64,000 nucleotides of DNA, taken from contig CAWDRG010000009.1 in assembly GCA_963804645.1 (NCBI GenBank), forward strand, positions 160,001-224,000. The letters run 5' to 3'. Positions within the stretch are counted from its first letter, which is position 1, and every line of letters starts with the position of its first letter. The position numbers and the translations under genes are program-made. Of the stretch, positions 1-64,000 are shown in pieces. Source of the stretch: an uncultured Bacillota bacterium. GTDB taxonomy: Bacteria > Sysuimicrobiota > Sysuimicrobiia > Sysuimicrobiales > Segetimicrobiaceae. Below the pieces are notes generated by a model. It made no database searches. It worked only from the letters and a program-made list of their open reading frames with translations, and had not been told where the DNA came from.

Positions 1-570
1 AGGAACTCAACCGGATCGTCCCCCCCACCTAACCGGCGCCGCCGACCGTTCCGGCCCGCGACGTCTCGCCCGCAGGAATCCAGGCGACCAGGGTATACCC
101 CCAGGGTCCAGTCCCTAGACCTCGCACCACCTAACGCTTTCGGTGCGGGTCGCGAACCGTTCCGAGCTTGGTATGGGGGGACGAGCGAATCACGAGAGCC
201 CGGTCGACAGATGGCGTGAGAGAGGACAGCACCGGCAGCGTTGTCGCTCTCGCACCGTGGATCCCTCGCCCCCCCGGCAAGTTTGTTGGTACGAATCTCC
301 CCGCTCGAGCGGAGAGAATGAGCACGTCTGCACGGGTACCGTACGCCTTTTGAAGGAGCGACTCAATGGGAATTTCGGACGCACGAAGCCCAAAGGTACC
401 ACCGGTCCCACCTAGTCCGAAGGTACCGGGAGAAAACGTGCGGGACCCCCGCTGGATCGCGGGGGTTCGGGGCAGAAGATGCTTTGGTGTAGTACGTGCC
501 CACGACGCCGGTGGTGCTTCTGTCACCGCGGGCGCGTCGCGGCGTGACGGCGGATCGGACCGCCCCGCGG

Positions 571-1374
571 CTACCGTCCGGACGCGAGCAGCACCACGAG
601 GCTCGGAAGGACGAGCAGCGCGGTCAAGATCAACACCAGTACGAACGACGGCGTCTGCGCGCGCGCCGCTCTCGTCTCCAACGCCTCGAGGGTCATCAGG
701 CGCAGCCCGTTCAGCGCGTGGTACACGACCGCCGCGACCAGCGCGCCTTCCATCGGCACGAGAAACGGGGCGGCGTACGCGCGCACCGTGCGGTCGTACA
801 GGTCCGGGGCCAGCGGGACGAGCGCGACGTCGAGGATGTGGACGCAGAGAAACCCGAGCACGCCGACCCCGGCGGCGCGGCTGAGCGCGAACGCCCACTG
901 TCCCGGGTACACCCAGCGGCCGAGCGGAAGGCGAGCCAGCATCCGCGCGCACAGCAGGACCGCGGCGGCGAGCCCGGCGGCGTACGTCAGCGCCGCCAGC
1001 GCCGCCAGGGCCGCGAGCATGGCCGCGGGGATCCACGTCGCCCCCGACAGCGGCCCCGGGGCGCTCCCCGGGACCCGCGCGCCCGCGAGCAGCGCCCACA
1101 CGCCGAGGGAGCCGAACGCGAGCAGGACGACGGCGAACCCGCCGCCGAGCGCCGCGCGCGGAACGCCCGGCCGTACGCGCGCCCGGAGCGCGCCGTACGC
1201 GCCGGCGACGCCGTGCGACAGCGCCAGCAGCAGCAGCACGCCGTCGAACACCCGCCATGCCGATCCGGCCCAGCGTCCGGCCACGAACGCCGCGTCGGTC
1301 GCAAACGGCGCGCGCTGATAGTGCATGATGAGGAGGTGGCCGAACGCAAAGGCCACCATCGCGAGCCCGCTCAC
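571..1374 (-). CDS. Fused succinate dehydrogenase/fumarate reductase membrane anchor (SdhD-like N-half + SdhC-like C-half)
   Basis: N-half (W)YYLRVSG..GHLLIMH..WRVFD..LALSHG resembles SdhD; C-half QWAFALSR..G..VHILD..VYHALNGLRL resembles SdhC. Follows sdhB-like gene. The reading frame is open upstream to at least ~1428, so the true start is uncertain. Confidence 0.8.
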   Translation of the reverse strand: MSGLAMVAFAFGHLLIMHYQRAPFATDAAFVAGRWAGSAWRVFDGVLLLLALSHGVAGAYGALRARVRPGVPRAALGGGFAVVLLAFGSLGVWALLAGARVPGSAPGPLSGATWIPAAMLAALAALAALTYAAGLAAAVLLCARMLARLPLGRWVYPGQWAFALSRAAGVGVLGFLCVHILDVALVPLAPDLYDRTVRAYAAPFLVPMEGALVAAVVYHALNGLRLMTLEALETRAARAQTPSFVLVLILTALLVLPSLVVLLASGR

Positions 1375-1420
1375 GCGCAGGTAGTACCACGTGGCGGCCT
1401 CGACGCCGCGGGCCGGCCGG

Positions 1421-2125
1421 CTAGCGATCGACGGTACCTTTCCGCAGCCGCATGATCGACAGCAGCGGATCGATGTCGACCGGGCACGCGGCGACGCAGC
1501 TGCCGACGTCGTGGCACGCGTGCACGCCGCCGTCCCCGGAGACCAGCCGCAGGCGATCGCGGTGTGCCGTCTCGCGCGCGTCCGCCGCGAGCACGTACGC
1601 GCGGTTGAGCGCGGCCGGGCCGAGGTACCCGGGATTGCTCGCGACGACCGGACACGCCGAATAGCACGCGCCGCAGGAGATGCACCCGAGCTGTCGGTCC
1701 ATGAGGTCGCGCGCGCCCGAATCGGGACGCACGACCGCCGGCGCGCCGCCGCCCGCGGTGATCGCGGCCGGCTCGCCGACGTAGAAGGGATCGACGGCCC
1801 CGTACTTGTCGAAAAACGGGGCCATGTCGACGACCAGGTCCTTGATCACCGGGAGCGACCGCAGCGGCTCGACGTGCACCGGCTCCCGGACCGCCTCCAG
1901 CCGGAGCCGGCACGCGAGCGCTTCGCGGCCGTTGACGACCATCGCGCAGGAGCCGCACATCCCCGCCCGGCACGAGTACCGGAAGCCGAGGCTGCCGTCC
2001 GTGTGCTCGAGGATCCAGAACAGGGCGTCCAAGACGCTCATCCGGGGCTCGGCGCCCACCGTGTACGACCGCCACGCCGGGCGGGCGTCCGTCGTCGGGT
2101 CGAAGCGTCTGACGCGGAAGATCAC
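1421..2125 (-). CDS. sdhB: Succinate dehydrogenase/fumarate reductase iron-sulfur subunit
   Basis: SCRAGMCGSC, CISCGACYSACP and CHDVGSCVAACP cluster motifs; GTG start overlaps the flavoprotein stop (GTGA). Confidence 0.88.
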   Translation of the reverse strand: MIFRVRRFDPTTDARPAWRSYTVGAEPRMSVLDALFWILEHTDGSLGFRYSCRAGMCGSCAMVVNGREALACRLRLEAVREPVHVEPLRSLPVIKDLVVDMAPFFDKYGAVDPFYVGEPAAITAGGGAPAVVRPDSGARDLMDRQLGCISCGACYSACPVVASNPGYLGPAALNRAYVLAADARETAHRDRLRLVSGDGGVHACHDVGSCVAACPVDIDPLLSIMRLRKGTVDR

Positions 2126-3849
2126 GACGGCGCGGGCTGCCGCCGCCCCGCGGACCCGTCCGGCAAGAGGCGCGTCAGGCGCACCGGCTCCGTCCAGGGC
2201 TCGCGCCCGGCGGCCTGATGAATGTGGACCAGCCAGTGCGCGTCGTCGCGCTCCGGGAAATCGCTGCGCGCGTGAGACCCGCGGCTCTCGCGGCGCAGGA
2301 GGGCCGCGGCGGCCGTCAGGCGGGCGGCCGTGAGGAGATTGCGGACGTCGAGCGCCTGCTGCCACGCGAGGTTCCACCGCCGGCCGCTCGGCGCCGCCGC
2401 CTGCGCGGCCCGCGCGTCCAGATCGTCGATCTCGGCGAGGGCCCGCGCGAGCCCCGGTCCGTCGCGCACCAGCCCTACCTGGTCCCACATCAGACGCTGC
2501 AGCCGGTCGCGGATCTCAAACGGGTGTGACCCGCGCTCGCGGCCGAGCGGCGCCAGGGCTGCGTCGCACGCCCGCTGGGCCTCGTCCGGATCGGGGGCCT
2601 CGAGCGGGCCCTCGGCGCGCGCACGCGCCGCGGTCATCCCGGCCCGCGCGCCGAACACGCAGGACTCGGCCACCCCGTTGCCCCCCAGACGGTTGGCGCC
2701 GTGCACGCCGCCGGCGTCCTCGCCGGCGACGAGCAGGCCGGGCAGCGCGGTCCGGCAGTCCGCGTCGATCCGCACGCCGCCCATGTGGAAGTGCGCCGTG
2801 GGCGTCACCTCGACCGGCCCGGTGGTCAGATCGTACCCCACCTCCGCGCACCGCTTCACCATGCCGGGGAAGTTGCGCGCGACGAACGACGCGCCGAGGT
2901 GGGACGCGTCGAGCAGCACCCCCCCGGCGGCGGTCCCGCGCCCGGCCGCGATCTCGAGATAGCTCGCCCGCGAGACGAGGTCCCGCGTCGCGCGCTCCAT
3001 CCGCTCCGGATCGTACCGCGCCATGTAGCGCTCGCCGCGGGCGTTGCGCAGCCATGCCCCGGCGCCGCGCAGGCCTTCCTCCAGGACCATGCCCGACAGC
3101 CGCGAGGCGCCGGCGAGCAGGCCCGTCGGATGAAACTGCATCATCTCCATGTCGATGAGGTCGCAGCCCGCCCGCCAGGCCATCGCGTAGCCGTCCCCGG
3201 TCTTCTCGAGCGACGGCGCCGAGAACGTGTACATCCGGGGTCCCCCGCCGGTCGCGAGGATCACCACCCGCGCCGTGACGACGACAAACGCCCCCTCGCG
3301 CTGCCGCAGCAGGAGCGCCCCCGCGATGCGGCGGCCCGCGCGGTCGTGGAGCAGGTCCACGGCCCGCGTTTCGTCAAGGACCCGGATGCGCCGCGCGAAC
3401 AGCTGGTCATGGAGGCGGCTCACGATCTCGATGCCCGTGAGGTCGCCCCGGTGGATCGTGCGGTCGAACGACTGCCCCGCGAACGCCTTCTGGTGGATCG
3501 CGCCGTCTTCGCGCCGGTCGAAGAAGCACCCCACCTTGGTCTCCAGCTTGCGGATCACGTCGGGCGCTTCGCTGACCAGCGTCCAGGCGAGCTCCTGATC
3601 GTTCAGGAACTGCCCGCCCGCGAGCGTGTCGCGGAAGTGCAGCTCGGGGGAGTCCGCGGGGTCGAGCGCGGCGTTGAAACCGCCCTGCACGAGCCGCGTG
3701 CAGCCGCTCTTGCCGACCAGCCCCTTCGCGGCCAGGATGATGTCGAGGGTGGGGTCCGTGTCGTACGCGTGCAGCGCGGCCATCAGACCCGCGCCGCCGC
3801 TCCCGAGGATCAGCACATCGCAGGCGAGCTCGTCCCACTCACGGCTCAT
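2122..3849 (-). CDS. SdhA/FrdA-family flavoprotein lacking the covalent-FAD His (TfrA-like)
   Basis: GSGGAG FAD motif, QFHPT, ERATRD, AHFHMGG, HGANRLGGN, RRESRGSH; KSGCT replaces RSHT. Confidence 0.88.
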   Translation of the reverse strand: MSREWDELACDVLILGSGGAGLMAALHAYDTDPTLDIILAAKGLVGKSGCTRLVQGGFNAALDPADSPELHFRDTLAGGQFLNDQELAWTLVSEAPDVIRKLETKVGCFFDRREDGAIHQKAFAGQSFDRTIHRGDLTGIEIVSRLHDQLFARRIRVLDETRAVDLLHDRAGRRIAGALLLRQREGAFVVVTARVVILATGGGPRMYTFSAPSLEKTGDGYAMAWRAGCDLIDMEMMQFHPTGLLAGASRLSGMVLEEGLRGAGAWLRNARGERYMARYDPERMERATRDLVSRASYLEIAAGRGTAAGGVLLDASHLGASFVARNFPGMVKRCAEVGYDLTTGPVEVTPTAHFHMGGVRIDADCRTALPGLLVAGEDAGGVHGANRLGGNGVAESCVFGARAGMTAARARAEGPLEAPDPDEAQRACDAALAPLGRERGSHPFEIRDRLQRLMWDQVGLVRDGPGLARALAEIDDLDARAAQAAAPSGRRWNLAWQQALDVRNLLTAARLTAAAALLRRESRGSHARSDFPERDDAHWLVHIHQAAGREPWTEPVRLTRLLPDGSAGRRQPAPS

Positions 3850-4444
3850 CACTGAGGCCCAGCTTCGCGTAGACATCGGCGAGGCGCTGGCGCGCCCGCG
3901 CGGCCACGTCCCGGTACATGCTCGCGCCCGCGGCGTCCATGGCGACGGTCAGCGGCCCGAACGCCCGCACGCGGAACTGCCAGAGGCACTCGGGCATCAG
4001 ATCTTCCCAGTACACGTGCTCGATCGCCTCGACCTGCTCGGTCTCGACCGACGCGGCGCCCCCGACGATGGCGAGATACACGCCGCCGTACCGCGCGAGC
4101 GCGGCGCTGCTCGCGTCCGACAGCCCGCCCTTGCCGATGATCGCCCGCACGCCGTAGTCCCGGAGGAGTCCCTCGGTGAACCGGTCCATGCGCATGCTGG
4201 TGGTGGTGCCGACCGTCGTGGGCACGTAGCCGCTCGGCACGGCGGAGGACCGGCGCACGTTCGGCGCCACGTGCAGGAGGGCGCCGCCCCGCAGCTCCGC
4301 GGGCGGCGGCTGCCCCTGATCGAAGATGCGGATCAGGGTGGCGTCGCGGATGCCCCACACCACGCCGTCGAGCATCACCGCATCGCCGACGCGGAGGGCC
4401 CGCACCGCGTCCTCGTCGAGCGGCGTGCGGAGGAGATGCTCCAT
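3839..4444 (-). CDS. Fe-S hydro-lyase beta subunit (class I fumarase C-terminal/TtdB family)
   Basis: LRVGD, IRDA, GTTTSMRMD, IIGKGG, EDLMPE..W.F.V..FGPL.VAMD motifs. Confidence 0.9.
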   Translation of the reverse strand: MEHLLRTPLDEDAVRALRVGDAVMLDGVVWGIRDATLIRIFDQGQPPPAELRGGALLHVAPNVRRSSAVPSGYVPTTVGTTTSMRMDRFTEGLLRDYGVRAIIGKGGLSDASSAALARYGGVYLAIVGGAASVETEQVEAIEHVYWEDLMPECLWQFRVRAFGPLTVAMDAAGASMYRDVAARARQRLADVYAKLGLSDEP

Positions 4445-4446
4445 CG

Positions 4447-5346
4447 TCAGTATCCGACCTCCACGCGTCCCCCGGCGTACACGCGCGCGCGGCGCCGCTC
4501 GCCCCGCCAGCACTGCATGTTCACGGCGACGGGGTTGAGGGTGATGTGCGTCCACGCGGTCTCGACGTGAAGGTCGAGCGCCGTCGTGTCGCCGCCGAGC
4601 CCCATCGGTCCGATGCCGGTGCTGTTGATCGCCTCGAGCAGCTCGACCTCGAGCGCGGCGATCTTCGGATCGGGATGCCGCTCGCCGACCGGCCGCAGCG
4701 TCGCCTTCTTCGCCAGGGTCACGCACACGTCCGAGGACCCGCCGATGCCGACGCCGATGATCGTCGGCGGGCAGGGACGTCCGCCCGCGCCCACGCACGT
4801 CTCGAGCACGAACTTCTTGATGCCGTTGATCCCGTCCGCCGGCAGCAACATCTTCAGGAAGGACATGCTCTCCGAACCCGACCCTTTCGGCATCATCATG
4901 ATGTCGATGTGGTCGATCTCCTGCGAGAACTCGACGTGGAACACCGGAATCCCCTCGCCGCTGCTCGTCTGCCGGTTTTCCCGTTCGATCGGCGAGACGA
5001 TGCTGGACCGGATCGGCGTCTCGACCGTGGCCCGTTCGACCCCGCGGCGCAGCGCGTCGAGCATGCGCGCGCCGTCGACGACCACCCCGCGGCCGATCGT
5101 GATCCAGAAGATCGGAATGCCGGTGTCCTGGCAGACGAGCGTGTGCGTGCGGTCGGAGACGTCGATCGCCTTGAGGATCGTGCGGAAGATCCCGCGGGCG
5201 ACCGGGCTCGTTTCGCGCGCCAGCGCGCCGCGCAGTCCCTCGCGGACGTCGGGCGGAATGTCGATCTGCGCGTCCAGGTAGAGCCGCCGCCCCAAGTCTT
5301 CGAACAGCGCGTCGTACTCGCGGGCGTCCATGGTGACCTCCGCCAT
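4447..5346 (-). CDS. Fe-S hydro-lyase alpha subunit (class I fumarase N-terminal/TtdA family)
   Basis: CQDTG, PKGSGSE, GGRPCPP..IGVGIGG, GIGPMGLGG, VAVNMQCW. Confidence 0.92.
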   Translation of the reverse strand: MAEVTMDAREYDALFEDLGRRLYLDAQIDIPPDVREGLRGALARETSPVARGIFRTILKAIDVSDRTHTLVCQDTGIPIFWITIGRGVVVDGARMLDALRRGVERATVETPIRSSIVSPIERENRQTSSGEGIPVFHVEFSQEIDHIDIMMMPKGSGSESMSFLKMLLPADGINGIKKFVLETCVGAGGRPCPPTIIGVGIGGSSDVCVTLAKKATLRPVGERHPDPKIAALEVELLEAINSTGIGPMGLGGDTTALDLHVETAWTHITLNPVAVNMQCWRGERRRARVYAGGRVEVGY

Positions 5347-5403
5347 TTCCACGCCTCCCGCTTCGTCAGTCCCGCACCCGGTCCCCCCGGCGGACGCGGG
5401 CGC

Positions 5404-6603
5404 CTAGCCGGCCAGCACCTGCCGGAGACGGGCGGCCACGGCGTGCTCTTCTCCGGGCCGCAGCGCGGACGCGTTCAGGCCGATCGCCCGGCGGTGGAGA
5501 AACTGCTGGGACACGCCGATCGGCGGGTCGCCCTCGAACAGCGCGTTCACCAGCGTCTCGACCGACCGGCCGACGACGGCTTCGTCCAGATGCACCACCG
5601 CGACGGGATAGCGGCGCGCGGGGTCCGCCTCGTCGAGCAACTCCGCGCGCACGCCGGCGAGGCCGGCGAGCGCCTCGACGATCGTCCGCAGCTGCCCGCG
5701 CTGGGCGGCGCTCGTGCCGGCGTGATCGCTCGCGACGAACCGGCGGAGGGCGACGACGAGCCCAACGATCTCCTCGCGGCCGACCTTCATCGACCGGCCG
5801 AGTCCGTGGTGCGGCGGCCCGGGAAGGCGTCCGCTCGACAGGTAGCGGTCGCGCCACGGCCACGTGAGCGGATGCACGTCCATGTCCTGGTGCTGGAGGG
5901 CGACCGATTCGATCAGATCGGCGCGCCCCACGAGAATCCCGCTCGCCTGCGGGCCGCCGATCGCCTTGCCGCCGCTGAACGCGACGAGATCGGCCCCGTC
6001 GGCGATGAACCGGCGCAGATTCTCGGCGGGCGGGAGCGCGGCGGCGGCGTCGACGATCACCGGCAGCGCGTGCCGGTGCGCGATCCGGACGACCTCATCC
6101 AGGGGGACGCTGCCGGGCGCGTCGCCGACCGTGAACGCCACCGCGGCCGTGCGCTCGCTGATCGCGGCTTCAACCTGCCACGGCCAGGTCGCACCCCCGC
6201 CGGGATACCCCAGGTAGCCGACTTCCACTAAATGAGCCCCGGCGACCCGCAGCGCGTGCGTGTACGCCGTGAGGTGCGGCCGCTGAACGACGATCTCGTC
6301 GCGGAGCCCGGTGGTGCTCGGAAGCCGGTCCATCGCCGCGACGTCCAGCCCCGCGATGCACGCCGCGGCCGCCAGCGTCAATCCCGCGGCGGCGCCCGCG
6401 GTCACGTACCCGGCGTCGGCCCCGGTGACGTCGGCCAGGTACCGCCCCGCGGCGGCCTGCAGCTCGTCGATGCGCACGCACTGCTGCGCCGCCTCCGCCA
6501 TCGCGGCCGCCACCTCGGGGGCGATCGGCATGCCGCTGAGCCGCGTCAGCGGCCCCGCGGCGTTAATGATGGGGCGCACACCGAGCTCTTCGTAGATTCC
6601 CAC
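5404..6603 (-). CDS. SelA-like PLP-dependent enzyme (DgaE/SelA-related)
   Basis: GVRPIINAAG..TRLSG, IVDAAA, FSGGKAIGGPQASG (PLP Lys), GRSMKVGREEI. Confidence 0.85.
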   Translation of the reverse strand: MGIYEELGVRPIINAAGPLTRLSGMPIAPEVAAAMAEAAQQCVRIDELQAAAGRYLADVTGADAGYVTAGAAAGLTLAAAACIAGLDVAAMDRLPSTTGLRDEIVVQRPHLTAYTHALRVAGAHLVEVGYLGYPGGGATWPWQVEAAISERTAAVAFTVGDAPGSVPLDEVVRIAHRHALPVIVDAAAALPPAENLRRFIADGADLVAFSGGKAIGGPQASGILVGRADLIESVALQHQDMDVHPLTWPWRDRYLSSGRLPGPPHHGLGRSMKVGREEIVGLVVALRRFVASDHAGTSAAQRGQLRTIVEALAGLAGVRAELLDEADPARRYPVAVVHLDEAVVGRSVETLVNALFEGDPPIGVSQQFLHRRAIGLNASALRPGEEHAVAARLRQVLAG

Positions 6604-6811
6604 GCGCTCCTCCGCAGCCGTGCCGGCGCTTCCGCGCGCCGGCGCGAGGCCCGCGCGGCCGGCCGGAGACGGCCCCGCGCGACACCCTCAATTGTAGACG
6701 AAAAACTCCCAGGGGGTGAACACGACCCGTGCGGTGCGTCGAGCGCCCGGGCCGGCGGCGTCAGCGCGGCGCCGGCCGCCGCAGAGGCGGTCGCGCGAGA
6801 TGCGAAGCCGG

Positions 6812-8230
6812 TTAGCCGCCGCCCGCGACGTCCGCGGGGACGCTGGGCACGAGCTTGTTGAGGCCGTTCAGCGCCGCGGCCTTGTACGCTTCCGCCAGCG
6901 TCGGATAGTTGAACACCACGTCCCGGAGGTAGTTCACGGTGCCGCCGTGATCGACGAGCGCCTGCCCGATGTGAATCAGCTCGGTGGCGCTCTGCCCAAG
7001 GATGTGCACCGCCAGCAGCTTCAGCGTCTCGCGGTGGAACAGCACTTTCAGGAGCCCGTCCCGGCCGCCGCTGATCTGCACGCGCGACAGCTCGCGGAAC
7101 GGCACCACGCCGACCTCGTAGGGCACCGCCAACCGGGTCAGCTGCTGCTCGGTCGGACCGACCATCGCGACTTCCGGAATGGTATAGATGCCGTACACCA
7201 ACCGCGTGGACATCGGGGGCGCGTCGACGCCGCACGCGTGCAGCGCGGCGAGGCGGCCCTGCTCCATGGACGTCGACGCCAGGCTGAACCCTCCGATGAT
7301 GTCGCCGACCGCGTAGATGTTCGGGACGCTCGTCCGGTACGTCTCGTCCACCTTGATGCGGCCCTTCGCGTCCGTCTCGATGCCCACCGCGTCCAGCTTG
7401 AGATCCGCCGACGCGCCCGAGCGGCCCGCCGCGACCATCAGCGCATCCGTGAGGAGCGCCTTGCCGCTGGCCATCCCCACGTGCACGCGGCCCTCCGGGG
7501 TCCGGCGCACGGTGGAGACGGTCTCGCCGAACCGCAGCGTGATGCCCTCGTCCCGCATGTGGTAGTACAGCGCGTCCTCGATCTCGTCGTCCAGGGCCTC
7601 CATCGGACGCTCGCGGGAGTCGATCAGGGTCACCTGCACCCCCGCCGTCTGGAAGATCGTCGCGTACTCCACGCCGATGATCCCGGCGCCCACGACCGTC
7701 ATCGTGCGGGGAATCTCGGACAGCGTGAGCAGGCCGTCGCTGTCGATGACCGTACGGTCATCGAACTCAAACGCCGGCGGACGCAGCGGCCGGCTGCCCA
7801 CCGCGATGACGGCCTTATCGGCCGTCACCGTGCGGGAGCCGTCCTCGGTTGAGACGGTCACGTGGTGCGGGTCCGCAAACGAGCCGGTGCCGGCGAAAAT
7901 ATCGACGCCGTTCCGGATGAGCTGATCGCGCACGATGTTGGTCTCCGCCGCGATGACGAGCTGCGTCCGCGCGGTGAGGTCCTGCATCCCGATCCGCTCT
8001 TTCACCCGGAACGCGGCCCCGTACATCGGGCGCTGCCGGACCCCGGAGAGATAGGCGACGACCTCGCGCAGGGTCTTGCTCGGAATCGTGCCGTGGTGGA
8101 TGCAGCCGCCGCCGACGTCCATGTTGCGCTCGACGATCGCGGTCCGCCGGCCGATTTTCGCCGCCGCGATCGCGGCCCGCTGTCCCGCCGGGCCGCTGCC
8201 GATCACGATCAGATCATACTCGTTCGCCAC
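6812..8230 (-). CDS. sthA: Soluble pyridine nucleotide transhydrogenase
   Basis: GSGPAG, GGGCIHHGTIPSKTLRE (single Cys, no redox disulfide), YTIPE, ATELIHIGQ, FNYPTLAEAYK. Confidence 0.9.
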   Translation of the reverse strand: MANEYDLIVIGSGPAGQRAAIAAAKIGRRTAIVERNMDVGGGCIHHGTIPSKTLREVVAYLSGVRQRPMYGAAFRVKERIGMQDLTARTQLVIAAETNIVRDQLIRNGVDIFAGTGSFADPHHVTVSTEDGSRTVTADKAVIAVGSRPLRPPAFEFDDRTVIDSDGLLTLSEIPRTMTVVGAGIIGVEYATIFQTAGVQVTLIDSRERPMEALDDEIEDALYYHMRDEGITLRFGETVSTVRRTPEGRVHVGMASGKALLTDALMVAAGRSGASADLKLDAVGIETDAKGRIKVDETYRTSVPNIYAVGDIIGGFSLASTSMEQGRLAALHACGVDAPPMSTRLVYGIYTIPEVAMVGPTEQQLTRLAVPYEVGVVPFRELSRVQISGGRDGLLKVLFHRETLKLLAVHILGQSATELIHIGQALVDHGGTVNYLRDVVFNYPTLAEAYKAAALNGLNKLVPSVPADVAGGG

Positions 8231-8554
8231 AGCCGTCTCTCCCCCGAGTCGTCGCGGAGCCTCAGCGCGGTGACATCCGGCCGGGCCGCCGCCCTCCGGA
8301 TGCTTGCATCCGCGGGCAACCGGTAACAATATACACGCGGCCGCCGGTTATTGGACACGATCGGCCCGTCCGGACCCGCACGGCGGAGGCCGGCACGCGC
8401 GATCAGGATACGCGCGACGTGTTATGCCCCCCTCCAGCGACCGTTACCTTTCTATATAAGAGAAGACGAATGCTCGGGCGGACCGGATCACTGTCTCGCG
8501 GAAGACTAATTTCGAAAGCGAAGGGTTGCGTAGCGCCGGCCTCCGGCGCGCCGC

Positions 8555-9136
8555 TCAGTTGGCGAAGGTAATCTCGATCTTGGGTTGGGTCTGCAGTTCG
8601 CGGAGAGGCTCGCGGATCGGCTTCACGGCCTTCATCTCGCAGATCATCTCCCGCACCACGTTGCGGTGCGTCCGGATGTGCTCGATGATCGCCTTCGCAT
8701 CCATACCCGCATAGGCGGCCCGTTCCACTAAGAGGAGAATGCGCACGACGTCCCAGTCTCCCCGGTAGCCGTAATCCGCCCGCCAGTAGTACGGCTGCCC
8801 AAAGTACCCGAACGTGCCGGGAAAGCACAGACGCACGTGCGTGGGATCTTCCGACCCGTCGTCGCTCGCCCCGTGGGGCACGCGGATCGTCGCCATGGCC
8901 CCGGGCTTGGCGACCCGGTGCAGCTCCTGCATCATCGGGAGCGGCGCGCGGATGTGCTCGAGCAGGTGCGAGAGCAGGAACTCGTCGATGCTGTTGTCCT
9001 CGATCGGCAGGGGGACATCGGCGCAGCGTTCGAGATCGGCCACGATGTCCACGCCGGGCAGCGGCATGACGTCGAGGTTGATCCATCCCTCGAGAATGTT
9101 CCGTCCGCACCCCACGTTGAGGCGCCGTTCAGCCAT
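8555..9136 (-). CDS. Class I SAM-dependent methyltransferase
   Basis: LNVGCG, GWINLD, SHLLEH, ELHRVAKPG, DPTH. Confidence 0.85.
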   Translation of the reverse strand: MAERRLNVGCGRNILEGWINLDVMPLPGVDIVADLERCADVPLPIEDNSIDEFLLSHLLEHIRAPLPMMQELHRVAKPGAMATIRVPHGASDDGSEDPTHVRLCFPGTFGYFGQPYYWRADYGYRGDWDVVRILLLVERAAYAGMDAKAIIEHIRTHRNVVREMICEMKAVKPIREPLRELQTQPKIEITFAN

Positions 9137-9172
9137 GACGCCGGCCGCCCGTCGCGCACCGCCCCACGGGGC

Positions 9173-9859
9173 TCAACTCGTCTTGCCCGGCTTGACGATC
9201 TCGATGTGGATGATCTTCACCGGATTCTGCGGCCGGTCCTGACTGTTCCGCGGCATGCGCGCGATCTTCTTCACCAGCTCCACGGACGCGTCGTCGCACT
9301 GCCCGAAGATCGTGTACCCGCCCTGCGGCGGATTCAGGCCCGGCTGCGCGGCCTCCGTGATGAAAAACTGAGACCCGTTGGTGTTGGGGCCGGCGTTGGC
9401 CATCGCGAGCCGCCCGGGCCGGTCGAACGTCAGATCCGGGCGCAGCTCGTCCGCGAACTGATAGCCGGGTCCGCCCATGCCCGTGCCCACCGGGTCGCCG
9501 CCCTGGATCATGAAGCCCGGGATCACCCGGTGAAAGATGACGCCGTCGTACAGCGGCCGGCCGTGCACCACCTTGCCGGTCGCGGGGTCGGTCCAGTCCT
9601 TGGTCCCGGTCGCGAGCCCGATGAAGTTGGCCGAGGTGACCGGCACCTTCTCGAGGAAGATCTCGCATCGGAGATCGCCCGCGGTGGTGTGAATGATCGC
9701 GGTCGGGTCCTGCGTTGCTGGGGCGGGCTGCGCGGCAGACATCTGAGATCCTCCGGATTCGACGGTATCGTCCACGATGGGCCGACCGCCCGTAGGCCCG
9801 GCCAGGGCCGGCACGGTCAACACGGCGAGCACCATCCACACGATCGCACCAATACGCAT
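9173..9859 (-). CDS. Cyclophilin-type peptidyl-prolyl isomerase with signal peptide
   Basis: FHRVIPGFMIQGGDP, LAMANAGPNTNGSQFFIT; hydrophobic N-terminus. Confidence 0.95.
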   Translation of the reverse strand: MRIGAIVWMVLAVLTVPALAGPTGGRPIVDDTVESGGSQMSAAQPAPATQDPTAIIHTTAGDLRCEIFLEKVPVTSANFIGLATGTKDWTDPATGKVVHGRPLYDGVIFHRVIPGFMIQGGDPVGTGMGGPGYQFADELRPDLTFDRPGRLAMANAGPNTNGSQFFITEAAQPGLNPPQGGYTIFGQCDDASVELVKKIARMPRNSQDRPQNPVKIIHIEIVKPGKTS

Positions 9860-10037
9860 GTCATCCCTCTCCTGAACCGCCCGTCATGACGTTCGACGAC
9901 GCTCGCGACTGATGGGGGCGCCGCGCTTCGAGCCGGCAACTCCCTGATATGCCACGTCTCAACGCCCTGCACCTGCTTGTGTACACCGGGGAGCCCGTAC
10001 CACGACCACCGCCGGCGTCGGGCCGCGGGGCCGCGGC

Positions 10038-11745
10038 CTATCCCTCCGTCCGCCACGCCTCGACCGCGCCGGCGATGGTGGTCGTCGGCTCGAGCGTGCC
10101 AAATCGATCGGCTGGCGCCGCCGCCAGGATCAACCGCCGCACCGGGTAGCGCGCATGCACCAGCCGCAGGCTGATGCCGCTCTTGCCGAGCCGGTCGTGG
10201 AGATCCTCGAGCATGGCCACCGCCGCCAGATCGACCTGCGACGCCCCTTCCAGGGTAAACACGACGAGCTTGATCGGCCGCCCTGCCCGCTCCACCGCGG
10301 CGGTCGCCGCGTTTCGCACGGACGCCGCGTTGGCGAAGAAGATGGCGCCATCCACGCGAAAGACCAGCACGTCCGGAATCTCCTCGTTGTGCGGGGCGTG
10401 GGCCAGATCCGTGAAATTGTCCGTGCCCGGGACGCGGCCGAGGATCGCCGTGGGCGGGTGCGCCGCGCGTGCGATGAGCATCACGACGGACGCAATGACC
10501 CCGACGAACAACCCCCGGAGCATCCCCAGGACCAGCGACGCTGATCGCGGCCAGCAGGGCGATCCGAAACTCGGCCGGGCTGGCGCGGCGCATGCGGCCC
10601 AACGCCCCCAGGTCGATCAGGCCCGCCGCGGCCACGAGCACCACCGCGGCCAAGATGGGACTCGGCAGGTTGCGGAACAACCCGGTCAGGAACATCAGCA
10701 CCGCGGCGATCAGCGCGACGGCCACCAGGAGCGCCGCGGGCGTCCTGGCGCCGCTGGCGTCGTTCACGGCCGACTGCGACATCCCGCCGCCCACGGGGTA
10801 CCCGTGACCGAACGCGACGGCCGCGTTGGTGACGCCGAGCGCGAGCAGCTCCTGGTTCGGGTCGATCTCGTAGCCGTGCTTCGCGGCGAAGGTGCGAGCG
10901 ACCGCCATGCTCTCGACGTAGGACAGCAAGAAACACGCCAGCGCCAGCGAGAGCAACGTGTCGAAGTCGGCCCCCGACACGGCGGGGAGCGTCAGCGCGG
11001 GCAGCCCTTGTGGAATCCGCCCAACCACGTCGACCCCCCGCGCTGCCAGCGAGGTCACCGAGGCAAAGACGATGGACAGCACGACCACCACCAGCGACAC
11101 CGGCCGCCTGGGAAATAGACGTCCGCCGACGACCAGCAGCACGATGCCGGCCAGGCCCACTTCCAGCGCGGGCCCCTTCGTCTCTCCCAGATGTCGAACG
11201 AGGAACACGATGCGGGGGATGAAGTTGCCGCTCCCCCCCGAGATGCCGAACAACTTCGGCAGCTGCGTCGAGGCGATCTGCAGCGCGACCCCCGCCTTGA
11301 ACCCCGTCAGCACCGTGTCGGCGATGAAGTTGACGATCACGCCCAGGCGGAGGGCCCAGGCGACGGCGCTCGCGACCGCCACCATCAGCGCCGTGGCGGC
11401 CGCGAGGGCCGCGTAACGTGCCGGATCGCCGGCGACGAGCGCGCCGAGCGTCGAGGCCACGAGGATCGAGATCGACGAGGTCGGGCCCACCGCCATCTGC
11501 CGCGAGCTGCCGAAGACCGCGTAGGCCAGACCGCCGAGCATGACGCAGTACAGCCCGACCTGCGACGGCAGCCCGGCGAGGGACGCGTAGGCGAGCGCCA
11601 CGGGAATCGTGAACGCCGCGAGCGTCAGGCCGGCCACGATGTCGGGGCGCAGCCACGCCGCTTCGTATCCCGGCAGCCACCGGGTGATCGGCGCGACGGT
11701 CTTCAACAGCATGAGCCAGCGGGAGTGGGGGGCTGACGCCGCCAT
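10038..11745 (-). CDS. SulP/SLC26 anion transporter with STAS domain (one frameshift near 10535)
   Basis: DIVAGLT..IP.ALAYA.LAG, AVGPT, NQEL.ALG, GGMSQS; STAS part (FRVDGAIFFANA) in ORF 10038-10523 in another frame. Confidence 0.9.
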
Positions 11746-12114
11746 CTCAGGATCCGGTCAGCTCGTGCGGGTCATGCGACGCGAACGGCCGGCGCGCACG
11801 TGCGGCGCCGATGCACGACTGAGTCCGGACGGCCTCCTCCCCGGCAGGGTGCCCGCAGTGGATGCAGATCCATACGCTGCGTCCGCCGGGGATTCCTGGC
11901 GCCGCGTTGCGCGGCGGTGCCGTCCGCCGCGGGGCGGAATCCGGGATGCGCCCGGGCGAGCAACGCGGAGTTATCTGTCCGCTGTGCCGATCTGAGCGGG
12001 TGGGTGTGGAGACGCGCGCCGGCGTCCGCCGTGACGCTGCCGGACGGCCCCCCGGGAACCGGCGGCCGAGTCGCGCGTCTCCCCGGCGTGCCGAGCGGCC
12101 CTACGGCGGCGATC

Positions 12115-14731
12115 CTAGCCGTACCGAAAGCCGACGCCCCCGCAGAGCGTCGCCATCAGCACGCCCTTGTCGGCGGTGCTCGTCCGGTACGTCCGGCAGG
12201 TGAACCCCCCGGCGTTCGTGAGAATGTACGTGGCGGGCGGATTGTCGGGGTTCGCGGTCGTGTTTAGGGCCACCAGACCGTGGTGGCTGCCGCCGGACGT
12301 GTAGTTGGGGGACATGAGCCACTGCGTGCCCGAACCGTCCGTATAGACGTCGATGCCCGGTGCGGCGAGCGGATTGTTTGTCGGATCCGAATCACCGGTC
12401 GCGGTGATCTGTCCGGTCCGCCGCATCGTGGCCGGATTGTAGACTCGGATGCCGAGATCTCCCTGGCTCACGTAGATCCGTTGGCTCGCCTTGCGAATCT
12501 CGCAGATCCCGCCCGCGGCCGGAATGAAGGACCCGCTGACGTTGGGCGCGTTGCCGAACCACCCGATGTGTTGGGACGCGAGCGTGATGGCGCGCGTCGA
12601 CGCCGGCAGGCCGACGGCGCCCGTGACGGGCGACGGGCCGAAGATCTGCGGGCTCGTCGTGTACTGGTACTGCCCGTACACGCTCAGCGTCGCCGACAGC
12701 GGCGGCGCGGGCGGCAGTCCCGACACGATGAGCGCGTTGGACGGACTCTGCAGCGTCACCGCGTTGGACAGCCCCGACATCCCGCAGCACACGCCGAAGG
12801 CGTCAAAGTAGGCGATCAGCACCTGATACGTGAACGGTGTCTCGACGCTCCCGCCGGTGCCGGCGGCGATGTGCGGCGCCGCGACGAGCGTCACCAGCCG
12901 GTCCGGGATGTCCGCAGTCACGATCGGCGCGATGATGCCGAGGCGGCCGACGTCGAACGCCATGACGCCGAGCGCGGAGTCCGAGACCCACAGCGTGGAG
13001 CCCGGTACGCCGCACGCGCCGTCGATGAACAAGACCGTTGATCCCCTGCGTCCCGGACGGCCCCGTGTACGCCGCAACGGCCGTGAGCGCGTACGACGGC
13101 GCGGGCCCCACCGCGTAGGTCACGATCTTGAGCACCCCGTAGGCGTTCACGAGCGCACTCAGATACTTTCCGTCCCACGCGGTGTTGACGAGGGTCGAAT
13201 CGCCGTAGCACAGAAGCGGTGTCATGTTGCCGTTCCGGCACTGGAACAGGTAGTCGTAGGCGTTTTCGGCCGCGCCCGGCGCGATCCGCAGCGTGGGATC
13301 GGTCCCGCCCGCGGTGGTGCCGAACGGCTGCAGGCGGCTGCCGATCAGGGTCCCCACGGACCCGGTGGCCCTTAGATTGTCCGTCGGATCGTGCACCTCG
13401 TAGGAGAAGCGGCACGTCGAATACACCCACTGGTCGGCGTCGCTCGCCACCGTCGTCGCCTGGCGGGTTTCTGCGTTGGCGTAGCACCGCTGCAGCACCC
13501 CGACCGGTCCGGCGGCGGCCACCTTCGACACATCGTAGATGACCGTCCCGCCCGGTCCGCCGCCGCCGCCCTCGGACGAGAGCGCAAATTTGTTCCCGTC
13601 CGGGCTGACCGCCGTGTCGACGGCCGGACACGACATGCTGCCGCCGGGACCGGACTGCGTCCACCCGGGGATGGTGGTGATCAGGCTCAGCGCGTCCCCT
13701 GCCCCGATCGCGAGCACGTCCGTTCCCGATTGATTCATATCGCCCCACGTGGCGTACAGCAGATTGTGCACGCGGTCGAACTTGAGCTGTCCGTACCCCG
13801 TCGCGCGCGCGGGGGCCTGGTAGGTCGCGGGAGCGCCGATCGGCCGCGGCGCCGTCGGTGTGGTGATGTCGTACGTCACAATCACGTTGCCGTTCCCGGC
13901 GTACAGGCGGGTGCCGTTGGGGACGCCGACGTGCAGGTTCGGGATTGTGGCGAGGCGCGTGCCCGGCCCTCCCCCCGCAACGAGCAGCGCCAGGTTGAAC
14001 AGATAGAGGTTCCCCGTCGCGTTGTCGCAGCACACGAGCCGCTGGTTGGCGCGGTCGATCTCCATGCCGTAGACGCCGCTCCACTGATCCGATGACTGAA
14101 ACGTGAACGTCGCTCCGCTCTGGATGTTCGTCGCGGTCAGCGTGCCGGGCGTCCCGTCATGGGCGAGGTAGACATACGTGCTGTCAATCTGCACGGCCTG
14201 GCTGATCGCGCTGAAGGCTTTGGGCCAGTTCGCATTCGCCATCGCCATGGTGGAGCCGTTGAGCACCTGTGCCTGGGGCACGATCGAGTTGTTGACGGCC
14301 ACGTACCCTTTGAACTGGGCACTTTTCCGCGGGTTGTTGTACACGGCGTTGCTGCAGGCGTAGGACAGCACCGTGTTCTGTCCGCTCTGCGTGTCGACGC
14401 AGATGACCCCGACGTCGCCTTCCTGCGTGGGGATGTACAGGTACCGGCTGTCGTCGCTGAACGCCGGACCGCCCGCGAACCCCTGAAAGCTCGCTTTCGT
14501 CACCGGGACGGTGATCGCCGGGCCGCCGTAATTGCCGTAGACCGTCATGTCGCGCAGCTTCTGCCAGGTTCCCCCGCTGACGGCCGCCAACGCAGTGTCG
14601 GTGTTCGTCGCGGTCTTGATCGCGGCGGCGACCCCGCCCATCGCCCCGCCCAGCCCGATCGAGATCACCGCGCTGGCGCTCTGGCGAAGGAACGTTCTCC
14701 GACTGTAGGCGGACGCGGCCGTGCCTGTCAT
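12115..14731 (-). CDS. Large Tat-exported beta-propeller-like protein (LVIVD-like repeats; frameshift near 13040)
   Basis: SRRTFL twin-arginine signal; repeats such as VTYDITTPTAP, VIYDVSK, IYVSQGDLGIRVY; ORFs 12803-14761 and 12115-13077 join across one indel. Confidence 0.65.
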
Positions 14732-14987
14732 CGCACCGACCCCTCCCCGGGTTCCGTCCAACGGCGCCGCGCAGTGTCAGCGCAGCCGTCCGGATCGTCG
14801 TGCTGCGTCGCACATCCCGCCCCGTATATGCCCGCCGCCCCGTTTACCCGGACGCCACGAGACAGAAAACTCAGTCCGCACGTCTACACCGGGGCGTCCC
14901 ATCCCTCGATCTGTCGGGTGGCGGCAGGTCTGAATCCCGCCGGTGCACGGTATAAACGAAGAGGCAGGGTCGGGGAGCGGCTGCGGG

Positions 14988-15573
14988 ATGACGCGAAGAC
15001 GACGGATCGCCGCGGGACGCAGGCGGCGCGCTGCGGATTGGGGTGAGACCGGGTTCACCCTGATCGAGACGATGCTTGGGATCGTGCTGCTGACTGTTGG
15101 ACTCCTCGCCGTCGCGGACGTCTACCCGCACGGACTGGCGCTGTCGGCGTACGGCCAGGCTCAGACCGCGGCGGCCGCCCTGTCCGAACGCTGGATCGAG
15201 GATCTCAAGAGCGAGCCCGACCTCCACGCTGATCCATGACCTGGGGGACTACGGCACGGTGCCGAGCCAATATTTCGACCAAAACGGCACCCCCACGACG
15301 GCCGCCGCCGCGGTCTTCACGGTGGACCTCCAGATCCAGTCGTGGATCTGGGACCCGGGGACGGCCCAGTACATCATCTCCGCGACGCCGTACACCTCCC
15401 CGAGCTCCGGACAGTACGTCTATCGCGTGTCGGCCGCCACGCACTGGCTCGTCAACGGCCACACCGCGTTCACGTTTGGCAACAGCGGCGCCCCGAACGG
15501 GTGCGTGGTCGGCGGGGTCGCGGCGCCGGAAGGAGCCGGCTGTGTGCAGACGAGCACCTTCGTCACGCCGTAA
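14988..15573 (+). CDS. Type IV prepilin-like minor pilin (PilV-like; frameshift near 15230)
   Basis: Basic leader then G|FTLIE and hydrophobic helix; continues in ORF 15097-15573. Confidence 0.8.
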
Positions 15574-15619
15574 CGCCGCGCGGCCGCACGCGCGCGCAGG
15601 CCTCGGCGCCGAGCAGGGC

Positions 15620-16276
15620 ATGACGGTGATCGAGCTGATGAGCGCGCTGCTCGTGTTTTCGCTCGTCATGGGCGCGCTCTCGTCGCTGTTGATCACGAGT
15701 CTGGCCGTGTATTCGAAGGGCAGCGTGAGCACGCAGGCCCAGGTCAGCGTGCACCTCACGCTCGGCCGCCTTGTGCGCGAGGTGCGCCAGGCGCGCCGGT
15801 TGCTCAACGGCACGCAGGAAAGCGCGAACGGCGTGACGTTCAGTTTCAATACAACGTGCACCATCACCCCACAGCTCAGCTTCGCGCTGCCGCATACCGC
15901 GGTGTACGCGCTGTCCGACGGCACGACCGCCTACACCACCGACGCGAACGCGTCGGGCGTCAACCCCTACGACGGCTGGTACGTGAGCTATTACCTGTCG
16001 GCCGCGCAGGCGGCCGGGACCGGAGCGCTCGCGCCCGCGGCGGATGCGTCGGGTCCGTACGTCATTCGGGTCGAGTACGATGTCACCGCCGGCCAGCTGT
16101 CGTACGGGACGGTAACAGGCGGCGTCACGGCGCTGACGCTCGCCGCCCAGGGCGGCTGCCCCACCGCGAATACGCGCAATCTCTCCATCACGGTGGCGGG
16201 AGCCGCGGCGGCGGTGAACGAGGCCGTAACCACCACCGACGTGATCACGAGCGATGTCACCCTCCGCAACCAATAG
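15620..16276 (+). CDS. Type IV prepilin-like minor pilin (PilW-like); true start probably a little upstream
   Basis: QG|MTVIEL cleavage motif, L.RL.REVRQA helix, C-terminal VTLRN. Confidence 0.8.
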   Translation: MTVIELMSALLVFSLVMGALSSLLITSLAVYSKGSVSTQAQVSVHLTLGRLVREVRQARRLLNGTQESANGVTFSFNTTCTITPQLSFALPHTAVYALSDGTTAYTTDANASGVNPYDGWYVSYYLSAAQAAGTGALAPAADASGPYVIRVEYDVTAGQLSYGTVTGGVTALTLAAQGGCPTANTRNLSITVAGAAAAVNEAVTTTDVITSDVTLRNQ

Positions 16277-16357
16277 GGTCCGGCAGCGGACCCGCGCGCC
16301 CCGGGGACGCGCCGCGTGCGGCGGGGTGGGAGTCGGCCGCCCGCTCGGACGCCGGGA

Positions 16358-17989
16358 TGGCGTTCGTGATGACGCTGCTGGTGGTGTTCTTCGTGGGCAT
16401 GATGCTCTTCGCATTCGTCTTCACGAGTCAGAGCGGCGTGTGGTTTGCGACCAACGACCGAAACAGCACCGTCGCCATGGAACTCGCAGAGGCCGGCGTC
16501 CAGGAAGCGCTGAACCGGCTGCGGGTGTCTGGCGTCGGCGCGACGGGCACGTTCGCGAACAGCCTCGCGGCCAGCGCGGCGGCGCCGCACAGCAGCGGGA
16601 CCGTGACGCTGCAGGCTCCGCTCGCGATCAACCCGACGATCATTCCGATTCTCTCCGTTGCGGCCTACGGCGGGATACAGCGCGCGGCGCGGGTCCTGGT
16701 GCAGGCGGCGTACCAGCCGGGATTCGGCAACGTGGTCCAGGCTCCGCTCGTCGTGTTTCAGGGCGACGCATCCGCGATCACCGGGGACACATCCTCGCTC
16801 TCCAGCGTGACGTTTCAGACCTATCAAACGTCACCCGCGCCGGCGTCGGGCGCGACCGCGACGAACCTGATTTCCCCCCAGGTGATGGCGGGGACCGACA
16901 TCACGACCCAGGGCAGCGGCCCGGGCGACTTTTTCTTCGAGTGCGCCAACGATTCGACGACCGAGGTCGCGCCGACGACGTGCATGCGCCAGACCAACCT
17001 GCCGATCAACTGGCATCCGGCCACCCCGCAGGGGATGCCGTCCGCGGACTTCACTGCCGTGATCCTGCAGTGGAACGGCAGCAACGCGAACCTGCCGAGC
17101 GGCCTCCAGGTGGTACAGGCCACGCAGGGCGGCGTCGGCGTGACGTACACGTCCGCGGGGACGTACACGCCGACCTACTGGACGACCGTCGCCGCCACGG
17201 CCGGGCAGGTGTTGCTGATCGTCGACAGCGGCGGTCCGTTCTGCGTGAACGGGGCGAGCGTCACCGCCGGGGTCTGTACCGGCCTCGGCACCCTCTACGG
17301 CGATGTCAGCGGGGGCGGGGCGGACGAGCGGTATCTCGACTGGGGCCTCGTCGCCGACGATCTCAGCCGGACGACAGCCGCCGCGTTCTTCCAGGCGCCC
17401 ACCTGCGCGACGTGCAACGCCGGCGGGCCGAACGGCAACCAAAACGGCGTCCGGTACGTGTCGCTCGATCCCCACCGTCGACGTGCTCGGCATCGCGTGC
17501 AACAACAACCTCGCCCCGGGATTCAGCGCGTTCTACAATGTCTCCAGCGACGGGATGACGTGCGCAGCCCCTCCGACGCTCATCGGCAGCGGCACCTTCA
17601 CCGGGACGAAGAGCAACCCCGAATTCCTCGTGATCGACAACGGCGCTCCGGGCGGCGCCGCGGTGACGATCACCGGCACGGGGCGCGCGACCGGGTGCAG
17701 CGATACCTTCGCGTCCGCGAACTGGGGGGTGATCGTCGCGACGGGAGACCTCACCCTGCAAGACTTCGCGTTCGACGGCGTGATCTACACGCTTGGCAAC
17801 GTGTATACGCAGGGCCACATCTACGTCAAGGGCGGGATCTTCTCCGGCACGCCGTCCACGACACAGGTGGACCAGTTGAGCGGCACGCTGTCGTTTTGCG
17901 GCGGCGCATCGGTGAGCGTCCCCATGGCCGCGACGTTCTTCAATTTCACGCCGATGTCGTGGGTGGACCGCCCGGCCGGACAACCCTGA
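16358..17989 (+). CDS. PilX-like minor pilin with large C-terminal domain (frameshift near 17470; start uncertain)
   Basis: G|MAFVMTLL (no Glu5), AMELAEAGVQEAL PilX signature; the copy at 21698-22400 shows the correct frame across the indel. Confidence 0.75.
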
Positions 17990-18012
17990 CGAGGACGCAT
18001 CCGGTCGACGCG

Positions 18013-18046
18013 CCTCCGCCGCGGGCGTCTTCCCCCGCGGCGGAGG
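18013..18046. terminator. 13-bp GC hairpin, probable bidirectional terminator
   Basis: CCTCCGCCGCGGG-8nt-CCCGCGGCGGAGG between the pilX stop and the 3' end of the tRNA fragment; no clear U-tract. Confidence 0.55.
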
Positions 18047-18067
18047 GGTCGACGGTACGCCGGCCGA

Positions 18068-18097
18068 TGGAGACGACAGGATTCGAACCCGTGACCC
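18068..18097 (-). repeat. tRNA-Ala 3' fragment (att-like site)
   Basis: TGGAGACGACaGGATTCGAACCCGTGACCC matches 32805-32834 with one mismatch. Confidence 0.85.
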
Positions 18098-18192
18098 TCG
18101 GGGTGTGAAGCGGACCACGGTCATGCCGCCGGACGATTGGCGCTGGTGCGGGCCTCTCTATGGCGATGCGTGTCGATACGGAGATGTCACGA

Positions 18193-18762
18193 CTACTTGT
18201 TGAGCGGCCCGATCTTTGCGCCCGTCAGCGAGAAGTCATACATCAATCCTTTCGAGCCCACCACGAATCCGGCGATCGGCGCGGTAACCCGCATCGTACT
18301 GAGGTCGTCTCCCGCACCGACGTGGATCAGGGTCACCGGGCCGTTGGTGCCGACCACCCAGCCCGCCGTGAGCTCGAAACTCCTGAGCGCCGCGGCATCG
18401 CGGAACACGAAAATGACATCCTTCGACAGCACATCCGTCGAGGCTCCCCACTTGGCCGTGAAGCTGTAGTATCCGAAGCTCCGCGCGACTCCATTGATCC
18501 GCAAGGCGCCCTCTCCGTACTGCTGGCCGTACAGGAATGCGGCCTTGACGACCTCCGGGAACACCACCACGCCCTGTGACTGAGCGATGAATTTCGCACC
18601 GCCCTTGACCTGTTGACCAAACCGCGCCAACGCCGCGTTCACGGCGGTGTCGATCTGCCCGGTCGTCTTCGCTTCAGAGGTACCGGGAAGCATGAGGCTG
18701 CCGAGTAGCAGCAAACATCCCGCGAGCGCTATGCTGCGGGAAATCCGCCGAGCGCGCATCAT
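18193..18762 (-). CDS. Secreted Ysc84/SYLF-domain protein (copy A)
   Basis: Signal peptide; GVVVFP.VVKAAF..G.QYGEG, KGLMYD.SL.G.K. Confidence 0.75.
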   Translation of the reverse strand: MMRARRISRSIALAGCLLLLGSLMLPGTSEAKTTGQIDTAVNAALARFGQQVKGGAKFIAQSQGVVVFPEVVKAAFLYGQQYGEGALRINGVARSFGYYSFTAKWGASTDVLSKDVIFVFRDAAALRSFELTAGWVVGTNGPVTLIHVGAGDDLSTMRVTAPIAGFVVGSKGLMYDFSLTGAKIGPLNK

Positions 18763-19093
18763 CTTACCCCCCGATCAACCAGAAGTCGGTCCGAACCGTT
18801 TCACGACCGCAGTCGGGGCCGCCGCGCCGCCACCTGGGCGCGTGCATCCGCCGCGCATCGCCCAAACGAGCATACTCCGCGTCACAACCAAAAGCCTTGT
18901 GGCGGCCTCACGGCCCGATGCTCCGCCACGTTTGCCGCATCTATCTGAGACCTTCCATGCTTGCGTTCGAACGTGGGGTACGCGAATCGACTGCTGTCGT
19001 GGCCTAACGCGAGGCGCCCAGCCCGATGCCGGTGCCCGTACGTCTCGTGGAATGGTGAGGGAGCGGAGACGACCCCGCTCCCTCACCGATCGG

Positions 19094-21467
19094 TTATTGT
19101 CTCGCCATCGCGATCCGAAGCGCTTCCTCCGGCGACACCAAATGGTCGGCGCTCTCGGCGGCCGCGGCGATCGCGATCTGCACGCCCTTGACGCGGCCCG
19201 AGAACGCGTTGCCCCGCGGCCCGTAGTCAGGGGACACCGGCGCGCCCGTGTCTTCGCCGACGTCGCAGCCGTCGTCGGCGGAAAACACCATCGCCGCCGT
19301 GGCCGCGACCTTGCTCTCTCCGACCTTCTTGCCGTCGACGTAGAGCGACACCTGGCCCCCCTTGCCGAGACCGCCGCCCGCATAGGCGAACTCCATCCGC
19401 ACCTGGTGTTCGCCCGCCGGCAGCGGGCCGGCCGCTTCCGCGTAGAAGTACTGCACACCGAGCAGATTGTAGCAGTACTTGAGCTTGTTGCCCTTCGCGT
19501 ACAGGCTCCAGCCGCCGATGTTGCCCCCCTGCGCGACGATCACACCCTCGGCGCCAGACGCCGGCACCACGATCTCGGCGGTGATCGAGTGGGACTTGTT
19601 CTTGACGTTGATGACGGAGTTCTCCGACAGCCGCCCCATGCCGCTGAACAGAATCTGGGAGGTGCCCTTGATCAGGATGGGCCGACCGGCGATCTCCGGA
19701 CGTGCCCGCTCGAGCCCGCGGTCGTCCAAGGGCAGCACGTTGTACCGCGTCGCCTCGATCAGCCACAGGCGCTGCAGCTCATGCAGTTTCTCCGGCATCT
19801 CCTTCGACAGGTCCCGCGCCTGGCTCCAGTCTTTGCTGGTGTCGTAGAGCTCCCAGACGTCATCGTCGAACGCCGGGTTCTTTCCGCCGACGATCACCCA
19901 CGGCGTGTTGTGCCGCGTCACCGCGGTCCAGCCCTTGTGGTAGATGCCCCGGTTGCCGAACATCTCGAAGTACTGCGTCTCGTGCCGGTCGGCCGCCTTG
20001 GCGTCGTTGAAGGAGTACAGCATGCTGACGCCCTGGATGGGCATCTGCTGCACCCCGTTCACCAAGATGGGCTCGGGGAGCCCGGCCGCCTCGAGGAGGG
20101 TCGGCGCGACGTCGATGACGTGGTGAAACTGGCTGCGGAGTTCGCCCTTGCCCGTGATCCGCTTCGGCCAGTGCACGATGGTCCCGTTGCGCGTGCCGCC
20201 CCAGTGCGATGCCACCTGCTTGGTCCACTGATACGGCGTGTCGAGCGCGTGCGCCCAGCCGACCGCGTAGTGGTTGTAGGACTCCGGTCCGCCGAGTTTG
20301 TCGATCCGCGCCATGAGAAACTCCGGCGTCTCTAAGGCGGCCATGCCGTTGAAGTTGATCATCTCGTTGAACGTGCCGTTCAGCGTCCCTTCCGCCGACG
20401 CCCCGTTGTCTCCGATGATGTAGTACACGAGCGTATCGTCCAGGATGTTGAGCTTTTGCATGCCGTCCAGCAGGCGGCCGACGTGGTAGTCGACGAATTC
20501 CATGTAGCCTGCGTACACCTCCATCTCGCGGCGGAGCACGGGCTTGAGTGCCTCCGGCATGTCGTCCCACGCCGGGATCTCCTTATGGCGTGGGGTCAGC
20601 AGCGCATCCTGCGGGATCACGCCCAACTCTTTCTGCCGCTTGAACGTCCGCTCTCGCAGCTTGTCCCACCCATCGTCGAACTTCCCCTTGTACTTGTCGG
20701 CCCACTCCTTCGGTACGTGGTGCGGTGCGTGCGTGGCGCCGGGCGCGAAGTAGACGAAAAACGGCTTGTCGGGCATGAGCGCCTTCTGCTGCCCGACCCA
20801 CGCGATCGCTTTATCGGTCATGTCCTCCACGAGGTGGTACCCCTCTTCCGGCGTCTTCTTGACGTCCACCGCCGTCGTGCCCTCGTAGATCGTGGGATAC
20901 CATTGGTTAGCTTCTCCGCCGATGAAGCCGTAGAAGTACTCGAAGCCGCCGCCGCCGCTGGGCCACGCGTCAAACGGACCGGCCGGACTCGTCTGCCACA
21001 CCGGCACCTCATGGCACTTGCCGAACTGCGCCGTGGCATACCCGTTCAGCTTCAGCGTCCGCGCAATCGGCGACGCGGTGTTGGGCAGGACTGAACTGTA
21101 CCCCGGCGCGCCGGTCGCGACTTCCGTGATGGCGCCCATGCCGACCGAGTGGTGGTTGCGCCCGGTCAAGAGCGCCTGCCGCGTCGGGGAGCAGAGGGCC
21201 GTCGTGTGAAACCGGGTGTACTTCAACCCGCCGGCCGCCAGCCGTTCCGCGTTCGGCGTGTTGCACGGGCCGCCGAACGCGCTGGACGAGCCGAAGCCCG
21301 CGTCGTCGATCAGCACGATGAGCACGTTTGGCGCGCCCTGTCGGCGGACGCAGCTGCGGGATCGGCGGGTACTGGCTGTCGGGATCCTTGGCGTCGAACG
21401 TGATCAGCCCCGTGCGGGGACGGTCGGGGATCGGTAAAACGGTGCGTCCGTGCTCTAGGTCCGGCAT
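19094..21467 (-). CDS. Arylsulfatase, Cys-type (copy A; frameshift near 21335)
   Basis: LIDD.G, CSPTRQALLTGRNHH, FGKCH, GDNG; N-terminus MPDLEHGR in a shifted frame. Confidence 0.92.
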
Positions 21468-21697
21468 CTCTGTTGCCTCCTCTGATTCCCAATACATTGG
21501 GTTTCGCGGGGGTTCGCGAGCGCGTACTGTATAGGTTCGACATCGACCAGCGACCCCATGCCTGTGGCGAGACGCCGAATCGGAGAATGGCACCGCCACT
21601 GCCGCGCAGGGGTGCGTCTGGTAGCAGACGCACCCCGTGAATTCACCCGCCTCCCCGACATCGCCCCGCGGGACGTGCTCACATCCAGAACAACCAC

Positions 21698-22400
21698 CGG
21701 CACCCTGTACGGCGATGTCAGCGGGGGCGGGGCGGACGAGCGGTATCTCGACTGGGGCCTCGTCGCCGACGATCTCAGCCGGACGACAGCCGTCGCGTTC
21801 TTCCAGGCGCCCACCTGCGCGACGTGCAACGCCGGCGGACCGAACGGCAACCAAAACGGCGTCCGGTACGTGTCGCTGATCCCCCCCGTTGACGTGCTCG
21901 GCATCGCGTGCAACAACAACCTCGCCCCGGGATTCAGCGCGTTCTCCAATGTCTCCAGCGACGGGATGACGTGCGCAGCTCCTCCGACGCTCATCGGCAG
22001 CGGCACCTTCACCGGGACGAAGAGCAACCCCGAATTCCTCGTGATCGACAACGGCGCTCCGGGCGGCGCCGCGGTGACGATCACCGGCACGGGGCGCGCG
22101 ACCGGGTGTAGCGATGCCTTCGCGTCGGCGAACTGGGGGGTGATCGTCGCGACGGGAGACCTCACCCTGCAAGACTTCGCGTTCGACGGCGTGATCTACA
22201 CGCTTGGCAACGTGTATACGCAGGGCCACATCTACGTCAAGGGCGGGATCTTCTCCGGCACGCCGTCCACGACACAGGTGGACCAGTTGAGCGGCACGCT
22301 GTCGTTTTGCGGCGGGGCATCGGTGAGCGTCCCCATGGCCGCGACGTTCTTCAATTTCACGCCGATGTCGTGGGTGGACCGCCCGGCGGGACAACCCTGA
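21698..22400 (+). pseudogene. 5'-truncated second copy of the pilX-like gene
   Basis: GTLYGDVSGG...WVDRPAGQP open in one frame; no pilin N-terminus. Confidence 0.85.
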
Positions 22401-22478
22401 CGAGAACGCATCCGGTCGACGCGCCTCCGCCGCGGGCGTCTTCCCCCGCGGCGGAGGGGTCGACGGTACGCCTGCCGA

Positions 22479-22508
22479 TGGAGACGACAGGATTCGAACC
22501 CGTGACCC
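22479..22508 (-). repeat. tRNA-Ala 3' fragment (duplicate of 18068-18097)
   Basis: Same 30-bp sequence inside copy B. Confidence 0.85.
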
Positions 22509-22603
22509 TCGGGGTGTGAAGCGGACCACGGTCATGCCGCCGGACGACTGGCGCTGGTGCGGGCCTCTCTATGGCGATGCGTGTCGATACGGAGATGTCA
22601 CGA

Positions 22604-23170
22604 CTACTTGTTGAGCGGCCCGATCTTTGCGCCGGTCAGCGAGAAGTCATACATCAATCCTTTCGAGCCCACCACGAATCCGGCGATCGGCGCGGTAACC
22701 CGCATCGTGCTGAGGTCGTCTCCCGCACCGACGTGGATCAGGGTCACCGGGCCGTTGGTGCCGACCACCCAGCCCGCCGTGAGCTCGAAACTCCTGAGCG
22801 CCGCGGCATCGCGGAACACGAAAATGACATCCTTCGACAGCACATCCGTCGAGGCTCCCCACTTGGCGGTGAAGCTGTAGTATCCGAAGCTCCGCGCGAC
22901 TCCATTGATCCGCAAGGCGCCCTCTCCGTACTGCTGGCCGTACAGGAATGCCGCCTTGACGACCTCCGGGAACACCACCACGCCCTGTGACTGAGCGATG
23001 AATTTCGCACCGCCCTTGACCTGTTGACCAAACCGCGCCAACGCCGCGTTCACGGCGGTGTCGATCTGCCCGGTCGTCTTCGCTTCAGAGGTACCGGGAA
23101 GCGTGAGGCTGCCGAGTAGCAGCAAACATCCCGCGAGCGCTATGCTGCGGGAAATCCGCCGAGCGCGCAT
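22604..23170 (-). CDS. Secreted Ysc84/SYLF-domain protein (copy B)
   Basis: Near-identical to 18193-18762. Confidence 0.75.
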   Translation of the reverse strand: MRARRISRSIALAGCLLLLGSLTLPGTSEAKTTGQIDTAVNAALARFGQQVKGGAKFIAQSQGVVVFPEVVKAAFLYGQQYGEGALRINGVARSFGYYSFTAKWGASTDVLSKDVIFVFRDAAALRSFELTAGWVVGTNGPVTLIHVGAGDDLSTMRVTAPIAGFVVGSKGLMYDFSLTGAKIGPLNK

Positions 23171-23503
23171 CGTCTTACCCCCCGATCAACCAGAAGTCGG
23201 TCCGAACCGTTTCACGACCGCAGTCGGGGCCGCCGCGCCACCACCTCGGCGCGTGCATCCGACGCGCATCGCCCAAACAAGCATACTCCGCGTCACAACC
23301 AAAAGCCTTGTGGCGGCCTCACGGCCCGATGCTCCGCCACGTTTGCCGCATCTATCTGAGACCTTCCATGCTTGCGTTCGAACGTGGGGTACGCGAATCG
23401 ACTGCTGTCGTGGCCTAACGCGAGGCGCCCAGCCCGATGCCGGTGCCCGTACGTCTCGTGGAATGGGAGGGAGCGGAGACGACCCCGCTCCCTCACCGAT
23501 CGG

Positions 23504-25877
23504 TTATTGTCTCGCCATTGCGATCCGAAGCGCTTCCTCCGGCGACACCAAATGGTCGGCGCTCTCCGCGGCCGCGGCGATCGCGATCTGCACGCCCTTG
23601 ACGCGGCCCGAGAACGCGTTGCCCCGCGGCCCGTAGTCAGGGGACACCGGCGCGCCCGTGTCTTCGCCGACGTCGCAGCCGTCGTCGGCGGAAAACACCA
23701 TCGCCGCCGTGGCCGCGACCTTGGTCTCTCCAACCTTCTTGCCGTCGACGTAGAGCGACACCTGGCCCCCCTTGCCGAGACCGCCGCCCGCATAGGCGAA
23801 CTCCATCCGCACCTGGTGTTCGCCCGCCGGCAGCGGGCCGGCCGCTTCCGCGTAGAAGTACTGCACACCGAGCAGATTGTAGCAGTACTTGAGCTTGTTG
23901 CCCTTCGCGTACAGGCTCCAGCCGCCGATGTTGCCCCCCTGCGCGACGATCACACCCTCGGCGCCAGACGCCGGCACCACGATCTCGGCGGTGATCGAGT
24001 GGGACTTGTTCTTGACGTTGATGACGGAGTTCTCCGACAGCCGCCCCATGCCGCTGAACAGAATCTGGGAGGTGCCCTTGATCAGGATGGGCCGACCGGC
24101 GATCTCCGGACGTGCCCGCTCGAGCCCGCGGTCGTCCAAGGGCAGCACGTTGTACCGCGTCGCCTCGATCAGCCACAGGCGCTGCAGCTCATGCAGTTTC
24201 TCCGGCATCTCCTTCGACAGGTCCCGCGCCTGGCTCCAGTCTTTGCTGGTGTCGTAGAGCTCCCAGACGTCATCGTCGAACGCCGGGTTCTTTCCGCCGA
24301 CGATCACCCACGGCGTGTTGTGCCGCGTCACCGCGGTCCAGCCCTTGTGGTAGATGCCCCGGTTGCCGAACATCTCGAAGTACTGCGTCTCGTGCCGGTC
24401 GGCCGCCTTGGCGTCGTTGAAGGAGTACAGCATGCTGACGCCCTGGATGGGCATCTGCTGCACCCCGTTCACCAAGATGGGCTCGGGGAGCCCGGCCGCC
24501 TCGAGGAGGGTCGGCGCGACGTCGATGACGTGGTGAAACTGGCTGCGGAGCTCGCCTTTGCCCGTGATCCGCTTCGGCCAGTGCACGATGGTCCCGTTGC
24601 GCGTGCCGCCCCAGTGCGATGCCACCTGCTTGGTCCACTGATACGGCGTGTCGAGCGCGTGCGCCCAGCCGACCGCGTAGTGGTTGTAGGACTCCGGTCC
24701 GCCGAGTTTGTCGATCCGCGCCATGAGAAACTCCGGCGTCTCCAAGGCGGCCATGCCGTTGAAGTTGATCATCTCGTTGAACGTGCCGTTCAGCGTTCCT
24801 TCCGCCGACGCCCCGTTGTCCCCGATGATGTAGTACACGAGCGTATCGTCCAGGATGTTGAGCTTTTGCATGCCGTCCAGCAGGCGGCCGACGTGGTAGT
24901 CGACGAATTCCATGTAGCCTGCGTACACCTCCATCTCGCGGCGGAGCACGGGCTTGAGTGCCTCCGGCATGTCATCCCACGCCGGGATCTCCTTATGGCG
25001 TGGGGTCAGCAGCGCATCCTGCGGGATCACGCCCAACTCTTTCTGCCGCTTGAACGTCCGCTCTCGCAGCTTGTCCCACCCATCGTCGAACTTCCCCTTG
25101 TACTTGTCGGCCCACTCCTTCGGTACGTGGTGCGGTGCGTGCGTGGCGCCGGGCGCGAAGTAGACGAAAAACGGCTTGTCGGGCATGAGCGCCTTCTGCT
25201 GCCCGACCCACGCGATCGCTTTATCGGTCATGTCCTCCACGAGGTGGTAGCCCTCTTCCGGCGTCTTCTTGACGTCCACCGCCGTCGTGCCCTCGTAGAT
25301 CGTGGGATACCATTGGTTAGCTTCTCCCCCGATGAAGCCGTAGAAGTACTCGAAGCCGCCGCCGCCGCTGGGCCACGCGTCAAACGGACCGGCCGGACTC
25401 GTCTGCCACACCGGGCACCTCATGGCACTTGCCGAACTGCGCCGTGGCATACCCGTTCAGCTTCAGTGTCCGCGCAATCGGCGACGCGGTGTTGGGCAGG
25501 ACTGAACTGTACCCCGGCGCGCCGGTCGCGACTTCCGTGATGGCGCCCATGCCGACCGAGTGGTGGTTGCGCCCGGTCAAGAGCGCCTGCCGCGTCGGGG
25601 AGCAGAGGGCCGTGGTGTGAAACCGCGTATACTTCAACCCGCCGGCCGCCAGCCGTTCCGCGTTCGGCGTGTTGCACGGGCCGCCGAACGCGCTGGACGA
25701 GCCGAAGCCCGCATCGTCGATCAGCACGATGAGTACGTTGGGCGCGCCCGTCGGCGGACGCAGCTGCGCGATCGGCGGGTACTGGCTGTCGGGATCCTTG
25801 GCGTCGAACGTGATCAGCCCCGTGCGGGGACGGTCGGGGATCGGTAAAACGGTGCGTCCGTGCTCTAGGTCCGGCAT
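23504..25877 (-). CDS. Arylsulfatase, Cys-type (copy B; frameshift near 25413)
   Basis: ORFs 25380-25877 and 23504-25450 joined by an extra base (CCGGG here vs CCGG in copy A). Confidence 0.92.
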
Positions 25878-26088
25878 CTCTGTTGCCTCCTCTGATTCCC
25901 ACTACATTGGGGTTCGCGGGGGTTCGCGAGCGCGTACTGTATAGGTTCGACATCGACCAGCAAACCCATGCCCGTGGCGAGACGCAGAATCGGAGAATGG
26001 CACCGCCACTGCCGCGCAGGGGTGCATCTGGTAGCAGACGCACCCCGTGAATTCACCCGCCTCCCCGACATCGCCCCGCGGGACGTGC

Positions 26089-26397
26089 TCACATCCAGAA
26101 CAACCACGCACGGCGTGTGGGGATCGCGTGTTGGAGTACTTCGCCCACGCTCGCGGCCATGACGCGGTCCCAGGACAAGAGACCAGCAAGGTGCTCGGCA
26201 TCGACGACCGGCACCACCTCTTCAGACTCCATCATCATGGCGGCAGCGGCGTCCTCGAGTGAAGCCGAGGGCTTCACGGCGGAACCAGGAGAGACGAACA
26301 TCCCGCCGACGACTACGTCGTCCAGCCGATGCCATACCTCGTCGATGGATTCCGTCGTGGCCGCCGAGGGCGTGACGCGCAACAGCCCCCTTCTCAT
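26089..26397 (-). CDS. Small CBS-domain protein (possibly truncated)
   Basis: VKPSASLEDAAAAM...VVPVVD...LAGLLSWDRV CBS pattern. Confidence 0.55.
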   Translation of the reverse strand: MRRGLLRVTPSAATTESIDEVWHRLDDVVVGGMFVSPGSAVKPSASLEDAAAAMMMESEEVVPVVDAEHLAGLLSWDRVMAASVGEVLQHAIPTRRAWLFWM

Positions 26398-26528
26398 CCA
26401 CGTGAATCGTACGGCGTTCGGCCAGCGATTTGACGCAAAACCACTACCACTCTACAATGAACGTGGTCCATCTGCCCTGTTCGCGGTCGCGAGACTCACT
26501 GTCGCTATCGAACTTAGTCGTGGAGGGC

Positions 26529-26912
26529 ATGACCATGCGCAACAAACTCTCGATTGCGATCCTCTCGCTGATGCTGCTTTGCACGGCGCAGAGTTGGGCC
26601 GGTACGACGGGCAACGGGACGGCGCAGCAAGCAAAGACGCAATACGCATTCTGCTATGGGGGAAACGTAAAGGTCGTCTATTTCAGCCAGGTCCTCACTC
26701 TGGCTCCCACCGTGAGCGCCCCCAAGCTTGGGGCTGCATACGCACGCTACATTGAGACGACATACGGACTGCCCGGCGTTGATCGGCAGCGGTGCGTCAC
26801 TTCAGACTCGAGCGCTGGCGCAGCGGCTGAGAAGCAGCGCTATAAGGGGATGTTTGGCACGACAAGAATCATCGAGATTGAATGGGCAGGCGACTCTGCG
26901 GGCGCCCATTAG
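26529..26912 (+). CDS. Hypothetical secreted protein
   Basis: GGAGG RBS, signal peptide MRNKLSIAILSLMLLCTAQSWA. Confidence 0.65.
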   Translation: MTMRNKLSIAILSLMLLCTAQSWAGTTGNGTAQQAKTQYAFCYGGNVKVVYFSQVLTLAPTVSAPKLGAAYARYIETTYGLPGVDRQRCVTSDSSAGAAAEKQRYKGMFGTTRIIEIEWAGDSAGAH

Positions 26913-27100
26913 TCCTACAGCCGCACTTCATTCTTGACCTTTCTTGAGCCGCGCCACGCGGCGTCGGTGATGACACGGTTGCGCGCGCCCTTGATGAACG
27001 ACGCCGCCACGTCGACCACCGCACGGTATGCGTGAGCTCCGGGACGGCGCTCCAGACGACGCGGCACAGGAGGCGCCGCACTTCCGGGACCGTCAATGGA
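26913..27100 (-). mobile_element. IS701-like transposase C-terminal remnant
   Basis: PLTVPEVRRLL...WSTWRRR..ARA and terminal EVRL* typical of IS701-family ends. Confidence 0.65.
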
Positions 27101-27227
27101 AAGCGATGCAAGCGCCTCCACGAGTATTCTGGTCAGAAGCCGAGCGCGGTACCAGCCAAGCTCGGATACCCTTTCAAACCGACCCGGGATGGGAGAGGAG
27201 CAAACAGTGGCTCAGCAACATCAGGTA

Positions 27228-28270
27228 ATGGTGGTACCGAAGAATAATGCGCCGGCTAATGCGCCGGCAGCCATGGTGCAGTTACAGCGCGACGGCAGTT
27301 TCCACTATGTCCTCGCGTGGAGCGACGCAAGCTGGAATATGTGGTCTACCTGGTGCCCTGCGGTTCAAGGTCAAACCAGTTATGCTTGGACCAAACCCAT
27401 CCAGATCCCTGGGGGAACGTCGGCAGGGCCAGCCTTGGCGGGCGGCGGGCAACGGGGTTGGGCGGCTTGGAAGGGTCAGGGGAGCGATGAGCGGATCTTT
27501 TTGTCCTCGCTCCAAGGCACTGGTGGTACGCAGGCGTGGGTTGCTCCAGGCGCCCAGATTCTCGGGATCGGCACCAGTGCCGCTCCGGCCCTCGCGGCGA
27601 TTATTGGTGGGCCTCTGATCCTCGCGTGGAAGGGCATACCCGGTGACAATACAATTTACTGGTCGCAGTCTAACGCTAACCCAGATTCGCCCTCCACGGC
27701 GTGGGGCAACCAACCGGCAACGCAGCAGCAGGTGCAGCCAAACGCGTTGAGCACCGATACGCCAGCGCTGGCAGTATGCTATCCCGACCCGGCCGCCTCC
27801 GCGGGGGTATTGCCAGCGTATGTCTTGTGTGCATGGAAAGGACAGAAAACCCCGCACGATAAAATTTTTGCGGCCGTGTACAACTTGAGCATGAACCACA
27901 CACCGACATGGACGAACCTTCCGATTCCCCAGCAGTTTCAAACTGATGTCGGACCAGCGTGGGATTCGACTATCTGGGCAATATTCATCTGGCATGGAAG
28001 GGCGGGGGGGGACCATCTGACTACTCCATTTGGACGTCGTCATTGCAGGCCCAATATTGGCAGGGGTTGAAAAGTTCGCCAAACGTCACGAATGACTGGA
28101 CTACACCCGACGCGCCCTTACCCGTGATCGCGACAGCCGCGCGGCCGGCGTTGACTGACCTGTCGGGGGCCGGTGGTACCCAGCCCGATCAATTGGTGGC
28201 TTGGCAGGGGCACAAGAGCCCCTTCGAGTTGTGGGTCGGACCGTTCGAGGGCCTGATATTTGGTGTCTGA
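27228..28270 (+). CDS. Hypothetical Trp-rich repeat (lectin-like beta-propeller) protein; frameshift near 27960
   Basis: About five repeats of (T/S)xxxPAL...AWKG..D..I(F/Y/W); ORFs 27096-28070 and 27959-28270. Confidence 0.6.
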
Positions 28271-28716
28271 AGGGCAGATCGGGACGGGAAAGTGCAGAAA
28301 CGACCCGCCCAGACCCCCGCGCATTCGCAGGGCATTTGCAGAGATGCGCACGAGCGGGTTCGTCCCTTGCGTTGGTCCGAGACAGGCTCGACGACCATGG
28401 TAACAGGCCGGAACAGGTGAGCAGGTGATGACGACACGTAGCGAGCCCGCCGCTGAGGCCACAGAAGATCCCATGATGGTCTTCGGGGAGCGTAGGCGCG
28501 GGTGGTTCTTGTCGCTCCTGCCCAAAGGGTTCACGGTGGAAGCGGCGGCGCGCCGGGCAGGGGTCAGTAAGAACCTGCTTCGTCTGACGCCGGCGTGACG
28601 CCGAGTTTCGGGACTCCTGGCGCTATGCAGTCATGGACGCGAAGCTCGGAGCGTACAGGCATTTGCAGAACGATGGGTCGCGCGATGCGTAACCGCGCGG
28701 AAACCATTGACAAATA

Positions 28717-28761
28717 TGGTGGAGACGGCGGGACTTGAACCCGCGACCCCCTGCTTGCAAA
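28717..28761 (-). repeat. tRNA-Ala(TGC) 3' half (att-like site)
   Basis: Reverse complement TTTGCAAGCAGGGGGTCGCGGGTTCAAGTCCCGCCGTCTCCACCA runs from anticodon loop to CCA; no 5' half. Confidence 0.9.
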
Positions 28762-28977
28762 CAAGATCCGCGTAGTGGTGCCCCGTGCACCTCCGTGTAC
28801 GTAGGTCTTGTCCTGTAAGCGCTTCCGCGTAGCGCATTATCGGCTTGTGCTGGCCTGTGCAGCTGAGTTTGGCTCCGTAGATTAGCAAAGGATTAGTAGA
28901 ACGTGAGGCACTCTGGCCGCGCGAGCCCTTCATGTCCGCCATGCCACACGGGCATGCCGGCGCCACGCCAGGCCGAA

Positions 28978-29290
28978 CCCGAGGAGGACATGGCGTTCTA
29001 AGGGATCTTCGGCATCGCGCTCGTCGCCGGAGCGGTCCTGGTTGCGCTCGCCTCCAATCTGGTCACCTTGAGTGTCGGCATCGAGGTCATGAACGCCCTG
29101 CTGTTGCCCCTGGTGCTTGGATTTCTGGTGACGCTAGCCTTCGGGGCGCTGCCGGCGCAACACTGTTTTCGCGACCCATCCCGTTGGGTTGTCGTCGGCG
29201 TCGCCCCACTCACGGCGGGGCTGAGCGTGCACTTCGGGTTGACCGGAGTGCGAGGGTTTGGAGGGTACCGCACCGATCCAACAGCGCCCA
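28978..29290 (+). pseudogene. Nramp/MntH-like transporter C-terminal fragment
   Basis: F*GIFGIALVAGAVLV..LVTLSVGIEVMNALLLPLVLGFL with an in-frame stop; no 5' part. Confidence 0.55.
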
Positions 29291-29306
29291 TACGAGCCGG
29301 GTCAAG

Positions 29307-30395
29307 TCATGCTGCCATCTCATACCAGACGCGAGTGCGGTTGACGATCCAGACCACCATGAGCATAACCGGGACTTCCACTAGTACCCCCACGACCGTC
29401 GCCAGGGCGGCGCCCGAATTGAAACCGAAGAGGCTGATGGCGGTCGCCACCGCCAGTTCAAAGAAGTTGCTGGCACCGATCAAGGCGGACGGTCCGGCCA
29501 CACAATGGGGCACGCGGAGGCGGCGGTTCAGGAGATACGCGAGACCCGAGTTGAAGAAGACCTGGATGACGATCGGGACGGCCAGCATGACGATCACCAA
29601 GGGCTGGTGCAAGATCCGGCCCCCCTGGAAGGCGAACAGCAGGATCAGGGTCGCCAGCAGTGCGACCAAAGACACGGGATTCAGGCGGGCAAGCGTGCGC
29701 TCGAGGACGCCCGGGCCAGCGCCGAGCATGGCACGGCGCCAGAGTTGGGCGAGGATCACCGGGACGACGATGTAGAGCAGCACGGAGAGGAGGAGCGTAT
29801 CCCAAGGGACGGTGATGGCCGAGAGGCCCAGCAGCAGCCCCACGATGGGGGCAAAGGCGACGATCATGATGGCGTCGTTGAGGGCGACCTGGCTCAGGGT
29901 GAAGTGCGGCTCGCCACGGGCGAGATGACTCCACACGAACACCATGGCGGTGCAGGGCGCCGCGGCCAGCAGAATCAAGCCGGCGATGTAGCTGTTGGCT
30001 TGATCCGGCGCCAGCCAGGGCGCGAAGACGTGCCGGACGAAGATCCACCCGAGCAACGCCATCGAGAACGGCTTGACGCCCCAGTTCACGAACAGCGTGA
30101 CGATGATGCCGCGCCATTGAGCGCGCACCTGCGCGAGCGCGCCAAAGTCGATCTTGAGCAACATGGGAATGATCATGGCCCAGATGAGCGCTGCCACCGG
30201 CAGATTGACCTGGGCGATGGCGAGGCGGCCCACGGTTTGCACGGGCCCGGCCAGGAACTCGCCCGTCAGGATCCCGGCGGCCATGCAGGCGAAGACCCAC
30301 AGGGTGAGGTACCGTTCGAAGACGCTCATGCCCATCACGGGGGCGGGGAACCCCACCGCGCCGTCGAGCTCCAGGGGCGAGGACCTCGTCGTCAC
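29307..30395 (-). CDS. acr3: Acr3 arsenite efflux transporter
   Basis: FERYLTLWV, NWGVKPFSM, AAPCTAMVFVW, ASNFFELAVA, VGVLVEVPVML. Confidence 0.96.
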   Translation of the reverse strand: MTTRSSPLELDGAVGFPAPVMGMSVFERYLTLWVFACMAAGILTGEFLAGPVQTVGRLAIAQVNLPVAALIWAMIIPMLLKIDFGALAQVRAQWRGIIVTLFVNWGVKPFSMALLGWIFVRHVFAPWLAPDQANSYIAGLILLAAAPCTAMVFVWSHLARGEPHFTLSQVALNDAIMIVAFAPIVGLLLGLSAITVPWDTLLLSVLLYIVVPVILAQLWRRAMLGAGPGVLERTLARLNPVSLVALLATLILLFAFQGGRILHQPLVIVMLAVPIVIQVFFNSGLAYLLNRRLRVPHCVAGPSALIGASNFFELAVATAISLFGFNSGAALATVVGVLVEVPVMLMVVWIVNRTRVWYEMAA

Positions 30396-30880
30396 GCCCG
30401 CGATGGCTTTGCGTTCCGCTCGATGATTGGCAGGAGAAGGCGGATTCTGGTCGCCAGTTCAGTGGCGACTTTTCGAAAGGCACGATAGCGATCGTCCTCG
30501 GACCCGGAGACGGCCGCGGGGTCGTCAAAGCTCCAATGGATCCGTTCGGGATCACCGGGGAACACGGGACAGGTCTCCCGGGCGCGATCGCAGACGGTGA
30601 TCACGTAGTCGAAGTGTTGGCCGACAAACTCGTCGAGATGCTTCGAGCGCTGCCCGCTGATGTCGGTGTCCAAGAGACGACGGACGACGTCCACCGCGAG
30701 CGGGTGAATGTGCGACGGCTCGGTGCCCGCGCTATCGACGTCCACGGTGCTGCGACTCAGGTGGCGCAGGATCCCTTTGGCCATTTGCGATCGTGCCGCA
30801 TTGTGCGTGCAGAGAAAGAGCACGCGTGGCTTCGGTGCTGTCATGTCACCGCCTCCGTGGAGTCCGTGCTCCAGCGTCAC
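30392..30880 (-). CDS. arsC: Arsenate reductase, LMW-PTP/thioredoxin type (start may be 30845)
   Basis: LFLCTHNAARSQMA, ITVCD..ETCPVFPG, HWSFDDP. Confidence 0.92.
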   Translation of the reverse strand: MTLEHGLHGGGDMTAPKPRVLFLCTHNAARSQMAKGILRHLSRSTVDVDSAGTEPSHIHPLAVDVVRRLLDTDISGQRSKHLDEFVGQHFDYVITVCDRARETCPVFPGDPERIHWSFDDPAAVSGSEDDRYRAFRKVATELATRIRLLLPIIERNAKPSRA

Positions 30881-31689
30881 ACCGCTGCGGGCTTCCGAGC
30901 GCGCACGAACGCGCTCATGAATCTCTCGCGGACCAGTGGCGCGATGGTGTCTACATCCAGCCCATGGCCGGCCAGGAACGCACGGGCGTCATCGATGGTG
31001 TAGATGCGCGTCGGCTCGATGCTCACCGCTTCGAATCCGGCCTGCGTGAGCTTGGCCACATAGTCGGTCTCGTCCAACGCGCCGGCGACGCAGCCGACCC
31101 AGAGCTCCATGCTCCGACGGATCTCGACGGGCACGGGCCCCCGGACGACGACGTCCGACACTGCGAGCCGCCCGCCTGGCTTGAGCACCCGGAACGCCTC
31201 AGCGAAGACCCGCTCTTTCTCGGCGGAGAGGTTGATCACACAATTGGAGATGACGACGTCCACGGAGTGGTCGGGTAGCGGGATGTGCTCGATCTCACCC
31301 TTGAGAAACTCGACGTTCTCCACGCGGGCCTTGCGCTGGTTCTCCCGAGCCAACGCCAGCATCTCGTCCGTCATGTCGAGGCCGTACGCTTTTCCGGTCG
31401 GGCCCACGCGCGCGGCGGAGAGCAAGACATCGATCCCACCACCAGAGCCGAGGTCGAGGACGACCTCTCCCGCCGCCAGCTGCGCCAAGGCCGTGGGATT
31501 GCCGCATCCAAGCGAGGCCTGCACGGCTTCGGCAGGAAGGCGCGCAGTTTCGGCACGGTCATAGAGATTCGACGTGATGGGATCCGACGCGCTCCCGCAG
31601 CATGCGCTGCTGCAACATCCCGCGCCGTCTGTTCCCACTCGGCGGGCCGCGTCCGCGTATTTCTCGCGAACAACGTCTTTAAGATCCAT
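30877..31689 (-). CDS. arsM: Arsenite S-adenosylmethyltransferase
   Basis: Cys-rich N-terminus, SLGCGNP, LDLGSGGGID, ISNCVINL, WVGCVAGAL. Confidence 0.93.
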   Translation of the reverse strand: MDLKDVVREKYADAARRVGTDGAGCCSSACCGSASDPITSNLYDRAETARLPAEAVQASLGCGNPTALAQLAAGEVVLDLGSGGGIDVLLSAARVGPTGKAYGLDMTDEMLALARENQRKARVENVEFLKGEIEHIPLPDHSVDVVISNCVINLSAEKERVFAEAFRVLKPGGRLAVSDVVVRGPVPVEIRRSMELWVGCVAGALDETDYVAKLTQAGFEAVSIEPTRIYTIDDARAFLAGHGLDVDTIAPLVRERFMSAFVRARKPAAV

Positions 31690-31694
31690 ACTCG

Positions 31695-32091
31695 TCACCT
31701 CCGCGCGGATTCCCGCTCTTTCCGAAATTGCTTGCCGATCCACACGATCTCTTGGGGCTTCACGGCACGGTTCAGGGTGCAGCATTCTGCATACAGAAAC
31801 CCCAGGAGGTCTCGGAGTGTGTCCGTGTTCGCCGCGTACCGTAGATATGTGCCCTCGCGGGTCACCGTGACCAGCGCCTCCTGTCGGAGTTTGTCGAGGT
31901 GGTGCGAAAGCGTCGAGTTCGGGATGTCGAGCGCCGGCCTGAATGTCGCCGACGACCATGCCGTCGGGATGGGCGGCCAGCAACAAGCGGAGGATCCGGA
32001 GCCGGGGTTCGGTCCCCAGCGCCGCAAACATCTCGGCGTACCGAAGGACGTCCTCCGTTTCTGGAGCGGACCGCGCCTCGCCGCCAGTCAT
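31695..32091 (-). CDS. arsR: ArsR-family repressor (frameshift near 31935)
   Basis: FAALGTEPRLRILRLL then IPNSTLSHHL..L, FLYAECC in the next frame. Confidence 0.88.
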
Positions 32092-32124
32092 GATTCTCCC
32101 CCGTCGATGTCGTGAGGTCTTTAG

Positions 32125-32156
32125 TTCGATAATTCGAGGATATCGGAAATATCGAA
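32125..32156. promoter_or_regulatory. Probable ArsR operator (imperfect inverted repeat)
   Basis: TTCGATAaTTC...GAAaTATCGAA, ~35 bp upstream of the arsR start. Confidence 0.65.
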
Positions 32157-32169
32157 GATTGTCAAGGCC

Positions 32170-32672
32170 GAACTGAGAGCTGCTCCGTGAAGGTCGTGCC
32201 TTGCAGAAAGAAAGAGTCGAAGGGGGGCTGCTCCTCCTCGTCACCAATGCCGCCCCCTGGTTTCCGGACCGCATCATTCGCACTTACAATCACCGCTGGA
32301 CGATTGAGACGTTTTATCGAAACGGGAAGCAGAACCTGGGGCTATAGACGTATATGCTGCGGAGCGCCGAGGGCGCGAAGCGACACCTCTGCCTGGCCTT
32401 GGTAAGCATTCACCCTCTTTCAACTGGGCGCTCAGCATCCGCGCCTCGGACGTCTGATTCGCGACCACGTCGCGAGCGTTGGGGAGATGTGCCAGCGGAC
32501 AATCACGGAGACGACACGCATGTTCCTGGTTTGGCCATGAAGTGGGCGACCGGCGGATGCGATGTCGACACGGCCGTATCCCTTGCCTTCATGTCTCGGC
32601 GTCAACCCCAGCCCGTCCTCACGTTCCTATGAACGCTTGGTCGTCGTAATTTCGCAACTTGCGCAAGTCCGG
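32170..32672 (+). mobile_element. DDE transposase remnant (IS701/IS4-like)
   Basis: LLLVTN...IIRTYNHRWTIETFYRNGKQNLGL* with stop and frameshifts. Confidence 0.65.
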
Positions 32673-32801
32673 TTGTGACTGCAAAACACGTGATTGCCGA
32701 GATCGCAAAGATGACAGTTGATCGCAAAGTGTCCTTTCGGGTGCGTGCTCAGTGAAACGAGAGGATCACGCGGAGATTTTTGTGCTGCAAGGGTTTACGT
32801 G

Positions 32802-32876
32802 TGGTGGAGACGACGGGATTCGAACCCGTGACCCCCTGCTTGCAAAGCAGGTGCTCTCCCGCTGAGCTACGTCCCC
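32802..32876 (-). tRNA. tRNA-Ala(TGC)
   Basis: GGGGACGTAGCTCAG...CCTGC-TTTGCAA-GCAGG...GGTTCGAATCC...CTCCACCA; G3:U70. Confidence 0.97.
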
Positions 32877-32912
32877 ACGCGAGTCAAGTATATCCGCCGC
32901 CTCTCCCGGCTG

Positions 32913-33857
32913 TCAAAATGCGGGCGGGGCCAACGGTCCTGAGTGTGCCGAAGGACTGACCCCGGGCGGCTTTCGCTCCAGAAACGCGCCGATCACCGCG
33001 ACGATCCGCGCAGGCGCGTCCTCCTGGAGGAAGTGGCTCGCGTCCTCGATCTCGTGCGCCTCCGCGTGCGGGTACCGGCGTTCCCACCAGCGGAGGACTG
33101 CAGGCGGCAACACAGGATCCAGCATCCCCCAGACCAGCAGTACGGGGATCGACGCAAACCTGGCCAGGTTATCCTCGATATGCTTCATGTCCCGGTACGA
33201 CGGGTCGCTCTCGCCCACCGGGATGTCCCGCGACCAGCAGAGCAGCGCTCGGCGAGACGCGGGGGTGGGAAACGGCGCCTGATACACGCCGAGGACCTCG
33301 GGGGTCAGCAGCGCCCGATAATGCGTCGTCCCGATGAGGGCTGGCTCGACGTATCCGTTTCGCTCGAGCACAAATCGCTCCCCTCTTGGCGAGCGGATGA
33401 TCTCGATCAGACGGGGAAACGGCGCGCCCGGCCATGGCGCGGACGCCCATGTATTCATGAGCACCAGTTTCGAGATCCGATCGGGGTGTCGCACCGCGAC
33501 GCCGAGCCCGACCGGACCACCCCAGTCGTGCAACACCAGTGTCGCGCGACGGAGGTCGAGATCGAGCAGCAGCGCCTCCAGGTTGTCGATGTGGTGGCGC
33601 AGGCGATAGGGGTACGGCGCGGCCGGCGTCTCGGACTTGCCCATACCCATGTGGTCCGGCACGATGCAGCGATGCCGTGCGGCCAGTGCTGGAACGAAGT
33701 TGCGGTACAAGAAGCCCCACGTCGGATCCCCGTGCACCAGGACGACAGGGTCGCCGCGCCCTTCGTCGACAAAATGCAGCCGCACACCGTTGACGGTCCG
33801 GAACTGTGCCGCAAACGGATACAGGCCCCCGAACGTCTCACGCTCGATCCCAAGCAT
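32913..33857 (-). CDS. Alpha/beta hydrolase (haloalkane dehalogenase/OleB-like)
   Basis: HGDPTW.FLYR, PDHMGMGKS, LHDWGG, WG..DPV, SHFLQED. Confidence 0.88.
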   Translation of the reverse strand: MLGIERETFGGLYPFAAQFRTVNGVRLHFVDEGRGDPVVLVHGDPTWGFLYRNFVPALAARHRCIVPDHMGMGKSETPAAPYPYRLRHHIDNLEALLLDLDLRRATLVLHDWGGPVGLGVAVRHPDRISKLVLMNTWASAPWPGAPFPRLIEIIRSPRGERFVLERNGYVEPALIGTTHYRALLTPEVLGVYQAPFPTPASRRALLCWSRDIPVGESDPSYRDMKHIEDNLARFASIPVLLVWGMLDPVLPPAVLRWWERRYPHAEAHEIEDASHFLQEDAPARIVAVIGAFLERKPPGVSPSAHSGPLAPPAF

Positions 33858-34086
33858 CGCTCGGCCCCCGCGTCGCCGCCGCCGCGCGACGCTCCATACC
33901 GTCCACGCACCATACTGGCCAGGTCGGCCGACGCCGTCCCGACTCCTTCGCCGCGTGCGAGTCGTGCCCTATCGTGGGACCGTCGATGCGACCGTCGGCT
34001 GCGGGACGGAAACGAGCACCGCGCCCGTCGGGACGATTTGGGGCCCCAGGACTTAGAGCGCGGTCGTGCGAACGTTACTTCACTGA

Positions 34087-35334
34087 ATGGACGACCCCAT
34101 CGCTTCCACGCCTTCTCCCGGGGTGGGCCCCGAACTCGCCGCATCGGCGACGGCGACCGGCCGGCCACCCGTCGCGCCGGTTCTCAACCTCCGGATCGCG
34201 CTCTTGGGCGCCGCCGGATTTCTGGTCGCGGTATCCTGGCAGTTTGTCACGCCCGTCCTGCCGGTCTATCTCTCCACCATCGGCTACAGCGCTGCGGCGA
34301 TTGGTATTCTTGCCAGCCTGCTGAGCCTGACGATGGGCCTCGTCGAGTCCGAGATCGGACGCATCACGGCCGCGTTCGGGCAGCGGTCGGCCCTGATCGC
34401 GGGGCTCGTGGTCAATGCCGCGGCGATGGCGTGGATCGTCCTCGCGCGGGCCACTTGGGGTGTCGCCGGAGGTCTGATCGGTGTCGGAGCGGCGCGCGCG
34501 ACCATCTGGTCCCCGCTCCACGCCAGCGTCGCCGCCACCGCATCCGAGGAAACGCGCGGCAGGGCGTTCGGAGTCTTCTGGACCCTCACCTCGGTCGCAT
34601 TTCTCACCGGGCCGGCGATCGGCGCGTACGTCGCGGAGCGGTTCGGCGTGCGCGCCGCGTTCTACCTCGGGAGCGCGGTCAGTCTCATCACCGTGGGGAT
34701 CGTGTTCGCCATCACCGAACCCCGCGCCCCGGCCACCAAGGAGCCCGCGGCGGCGGGGTGGGCCGTCCTGCGCAACCCGGTCGTGCTTCGGGTATGCCTG
34801 GTGAACCACTTCTACAACGCGATCTCGGCGATCTGGTCAACATTCCTGCCGCTGTACATGGTGCACCAGGGGTTGTCGGTCGTCACGATCGGCTGGCTGT
34901 TTGCGGTCCAGGGGCTGACGTACGCGTTGGTGCAGATTCCGACAGGCCGCCTCGCGGACAGGATCGGACCCGAGCGTCTGCTGCTGCCTGGCCTCGTGGG
35001 ACGGGCCTCCATGGTCCTTGTGGTTCCGCTGATGCACAGCGCGGGCCCGCTGCTGATCGCGGCGGCGGTCTTTGGGCTGACCGGCGGCACTGTTCCCGTG
35101 ACATTCACGATGCTGGTGGCGCGCTTCACATCGCGTGATCAGTACACGAGCGCCATGGGCGTCTACAACAGCTCGAGCGACCTAGGATTCTTCGTGGGCC
35201 CGCTGGTTGGCGGTGCGGCGGCCCTGCTTGGCATCGTGGCCCCGTTCCTCCTAGCACTGCCGATGGCGCTCGCCGGGATCTACATTGCGCGAAGCGGTCG
35301 TGCCGCGATCATGCGGGCGCAGCAGAACGCGTAG
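34087..35334 (+). CDS. MFS transporter
   Basis: About 12 hydrophobic segments, GRLADRIG motif. Confidence 0.9.
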   Translation: MDDPIASTPSPGVGPELAASATATGRPPVAPVLNLRIALLGAAGFLVAVSWQFVTPVLPVYLSTIGYSAAAIGILASLLSLTMGLVESEIGRITAAFGQRSALIAGLVVNAAAMAWIVLARATWGVAGGLIGVGAARATIWSPLHASVAATASEETRGRAFGVFWTLTSVAFLTGPAIGAYVAERFGVRAAFYLGSAVSLITVGIVFAITEPRAPATKEPAAAGWAVLRNPVVLRVCLVNHFYNAISAIWSTFLPLYMVHQGLSVVTIGWLFAVQGLTYALVQIPTGRLADRIGPERLLLPGLVGRASMVLVVPLMHSAGPLLIAAAVFGLTGGTVPVTFTMLVARFTSRDQYTSAMGVYNSSSDLGFFVGPLVGGAAALLGIVAPFLLALPMALAGIYIARSGRAAIMRAQQNA

Positions 35335-35498
35335 CCCGGGCCGGAGCTTGCAGCCTGGCCGTGCACCGCCACCCATGGCGAGGCCGTCTGCATGCCTCGC
35401 CCCCGTCGCATCGCTCGCTCTGACGCACATCGTCCGACACGCGCACAACGCGCTGTCCTGTGTTGTGACCGTCAAACCGTGAATGTTATACTGGCCGC

Positions 35499-35586
35499 GG
35501 AGGGATGGCAGAGTGGCCGATTGCGGCGGTCTTGAAAACCGCTAGGGGGAGACCCCTCGGGAGTTCGAATCTCCCTCCCTCCGCCA
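35499..35586 (+). tRNA. tRNA-Ser(TGA)
   Basis: GGAGGGATGGCAGAGTGG..GCGGT-CTTGAAA-ACCGC, long variable arm, GTTCGAATC, CCA end. Confidence 0.96.
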
Positions 35587-36150
35587 AGAACCCATGAACG
35601 ACATGGGTTAGCGCACAAGGCCTACAGTCCTGGTCCAGCCGTTTAGCCGAGAATTTGCTTCCTTGTACTACTTCGTACTACTCAGCGCTGAATCAATCTG
35701 AGACTGACGCAACGTCACGCACGACTTTGGATTGAAGAACACGAAGCACAGTTGGCGGCGCAAGCACCAGCTGAAACCGCTGCTGCCTCTGCTCGTCCGG
35801 ACGTGCGACAGATGAGTCGGAAAGAGTACAAGAAGCACAGAGAGGAAGCGATGCGCGACCTACGGCGAGCGCGCTAGGCCAGCGCAAATGGCGGATCAGG
35901 GACAGAGCCAGCGCCGGACGGGAGCCCGCCGACCGATGTCCGCAAGATGCCCAAGCAAGATTATGCCACCCACAAGCGCGCGGTGCTCACGGCTTTTCGG
36001 CGCGGGGCGGGCGGTTTTATCTGACGCGCTGTCGCTCCGCTCTTAAACATTTCGGCCCCCAGTCCAACACGGGCGAATCGGGACTAGGCTGGAAAGCCTA
36101 TGGGCGCACGGTACCGCACTGTGTAGAGTACGGACTAGGGGGAGACGCTA

Positions 36151-36261
36151 TTGACCACGTTCGACAGTTTCTTCGCCCACACTGAGGCGCTGACGTGGAG
36201 TATCGTCACGCTTGCGATCCTAGGTCTAATCGTGTACCTGTACACCCTCGTGCGCGGATAG
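36151..36261 (+). CDS. Putative 36-aa single-pass membrane peptide
   Basis: GGGGAG RBS, TTG start, MTTFDSFFAHTEALTWSIVTLAILGLIVYLYTLVRG*; below ORF-track cutoff. Confidence 0.45.
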   Translation: MTTFDSFFAHTEALTWSIVTLAILGLIVYLYTLVRG

Positions 36262-36277
36262 TCATGGCGGCTGCAGG

Positions 36278-36952
36278 ATGATCCGCCTCTTGATCGCCGA
36301 CGATCATGCCGTTTTTCGAGGAGCGCTCTCAACGGTGTTCCAGCGTCGCGCGGGCACACAGGATATCGAGATTGTCGGCGAGGCAAGCAGTGGACGTGAG
36401 GCCATCGCCTGCGCGCTCGAACTTCATCCGCACGTCGTTCTGCTTGACATTAGAATGCCCGACGGCAACGGATTGGAGGCTGCGAGAGCCATCCGGAAGG
36501 AATGCCCCGATACGCAGATCGTGATTCTGAGTGCGTACAGCAATCAGGAGTTCCTTCAGACAGCTGTTGCCGCCGGTGCCGTGGGATATCTGACGAAGGA
36601 CATCGATGCCGAGAGTCTCATCGCGGCCATCCATGCCGCGCACGAGGGCAAGACGACGATCAGTCCCGAGATCGCCCAGCAACTGTTCCGTAACATGGCG
36701 CACACCGATCCGAGAACTCTGTCGGCGCACTCGAAAATCTTGAGCACCCGAGAGTTAGAAATCCTCACCGCCGTTGCCAGCGGACTCGGTGACAAAGAGA
36801 TCGCCGCAAAGTTGGGCCTCTCAGAATCTACAGTCAAGACCCACCTACGAACAATTTTTCACAAGTTGGGCGCTCGGAACCGTTCTCAAGCGTCGGCTAT
36901 CGCCATCGAAAAATCGCTGATAGGTCGTCCCCCGCAGGGCGACTGGAATTGA
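36278..36952 (+). CDS. NarL/LuxR-family response regulator (no adjacent kinase)
   Basis: IADDH, LLDIRMP, GYLTK receiver; LSTRELEIL...STVKTHL HTH. Confidence 0.93.
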   Translation: MIRLLIADDHAVFRGALSTVFQRRAGTQDIEIVGEASSGREAIACALELHPHVVLLDIRMPDGNGLEAARAIRKECPDTQIVILSAYSNQEFLQTAVAAGAVGYLTKDIDAESLIAAIHAAHEGKTTISPEIAQQLFRNMAHTDPRTLSAHSKILSTRELEILTAVASGLGDKEIAAKLGLSESTVKTHLRTIFHKLGARNRSQASAIAIEKSLIGRPPQGDWN

Positions 36953-37012
36953 GAGCGGACGCGGAGTCAGCCCACGCGCGCAATGAATCCCACCTCGCCC
37001 ACCTTATTTCAT

Positions 37013-38508
37013 CCTGAATCCGGCGTCATTTCTCCGGATCACGCAAGTGCTTCCGACGGCAGATCAGCGCCTAGCATAGCGTAGCGCACGTCGCAGAGGG
37101 ATTATGGGCCTTTGCCAATAACCCTGCTTTGGTAGGTATTATTGGCAAGTACCATTTTCGCGCGATTTCCGACGCCCAATGCGCCATCGGCGTGGTCCCA
37201 AACGCGTTCGCGTGGTCTTCACGCAAGACCACCTCACTCGCTTTGGCGGCGTCTACTTGTTGCATCGATTCTGTCAACAACTGCATCTGCGCCGACGGTT
37301 TCACCGCGAGGTCTCTTTCGCGCAGCGCAACAATTCGTACAGCATCCCGGAAATGCTGCTGGCGCTCCTGTATCCAATGATCCTGGGCCTTGGGCGCGTC
37401 GAGACCACAGAACTCCTTCGCCACAACGGCGTCTTCCAGGCGCTCACGGGCTTGCCAGCGTATCCGGATCCCACCGCACTGCGTCGATTCCTCCGCCGCT
37501 TCGCGTTGCGCGGCTTACCGAAATTTCGTCGGTTGCACGATCGCTTGCTCAGCGAGTTATGCCAGCGCCCGCGGCCACTCCGTCGCGTGTTGTTCGACTT
37601 AGACTCCACCGTACTCACGCTGTACGGGCATCAGGAGAAAGCTCGCATCGGGTACAATCCGCGCAAGTGGGGCCGCCCTTCTTATCACCCGCTCGTCTGC
37701 TTTGAGGCCCAAACCAAGGACTTTTGGCACGGAGAACTACGCGCCGGCGACGTGCATACGGCTGTGGGGGCGGTCTGGTTGCTGAAGGCATGTTTCGCCA
37801 AGCTGCCCGCTACAGTGCATCAAATAAGGGTGCGCGCCGATGCTGGCTTCTTCGACTATAAAGTCATCCGCGCCATTGAGGCGCACCGCGGAAAGTTCGT
37901 CATCGTGGCGCGGCTCACGCGGCCCCTGCAACGGATTGTCCCGGGGTTGCGCTACACGGAGGTCCGTCCCGGGCTCGCGATGGCGGAGTGCCGGTACCAG
38001 CCGCATGGATGGCCGGAGCCGTACCGTTTCGTCATTGTGCGCAAAGCACTGCCGGTGGAGGAGAGTGCCCAGACGACCCTATTCAATCTGGGGCGCTTCT
38101 CGTACCATGCGTTCGTCACCAACCTCCGTCTTCGCCCCCGCGCCGTGTATCGTTTCTACAATGCGCGCGCGGCCGTCGAACTGATCATCAAGGAACTACG
38201 CGCGGACTATCCGCTGGCCAAGATCCCCACCGGGCAGTTCGCCGCCAACGAAGCGTACTTTCATCTCCTGTTCCTCGGTTACAATATCGTGAACTGGTTC
38301 CAGCGCTTGTGCCTGCCTACCGACTATCACGCGATGACCCTCGGGACTCTCCGCCCTCGGCTACTCATGATTCCCGGAGAGTTCGTGCACACCCGGGAAG
38401 GACCGACCCTGCGGTTGCCCTCCTCCCCCTCGGAACAGAAGGCGATCAGGTACGCCCTCTCCCACATAGACCGACTCCGGTTCTGACCACTTTCACGCCG
38501 GATTCAGG
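37013..38508 (+). mobile_element. Complete IS1380-family element
   Basis: Perfect 14-bp IRs CCTGAATCCGGCGT / ACGCCGGATTCAGG; 5-bp target duplication TTCAT (37008-37012, 38509-38513). Confidence 0.93.
37179..38486 (+). CDS. IS1380-family transposase
   Basis: LTRFGG, FDLDST, YHPL, VRADAGF, FYNARAAVELIIKELR. Confidence 0.93.
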   Translation: MRHRRGPKRVRVVFTQDHLTRFGGVYLLHRFCQQLHLRRRFHREVSFAQRNNSYSIPEMLLALLYPMILGLGRVETTELLRHNGVFQALTGLPAYPDPTALRRFLRRFALRGLPKFRRLHDRLLSELCQRPRPLRRVLFDLDSTVLTLYGHQEKARIGYNPRKWGRPSYHPLVCFEAQTKDFWHGELRAGDVHTAVGAVWLLKACFAKLPATVHQIRVRADAGFFDYKVIRAIEAHRGKFVIVARLTRPLQRIVPGLRYTEVRPGLAMAECRYQPHGWPEPYRFVIVRKALPVEESAQTTLFNLGRFSYHAFVTNLRLRPRAVYRFYNARAAVELIIKELRADYPLAKIPTGQFAANEAYFHLLFLGYNIVNWFQRLCLPTDYHAMTLGTLRPRLLMIPGEFVHTREGPTLRLPSSPSEQKAIRYALSHIDRLRF

Positions 38509-38624
38509 TTCATTGGAGTTTCCACCCGGACGTGAGACGGGGCGCTTCGACAGTTCACTCTGACAGGGGCTTGTCACGATCGGCCGCAGAATCGAGGGCA
38601 CAAACGCACGGTGAAGGATCCCAT

Positions 38625-38882
38625 ATGCCACTCTATACGCTGAGGCTATACTTCGGGGATAGCGCCCTGGAAGCAGAATTGGCAGAGCATGAAGCTGTGC
38701 CCGAGAGCATCCGGCGGAACATCTGGACGAGGAAGCGTTACGCTGATGATGATGCGGGTATCGTGGCGTTCGTCCAGAGCCTGGAGCGTCGGGACGAAGG
38801 TAGGATTCGCAAGGTCCTGGAGATTCGCGACGAGAGCGGTCGAGTTGTCGAAAGACCGGTGCGTACGGCAGCGAACCTGTGA
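38625..38882 (+). CDS. Small hypothetical protein
   Basis: AAGGA RBS before ATG (MPLYTLRLYFG...); protein-like composition. Confidence 0.5.
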   Translation: MPLYTLRLYFGDSALEAELAEHEAVPESIRRNIWTRKRYADDDAGIVAFVQSLERRDEGRIRKVLEIRDESGRVVERPVRTAANL

Positions 38883-39636
38883 AGGCAACGGGCCTCTTAT
38901 TCTGCCCGCCGCCATCATGGTGCGTGGAGCGTTACTTCTTGCCGTCGGTCCCCAACACGCTATAGATCACGCGCCCGTCCTTCCGAGCGCCACGACTGCC
39001 ACGCGAAACCTCGAAGCCTTTGGCTGAAAGCGCCGAGACGGGCGCGGTGAACTGCTGACCCTTCTCATCGCTCGCCAACACGATGAGTTCCACGAGCCGC
39101 CGTGCCGCCGTTCCCTTCTCCGTCGTCTTCGCCTTGGTCTTCCCAGCCTTCGTCGCTGTGATCGTGCGATGCGTAGGTGGCAAGACGGCTTGGTAAGATG
39201 CGAGACACAACTCGTTGACGTGGAATACTCTCGTGGTGCTGGAAGAGTTCCAGGGTGACAAGACGGTTCAAGTTTGGAGTGATAATAGGGATAGCACGGT
39301 GACGATGATAAGAGTTAGGCAAGTCGTCCCTTTTTTGTTCATTAGGATTCGCCGAGACACAAGATCCACCTCGCTAACCCGGATAATTCACGTTGTTGAG
39401 GGCAAGAGGTGCCCTTGGTGCTAGAAACGCCTTGGTAGATCGGCATTTGAGGCCGGTCAGAAGGCGTCATCTTGCTGAAGAATATCACGACACCGTGTTT
39501 GTAATCATGCGCCCGCTCCGCCGATCTCCGCCGATAACTCCTGATCGACCGTGCCCTGGGGCTCTCCGCCATCGCTCGTTCCATCCTCGCCCGTCGGTTC
39601 ACAGGCATCACCAGCGGATGAGAATCGAACACCGCG

Positions 39637-40113
39637 TCACTCAGGCCGGAATAGATCGAGTTGCCCCTTGGGTAAACGACGGAGGCGGCGGCCAAAGGTC
39701 CGGATCCTTGCGCGGAGGCGGTGGCCTACACGGGGTGGCTTGTCGATCTGTCCTCTGCGAACGATCCGCAGCTTCTGCTCCCAACGGGCCCGGAAGCGCA
39801 GTGCCTCTGGGATACGTGGAAGGATATCCTGCCCAGCACGTGCGTTTCCCTCACGAACCGCTCTTGAAAGGGCGGCTGCGACGAGATCACGCGCCGTCTC
39901 GGTATCTTCTCGTGTGGCACCAAGCGCCTCCAAGTCCGTGTACCAGTCGAGAAAAATGCGGTCAGACAATTCTGCAATGGGCGTGAAGCCAATGTACGGC
40001 GACACATAGGACCGCACGAGTCCCCGATAGGGGACGTCTTCAAACGGTCTGGCAGCCGCTACGCTGCGAAGCCAGTTGTCGACACAGTCATTAATGCTCA
40101 AGTGTTGGCTCAT
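39637..40113 (-). pseudogene. Tyrosine-integrase N-terminal (core-binding) domain without catalytic domain
   Basis: SINDCVDNWL...YRGLVRSYVSPYIG..PIAELS...WY..L.....L.AAL..AV.EG pattern; no R-H-R-Y residues. Confidence 0.55.
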
Positions 40114-40258
40114 GGCACGACGACCACACTCAGCCGAATAATTCATTTTTTCCGGCCAGAAACCCGCTTCCCGCGAGAAACGTACAGGGATCGAGGCCAA
40201 GGGTGTCGTAATAATGATAGCGTATACGCTATCACTATAGCACGCCACGGAGGCCTGC

Positions 40259-40576
40259 ATGCCGTCGTCTCGGACGTCGACCACCCCCGCGCTCCTCTTA
40301 CGTGGTTCCCTCATCACGCTGAAACGGAAGTGCGGGCGGCCCGGGTGCCGCTGTGCCCGGGGCGAGCTCCATACGACGCTAGCGCTCTCGTACAGCACGG
40401 GCGGGGTGACCCAGATGGTGATGCTGCACGACGCGGTGCTCCCGGTGGTGCAGGCGGCGCTGGCCCGCTACCACCGCGCGCAAGGGCTCCTCGAGCGGCA
40501 AGTGCAGGCCAGTGTGATGACGCTGCGGGCCCAGATCGCACGCGAGAAGGCCGCGACGCGGCGTGGACGGCGATGA
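40259..40576 (+). CDS. DUF6788-like small Cys/His protein
   Basis: LRGSL....RKCGRPGCRCARGELH motif; stop overlaps transposase start (ATGA). Confidence 0.7.
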   Translation: MPSSRTSTTPALLLRGSLITLKRKCGRPGCRCARGELHTTLALSYSTGGVTQMVMLHDAVLPVVQAALARYHRAQGLLERQVQASVMTLRAQIAREKAATRRGRR

Positions 40577-41983
40577 TGCCGATGCCCGTGCTCACCGCGC
40601 GCGCGACGCCGACGGCCGGACTGCTGTTTCCGGGGCTGTTCCCGAAACCGATCGTCGTCGAGTGCGATCAGGCCCAGGGCAGTTCGGACGGCGGGGCCAT
40701 TCTGCTCCGGGCCGCCGATGTCCGGCTCAGCTTGACCGCGTTGCTGGCCGGTTGTGTGAAGGATCCGCGCCAACCCGGGAAAGTGGAACACGACTTTGAG
40801 GCCCTGCTGGCGCAACGCGTGTACAGCATTGCGTGTGGCTACGCGGATGCCAATGACGCGGCGCGCTTGGCGCACGATCCCATCCACAAATTGCTCTTGG
40901 GGCGGGATCCACTGGCGGGCGCGGCCTTGGCCTCGCAACCGACGCTCTCGCGGTTCGAGAATGCCGTCGACACCAAGGACCTATACCGGATGGGCGAAGC
41001 GCTGGCGGCGCGGGTGATCGAGCGCCATCGGCGCCGCCTGCACGGCCGGGCGAAGCGCATCACGATCGACCTCGACCCGACCGATGACCCCACCCACGGT
41101 GCGCAGCAATTGACCTTTTGGAATGGGCATTACGACACGTGGTGCTATCTGCCCCTCGTCGCCTTTCTGACCTTCAACAATGAGCCAGAGCAATATCTGG
41201 TCGCCGCGGTGTTGCGGCCGGGCAATGCGTCGGCAAAGGACGGGGCGCTCGGGATCTTGCGGCGCCTCCTGGCCCGGGTGCGGGAGGCGTTTCCCCTGGC
41301 CTGCATTCGGGTGCGGTTGGACGGCGGGTTCGCCGGGCCGGAGGTGTTGACGTTCCTCGAGGCCCAGCCGGGGGTCGCGTATGTGGTGGCGATGGCCAAG
41401 AATGACGTGCTGCTTCGCATTGCGGAGCGCGCGATGCGGCAGGCGCGGAAGCAGTCGAAAACGAGTGGGCAGACCGAGCACATCTACGGCGAGGGCCGCT
41501 ATGCGGCCAAGAGTTGGAAGGGGACGCTGCGGCGGGTGATTTTCAAGGCCGAGGTCGTCCGGCTCGCCGGCCGCGCGCCCAAAGACAACCCGCGGTTCCT
41601 CATCACCAATCTCAAACGGAGCCCGCGGTGGATCTATGCGCACGTGTACTGTGAGCGGGGCGACATCGAGAACCGCATCAAAGAACTCCATGAGGGCCTG
41701 CAGATCGATCGCACCGAGCTGCTCCACGTTCCTCGCCAACCAGTTCCGCGTCCTGCTGACGGCGGCGGCCTACGTGTTACTGCAGGAGGTGCGGCTGCGG
41801 GCGGCGGGCACGGCGTGTGCGCGCGCCCAGGTCGGGACCTTGCGCGAACGGCTGCTGAAGCTCGGCGCGCAGGTGGAAGTCTCCGTGCGCCGCGTGGTCA
41901 TTCATTTCCCCGTCGCGTTCCCGTTCCGGAGCAGCTTCGACAAGATCGCCTTGGCCTTCGGCGGGCTGCTCAGATTCAGATAG
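40573..41983 (+). CDS. IS1380-family transposase (frameshift near 41715)
   Basis: SSDGG.ILL, LASQPTLSRFEN, IDLDPTDDP, VRLDGGF, YCERGDIENRIKE; C-terminus ANQFR.LL in the next frame. Confidence 0.9.
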
Positions 41984-42234
41984 CACCACTCAGCCACATT
42001 TCGTAGGTCGTGCCCGCAGCACATCCGCACGGGATAGCTATCTTCCGATGCGGTCTCAAATTGGCATTGCGCCACTGAACACCCGTTCGAATGCACCCGC
42101 TCGGCTCGTATCGACCTCTCAATGCACATCCAGTACACTGAGATCGCCCGTCGCAGTCGGTTCATGAATAATCCGGGCTAAGGACATGCTGGAAGGGTAA
42201 CCTAGACCAGCGAGGACCGGTGGGAGGATACCGT

Positions 42235-43236
42235 ATGCGCGGGCGCCTTCTAGGATTGCTGGGAGCAATGTTGTTGACGATCCAGATTGGGGTACTCGGT
42301 GGATCTGCGCAGACGCCTCCCTCTCCAGGCACATCTTCTCCACCTTCTTTTCAAATCTATGCCACTGATTTCACCAACGCTCGGGTTGTTCGGATGGACG
42401 ACATGACCGGAGCGGGCTGGACCACATTGGGGACCGAGGGCAGTGGGACGAACCAGTTCCACGAACCGCGAGGGGTTTTCGTCGACGCAGCCCGACGGAT
42501 CTACGTGGCGGATAGCTGGAACGACCGGATCGTCCGGATGGACGATATGACGGGCAAAGGATGGAGGCGGATCGGCGAACACTCAAGTTACTTGTTCACA
42601 AGTCCGTTTAATGCTCCCGACGGTATCGCGGCTGACGAAGGAGGGAACGTCTATGTGGCGGATGCCGCCTGCATCACGCATGTGAACAGTAATCGGATGT
42701 CGCAGGGTGAGCTGGGCGGGCTCTCGTGCCTAAGCTTTCGGGGCGCTCTCTTCAGCGCGAGGACTCCGGCACCGGTGTCGCCTGGAGGATTAGCCCTCGA
42801 TGCAATGGGCCGAATCTACGTGACGGACGATGACAGTTTCCGCATTATTCGCATGGATGACATGAAAGCAGCCGGCTGGACACCGATGGGCGGACCGGGG
42901 AATGGTGCAGGGCAATTCCGCTATCCTCGGGGGATTGCCGTCGATTCTGGGGGCCACATCTACGTGGCTGATTCTGCAAACGACCGGATCGTACGAATCG
43001 ACGACATGACAGGTGCCGGATGGAGGTCCTTGGGGACCCACGGCAATGGCACAAATCAGTTCAGCGCGCCAATAGGGATCGCTGTAGATGAGCGCAGTCG
43101 AATCTATGTGGCCGATTCCGGTAATCACCGCATCGTGCGAATCGACGACATGACGGGGGCCGGATGGACGACCCTGGGCACTCTGGGTGACGGCACCGAT
43201 CAATTCGGCGAGCCCTTTGGGATCTACGTTCGCTGA
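42235..43236 (+). CDS. Secreted NHL-repeat beta-propeller protein
   Basis: Repeats of QFxxPxGIAVD..G.IYVADS.NxRIVR.DDMTGAGW; signal peptide. Confidence 0.9.
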   Translation: MRGRLLGLLGAMLLTIQIGVLGGSAQTPPSPGTSSPPSFQIYATDFTNARVVRMDDMTGAGWTTLGTEGSGTNQFHEPRGVFVDAARRIYVADSWNDRIVRMDDMTGKGWRRIGEHSSYLFTSPFNAPDGIAADEGGNVYVADAACITHVNSNRMSQGELGGLSCLSFRGALFSARTPAPVSPGGLALDAMGRIYVTDDDSFRIIRMDDMKAAGWTPMGGPGNGAGQFRYPRGIAVDSGGHIYVADSANDRIVRIDDMTGAGWRSLGTHGNGTNQFSAPIGIAVDERSRIYVADSGNHRIVRIDDMTGAGWTTLGTLGDGTDQFGEPFGIYVR

Positions 43237-43410
43237 CCGTTTGACGTCAACGAGGAAACGTGCGTGCACCGGGCAATGGTGAAGCACACGGAAGGGTGTT
43301 CCAATTGGAGGACCATTTCGCCGTCCAGTTCGCAGTGCCGCTCGTAGTGTTTGCTCTGATGGCGATCGTCGGGACTGACATTTGAAAGTAGCGAAGGGAG
43401 ATGATCGCTC

Positions 43411-44013
43411 ATGAAACTGTTGCGGAAACTCACGATTGGGGCAATGTTCCTGGCGATGGGAAGCCTGCTGGTTGCGGGGGGCATGCATGCAATTCCGGCC
43501 AACGCGGCGGCGCAGGGAAGCTACATGACACCCGTGGATCTCTTCAACACCCCGACCCCGGCCATGGACAACCCGAAGGAGGCCTTTACTACGCTCAAGA
43601 AGGCGATCGACTACGCCGGCCTGACGGGCACACTGCAGAACGCAGGCCCGCTGACCATGTTCGCGCCCGATGACCGCGCGTTTGCGGCGCTGCCGACCGG
43701 CACGCTCGACGCGCTGATCAAGAACAAGGCCGAGCTGGCGACGGTGCTCAAGTACCACGTGATCGTCGGGCAGGCCATCTTGGCGTCGGACCTCCCGAAG
43801 ATGAAGACCGCCAAGACGCTCGAGGGAGGCATACTCACGTTCGCGACGTCCAACGCGGCCATGGGCCAGACAATGCTGTCCGGCAACCGGGGCAACACCG
43901 CGCCCGGCGGACAGGTGATCACGGTCAACGGCGCGACGATCATCTGGGCCGACATCAAGGTCTCGAATGGGATCGTCCACGCGATCGACAAGGTGCTCAT
44001 GCCCAAGATGTAG
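43411..44013 (+). CDS. Fasciclin (FAS1) domain secreted protein
   Basis: TMFAPDDRAF, VLKYHVI, SNGIVHAIDKVL. Confidence 0.92.
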   Translation: MKLLRKLTIGAMFLAMGSLLVAGGMHAIPANAAAQGSYMTPVDLFNTPTPAMDNPKEAFTTLKKAIDYAGLTGTLQNAGPLTMFAPDDRAFAALPTGTLDALIKNKAELATVLKYHVIVGQAILASDLPKMKTAKTLEGGILTFATSNAAMGQTMLSGNRGNTAPGGQVITVNGATIIWADIKVSNGIVHAIDKVLMPKM

Positions 44014-44475
44014 GCATACGCCGCGCGGGAAATGACGGGCGCAATCGTGTGTCAGTCTCGCCGTCTCATCGAAGCGCTGGAAGGATGGCCGAGCAGCGAT
44101 CGTCCCGCGCCCCCTCGCGCTGTCGCGCGGGACGAGACGACGCAATTCCGGCCCGTCGTGGCGGTTCTGCTTCCTCTGATCACCGGAATGCTGAGCGGTC
44201 CGGCCGCGGACGTGCTCAGGAATCTAGCCGGGCGATCACCGCCGTGTGACCATCCAGTTCGAAACGACACACTCCTGCTCTCGGACACCGGCGGCACACA
44301 AGAATTACCGGCTGCTGGCAGAACGTACGCACTCGTTGTGAACTGACGCAGGCACGCCGTGCCCTCGCTGTATCCGTCTCCTGACGCTGCACGCGCGTAC
44401 ATGCGCCGGCGAGCCGCACTGCTCGATTCGGAGCGCGGCTCGCCGGGTCGTCCGTATTCTAGGGCTTGTCGCGGC

Positions 44476-44937
44476 TCAACCAAGCCCCGCAAGACGCTTG
44501 CGGTACTCGTCCTGATCGATCTCTCCCCTGGCGTACCGCTCACGCAGGATCTCGGCCCCGGGATCTTGACGGCGCCCCAATCGGTCCCAGAAACCCCGCG
44601 CGGTAAGGAGCCGCCAGATCAGCACGAGCAGTCCCACGACCAGCAGCAGGTGCAGCAGGATGAACACGCCGCGGACCAACATCCCGCCGCCGAAGCGACG
44701 CGATCCAAAGCGGTGGGATCCGGAGCCACGGGGTCCATAACCCGCGCCCGGTCCGAAACCGCCCCGCCTATAGAAGAAAGGCCCCCCGCCGCCCGGAGGC
44801 GCCCCCACTCCCGGACCCGAGGGCGCTCCAATGCCAGGACCGGGAGGAGGAGTGCCCACTCCCTGGGCCAGCACGGGCATTGCGAGACCCAAGACCAGGA
44901 TACCGATCAGGCATACGGTTCGTACCTGCGTTCCCAC
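44476..44937 (-). CDS. SHOCT-domain membrane protein
   Basis: Signal peptide, TM helix, EILRERYARGEIDQDEY. Confidence 0.85.
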   Translation of the reverse strand: MGTQVRTVCLIGILVLGLAMPVLAQGVGTPPPGPGIGAPSGPGVGAPPGGGGPFFYRRGGFGPGAGYGPRGSGSHRFGSRRFGGGMLVRGVFILLHLLLVVGLLVLIWRLLTARGFWDRLGRRQDPGAEILRERYARGEIDQDEYRKRLAGLG

Positions 44938-45180
44938 GAATTCACCCCCTCAGTACACTGCCGCGCATTTTGATCGACTCAAACCGATCGATCCCCCAAG
45001 TCCCGGGAACCCAACTTCAGCCTACGCGGGAGTTTCGAAGAAGTGATGAAGGTATGAATTTGCAAGAGCGGTTGAGGATCGCAGCCCGGCGGCGGTGCCG
45101 GCACCGGAGCACGGGCGGTGCTCCTTACCGGTCACAGCTCTCCTCATCGGGAACCGCCCAACACCGCTCCCGCTGGCCGA

Positions 45181-45567
45181 CTAGCGCCCGGGCCGCGGTG
45201 TCGCGCTCCGATGCGTCGATTGCTCTCGCCGTCCCTTGGGGACGTAATCGAAGAACCGCTCCGTGGTGCTCCCAGCCGTCCATTCGGCGCGGAGCCGGGT
45301 CTTTCTCACCACACGGCGACATTCGGAAAGAAGCGCCCGGTTGAGATCCCGCGCGCTCATACCGGCCATCTCGCATTCCACATGAAACCCGTCCGCTCGC
45401 CGAGCGAGATTCGCGGCTCCGACCAGCCGCACGAGAATCGGCCGCAGCGCGGCAGGGTCGTCGGTACTCACGTCAGCGACAAGTCGGAAGCGTGTGTGGG
45501 CCAACTGGCTCCCCTCCGCGCGGAGAAACGTTGCCGCCAGGTCTCGGTCGCGACACTCGACGTGCAT
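45181..45567 (-). CDS. Hypothetical protein (start uncertain)
   Basis: Protein-like segment SARDLNRALLSE.RRV..KTRLRAEWT..TTERFFDYV. Confidence 0.5.
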   Translation of the reverse strand: MHVECRDRDLAATFLRAEGSQLAHTRFRLVADVSTDDPAALRPILVRLVGAANLARRADGFHVECEMAGMSARDLNRALLSECRRVVRKTRLRAEWTAGSTTERFFDYVPKGRREQSTHRSATPRPGR

Positions 45568-45626
45568 GGCCGAGGTTGCCGGTGTCCTCGATGTCCCGCA
45601 TGCGGACGTCTTGCATCCCCGCCCCG

Positions 45627-46436
45627 TCAGTCGCGGATCGCTCTGAGGTACCGTTCCACCGACCGTTCCACCGCGCCGCGCCCGCCGGACCCAATCACGC
45701 GCCCCGCAAAGGCTCCGTAGACACGATCAAAGCGAAATCCCGCGACCGCGTTCGCGATCTGTCGGACCGCGGCGCCGTTCAGAGGAATCAAGTTGGGATA
45801 GCTGTACATGAAGCTCACGTGACGGCGATCGGGCACGACCTGCAACGTGTCGCCGGTCAGGAGCGCTCCGCGGCCGTCCGCGCCCTCCGGCCAATGCAGC
45901 ACCACGGCGCCGGTGAAATGTCCACCACACCGGACCAGCGTGACGCCACCGAGCAGCGGGCGGGTCTCCCCTTCCCAGAACACGATCGACGGGCTGGCGC
46001 GCATCACCCACGCCCTATCCGCGGCATGCACGTACACGGGAGCCCCGGCGAACACCCGGCTCCACTCGACCATCGACGAGTAATAGTGGGGGTGGGAGAT
46101 CGCGATCGCCGCGATGCCGCCGAGCGCACGCACCCCGCGCTCGGTCTCCTCGTCGATCAGGCTGACGCAGTCCCACAGCACGTTGCCGCTCGATGTCTGA
46201 ATGAGCAGGGCGCGCTGTCCGATCGCGAAGCTGGGCTCGGTCCTGATGCCGGTCAGCCGGGACTCTTCTTCGACCAACACGTTGCGCCGATCACGGCAGA
46301 GGTCGTCGATCGTCGTCCATGCCTGACCCCGCGGGTTCACGTATTGACGCGCTTCATCGCAGATGGGACACCGATCCGGCGGTCGTGCCGATTCCTCAAA
46401 CTGCGTGCCGCAGGTCACGCAAATGAACTGTGGCAT
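45627..46436 (-). CDS. MBL-fold metallo-hydrolase with N-terminal CxxC pairs
   Basis: ICVTCG, CPICDE, ISHPHYY, GGHF.G, LLTGD. Confidence 0.88.
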   Translation of the reverse strand: MPQFICVTCGTQFEESARPPDRCPICDEARQYVNPRGQAWTTIDDLCRDRRNVLVEEESRLTGIRTEPSFAIGQRALLIQTSSGNVLWDCVSLIDEETERGVRALGGIAAIAISHPHYYSSMVEWSRVFAGAPVYVHAADRAWVMRASPSIVFWEGETRPLLGGVTLVRCGGHFTGAVVLHWPEGADGRGALLTGDTLQVVPDRRHVSFMYSYPNLIPLNGAAVRQIANAVAGFRFDRVYGAFAGRVIGSGGRGAVERSVERYLRAIRD

Positions 46437-46889
46437 TCGAGCCTCCACGAGACGGACTCCCCGCATGCTGGTTCCGGGCGCGCGCTCCACAGCCCTGTTC
46501 GCTGCGAGCAGCGACCATGCATCGGGCGTGTGCATCCGAACACGAGTGCGCGGCGAACACCACACGCGAGATCGAGGATATTTACCGGTCTTGGTCGCTA
46601 TTCAGGTCGAATAGGGTATACGAGATGTTGGCTGTACCCTTACAGCCGCTCCCGGTGACCGGGGCGCGGGGCCGTCGCGACTCCCCCTTGCGGCGGTCCA
46701 CGCGCTCGGCGCCGGGCGCGTGCACACTATCAGCGCACAACCCCGCACCGGCCTTCCCGCAGGGTTCCGCCGCGGACGTTGATGCCTCGGTACGCGAGAG
46801 CCCGCGCGCGTGAGAGGGACCCGTCGCCGATAGCGTCGAACCCCCACACGCCGCATCGCCAATAACACGCACCCGGGAGCGCATGGAGC

Positions 46890-47888
46890 ATGAGCACGCA
46901 TCGCTTCGAGCCCGCACACTACTTCAACACCCTCGGATCGCACCCGCCGGTCCTACGAATCGACCACGGCGACACGGTCGTGACCACGACGCTCGACGCG
47001 CGCGGCCTTGACCGAAACGGCACGCCCGCGGGGCCGGCGGGCAATCCACAGACGGGCCCCTTCTATATAGAAGGCGCCGAACCAGGCGACACCTTGGAGG
47101 TGCACCTGGATCGCCTCACGCCGAACCGCCCGCTGGGATGGGCGAGCACCGTCATCGCTCCGAATGTGGTCGAGCCGGAGTTCGTGAGAGAACTGCCCGC
47201 GGCGGCGGCCACCGCGTGGCGGATCGACCTGGCGCAGCGCACCGTCACGCTGGCCGAGGCTGCGCCCCGCCACGGAGAGCCGCCCTCCCCGCTCGACGCG
47301 CTGCGTCACGACCGCCGCACGATCGGGCGCGACGACATGCCCGCCCTCGCAAGACTGTCGCTCCCGTACGCGCCGATGGTGGGCTGTTTCGGCGTCGCGC
47401 CCGCCCGCGGGCAGGCGATCTCGACCGCGACGTCCGGCAATCACGGGGGCAACATGGATTATCGTGGGTTCACCGAGGGCGCCACCGCGTTCTTCCCCGT
47501 GTTCGTCCCGGGCGCGCTGTTTCACCTCGGCGATTGTCACGCCGTGCAGGGCGACGGCGAGATCGTGGGCACCGGGGCCGAAACATCCTTCGACGTCCAG
47601 TTCACGGTGCGCGTCCACAAGGGCAAGGCCATCGCGTGGCCGCGAGGGGAGAACGGCACCTACATCTTCGCGCTCGGCAACGCGCGGCCGCTCGACGAAG
47701 CGCTGCAGCATGCGACGACCGAAATGATCAGGTGGCTCGGCACCGAGTACGGACTCGAGGCCCGGGCGGCGTGCACGCTGCTCGGGCAGTGCGTCGAATA
47801 CGAGATCGGGAACGTGTACAACCCCGCCTACACGGTCGTGTGCAAGGTCGCGAAGCGGATCCTGCGCGGCCTGCGGGACCAGGCGTGA
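46890..47888 (+). CDS. Acetamidase/formamidase-family protein
   Basis: TGPFYIEGAEPGD, HGGNMD, GDCHAVQGDGE..GTGAE. Confidence 0.9.
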   Translation: MSTHRFEPAHYFNTLGSHPPVLRIDHGDTVVTTTLDARGLDRNGTPAGPAGNPQTGPFYIEGAEPGDTLEVHLDRLTPNRPLGWASTVIAPNVVEPEFVRELPAAAATAWRIDLAQRTVTLAEAAPRHGEPPSPLDALRHDRRTIGRDDMPALARLSLPYAPMVGCFGVAPARGQAISTATSGNHGGNMDYRGFTEGATAFFPVFVPGALFHLGDCHAVQGDGEIVGTGAETSFDVQFTVRVHKGKAIAWPRGENGTYIFALGNARPLDEALQHATTEMIRWLGTEYGLEARAACTLLGQCVEYEIGNVYNPAYTVVCKVAKRILRGLRDQA

Positions 47889-48451
47889 ACGCGCTGAAAG
47901 ACCGGATCCTGCGCGATGGGCGCAATCTCGGGAACAGCATCCTCAGCGTCGACGGCTTCATCAACCACCAGATCGACCCCGCGTTGATGGACGCGTGCGG
48001 GCGTGCGCTGGCCGCCCGGTTTGCGCCCGCGCACGCGTCCCGGGTGCTGACCGCCGAGGTCTCGGGCATCGCGCCCGCCCTTGTCACCGCGCTCCACCTC
48101 GGCGTCCCGGCGGTCTACGCACGCCGAGAGCGACCCGTCACGATGGCGGACCCGGTGGTGACGGCCGTCGCCCCGTCCCACACAAAGCACCGCGGGACGG
48201 AGCTGATCGTCGCCCCCGCGTACCTGCCGCCGGGAGCACGCGTGCTGATCATCGACGACTTCCTCGCCACGGGGCAGACGATCTTGGGCCTGGCACGCCT
48301 GGCGGCCGCCGCGGGTGCCGCGCTCGTGGGCATCGGGGTGCTGATCGAAAAATCGTTCGAAGCAGGACGCGCGGCACTTGCCGGATTGGACGTGCCGATC
48401 GAAGCGCTGGTGACAATCACCGATATGACCGGCGGCCGGATCATCATCTAA
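47885..48451 (+). CDS. xpt: Xanthine phosphoribosyltransferase
   Basis: VDGFINHQIDP, TAEVSGIAPA, VLIIDDFLATG, IEKSFE; GTG overlaps upstream stop. Confidence 0.9.
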   Translation: MNALKDRILRDGRNLGNSILSVDGFINHQIDPALMDACGRALAARFAPAHASRVLTAEVSGIAPALVTALHLGVPAVYARRERPVTMADPVVTAVAPSHTKHRGTELIVAPAYLPPGARVLIIDDFLATGQTILGLARLAAAAGAALVGIGVLIEKSFEAGRAALAGLDVPIEALVTITDMTGGRIII

Positions 48452-48543
48452 CGCTGCCGCAAAGGAGCTTCACTCCACCTCGCCAGAAGGGCCCGCTCGC
48501 GACCGAGACGAAGGCGCCGACATCTCGTTGGGAGGTGCTGCCG

Positions 48544-48867
48544 GTGCTGTACGAACTGCGCATCTACCGCTGCATGCCTGGACGCAAAGCCGACGTCATG
48601 GCCCGATTCCGAGACCACACGATGAGGCTGTTCAAGAAGCACGGCATCGAGGTCACCGGATTCTGGGAAACCGCGGTCGGCGAGGTGGACGAGCTCGTCT
48701 ACATCTGCCGGTTCGCATCGTGGGACGCCCGGGAAGCCGCGTGGGCGGCGTTCGGCGCCGATCCCGCGTGGCAGAAGGCGCGCGAGGACTCGCACAAGAC
48801 CGGGATGATCGTGGAACACATCCGGACAGCGCTGCTCAAGGCGACCGACTTCTCGCCCGCCGTGTAG
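48544..48867 (+). CDS. NIPSNAP-family protein
   Basis: YELRIY...PG, LFKKHGI...GFW, AW.AF.ADP.W, LKATDFSP. Confidence 0.88.
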   Translation: MLYELRIYRCMPGRKADVMARFRDHTMRLFKKHGIEVTGFWETAVGEVDELVYICRFASWDAREAAWAAFGADPAWQKAREDSHKTGMIVEHIRTALLKATDFSPAV

Positions 48868-48924
48868 GTCGACCGGCCGGTCCCGGTCGTGACTTTCGGC
48901 CGGGGATCGGCTACCCTTAAGCAC

Positions 48925-49884
48925 GTGGACCTCAGAGAGACGCTCCAAGCAGAGATCCGCGAGACGACCCGCGGCGAGCCGGTGGTGGTGGCGTTCAGCG
49001 GCGGGCTCGACAGCACGGTCACGGCCGCGCTGGCGCGGGACGCCCTCGGGCCGGAGCACGTACGGCTGGTCACCGTGAACATGGGCCAGTACGCGTACAC
49101 GCGGGGCAACGAGATCGTCCTGGAAATGGCCGAGCGGCTCGGCCTGCAGCAGCGGTGCCTGCTCGGACAGTTCAAGCAGCATCGCGTCCAGGCGGCCGGA
49201 CCCGCGTGTAACCGCTGCACTCGGGAGATCAAGCTCGGGATGGTCAAGGCCGTGTCGGGAGGGCACCTAGTCCTGACCGGCGCCAACCGCAGCGACACCT
49301 GGGGGAAGCTCGGGCTCAAGGTCTGCAACGGCTACTACGCGCCGCTGCTCGAACTCGAGAAACCGGAGATTCTCGGGCTGGCCGACGCGATGGACGTACG
49401 GCCTCCGCGGATCGGGGAAAACCCGGGCCGCGAGGGATGCAAGTTGAAGCATCTCCTCAAGCCGCTGGCCGTGCCCGATTATCACGGGCGCGCCGTGGCG
49501 CGCGCCAACGAGGTGGTCCTCAACGTGATCCGCCAGGCCGGGGTCGTACCCGAGCTCGCGAACGTCAAGATCATCGGTCCGCTGGGGCGCAACATCGGGC
49601 TGGTGAACGTCCGGCCGCGCCTGGCCGGCGAGGTGCGAGACCGGCTGCGCGACGCGCTCTTGGCGATCCCCGAGCTCGACGAGGTCCACTTCGTCGACGG
49701 ACCGCTCGTGCTCACCGCGAAAGCAAGCCCGGCGATTTTCAACGACCCGCACGCACGCTACTGGCTGGAGCACGGCCGGATGGCGCCGGATTTCGCGGCG
49801 CCGATCACGGTGGACTGGCAGCCCACCACGAACAACCGCCTCGGCACATTCCAGATCGTCGGGTTCCGCACCGCGTCCGCCTAA
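48925..49884 (+). CDS. PP-loop ATPase (LarE/QueC-like adenine nucleotide alpha hydrolase), function unknown
   Basis: AFSGGLDS, CNRC...K, TGANRSD, GCKLKH. Confidence 0.75.
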   Translation: MDLRETLQAEIRETTRGEPVVVAFSGGLDSTVTAALARDALGPEHVRLVTVNMGQYAYTRGNEIVLEMAERLGLQQRCLLGQFKQHRVQAAGPACNRCTREIKLGMVKAVSGGHLVLTGANRSDTWGKLGLKVCNGYYAPLLELEKPEILGLADAMDVRPPRIGENPGREGCKLKHLLKPLAVPDYHGRAVARANEVVLNVIRQAGVVPELANVKIIGPLGRNIGLVNVRPRLAGEVRDRLRDALLAIPELDEVHFVDGPLVLTAKASPAIFNDPHARYWLEHGRMAPDFAAPITVDWQPTTNNRLGTFQIVGFRTASA

Positions 49885-49964
49885 CGGCACATGACGCGCC
49901 GCACGATCCGCCGGCCCCGCATCGGCTCGCGCCGTCCCGACGGCGTCGCGGCGTGAGGACGGGA

Positions 49965-51167
49965 ATGGTCCCCGCGCTCGATGCGATCGCCGCCGGCGTC
50001 AAAACGGAGGCGCGGGACGCGGGGTTCGACCTGTGCGGTATCACCACGGCGGAACCGTTCGTGCGCGAAGGGACCGCCCTCGCGAGTTGGGTCGACGCCG
50101 GCTACCACGGCGGCATGGCGTACATGGCACGAAACGCAACGCGGTCCCCGGATCCGCGCACGGTCGAACCGGGTGCGCAGGCGCTCATCGTCGTCGGCCT
50201 GTACTACGGCGAGGCGGCGCCGCTGGGACGCCACGACCCTTCTCGGGAGACCGCGGGCGAACACGCGGAACACGACGCGGCCGACGGCCCCGACCGCGGG
50301 CCACGCGGACAGATCAGCCGGTATGCCTGGGGTGATGATTACCACGACGTGATGGCGCCGCGGCTCAAGCGCCTCGCTCGGTACCTCATCGATCACGGGG
50401 CGCAGGTCGCCCGCTACTACGTGGACACGGGTCCGACCATCGACCGCGCCGCCGCCCGACGAGCCGGGCTCGGATGGTACGGTAAGAACACGCTGATCAT
50501 TACACGCCGCGGCCACGGGTCGTGGGTGTTTCTCGGCGAGATCCTCACCGATCTCGCGCTGCCCCCCGACGCGCCGGCGGAGGGAGACTGCGGCCGGTGC
50601 CACCTGTGCCTCGATGCCTGTCCCACCGCGGCGATCGTGGCGCCGTATACGGTGGACGCCCGCCGGTGCATCTCGTACCTCACGATCGAACACCGGGGCG
50701 CGATTCCGGTGGAGATGCGTTCCCTGATCGGCGACCGCATCTTCGGATGCGATATCTGCCAGGCCGTCTGTCCGCACAACGCCAAGACCCTCGCCCGGGC
50801 CCACCCCGAGTTCGCGCCGCGGCCCGGCACCGGCGCACGCCCGGAACTGATTCCGCTACTTAACATCGGAGAGGCCGAGTTCCGACGGCGGTTCAAGGGC
50901 TCGGCAGTCACACGGACAAAGCGGCGCGGTCTCCGCCGGAACGTCGCGGTGGCCCTCGGCAATCTGCGCGACCCAGCGGCCGTGCCGGCGCTCGCCGAGG
51001 CGTTGGGAGACGAGGACGACCCGGTCGTACGGGCGCACGCCGCGTGGGCGCTCGGGCAGATCGCGGACACCCCGGCCCTCAACGCGCTCCGCGCGAGGCT
51101 CTCGCGGGAGCACGATCCGGAGGTGCGCGGCGAGATCACCGGGGCCCTCGCCGCCGCGGCTCCGTGA
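49965..51167 (+). CDS. queG: Epoxyqueuosine reductase
   Basis: SRYAWGDDYH, VDTGP, GWYGKN, CGRCHLCLDACPT, CISYLTIE, FGCDICQAVCP, HEAT-repeat tail. Confidence 0.95.
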   Translation: MVPALDAIAAGVKTEARDAGFDLCGITTAEPFVREGTALASWVDAGYHGGMAYMARNATRSPDPRTVEPGAQALIVVGLYYGEAAPLGRHDPSRETAGEHAEHDAADGPDRGPRGQISRYAWGDDYHDVMAPRLKRLARYLIDHGAQVARYYVDTGPTIDRAAARRAGLGWYGKNTLIITRRGHGSWVFLGEILTDLALPPDAPAEGDCGRCHLCLDACPTAAIVAPYTVDARRCISYLTIEHRGAIPVEMRSLIGDRIFGCDICQAVCPHNAKTLARAHPEFAPRPGTGARPELIPLLNIGEAEFRRRFKGSAVTRTKRRGLRRNVAVALGNLRDPAAVPALAEALGDEDDPVVRAHAAWALGQIADTPALNALRARLSREHDPEVRGEITGALAAAAP

Positions 51168-51838
51168 GCCTGCGGGACCGCCAGATTCTGATCACATCGG
51201 GCCCGACGCGGGCGCCGCTCGATGCCGTCCGCTACCTGACAAACAAATCCACCGGCCGACTCGGGTCGCTGATCGCGGAGGGCGCGCTCGATGCGGGCGC
51301 CGACGTCACGTTCGTGTACGGCCGAGGCAGCGCCCTCCCGGCGGTTCGCGGAGGCGCAGCCGACCATCTCCGGCTCTTGCCGATCGATACCGTGGAGGAC
51401 CTCGTCGCGGTGTTCGATCACGAGCTCCCGCGGGGAGTGGATGCGGTCATTCACGCGATGGCAGTCCTCGACTTCGAGCCCGCGCAGGTCAGCGAGGAAA
51501 AAGTGACCAGCACGCTCCACGAGTGGGTGATCCGCCTGGTGCCGACCCCCAAGGCCGCCGCGCGCGTCCGGGACCTGGCGCCTCGGACGTTGTTCATCGG
51601 GTTCAAACTCGAGGTCGGGAAGGACAAGACGGCACTGGTAGAAATCGCGCGCGACTGGGCGCAACGCAACCGCGCCGATCTGGTGGTCGCAAACGACATG
51701 CGCGACATTGAGCGCGGCATCCATATCGGCTATCTCGTCACGCCTGAGGGCTCAATCGAGACAATGGCGGAGGGCAAAGAAGCCATCGCCCGCGCGCTGG
51801 TTGACCTGCTGAACCGGCGTCTCGGCGGCCGACCTTAG
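51164..51838 (+). CDS. coaB: Stand-alone phosphopantothenate--cysteine ligase
   Basis: ITSGPT..PLDAVRYLTNKSTG.LG, HAMAVLDF, PTPK, GFKLE, VVAND; no CoaC domain. Confidence 0.88.
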   Translation: MSLRDRQILITSGPTRAPLDAVRYLTNKSTGRLGSLIAEGALDAGADVTFVYGRGSALPAVRGGAADHLRLLPIDTVEDLVAVFDHELPRGVDAVIHAMAVLDFEPAQVSEEKVTSTLHEWVIRLVPTPKAAARVRDLAPRTLFIGFKLEVGKDKTALVEIARDWAQRNRADLVVANDMRDIERGIHIGYLVTPEGSIETMAEGKEAIARALVDLLNRRLGGRP

Positions 51839-51907
51839 CGATGTGATCAACGGCGTTGCACGACGGTCGATAGGACGACGCGCGGGCCTCGGTCGAAGAG
51901 TTGAAGC

Positions 51908-52099
51908 GTTGACAGCAGCTGTTGATTTAGTGGACAAATGGCCCCAAACGGGTATTGAGTGTGCCATACCTTTGGCATGAAACTCACGGCTTGGCCCCGC
52001 CGCTCGCTTCGCGAGGTTGACTGCAGCTGTTGACTGAGTGGACACATGGCGTCAAACGAGTGTGCTATACCTTTGGCATGATGTTCACGGCTTGGCCCC
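51908..52099 (+). repeat. Imperfect ~85-90 bp direct repeat (51908-51998, 52016-52099)
   Basis: GTTGAC.GCAGCTGTTGA.T.AGTGGACA.ATGGC..CAAAC...GAGTGTGC.ATACCTTTGGCATGA...TCACGGCTTGGCCCC twice. Confidence 0.9.
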
Positions 52100-52362
52100 G
52101 GCGCGCCGGGATCCACTTCCAGACCGCCCGGCCATGGTTTCATCAGCGCGTGCGCGCGGTGCCGGCGCGGCAACGGTCGACCGGGACCCTCCTGATCGAT
52201 GGGCCGCTGGCGCCGAACGGAACCACGGCGGCGCTGTCCGCGCGTATCGCCTCTTGGGAGCCGCACGTGGATCTCGACCGCCACGTGACCGCCACCAAAA
52301 CGGCCCCGCCGCACCGGTCACGGCGGCGGCGCCGGACTCCGCCGGGCGGCATCCGACGCTGA
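52078..52362 (+). pseudogene. IS607-family serine recombinase TnpA remnant
   Basis: MerR-like AW.RRAGIHFQTA..WF...VPARQ..TGTLLI; YARVSS degraded to SARIAS; DLDRHV; rest deleted. Confidence 0.75.
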
Positions 52363-53092
52363 TGCAGCGCACCTTCGCGACCCGGCTCCCGCCGGATGCG
52401 GCGCGGGATTCCGTGCTGGCAGCGTACGCCGCGCTCTACGGGCGCGCGGAACGGACGCTCTTTGCCCGGTTGCGCGCCGGGAGGGCGCTCGCCGCGACCA
52501 AGCGCGAGTTTCTCGTGCGCTTCGGCCTCACGGCCCGCCAGTTCAACGCCCTCGCGGCGTCTCTGCGCGGCAACATCCAGTCGATTCAAGCACGGCGGCC
52601 GGGGCTCATCAACACGCTGGAGCGCCGGATCGACCGGGCGCGGCGCGTGCTGGCGACGGTGCCCCAGGGCACCCGCACGTATCACCAGAAACAGCGGCGT
52701 CTTGGGGCCCTCCAGCGGCGCCTCACCGTGCTGCAGACCGAGGCGGCCGTGGGGAGCGTGCGCCTCTGCTTTGGTTCCCGGACGTTGTTCCGCCGGCAGT
52801 TCGCGCTGGCGGCGAATGGCTACGCGTCACACGATGCCTGGCGCCGCGAGTGGCGCGCCGCCCGCGCCAGCCAGTTTTTCGTGCTCGGCTCGAAGGATGA
52901 GACGGCCGGCTGCCAGGGGTGCGTCGCTACGGTCGAGCCGGACGGCACGATCGTGCTCCGGCTGCGCCTGCCGAATGCGTGCGCCAGCCGCGGCAAGCAC
53001 CTGGTGCTCGCCGGGCTGCGCTTCCGGTACGGGCACCAGGCGGTCGTCGCCGCGCTCGGGCGCAACCTGTCCCCCGACACGCATCATTGGGA

Positions 53093-54551
53093 GGCTCTTC
53101 GGGAAGTTGTGTGGGTGAAATAGCGTAGACCAGTAGAAACCAACGCCTGCCGACCAGCTCAAAGCCAGACACCTACCCCCGCCGGCCGTCAAGAACATGG
53201 CCTTCGGCGCGCTGCGCGCTTCTTGACCGCCGTCGGGGGCGGGTGCACCCCTGCCACTATGGTCGGCAGGCGCAATCTGACCCGCGGGGCGGGAACGCTT
53301 CGTGAGGAGGCTGGTCTGGTGCGCGATGTCGAGTTATACGCTACGATCCTGGGGCTCACGCCACCGTGGAAGGTGGTCGGGGTGGAGGTGGATATCCCCG
53401 GCGAGCAAGTGACGGTGAAAGTCGAGGCGGGCCCGGGCCCGTTTCCGTGTCCGGAATGTCAGACGCCGTCGCCGGGCTATGATCGCCGTCCGCGGCGGTG
53501 GCGGCATCTGGACACGCTCCAGCTGCGCACGTGGATTGAAGCCGATGTCCCGCGGGTGCAGTGCGCTCAGCACGGGATCAAGCAGATCACCATCCCGTGG
53601 GCCGAGCCGGGCAGCCAGTTCACGCAGTTGTTTGAGCGGTTGGCGATCGACTTTCTGCGGGAATGCTCGGTCACCGGCGCGGCGGCCCTACTCCGGATCA
53701 CCTGGGATGAAGCGTGGGGGATTAAGAGCCGGGCGGTGAAGCGCGGGCTGGCGCGCCGGACAGCGGAACCGATCCCGTACGTCGGCGTGGACGAGAAGGC
53801 AATCACCAAAGGCCACCGGTACTTGACCGTGGTGGCGGACCTGCAACGCCACCGGGTGCTGTTCGTCAACGAGGATCGCAAAGCGGAAAGCCTCGACGCC
53901 TTCTGGCCCACCTGCACGCCGGCCCAGCGCGAGAGCATCGCCGCCGTCGCGATGGACATGTGGGAGCCTACATACACTCGGTCACCAGTCACGTGCCCGA
54001 CGGGGTGGACAAGATTGTGTTTGATAAGTTCCATGTCGTGAAGCATCTCCACACGGCCGTGGACAAGGTGCGGCGGACCGAACACCGGGAGTTGTCCCGC
54101 TCCTCCGATCGTCGGTTGACGGGGACGAAATACCTTTGGCTACGCCGGCCGAGCGAGCTCAAGCCCGAACAGCGGCGCACCTTCCGGCTCTTGCTCGGCG
54201 ATGACCTGAAAGTGGGACGCGCCTGGGCACTCAAGGAGCGCTTCCGACATTTCTGGGAGTACAGTTACCGCCGGTCCGCGGAGACGTTCTTCGCGCGCTG
54301 GTTCTGGCGCGCCACGCACAGCCGGCTCAAGCCTATGGCGCAGGTCGCGTGGCTGATCCGCAGGCACCTACCGAACGTGCTGACCTACCATCGCCACCGC
54401 ATCACGAATGCCGGGCTCGAGGCTGTCAACGCCACGATCCAGTGGGTCAGGAAGACCGCACGCGGCTTCCGGAACGTCGACAATTTCAAGACGGCCATCT
54501 ACTTTCACTGCGGAGGGCTGGACCTGTACCCACTCGAAAGCCGGTAGAGGC
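53093..54551 (+). mobile_element. ISL3-family element
   Basis: Left end GGCTCTTC, right end GTAGAGGC; 8-bp target duplication CATTGGGA (53085-53092, 54552-54559). Confidence 0.92.
53319..54547 (+). CDS. ISL3 transposase (frameshift near 53968)
   Basis: CPEC Zn finger, RRWRHLD, GVDE, AMDMW, FDKFHVV, TNAGLEAVN, ARGFRN. Confidence 0.92.
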
Positions 54552-55299
54552 CATTGGGAAGCCCTCTCCTGGCGGTTTGTACAGGACCGCAAGGGATGGC
54601 GCGTGCTCGCCACCGTGTCGGTGCCGGCCGGACCGAGGCGGAGCATGGAGCACCTCGGCGTGGTCGGCGTGGATCTCAACGCGGATCACCTCGCGGTGAC
54701 GGACGTGGACCGGTTCGGCAATCCGATCGCCGCCTTCCGCGTGCCGTGCCCGACGCGCGGCAAGCGCCATCACCAAGTGCGCGCGATCATTGGCGACGCG
54801 GTGGGCCAAGTCGTCACGTATGCCTGTCTCCAGCAGAAGCCCATCATCGTGGAACGCCTGCAGTTTGATGACAAGAAGGCGGCCCTGGAGCAGCGCGGCG
54901 CACGTTGCGCCCGGATGCTGTCGGGCTTCGCCTACGCGGCGCTCCACGCGATCATCGCAGCGCGCTGCGACGACGCGGGCATCGCCCTCCGGCGCGTCAA
55001 CCCCGCGTTCACGTCCGTGATCGGCGCGCACACCGTCGCCGCGCGCTACGGTCTCTCCCGGCACCACGCCGCCGCCTGCGCCATTGGGCGGCGGGGCATG
55101 CACCTCGCCGAGCGGCCTCCCCGCCGACTGGGCGACCACGTCACCGTCCCCCTACCCGTGCGGAATCGGGGGACGCATGTATGGTCGTTCTGGCGGCAGG
55201 TCGCGCGGCGGGACGCGGCGCTTCGAGCGCACGGACGGCCGGGCCCCCCCGGGGCCCGATCCTCGCTGGCACCGGCTCCGGGATCTCGACGGAGCGCGG

Positions 55300-55455
55300 C
55301 TCAGCGTGGGATCCATCGCACCAGCGGGTCGTCTGCTCCATCTGCCGGTGGAACTCCGGCACGCGAATCGCCAGCAGCACTGTTCGGCTGGCGTCTGGGG
55401 ACAGGTCCCATATGTCCGCAGAATAAGGAACGGTGGAGCGCCACTACCCGATGTT
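55300..55455 (+). ncRNA. Putative omega-RNA scaffold plus guide (5' limit uncertain)
   Basis: Consecutive hairpins TGCCGG/CCGGCA (55343-55361), CGCCAGC/GCTGGCG (55369-55393), GGACA/TGTCC (55399-55417) at the tnpB 3' end. Confidence 0.5.
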
Positions 55456-55521
55456 GTGATGTCCAGACATCGGGGCGCCCGTCGGGTGTCCACCCGGGTC
55501 GCGCGGGTATCCCGCGCGCCT

Positions 55522-55550
55522 TTGACTAGGGGCGGCGCAGGTCCTATAAT
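55522..55550 (+). promoter_or_regulatory. Sigma70 promoter of tRNA-Gly
   Basis: TTGACT-17 bp-TATAAT, 30 bp before the tRNA. Confidence 0.85.
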
Positions 55551-55580
55551 GTGCGGTAGTCGGTGATCGGGAGGACGCGA

Positions 55581-55657
55581 GCGGGAATAGCTCAGTCTGG
55601 TAGAGCATCTGCTTCCCAAGCAGAGGGTCGTGGGTTCGAATCCCATTTCCCGCTCCA
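55581..55657 (+). tRNA. tRNA-Gly(CCC)
   Basis: GCGGGAATAGCTCAG...TCTGC-TTCCCAA-GCAGA...GGTTCGAATCC...CCGCTCCA. Confidence 0.97.
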
Positions 55658-56475
55658 ACATTGATCTAAAGCCGCGAGACTTTCAGGCCGCGCCCGGATC
55701 CTCACCATCATTCGCATTGCGGCATTTCGCTACCGCCTGCTGCCCGAAACATCGCAGCAGCATCGGCAGTTGGCCGGACGCGATGCGCTCGCTGTTCGGA
55801 TGGCATGCGTGGAGCCGCAACCTCGTCGATGCGCTACTGGACTACGGAATCAACCGTCACCTCACTTCCGCGTCCCAGCCCCGTGATTGGTGCCCAGGGC
55901 GTCGCGCCGGTCTCGAGTCGTCGCGTCGCGCCAATGAGCGGCGAACAAGTTTGCCCAGTCCAAGCGGGGTCCCTCGTCGACGACGGCGCCTCGAATGGCG
56001 GCCCTTGTGCTACGGCATGCGTGGCGGTGGTCGGCTGGAACCGCGCAAGCTTTCGTCATCGATCGGCTGGCATCGAGGAGAGATGCCACGCCGTCACGAC
56101 TCCATCTCGGTAAGGAGCATGCTACGCTGGCCGCCGGGCCTGCGTGATCCTACCGGTACGGCGAGCGAGCTGACGACCGTAGCGGACCCCGATCGCCACG
56201 CTCAACCGATCACGGTGTTGACCCTGGAGCGAACTGATTCGTTCGCGAAGACACATGCGCCAAGCGGCAGCCACTCATGCAGGGAATCTATACAAAAAGC
56301 CGTCGTTGACTAACCCACCATCTAATCCATCATCCGGATGAGGAACAGATGTTGGGTCTGTAAGGAGCTTCTTCGAGCTGCTACGGTGGGCTAGTCGTAG
56401 TCTTCGCTCCCTTCAGTCCAATCGTCTCTCGTCCACGATGGGCATGTCCCAATCAAAGAGGGGGCGCCTGCGACT

Positions 56476-57339
56476 ATGAACAGCATCTGGCCCTGGATGA
56501 GATATGCCGGCCTTGTGCTAGCGTTCACGCTCGTGCCGTCCGCCGCCAGCGCCGTCACTATGGCTCCCACGGCCACCGGATTTGGAGTGGATGACAGCAA
56601 TACCAGCACCCTCATGCCGTTTGGTGCTCAGTACATTACCTCGTCCAACTTTTTGAACAATGCGATAGCTAATTCGGCTTTCAACAACGCCAACTGGGTG
56701 TTCCAATTCGTCAACGGCACCACCACCCCATTCGTCCCGGCCAGCGACTTCACCGTCGCCCCCTATTCTGCATGGGTGGTGACCAACGATCCGGTCGCGG
56801 ATCCGGGCGGGACCATGCATAACAGGCCCGTCAGCGGTGCCGATGGCGGCGGCGCGGATTTCGCGTTGACGTATACGCCGCGGGCGAACAGCACGGATCC
56901 AGCAGCGGCGTCCATCGACTTTCTTCAGATCTACCAAGAGAGCCTCAATGGTCAAGCCGCGACCTTCCATGTGGACAACGGGCAGGCGGGAACGCCTTTT
57001 TACAACCCTGGGTTTGTGAGCAGCATCGGGGCGAATAGCAGCTGGATGTTCGATATCTCATACGATTGTGAGAATGGCCTGACCGGAGAAACGCAGAACA
57101 ATCAACCCACATGCGCGGGCGGAACGGACGAGTCGCTTCTCAGCTCCGCGCTCAACTTCCAAACGTTCATCGCGGTCGACACTGTGGTTGGCACCACGAA
57201 TACGGTGAATTTGTATGGCGGTGAGGCGTGGGGATATCTCTATAGCAACTTGGATCCTGTGCCGAAGCCTTCATCGCTCGTCCTCCTCGGCTCTGGGCTG
57301 ATGGGGTTATTCCTGTATGGGAGAAGAAGGTTCGCGTAA
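56476..57339 (+). CDS. PEP-CTERM-type surface protein (variant VPKP)
   Basis: Signal peptide; C-terminus PVPKPSSLVLLGSGLMGLFLYGRRRFA. Confidence 0.85.
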   Translation: MNSIWPWMRYAGLVLAFTLVPSAASAVTMAPTATGFGVDDSNTSTLMPFGAQYITSSNFLNNAIANSAFNNANWVFQFVNGTTTPFVPASDFTVAPYSAWVVTNDPVADPGGTMHNRPVSGADGGGADFALTYTPRANSTDPAAASIDFLQIYQESLNGQAATFHVDNGQAGTPFYNPGFVSSIGANSSWMFDISYDCENGLTGETQNNQPTCAGGTDESLLSSALNFQTFIAVDTVVGTTNTVNLYGGEAWGYLYSNLDPVPKPSSLVLLGSGLMGLFLYGRRRFA

Positions 57340-57622
57340 GACACCCAACAGCCTCTCCACATCACCGGTGCGCCGTCAACGTCTACTGGAACGCGGAATG
57401 CGAGCGCTGGGCTGGGGCACAGGGTGGGCGTTGCCCCAAACAACCGCCGTCGATCGTGCAGTGACAACGTGGGCAGTTGGGCGGTGATTGCATTCCCTGT
57501 CCCGCAGGAGCATCAAGACGGGTTGGCAAACGGAGGGGGCGCGCACTCCGGACCCACGCCCCCCTTTGCGGACCTCTCGCTAGTCCGCCCAAAAAAATCG
57601 TCACCGAACCGGGTGAATTCCT

Positions 57623-57830
57623 TCAACCTTGAATGACCCACCCCGTAGTCGAACTAGCGAATCGGCGCCGCCGTCGCGCGCCGTAGCCGATCATGCCGGC
57701 AAGGGCAGTGCCAAGAAGCATGAGGCTAGAAGGTTCAGGCACGACCATCAGCGAGATCCGGTCGCTCGTCACTGAACTGCCGGGAGACGGAAAGTCGCCG
57801 TCATTAAGTACGGCAACACTCAGATTCATC
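57623..57830 (-). pseudogene. Remnant of a PEP-CTERM protein
   Basis: VVPEPSSLMLLGTALAGMIGYGARRRRR without a plausible signal peptide or start. Confidence 0.6.
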
Positions 57831-58060
57831 GGCGCCGTGGCCACAGGGAAATTCGTTGTGGCTGCGGTGGTTCGGGCGGACGTCAACGTCTCGACCGTCT
57901 CGCGGTCGGTTGCTGCGGCATCATGCCCGTCCGCGCTGCGCGGGACGGATGCCGGCTCATCAGTGAACGGCCGCCGGCGAGCCGCAGCCAAGCGCACCGC
58001 GTGCGGCGCCGCACGCGGTGCGCCCTTACTCCCCTCGGGTGAGAGATCGATCGCCCGCGA

Positions 58061-59446
58061 CTACGCCCTCGCCGGCTTGATGTTCTGGTTCACGCTGAAG
58101 ACGTTGTCTGGATCGTACTGCCGCTTAATCGAGGCCAACCGCGCGTAGTTGCCGCGGTAGGTCGCCTTCACGCGATCCTCGCCCTCGTCCATCATGAAGT
58201 TTACGTAGGCGCCGCCGGCCGAGTACGGGTGCAGGGCGTTCCAGTAATCCTTGGCCCACCGGGTGATGCGGTCCTTGTTCGCCGGATCGGGATCCACGCC
58301 GATCATCACCATCGCCCACTTCGCGTCGCGGTAGCCCCAGGCGGTGTCGCGCTCCCCGACCCGGCTGGCCGCACCATCGATCGGGTACAGGTGCATCGTG
58401 GACAGCATCGTGGGCATTGCCGGCCCGTACGATGCGTGCTGCGCGATCGCCGCGTTGCTGAGGTCCTTGACGAAGTCGGCACGCCAGTACCATTGGAGGC
58501 CGGGCGGATAGAGCGGGTCGAACAGGCTCTGGAGCGCGGGATGCGGCACCGGCCCCACGTGCTCGAGCGCGGGCTTTTTGAACCGGCGTACCGGTGCCAG
58601 GACCGCCGCCTCCAGCCGTTCGGCGGGCCCCGTGTAGCACCACAGGACCCCGCACATCTTCTTCAGATGGAGGTGCTCGGGGAACAGCGGCGCGGGCGGG
58701 ATTGTGAGAAATGCAAAGAAGCCCGCCACGTCGTCCGGCGCGGCGGGCAGGAACTCGCGGTACCACTGCAAGACCTCGCTCGCATCCTCGACGGGCCACA
58801 ACGTCGGGCCGGCGCACACCGTGCTGACCGGATGCAGCCGGAAAAGGAACGACGTCACGATCCCGAAGTTGCCGCCGCCGCCACGGATCGCCCAGAACAG
58901 GTCGGGGTGCGACTCCGGGCTCGCGGTGACGAACTGGCCGTCGGCCAGCACCATGTCGGCCTCGAGCAGGCTGTCAATGGAAAGCCCGTACTTTCGCGTG
59001 AGGTGCCCCAATCCGCCTCCAAGCGTCAGCCCCCCGACGCCGGTCGTCGACACTATTCCGCTCGGGACCGCCATCCCGAAGGCGTGCGTCGCGTGATCCA
59101 CGTCACCTAGTGTGGTGCCACCTCCGACCTGGACCGTCCGCTGCGCCGGGTCGACCCGCACGTACCGGATCGGCGACAGATCGATGACCAGCCCGTCGTC
59201 GCAAACGCCGAGCCCGGCCGCGTTGTGCCCCCCGCACCGCACCGCGATCGGCAGCCGCTGCTCGCGGCCGAACCGCAGAGCGGCCATCACGTCGCCCGTG
59301 TCCGTACAGCGCGCAATCAGCGCGGGATGCCGGTTGATCATCCCGTTGTGGACCTTTCGGGCCGCCTCGTAGTCGGCATCGTCCCGCCCCACGACCTGCC
59401 CCCGAAAACCGGTCTTCAATGCGGCCACCGCCGCCTGCTCTGGCAT
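58061..59446 (-). CDS. FAD-binding oxidoreductase (berberine-bridge/VAO family)
   Basis: VRCGGHN, GLTLGGG.G, DLFWAIRGGGGNFG, YVNF, K.QYDP.NVF. Confidence 0.93.
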   Translation of the reverse strand: MPEQAAVAALKTGFRGQVVGRDDADYEAARKVHNGMINRHPALIARCTDTGDVMAALRFGREQRLPIAVRCGGHNAAGLGVCDDGLVIDLSPIRYVRVDPAQRTVQVGGGTTLGDVDHATHAFGMAVPSGIVSTTGVGGLTLGGGLGHLTRKYGLSIDSLLEADMVLADGQFVTASPESHPDLFWAIRGGGGNFGIVTSFLFRLHPVSTVCAGPTLWPVEDASEVLQWYREFLPAAPDDVAGFFAFLTIPPAPLFPEHLHLKKMCGVLWCYTGPAERLEAAVLAPVRRFKKPALEHVGPVPHPALQSLFDPLYPPGLQWYWRADFVKDLSNAAIAQHASYGPAMPTMLSTMHLYPIDGAASRVGERDTAWGYRDAKWAMVMIGVDPDPANKDRITRWAKDYWNALHPYSAGGAYVNFMMDEGEDRVKATYRGNYARLASIKRQYDPDNVFSVNQNIKPARA

Positions 59447-59614
59447 GACGCCCCTCCCTTCGGACGTGTCGGCATCAGTGCTCCTACCCACCCGGACGGC
59501 CCGTGGTACGCCTGCCTCCTTCCCCCCCACCGCGGAACGGGGGCGTCCGGTGGAGGCATCCTACGGGATGCGGCGTTCGGAAAGCGTTCGCCCGAGGAGG
59601 CGCCGCCGGCCTGG

Positions 59615-62600
59615 CTACGGACGGAGGCGCGCCCCGGCGTCGAGGAGATCGGGGGTGTCGAGCCCCTCGGTAAACCACCCGTGGATCGGCCCGAGCAGGG
59701 CCTGCGCGTCGTCCCGCCGGCCGTGCGCGATCCAGCGGTCGGCGAGGCTGATCGCGGCGCGGAGCTCGAGCGACTTGCTGCCCTGCGTGCGGGCGACGTC
59801 CAGCGCCTTGGACAGCTCCGGCTCCCCCATCCCGTTGCCCAGGATCCCCTTCAACCGGTGCAGCTCGGCGCTCCACCAGACATCGTGGTTGGCGGCGGCG
59901 GTGGCGAGCGCCGCGTCCAGCACGGCGTGCGCGACGTTGCGCCGTCCCGCACGCGCGTGAATCTCCGCCAGCAGCGACAGAAAGTACGGACGCCGCGACT
60001 CGGCCCCCATGGCCCGAAGGCGGTCGAGCGCCTGCTCGGCCTCCGCGACGGCGTCGCCGCTCGGATCGTCGGCGGAGCGCGCCCAGGCCCGGATGATGGC
60101 GCCCCACTCGCCGTAGTACGCGAACCCGTACCGCAGGCTGAGCATATGGGCCTCTTCCGCACACAGCCGGCACTCTGCCGAATCTCGCGCCAGCTGGAAG
60201 AGGATCGCCCCGTAGGCGCGCGCCAACACCTGGCTGTGGGGATGCGCGATGGCGTCCGCAACGCGCATGGCGCGACGCGCACGCTCCCGTGCCTGATCGA
60301 GATAGCCCTCAAGCCAGAGGCCGTGCGACGACCACGCCAGCAGAAACACCCGGAGGTCCGTTCCGTACAGCGTCGAGCGCGGACGCCCAAAATCCTGGAG
60401 CCGCATGGCCTCGTCGAAGCACGCGCGCGCACGCGCAAAGGCTCCGGCGCTCGCCAGGCCGCCGCCCAACACGTGCAGGCTCTCGACCAGAAACGCGCCG
60501 AGCCGTTTGGCCATTCGATGGAACTCTTCCGCGAGCGCCGTCTCCGTCCGGATGTTGCCTCGCACGAAATGCAGCCCGCACAGCCCCCACAGGATGCGCA
60601 GGACCGCTTCATCCTCACCGAGGCGCTCCGCCAGGGTCCGCGCACGCTCCAAGCTCTGCTCCATGTCCGGTGTCGCATACCCGGAAGTCGCATTGAGCGG
60701 GGCGGTGAGCGCGAGCTGTAGCGCGAGCTCCTGCCGGTCTCGCTGGAGGGTCTCCGGTGCCTGGTCCAGCAGCGCAAGCGCCTTGCGCAGATGCCGAATG
60801 GCCTCTTCGTTCGCGCAGACTCGTGTGGCCTGCCGGGCAGCCCGCTCGTACCATTCGATGGCGCGGTCGTGGACGCCGGCCTGGTCGTACTGCGCGGCGA
60901 CGTGCGCGCTCACGCCGTCGAGGTCGGACGCGTGCAGTCGTTCCAGCGCCTGCGCGATGCGTCGATGGAGGAGCCGCCGCGTCGGGGGGCTCAGCTCCGC
61001 GTAGGTCGCGTCGCGGAGTCGGTCGTGGCTGAAGTCGTAGGCATCATCCGCGCGTTCGCGCAGGATGCGGCGGCGCCACAATTCATCCAGCGCGCGAACG
61101 AGCTCCGGCTCCGCGAGAGTGCCAGCGTCGCGAACCAGGTCGAGACGGAAGTCCCGGCCAATCGCCGCGGCAATGCCGGAGACCTCCCGCGCCGCCGGCG
61201 ACAGCTGCGCCAACCGGGCGCCGATCACCGCCTGGACCTTCGCCGGGAGGACGGCCACCTCGGCGCCGGAGCCGCCGGGCGCGTGCAGCGGGAGACCCGA
61301 CCGGACCGTTTCGATCACGAAGAGCGGATGGCCCTGGGTGCGGTGGTACAGCGCTGCGAGTTCGTGCGGATCGAGACGCCGGTCCGCCACGTGCTGCGCG
61401 AGTTCGGCAGTGTCGGAATCGCTCAACGCCCCCAACTCGATGTCCTCGATCTGGCCGGATTGGCGCAGGGCCAGCAGCAGCGCAGCGAGCGCGCGGTTGT
61501 CGACCTGCTCCTCGGTGCGAACGGTGCCAACCACCAAAACGCGCGCTGTGGGGTGGGAGCGGAGCAGAAACCCGAGCCACTCAAGCGTGTCCTCGTCACA
61601 CCACTGAAGGTCGTCGAGCAGCAGGAGGATAGGGCTGGCGGCGAGCACTCCGCGCGCCACCGCATCAAACAAGCGGCGCCGCTGCCAGCCGTCCGCCGGG
61701 AGGGACGGGACGGCGACGCCGGGGTGCGCCTCCGCGAGTTCGGGCAGGAGCCGGACGAGGTCCTGAAGCCAGACGGCGTCCAGCCGCCGTACGGCGGCGT
61801 TGATTGCCGGCGACCGCAGCCACTCGACGATCGGACCAAATGCCAGCCGGCCCTCAGCAGCGTAGGACCGGGTACGCGCAATTGGCAGGTGCTGCGCCGC
61901 GCACCACGCCAGCAGTTCCTCCGCGAGTCGCGTCTTGCCGATTCCCGCCTCTCCGTGAACCACCGCGCACAGCGCGCGCCCTCCGGCCGCCCGGTGCCAT
62001 GCCGCAAGCAGGCGCTGCCACTCCGGGGCCCGGCCGACCAAGGTGGGCGCGGTCTCGAGGGGCGCCTGCGGCGGTGCGGCCGCCTCCAGATCCAGGAGGC
62101 GCCGATACGACTCCCGCGTCTCGGCGTCCGGCTCGACATCGAGGCCGCGCCGCAGCGCGGTGGCGCACGCATGGTAGGCCTGTACGGCCGATGCGCGGTC
62201 GCCGCTGAGCATCAGTAGCCGCATGAGACGGCGATAGGCACCTTCGCTCAAGGGGTCGAGCTGGAGGAGCTGTCGGACGCGCCCGATGGCCTCGCCGTAT
62301 ACGCGCCGCAGTTCGAGGAGGTCTGCAAGATCCTCCAGCGCCTTGAGGCACCGGTGCCGCAGACGGTCGCGCTCTGGCACGATCCACTCTTCGTAGCAGT
62401 CCGGCAGCAGATCGCCCCGGTACAGCCCCAGGGCCTCCTCGAGCGCGTCTCGCGCCGGCTGAAGACCATCGCCGTACGCCCGGGCCAGCGCCTCCTCGAA
62501 CTCGCGCACGTCCGCCTCGTACGGAGCATCCGCGCGCCACTCGAGGACCTTGTCATCGATCCGGAGGCACCGCTCGATGTCGGGTACGACGCGCCGCAGA

Positions 62601-62845
62601 TGATGGAGCTCCCGCCGCAGGTTCGTGAGCGCCTGCGCCTCCTCGGAGTCGGGCCAGAACAGGAACGCGAGCCGCTGACGGGGCTGGGGGTGCTGGCGAT
62701 GAAGAATCAAATAGGCAAGCAGCGACCGCTGGCGCCCCGACCGCACGCCCGTGAGTGGGCCACCGCCGTACGTGACACGAAATCCGCCCAACAACTCGAT
62801 ACGCAGGCCGGATTCGACCACGCTGATTCCCGCCCTTCGGGCCAA
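59615..62845 (-). CDS. SARP-type regulator (HTH-BTAD, AAA ATPase, TPR)
   Basis: LLGGF, LYRGDLL, LDPLSE, Walker A GEAGIGKT, LLDDLQW, FSHDRLR. Confidence 0.92.
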   Translation of the reverse strand: MARRAGISVVESGLRIELLGGFRVTYGGGPLTGVRSGRQRSLLAYLILHRQHPQPRQRLAFLFWPDSEEAQALTNLRRELHHLRRVVPDIERCLRIDDKVLEWRADAPYEADVREFEEALARAYGDGLQPARDALEEALGLYRGDLLPDCYEEWIVPERDRLRHRCLKALEDLADLLELRRVYGEAIGRVRQLLQLDPLSEGAYRRLMRLLMLSGDRASAVQAYHACATALRRGLDVEPDAETRESYRRLLDLEAAAPPQAPLETAPTLVGRAPEWQRLLAAWHRAAGGRALCAVVHGEAGIGKTRLAEELLAWCAAQHLPIARTRSYAAEGRLAFGPIVEWLRSPAINAAVRRLDAVWLQDLVRLLPELAEAHPGVAVPSLPADGWQRRRLFDAVARGVLAASPILLLLDDLQWCDEDTLEWLGFLLRSHPTARVLVVGTVRTEEQVDNRALAALLLALRQSGQIEDIELGALSDSDTAELAQHVADRRLDPHELAALYHRTQGHPLFVIETVRSGLPLHAPGGSGAEVAVLPAKVQAVIGARLAQLSPAAREVSGIAAAIGRDFRLDLVRDAGTLAEPELVRALDELWRRRILRERADDAYDFSHDRLRDATYAELSPPTRRLLHRRIAQALERLHASDLDGVSAHVAAQYDQAGVHDRAIEWYERAARQATRVCANEEAIRHLRKALALLDQAPETLQRDRQELALQLALTAPLNATSGYATPDMEQSLERARTLAERLGEDEAVLRILWGLCGLHFVRGNIRTETALAEEFHRMAKRLGAFLVESLHVLGGGLASAGAFARARACFDEAMRLQDFGRPRSTLYGTDLRVFLLAWSSHGLWLEGYLDQARERARRAMRVADAIAHPHSQVLARAYGAILFQLARDSAECRLCAEEAHMLSLRYGFAYYGEWGAIIRAWARSADDPSGDAVAEAEQALDRLRAMGAESRRPYFLSLLAEIHARAGRRNVAHAVLDAALATAAANHDVWWSAELHRLKGILGNGMGEPELSKALDVARTQGSKSLELRAAISLADRWIAHGRRDDAQALLGPIHGWFTEGLDTPDLLDAGARLRP

Positions 62846-62989
62846 CGCCCCTCCGCGTCAGCACCGCAGTCCTGGAGAGCGCCGTCGATGATCCCTCGAC
62901 CGTTCGCCGCCCCGGCACAGTGGTCCTGTCGCCGCACTCGCGCGTGCGCCTTTCGCGCGTTCCCCCCAACCTTCACGGGACGAACTACA

Positions 62990-63324
62990 TCCGACAGCTA
63001 CGACCTTGACTCGCCCGGTAGACAGCCCACGCCTCTTAGGCTTCACGACGATCTCAATGTCTCGGTCGAGAGCGACGAGAAACCGAAGTAAGCGATCAAT
63101 GGAGAAGCCCTGAAGGCGGCCACGGATAAGCGCGGACACCTTGGGTTGATCAACGCCGAGACGCCGGGCGGCCTCGGCTTGGGCCAAACGCCGAGTTCCA
63201 ATAATCATGCTAATCGTCGGGCTAGCTCTGCTTTCGCCAACGCCTCTTCGGCCCCCTCGACTCGCAGATCCGAGAACACGTTGCGAGTGCTCGTGGTCAA
63301 TGGGATAGTCTTCTTCGGACTCAT
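62990..63324 (-). pseudogene. XRE/HTH antitoxin-like gene (frameshift near 63210; 3' end uncertain)
   Basis: NVFSDL...AKAEL then QAEAARRLGVDQPKVSAL.RGRL.GFSIDRL in another frame. Confidence 0.7.
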
Positions 63325-63913
63325 GGCTTGGTTGCCCCCTCCCGCTCGAAGTGCGGGCGCGATACAAACGGTCTCGGATAAGGTGGCACGGTTTGCGGGA
63401 AAGGTGCCGGGCACTGTAGCCAAACTGTAGCCGGGGGTCCGATCCAGGGGTGCGGACCTCCGTATCCGCGCTTCGCTTCCCATGATTGCCGTTCGCCAAA
63501 GAGCCTTAGATACGCTCACGCCGGGTTTTTCCGCGACCTGCCAGAGGGCTACCGCCGTCCCTAGCCGCGCTCCGCCGCACCCTGTGGCGCCTGCGGATTG
63601 CCGTGAACCCCTGTTCGGAGCGGGCTCGGCGGATCAAAACGGCCGGGAGGACGAAAATGCGGCTGCCTGTCGGCCAGACCCCCCAAAAAATGGCCACATT
63701 GACGGGAAGTCGCAAAAATCGTTCATTGGCATGATATTCGAGGTCGTTTCAAACAGGTTACCTTAAACATAATAAGATATGGCGATTTTACCTCCGTAAC
63801 TGGGGGGGTTATAGCACCGTTCGTTACTCAAGAACACCCAGGACTCGCTGCAAAAGGGGGGGTGATCGTCGCAAGCGGGTTGGGCAAGGTCAATCTTCGC
63901 GAGGAGGTAGCGC

Positions 63914-64000
63914 ATGAAGATTGGACGATGTTTCGGTGTTGTTCTTGGTATTACCGCAGCGCTCGGGTTCGGCGTCATGGCCACGGGCGTCGGGATGCCG
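63914..64000 (+). CDS. Start of a probable secreted protein (runs off window)
   Basis: GAGGAGG RBS; MKIGRCFGVVLGITAALGFG signal-like. Confidence 0.55.
   Translation, partial: MKIGRCFGVVLGITAALGFGVMATGVGMP

Follow-up and report, generated by a model that had tools for sequence, protein, structure and literature searches.

Clade RIIIr-4 and canonical TnpB as the closest described systems

TnpB proteins of clade RIIIr-4 have been described as carrying histidine instead of the RuvC-III aspartate and as having no C4 zinc finger (Altae-Tran et al. 2023, PMC10691335). Ortholog 39, a protein of 529 residues with the motifs GVDANADHLA, GNPIG and IAVEDLDF, is labelled RIIIr-4 in Supplementary File S2 of Nety et al. 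2023 (PMC10278001), and the reverse primer given there implies that its right end reads ...TTCAGGAACGGT. The same file scores ortholog 39 'Y' for an RNA processing site (in vitro) and 'N' in the TAM screen on dsDNA, so that, as far as this entry goes, guided dsDNA cleavage is unsupported for RIIIr-4. In the literature searched, no assay of RIIIr-4 was found beyond Nety et al. 2023 (PMC10278001), the matches listed for DEH or a catalytic histidine held nothing relevant, and nothing was found on TnpB together with Nocardiopsis dassonvillei.

The window analysed here, a stretch of 64,000 nucleotides from an uncultured Bacillota bacterium, contains a TnpB-related gene whose family matches the features of RIIIr-4, judging from shared defining traits and from motifs compared by eye with one labelled member, not from a tree. 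Like RIIIr-4 as described in PMC10691335, the family is large and mobile, has His for the RuvC-III Asp and lacks the C4 zinc finger; the length of about 515-530 residues is also shared. The motifs GVD.NADHLA, GNPI and (I/V).VE.L.F of the Nocardiopsis RIIIr-4 member in PMC10278001 recur in the window family, and the right end of that member finishes with the same AGGAACGGT as the window element. A difference is that the window copy is broken and has no working tnpA. Furthermore, the scaffold of the labelled member is given as 466 nt in PMC10278001, versus the last ~230 nt that covary here.

Compared with canonical IS607 and IS605 TnpB (ISDra2 TnpB; NF040570), the family shares the RuvC-I Asp, the RuvC-II Glu, a guide-type RNA that overlaps the gene at its 3' end and runs as far as the element's right end and, with IS607 TnpB, a serine recombinase as the transposase partner. 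Unlike canonical TnpB, it has His for the third catalytic Asp and no zinc ribbon (TNB). Because its REC region is longer, the family protein measures ~515 residues versus roughly 350-450 for canonical TnpB.

Layout and state of the window locus

As listed in Table 1, the region from about 51900 to 55436, between coaBC/dfp and tRNA-Gly(CCC), is a decayed insertion sequence of the IS607 family.

Table 1. Features of the decayed IS607-family element in the window
Feature	Position	Strand	Basis or remark
Orphan truncated left-end copy 1, IS607-type	51908..52003	+	Includes the first 9 tnpA codons, ATG at 51977
Left-end copy 2	52016..52077	+	Directly upstream of tnpA remnant
tnpA remnant, IS607-type serine recombinase	52078..52362	+	BLASTP against TnpA of L007
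TnpB-related gene, 5' part	52362..53092	+	Codons 1-243 and 2 bases; WED and enlarged REC
ISL3 target-site duplication, left copy	53085..53092	.	CATTGGGA
ISL3-family insertion sequence	53093..54551	+	Pfam and NCBIfam ISL3 matches
ISL3 target-site duplication, right copy	54552..54559	.	CATTGGGA
TnpB-related gene, 3' part	54560..55529	+	RuvC domain
Conserved structured RNA, predicted 3' part of omega/reRNA scaffold	55208..55436	+	RNAalifold, covariation
Flanking DNA, putative guide segment	55437..55456	+	Inferred, length assumed; analogy with TnpB systems (PMC10278001)

The orphan left-end copy is a direct repeat of 52016-52104 with 85-89% identity, and its part at 51908-51955 also matches the left end of a second copy of the element in the same genome. 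The start of left-end copy 2, GTTGAC..., is common to the left ends of related elements. These elements are multi-copy in their genomes and have sharp ends. The left end reads GTTGRCA... and the right end ...AACGG; at these approximately placed junctions an inverted repeat is not obvious. Some clades have directly oriented CAACGG-like words, and the terminal AACGG motif is common to all clades examined.

The preliminary description of this DNA had named a serine recombinase as the partner of the TnpB-like gene, which agrees with the related loci. In the 77 loci analysed, 34 upstream ORFs on the same strand were candidates, and 31 matched Resolvase PF00239; an intact IS607-type serine recombinase gene thus lies directly upstream, on the same strand, in 31/77 loci. 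The window holds only a remnant: it retains the N-terminal 70 residues, an in-frame deletion has removed the catalytic domain (about residues 71-179), and ARIAS stands in place of ARVSS. Against the TnpA of related locus L007, BLASTP gave 43% identity over 70 residues (E 2e-15), and the tail of the remnant weakly matches residues 180-193. The NCBIfam IS607 model reached the remnant at E 0.21 only.

The TnpB-related gene is split by a second insertion sequence. The two 8-bp copies of the target-site duplication are 1467 bases apart, with 1459 bases between them, and the DDE transposase with zinc ribbon and HTH together with the 8-bp duplication identifies the inserted element as ISL3 family. 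Its transposase is read in two frames (53223-54041 and 53960-54547) because of a 1-base deletion at about 53966. Both frames match PF01610 (1.3e-14 and 2.9e-52, respectively), and PF14690, PF13542 and NF033550 were also matched. Four full-length copies of this ISL3 are present in the genome, the three others being listed at 100% identity; the C8 copy reads CCC in place of the window's CC and still has an open frame of 474 codons.

It had been proposed that the gene could be recovered by deleting the ISL3, and its frames had been read correctly as 52362..53123 and as running to 55529. By coordinate arithmetic, removal of 53093-54559 leaves 731 + 970 = 1701 bases, that is 566 codons and a stop, in frame, and homologues without an interruption align colinearly across the rejoined ...HHW(E)ALSWRF.... 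The deletion restores an open frame but not a working element, since tnpA is internally deleted and the stop codon of the family is gone. In the family this stop follows ...LFG; the window copy has TGG there (55389-55391), and without the stop its frame reads on to 55529, beyond the end of the element. With tnpA internally deleted, tnpB split and the family's stop lost, the window copy is non-functional. The second genomic copy is a pseudogene too. No canonical TnpB was found above cut-off in the same genome, in which the RNA region has two copies only. RNA-library contigs from four runs cover only parts of 54561-55360, and none reaches 55361 or beyond. These sequences are contigs without ends, strand or level and may reflect DNA carry-over, so no conclusion on expression was drawn from them.

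Active site, fold and 3' RNA of the family

A search for homologues gave 3102 matches at E <= 0.001 among 4697 candidates, with source names such as 'TnpB-related' or 'IS605 OrfB', in agreement with the expectation that the family was probably already in databases. The motifs GVDLN, IVERL, VNPAFTS and SRHHAAA, read earlier from the DNA, are all present in the window gene, and there is no CxxC after VNPAFTS. The Asp, Glu and His codons of the RuvC domain lie at 54672-54674, 54852-54854 and 55062-55064, respectively. Among the aligned relatives, RuvC-I Asp283 and RuvC-II Glu343 were each conserved in 117/117, while RuvC-III position 413 was His in 114/117 and Asp in 3/117. In all 117, the zinc ribbon (TNB) that would lie between RuvC-II and RuvC-III is absent, and a linker of 22 residues with 0-1 Cys runs from NPAYTS to the His in its place. 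PF07282 reached only 12.6 bits, below its cut-off of 26.3.

One could take the His and the missing zinc finger for pseudogene decay in this genome and not for a family trait, since the window copy and the second genomic copy are both pseudogenes. However, relatives from several phyla, with identities as low as 42%, have the same His and 22-residue linker. The atypical features are common to the whole family and are thus not local decay; this explanation is refuted and its probability is negligible. Of what had been described as 'large atypical', the His and the zinc-ribbon loss are real family traits; the size and the N-terminal region are usual in the clade. With 42 K+R, 14 D+E and a pI of 11.8, the N-terminal half is basic, and the model of a close relative shows it as mostly helical, much as had been read from the sequence.

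In a scan restricted to the two gene halves, TIGR01766 gave 35.2 bits and passed its cut-off of 32, the curated guided_TnpB model NF040570 failed with 34 bits, far below its cut-off of 100, and no Pfam model was above cut-off. With hhalign, the family aligned to 14 canonical TnpBs with a probability of 92% and an E of 5.7e-7 from RuvC-I through NPAYTS, and its RuvC-I Asp and RuvC-II Glu aligned to the canonical motifs. The profile of the 117 relatives gave only three chance matches (E about 2) to PDB sequences.

The predicted structure of the close relative P0007 (AlphaFold2, pLDDT 84.9, pTM 0.76), with helices at 16-169 and strands at 172-266, is modelled as a WED-REC-RuvC architecture of the TnpB/Cas12 superfamily. 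Foldseek with this model returned 57 PDB matches at E <= 0.001, headed by Cas12k, Cas12e, Cas12f, Cas12m, Cas12g, Fanzor2 and TnpB. In VIA-align the model matched Cas12f with Z 17.6 and 318 aligned residues and ISDra2 TnpB with Z 16.4 and 287 aligned residues, the alignments spanning model residues 1-458 and 1-429, respectively. A RuvC fold, as the preliminary description had supposed, is therefore predicted for this relative, with matches to Cas12f, ISDra2 TnpB and Cas12k. The type V CRISPR effectors Cas12f and Cas12k are the best whole-protein structural matches; unlike in these, the guide of the family would come from the flank of the transposon, and no CRISPR array or cas genes were noted next to the gene in the window. 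In VIA-align, the RuvC domain (276-429) superposes on T. thermophilus RuvC with Z 13.2, and both are free of an inserted zinc ribbon. Thermus RuvC likewise has His among its catalytic residues. Unlike the family, this Holliday-junction resolvase is a 160-residue dimer without WED, REC or RNA.

The structured RNA overlaps the disordered tail of the gene and terminates at the right end (...AAGGAACGGTGG). RNAalifold on 52 sequences predicted 32 pairs, of which 25 showed compensatory changes, and 93.9% of cells were pairing versus 35-47% in slid controls. The covariation score was 0.451 versus at most 0.123 in controls, and 0/500 shuffles reached 0.451. GU+UG pairs filled 213 cells versus 32 for AC+CA, a strong strand asymmetry that fits a sense-strand RNA and not duplex DNA. 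The homology of the two genomic copies stops at 55436, with complete divergence directly after the right end, and an RNA ending at this point would be omega-RNA-like. The earlier proposal of an RNA at 55250-55460 overlaps the covariation-supported segment. Rfam at E <= 1 over 51800-55800 gave tRNA only, which ruled out RAGATH-18 or another curated Rfam family as the identity of the RNA.

Proposed mechanism, alternative explanations and significance

The computations showed the fold, a conserved site, a linkage to the recombinase and the structure and strand of the RNA. We consider it likely that the locus is a decayed IS607 element whose intact relatives combine TnpA, a RIIIr-4 TnpB and a 3' RNA guided by the flank. 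In such relatives, a serine recombinase TnpA of ~196 residues would move the element. A TnpB-type protein of RIIIr-4 with ~515 residues, an Asp-Glu-His site and a short linker for the zinc ribbon would be encoded next to it, and a structured RNA would be transcribed from the 3' end of tnpB and stop at the right end. By analogy with characterised TnpBs, the protein may bind and process this RNA, the 3' extension of which, taken from flanking DNA, may guide the complex to the matching empty site, and such targeting could favour retention or spread of the element.

For the protein itself, we lean on balance towards an active enzyme that works on another substrate or under other conditions than those of the dsDNA TAM screen. 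The more specific proposal is tentative: RIIIr-4 TnpBs may be active and RNA-guided, with the Asp-Glu-His site and the RuvC without a zinc ribbon giving a substrate or chemistry missed by the dsDNA TAM screen, and the ~230-nt scaffold may be the core of a guide RNA class absent from Rfam. Single-stranded DNA, RNA, nicking and the IS607 excision junction are candidates for such substrates or chemistry.

A catalytically dead, RNA-guided DNA binder similar to Cas12k or TldR, which might for example steer the serine recombinase or repress transcription, would account for the replaced RuvC-III Asp, for Cas12k at the head of the Foldseek list and for the inactivity of the single assayed clade member in the TAM screen reported in PMC10278001. 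We regard this as rather unlikely, because the site residues are strongly conserved in the relatives with Asp as the sole alternative to His. In the dead derivatives that PMC10691335 describes, several or all catalytic residues are gone. Besides being mobile and multi-copy, the elements have tnpA as their only fixed neighbour, and the active Cas12f and TnpB outrank Cas12k in VIA-align. It is far less probable that the protein is not RNA-guided at all and acts as a RuvC-like structure-specific nuclease resolving IS607 recombination intermediates, the 3' sequence being a DNA site of the recombinase. The Z of the RuvC domain alone against the resolvase and the missing TnpB zinc-ribbon insertion would fit this idea; however, the alignment to Cas12f and TnpB, which bind guide RNA, takes in the entire protein with its WED and REC, the G-U pairs are strongly asymmetric between strands, and according to PMC10278001 a clade member processes such RNA in vitro.

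The preliminary description of an under-characterised, His-substituted RNA-guided nuclease or binder stands, except that the clade had already been named RIIIr-4 (PMC10691335) and one member assayed (PMC10278001). A branch with His for the catalytic Asp was therefore already known, and the window copy appears to be another member of it. Taken alone, the locus is the remains of a transposon; it is of value because it points to a TnpB clade of over 3000 database proteins. This large clade has a compact nuclease domain, an Asp-Glu-His site that is conserved and a well-defined RNA of the guide type. If the substrates or targets of RIIIr-4 were found, the chemistry known for RuvC-based RNA-guided systems would be broadened, and the role of TnpB for transposons moved by serine recombinases would become clearer.

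Reconstruction of the split gene

Starting with MQRTFATRL, the tnpB-related frame is broken off at 53093 by foreign sequence, and a second frame takes it to its end. CATTGGGA was found twice around the insert, and the 1459 bases between the two copies begin with GGCTCTTCGG and finish with CGGTAGAGGC. They carry an ISL3 transposase in two frames, with matches to Pfam PF01610 (1.3e-14 and 2.9e-52), PF14690 and PF13542, and to NCBIfam NF033550 in two pieces. Three more ISL3 copies, listed at 100% identity, are present elsewhere in the same genome. Removal of 53093-54559 left 1701 bases, or 566 codons plus a stop, and homologues that carry no insertion align straight across the rejoined junction (HHW(E)ALSWRF). 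The arithmetic and the junction bear out the preliminary description, according to which removing one ISL3 gives a single 566-codon ORF, and all of the motifs that it named in the gene were found.

At one point the ISL3 in the window reads CC, against CCC in the copy on contig C8 of the same genome; the shorter run breaks the transposase into two frames, and in the C8 copy a 474-codon frame is intact. This difference could be a homopolymer assembly error, as an alternative to true damage. A 26-nt inverted repeat (85% complementary) in the left part of the ISL3 is 82% like a segment adjoining the IS110-type insertion in the sister locus L006, and short matches to it occur on further contigs; a palindromic element present in repeated copies is a possible reading.

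Four RNA-library runs gave contigs over parts of the second frame; they indicate presence in the libraries, not transcription, and are weak evidence. One of them, from a relative in another sample (run X12), has the gene uninterrupted and about 93-96% alike, and reads upstream straight across window position 54561, where the ISL3 sits here.

Coordinates of features in the window and in the sister locus L006 (contig C10, 186000-199000)
Feature	Location	Coordinates	Strand	Remark
Doubled left end with tnpA start	window	51908-52003; 52016-52104		85-89% identity
tnpA remnant	window	52078-52287		first 70 residues
tnpB-related gene	window	52362-55529	plus	split
CATTGGGA	window	53085-53092; 54552-54559
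ISL3 inverted repeat	window	53170-53245
CC in place of CCC	window	53960-53970
RNA-library contigs	window	54561-55360		partial cover
Conserved 3' DNA with the RNA	window	~55176-55436
Stop-lost helix	window	55368-55391		same in both genomic copies
tRNA-Gly(CCC)	window	55581-55657		145 bases downstream of right end
Mobile-element cluster	L006	900-8600		holds sister copy
IS110-type transposases	L006	924-1988; 5708-7165	minus	second interrupts the gene
Group II intron reverse transcriptase/maturase	L006	2650-3957	minus
Segment like ISL3 inverted repeat	L006	5382-5447
DDE_Tnp_1 transposase	L006	6843-8510		interrupts the gene

Protein family, conserved site and predicted fold

A search with the C-terminal half returned 3102 proteins at E <= 0.001 from 4697 candidates, so the family is already in databases, as had been expected. 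Full-length homologues are mostly 500-525 residues and are named 'IS605 OrfB family transposase' or 'IS200/IS605 family accessory protein TnpB-related protein'. In an alignment of 117 full-length relatives (42-84% identity to the reference relative P0007), the RuvC-I Asp and RuvC-II Glu were invariant. At the first His of SRHHAAA, 114 of the 117 have His and only three keep Asp; the stretch from NPAYTS to this His is 22 residues in every relative, with at most one Cys. Because they are conserved across the relatives, the His and the zinc ribbon loss, both reported for the window gene, are family traits, and the alignment rules out local decay as their source.

The window gene, scanned as its two halves, scored above the cut-off of TIGR01766 (35.2 vs 32 bits) and below that of the curated guided_TnpB model (34 vs 100 bits). 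When the family profile was compared with that of 14 canonical TnpBs of the same phylum, RuvC-I through NPAYTS aligned (92% probability, E 5.7e-7). As judged from sequence, the links to TnpB appear thin but real.

An AlphaFold2 model of P0007 (86% and 79% identical to the window gene in the C- and N-terminal halves, respectively) was built on the 117-sequence alignment and had a mean pLDDT of 84.9 and a pTM of 0.76, with residues 477-521 disordered. At E <= 0.001, Foldseek matched 57 PDB chains, which with few exceptions are type V effectors, Fanzor or TnpB. VIA-align gave Z 17.6 for Cas12f (318 aligned residues at 3.5 Å), 16.4 for ISDra2 TnpB (287 residues), about 15 for Cas12k and, with model residues 276-429 alone, 13.2 for T. 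thermophilus RuvC. A RuvC/TnpB/Cas12-type fold is thus predicted for this relative, and by these matches the long basic helical N-terminal region is WED plus a REC lobe of enlarged size. Searching PDB sequences with a profile gave no match, so no solved structure of the clade was found.

Element, genomic copies and structured RNA

Of the 77 related loci compared, most belong to Dehalococcoidia, Nitrospirota and further uncultured lineages, and a genome often holds several. In these loci, 34 ORFs of 150-260 residues run on the gene's own strand up to the start of the tnpB-related gene. A Resolvase domain behind an N-terminal part of about 55 residues, the IS607 TnpA layout, was found in 31 of the 34. 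The remaining 46 loci had no such ORF by the criteria used, and some are cut by contig ends. The window remnant (43% identity to the TnpA of locus L007, E 2e-15) has ARIAS for ARVSS; its frame then skips to the protein's tail and its stop overlaps the tnpB start codon, which makes this an in-frame internal deletion. Together with the 31 Resolvase ORFs, it bears out the serine recombinase partner. The doubled left end looks like what is left of a second element lying directly against the first, not a recent duplication. The gene coaBC/dfp ends about 60 bases before the left end.

One other copy is present in the genome, on contig C10. Its left end adjoins the tnpB start codon without tnpA, and its gene is split at a different site by 3.5 kb with IS110-type and DDE_Tnp_1 transposases. 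Homology between the two copies stops at 55436. Six of 21 searched genomes of the family had any match; in the related genomes G082, G071, G034, G056 and G040, most matches are confined to the 3' third of the gene, overlapping the RNA, and may be decayed or miniature derivatives retaining the RNA and right end.

Across 73 loci the 3' DNA is conserved even at third codon positions, and it codes for a protein tail that is disordered in the P0007 model. RNAalifold, run on 52 sequences made up of loci less than 90% identical over the stretch and the C10 copy, gave 32 pairs in seven helices, 25 pairs having compensatory double changes. Paired cells reached 93.9%, vs 35-47% when the 3' partners were slid by 1-3 columns, and the covariation score was 0.451 vs at most 0.123 in the slid sets; none of 500 shuffles reached any of five observed measures. 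G-U and U-G cells numbered 213 vs 32 for A-C and C-A, and therefore the structure is that of a sense-strand RNA, not duplex DNA. No matching family was found in Rfam.

The RNA finishes in a conserved AACGG at the right end, beyond which independent copies are unrelated. An omega/reRNA scaffold with a flank-derived guide after it has this layout. In relatives, the stop TGA sits in the 3' arm of one helix (GCTGACG), whereas both genomic copies have GCTGGCG matched by a 5'-arm change (CGCCAGC); the helix is thus kept, the stop is lost and the frame continues for 46 more codons, beyond the element end. The window's clade ends at GGAAYGG, whereas in the Dehalococcoidia clade (L031, L051, L055, L074, L044, L045) the element goes about 40 bases further, finishing in TTTTTTACAACGG. 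Not all clades therefore share one 3' end of the RNA scaffold.

Relation to RIIIr-4 and meaning of the Asp-Glu-His site

As described by Altae-Tran et al. 2023 (PMC10691335), TnpB falls into five major clades, of which RIIIr-4 is set apart by His in place of Asp in RuvC-III together with loss of the C4 zinc finger, and is predicted active by the authors. In Nety et al. 2023 (PMC10278001), 59 orthologs were assayed and ortholog 39, from Nocardiopsis dassonvillei, is the sole one labelled RIIIr-4. It has 529 residues with GVDANADHLA, GNPIG and IAVEDLDF; S-R-H-D-A-A-A can be read from its printed RNA sequence, and the reverse primer used for it implies TTCAGGAACGGT as the right end. RNA processing at a clear site and a scaffold of 466 nt were reported for it, and its TAM screen was scored 'N'. 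In length, motifs and right end this ortholog matches the family described here, whose probable assignment to RIIIr-4 rests on the defining features and motifs. The kind is already described and already sampled experimentally. Among the papers searched, only these two name 'RIIIr-4', and no further biochemical study of such a protein was found there.

The copy in the window is a pseudogene, the element around it is defective, and the only sister copy in the genome is also broken. For the family, predicted fold, site conservation, tnpA layout and RNA support the proposal of a His-substituted RNA-guided nuclease or binder, which would be moved by a serine recombinase. That the three site residues are strictly conserved, His being replaced by Asp and by nothing else, argues for catalysis; the one negative TAM screen speaks for a substrate or conditions unlike those of canonical TnpB, or for a protein that only binds.
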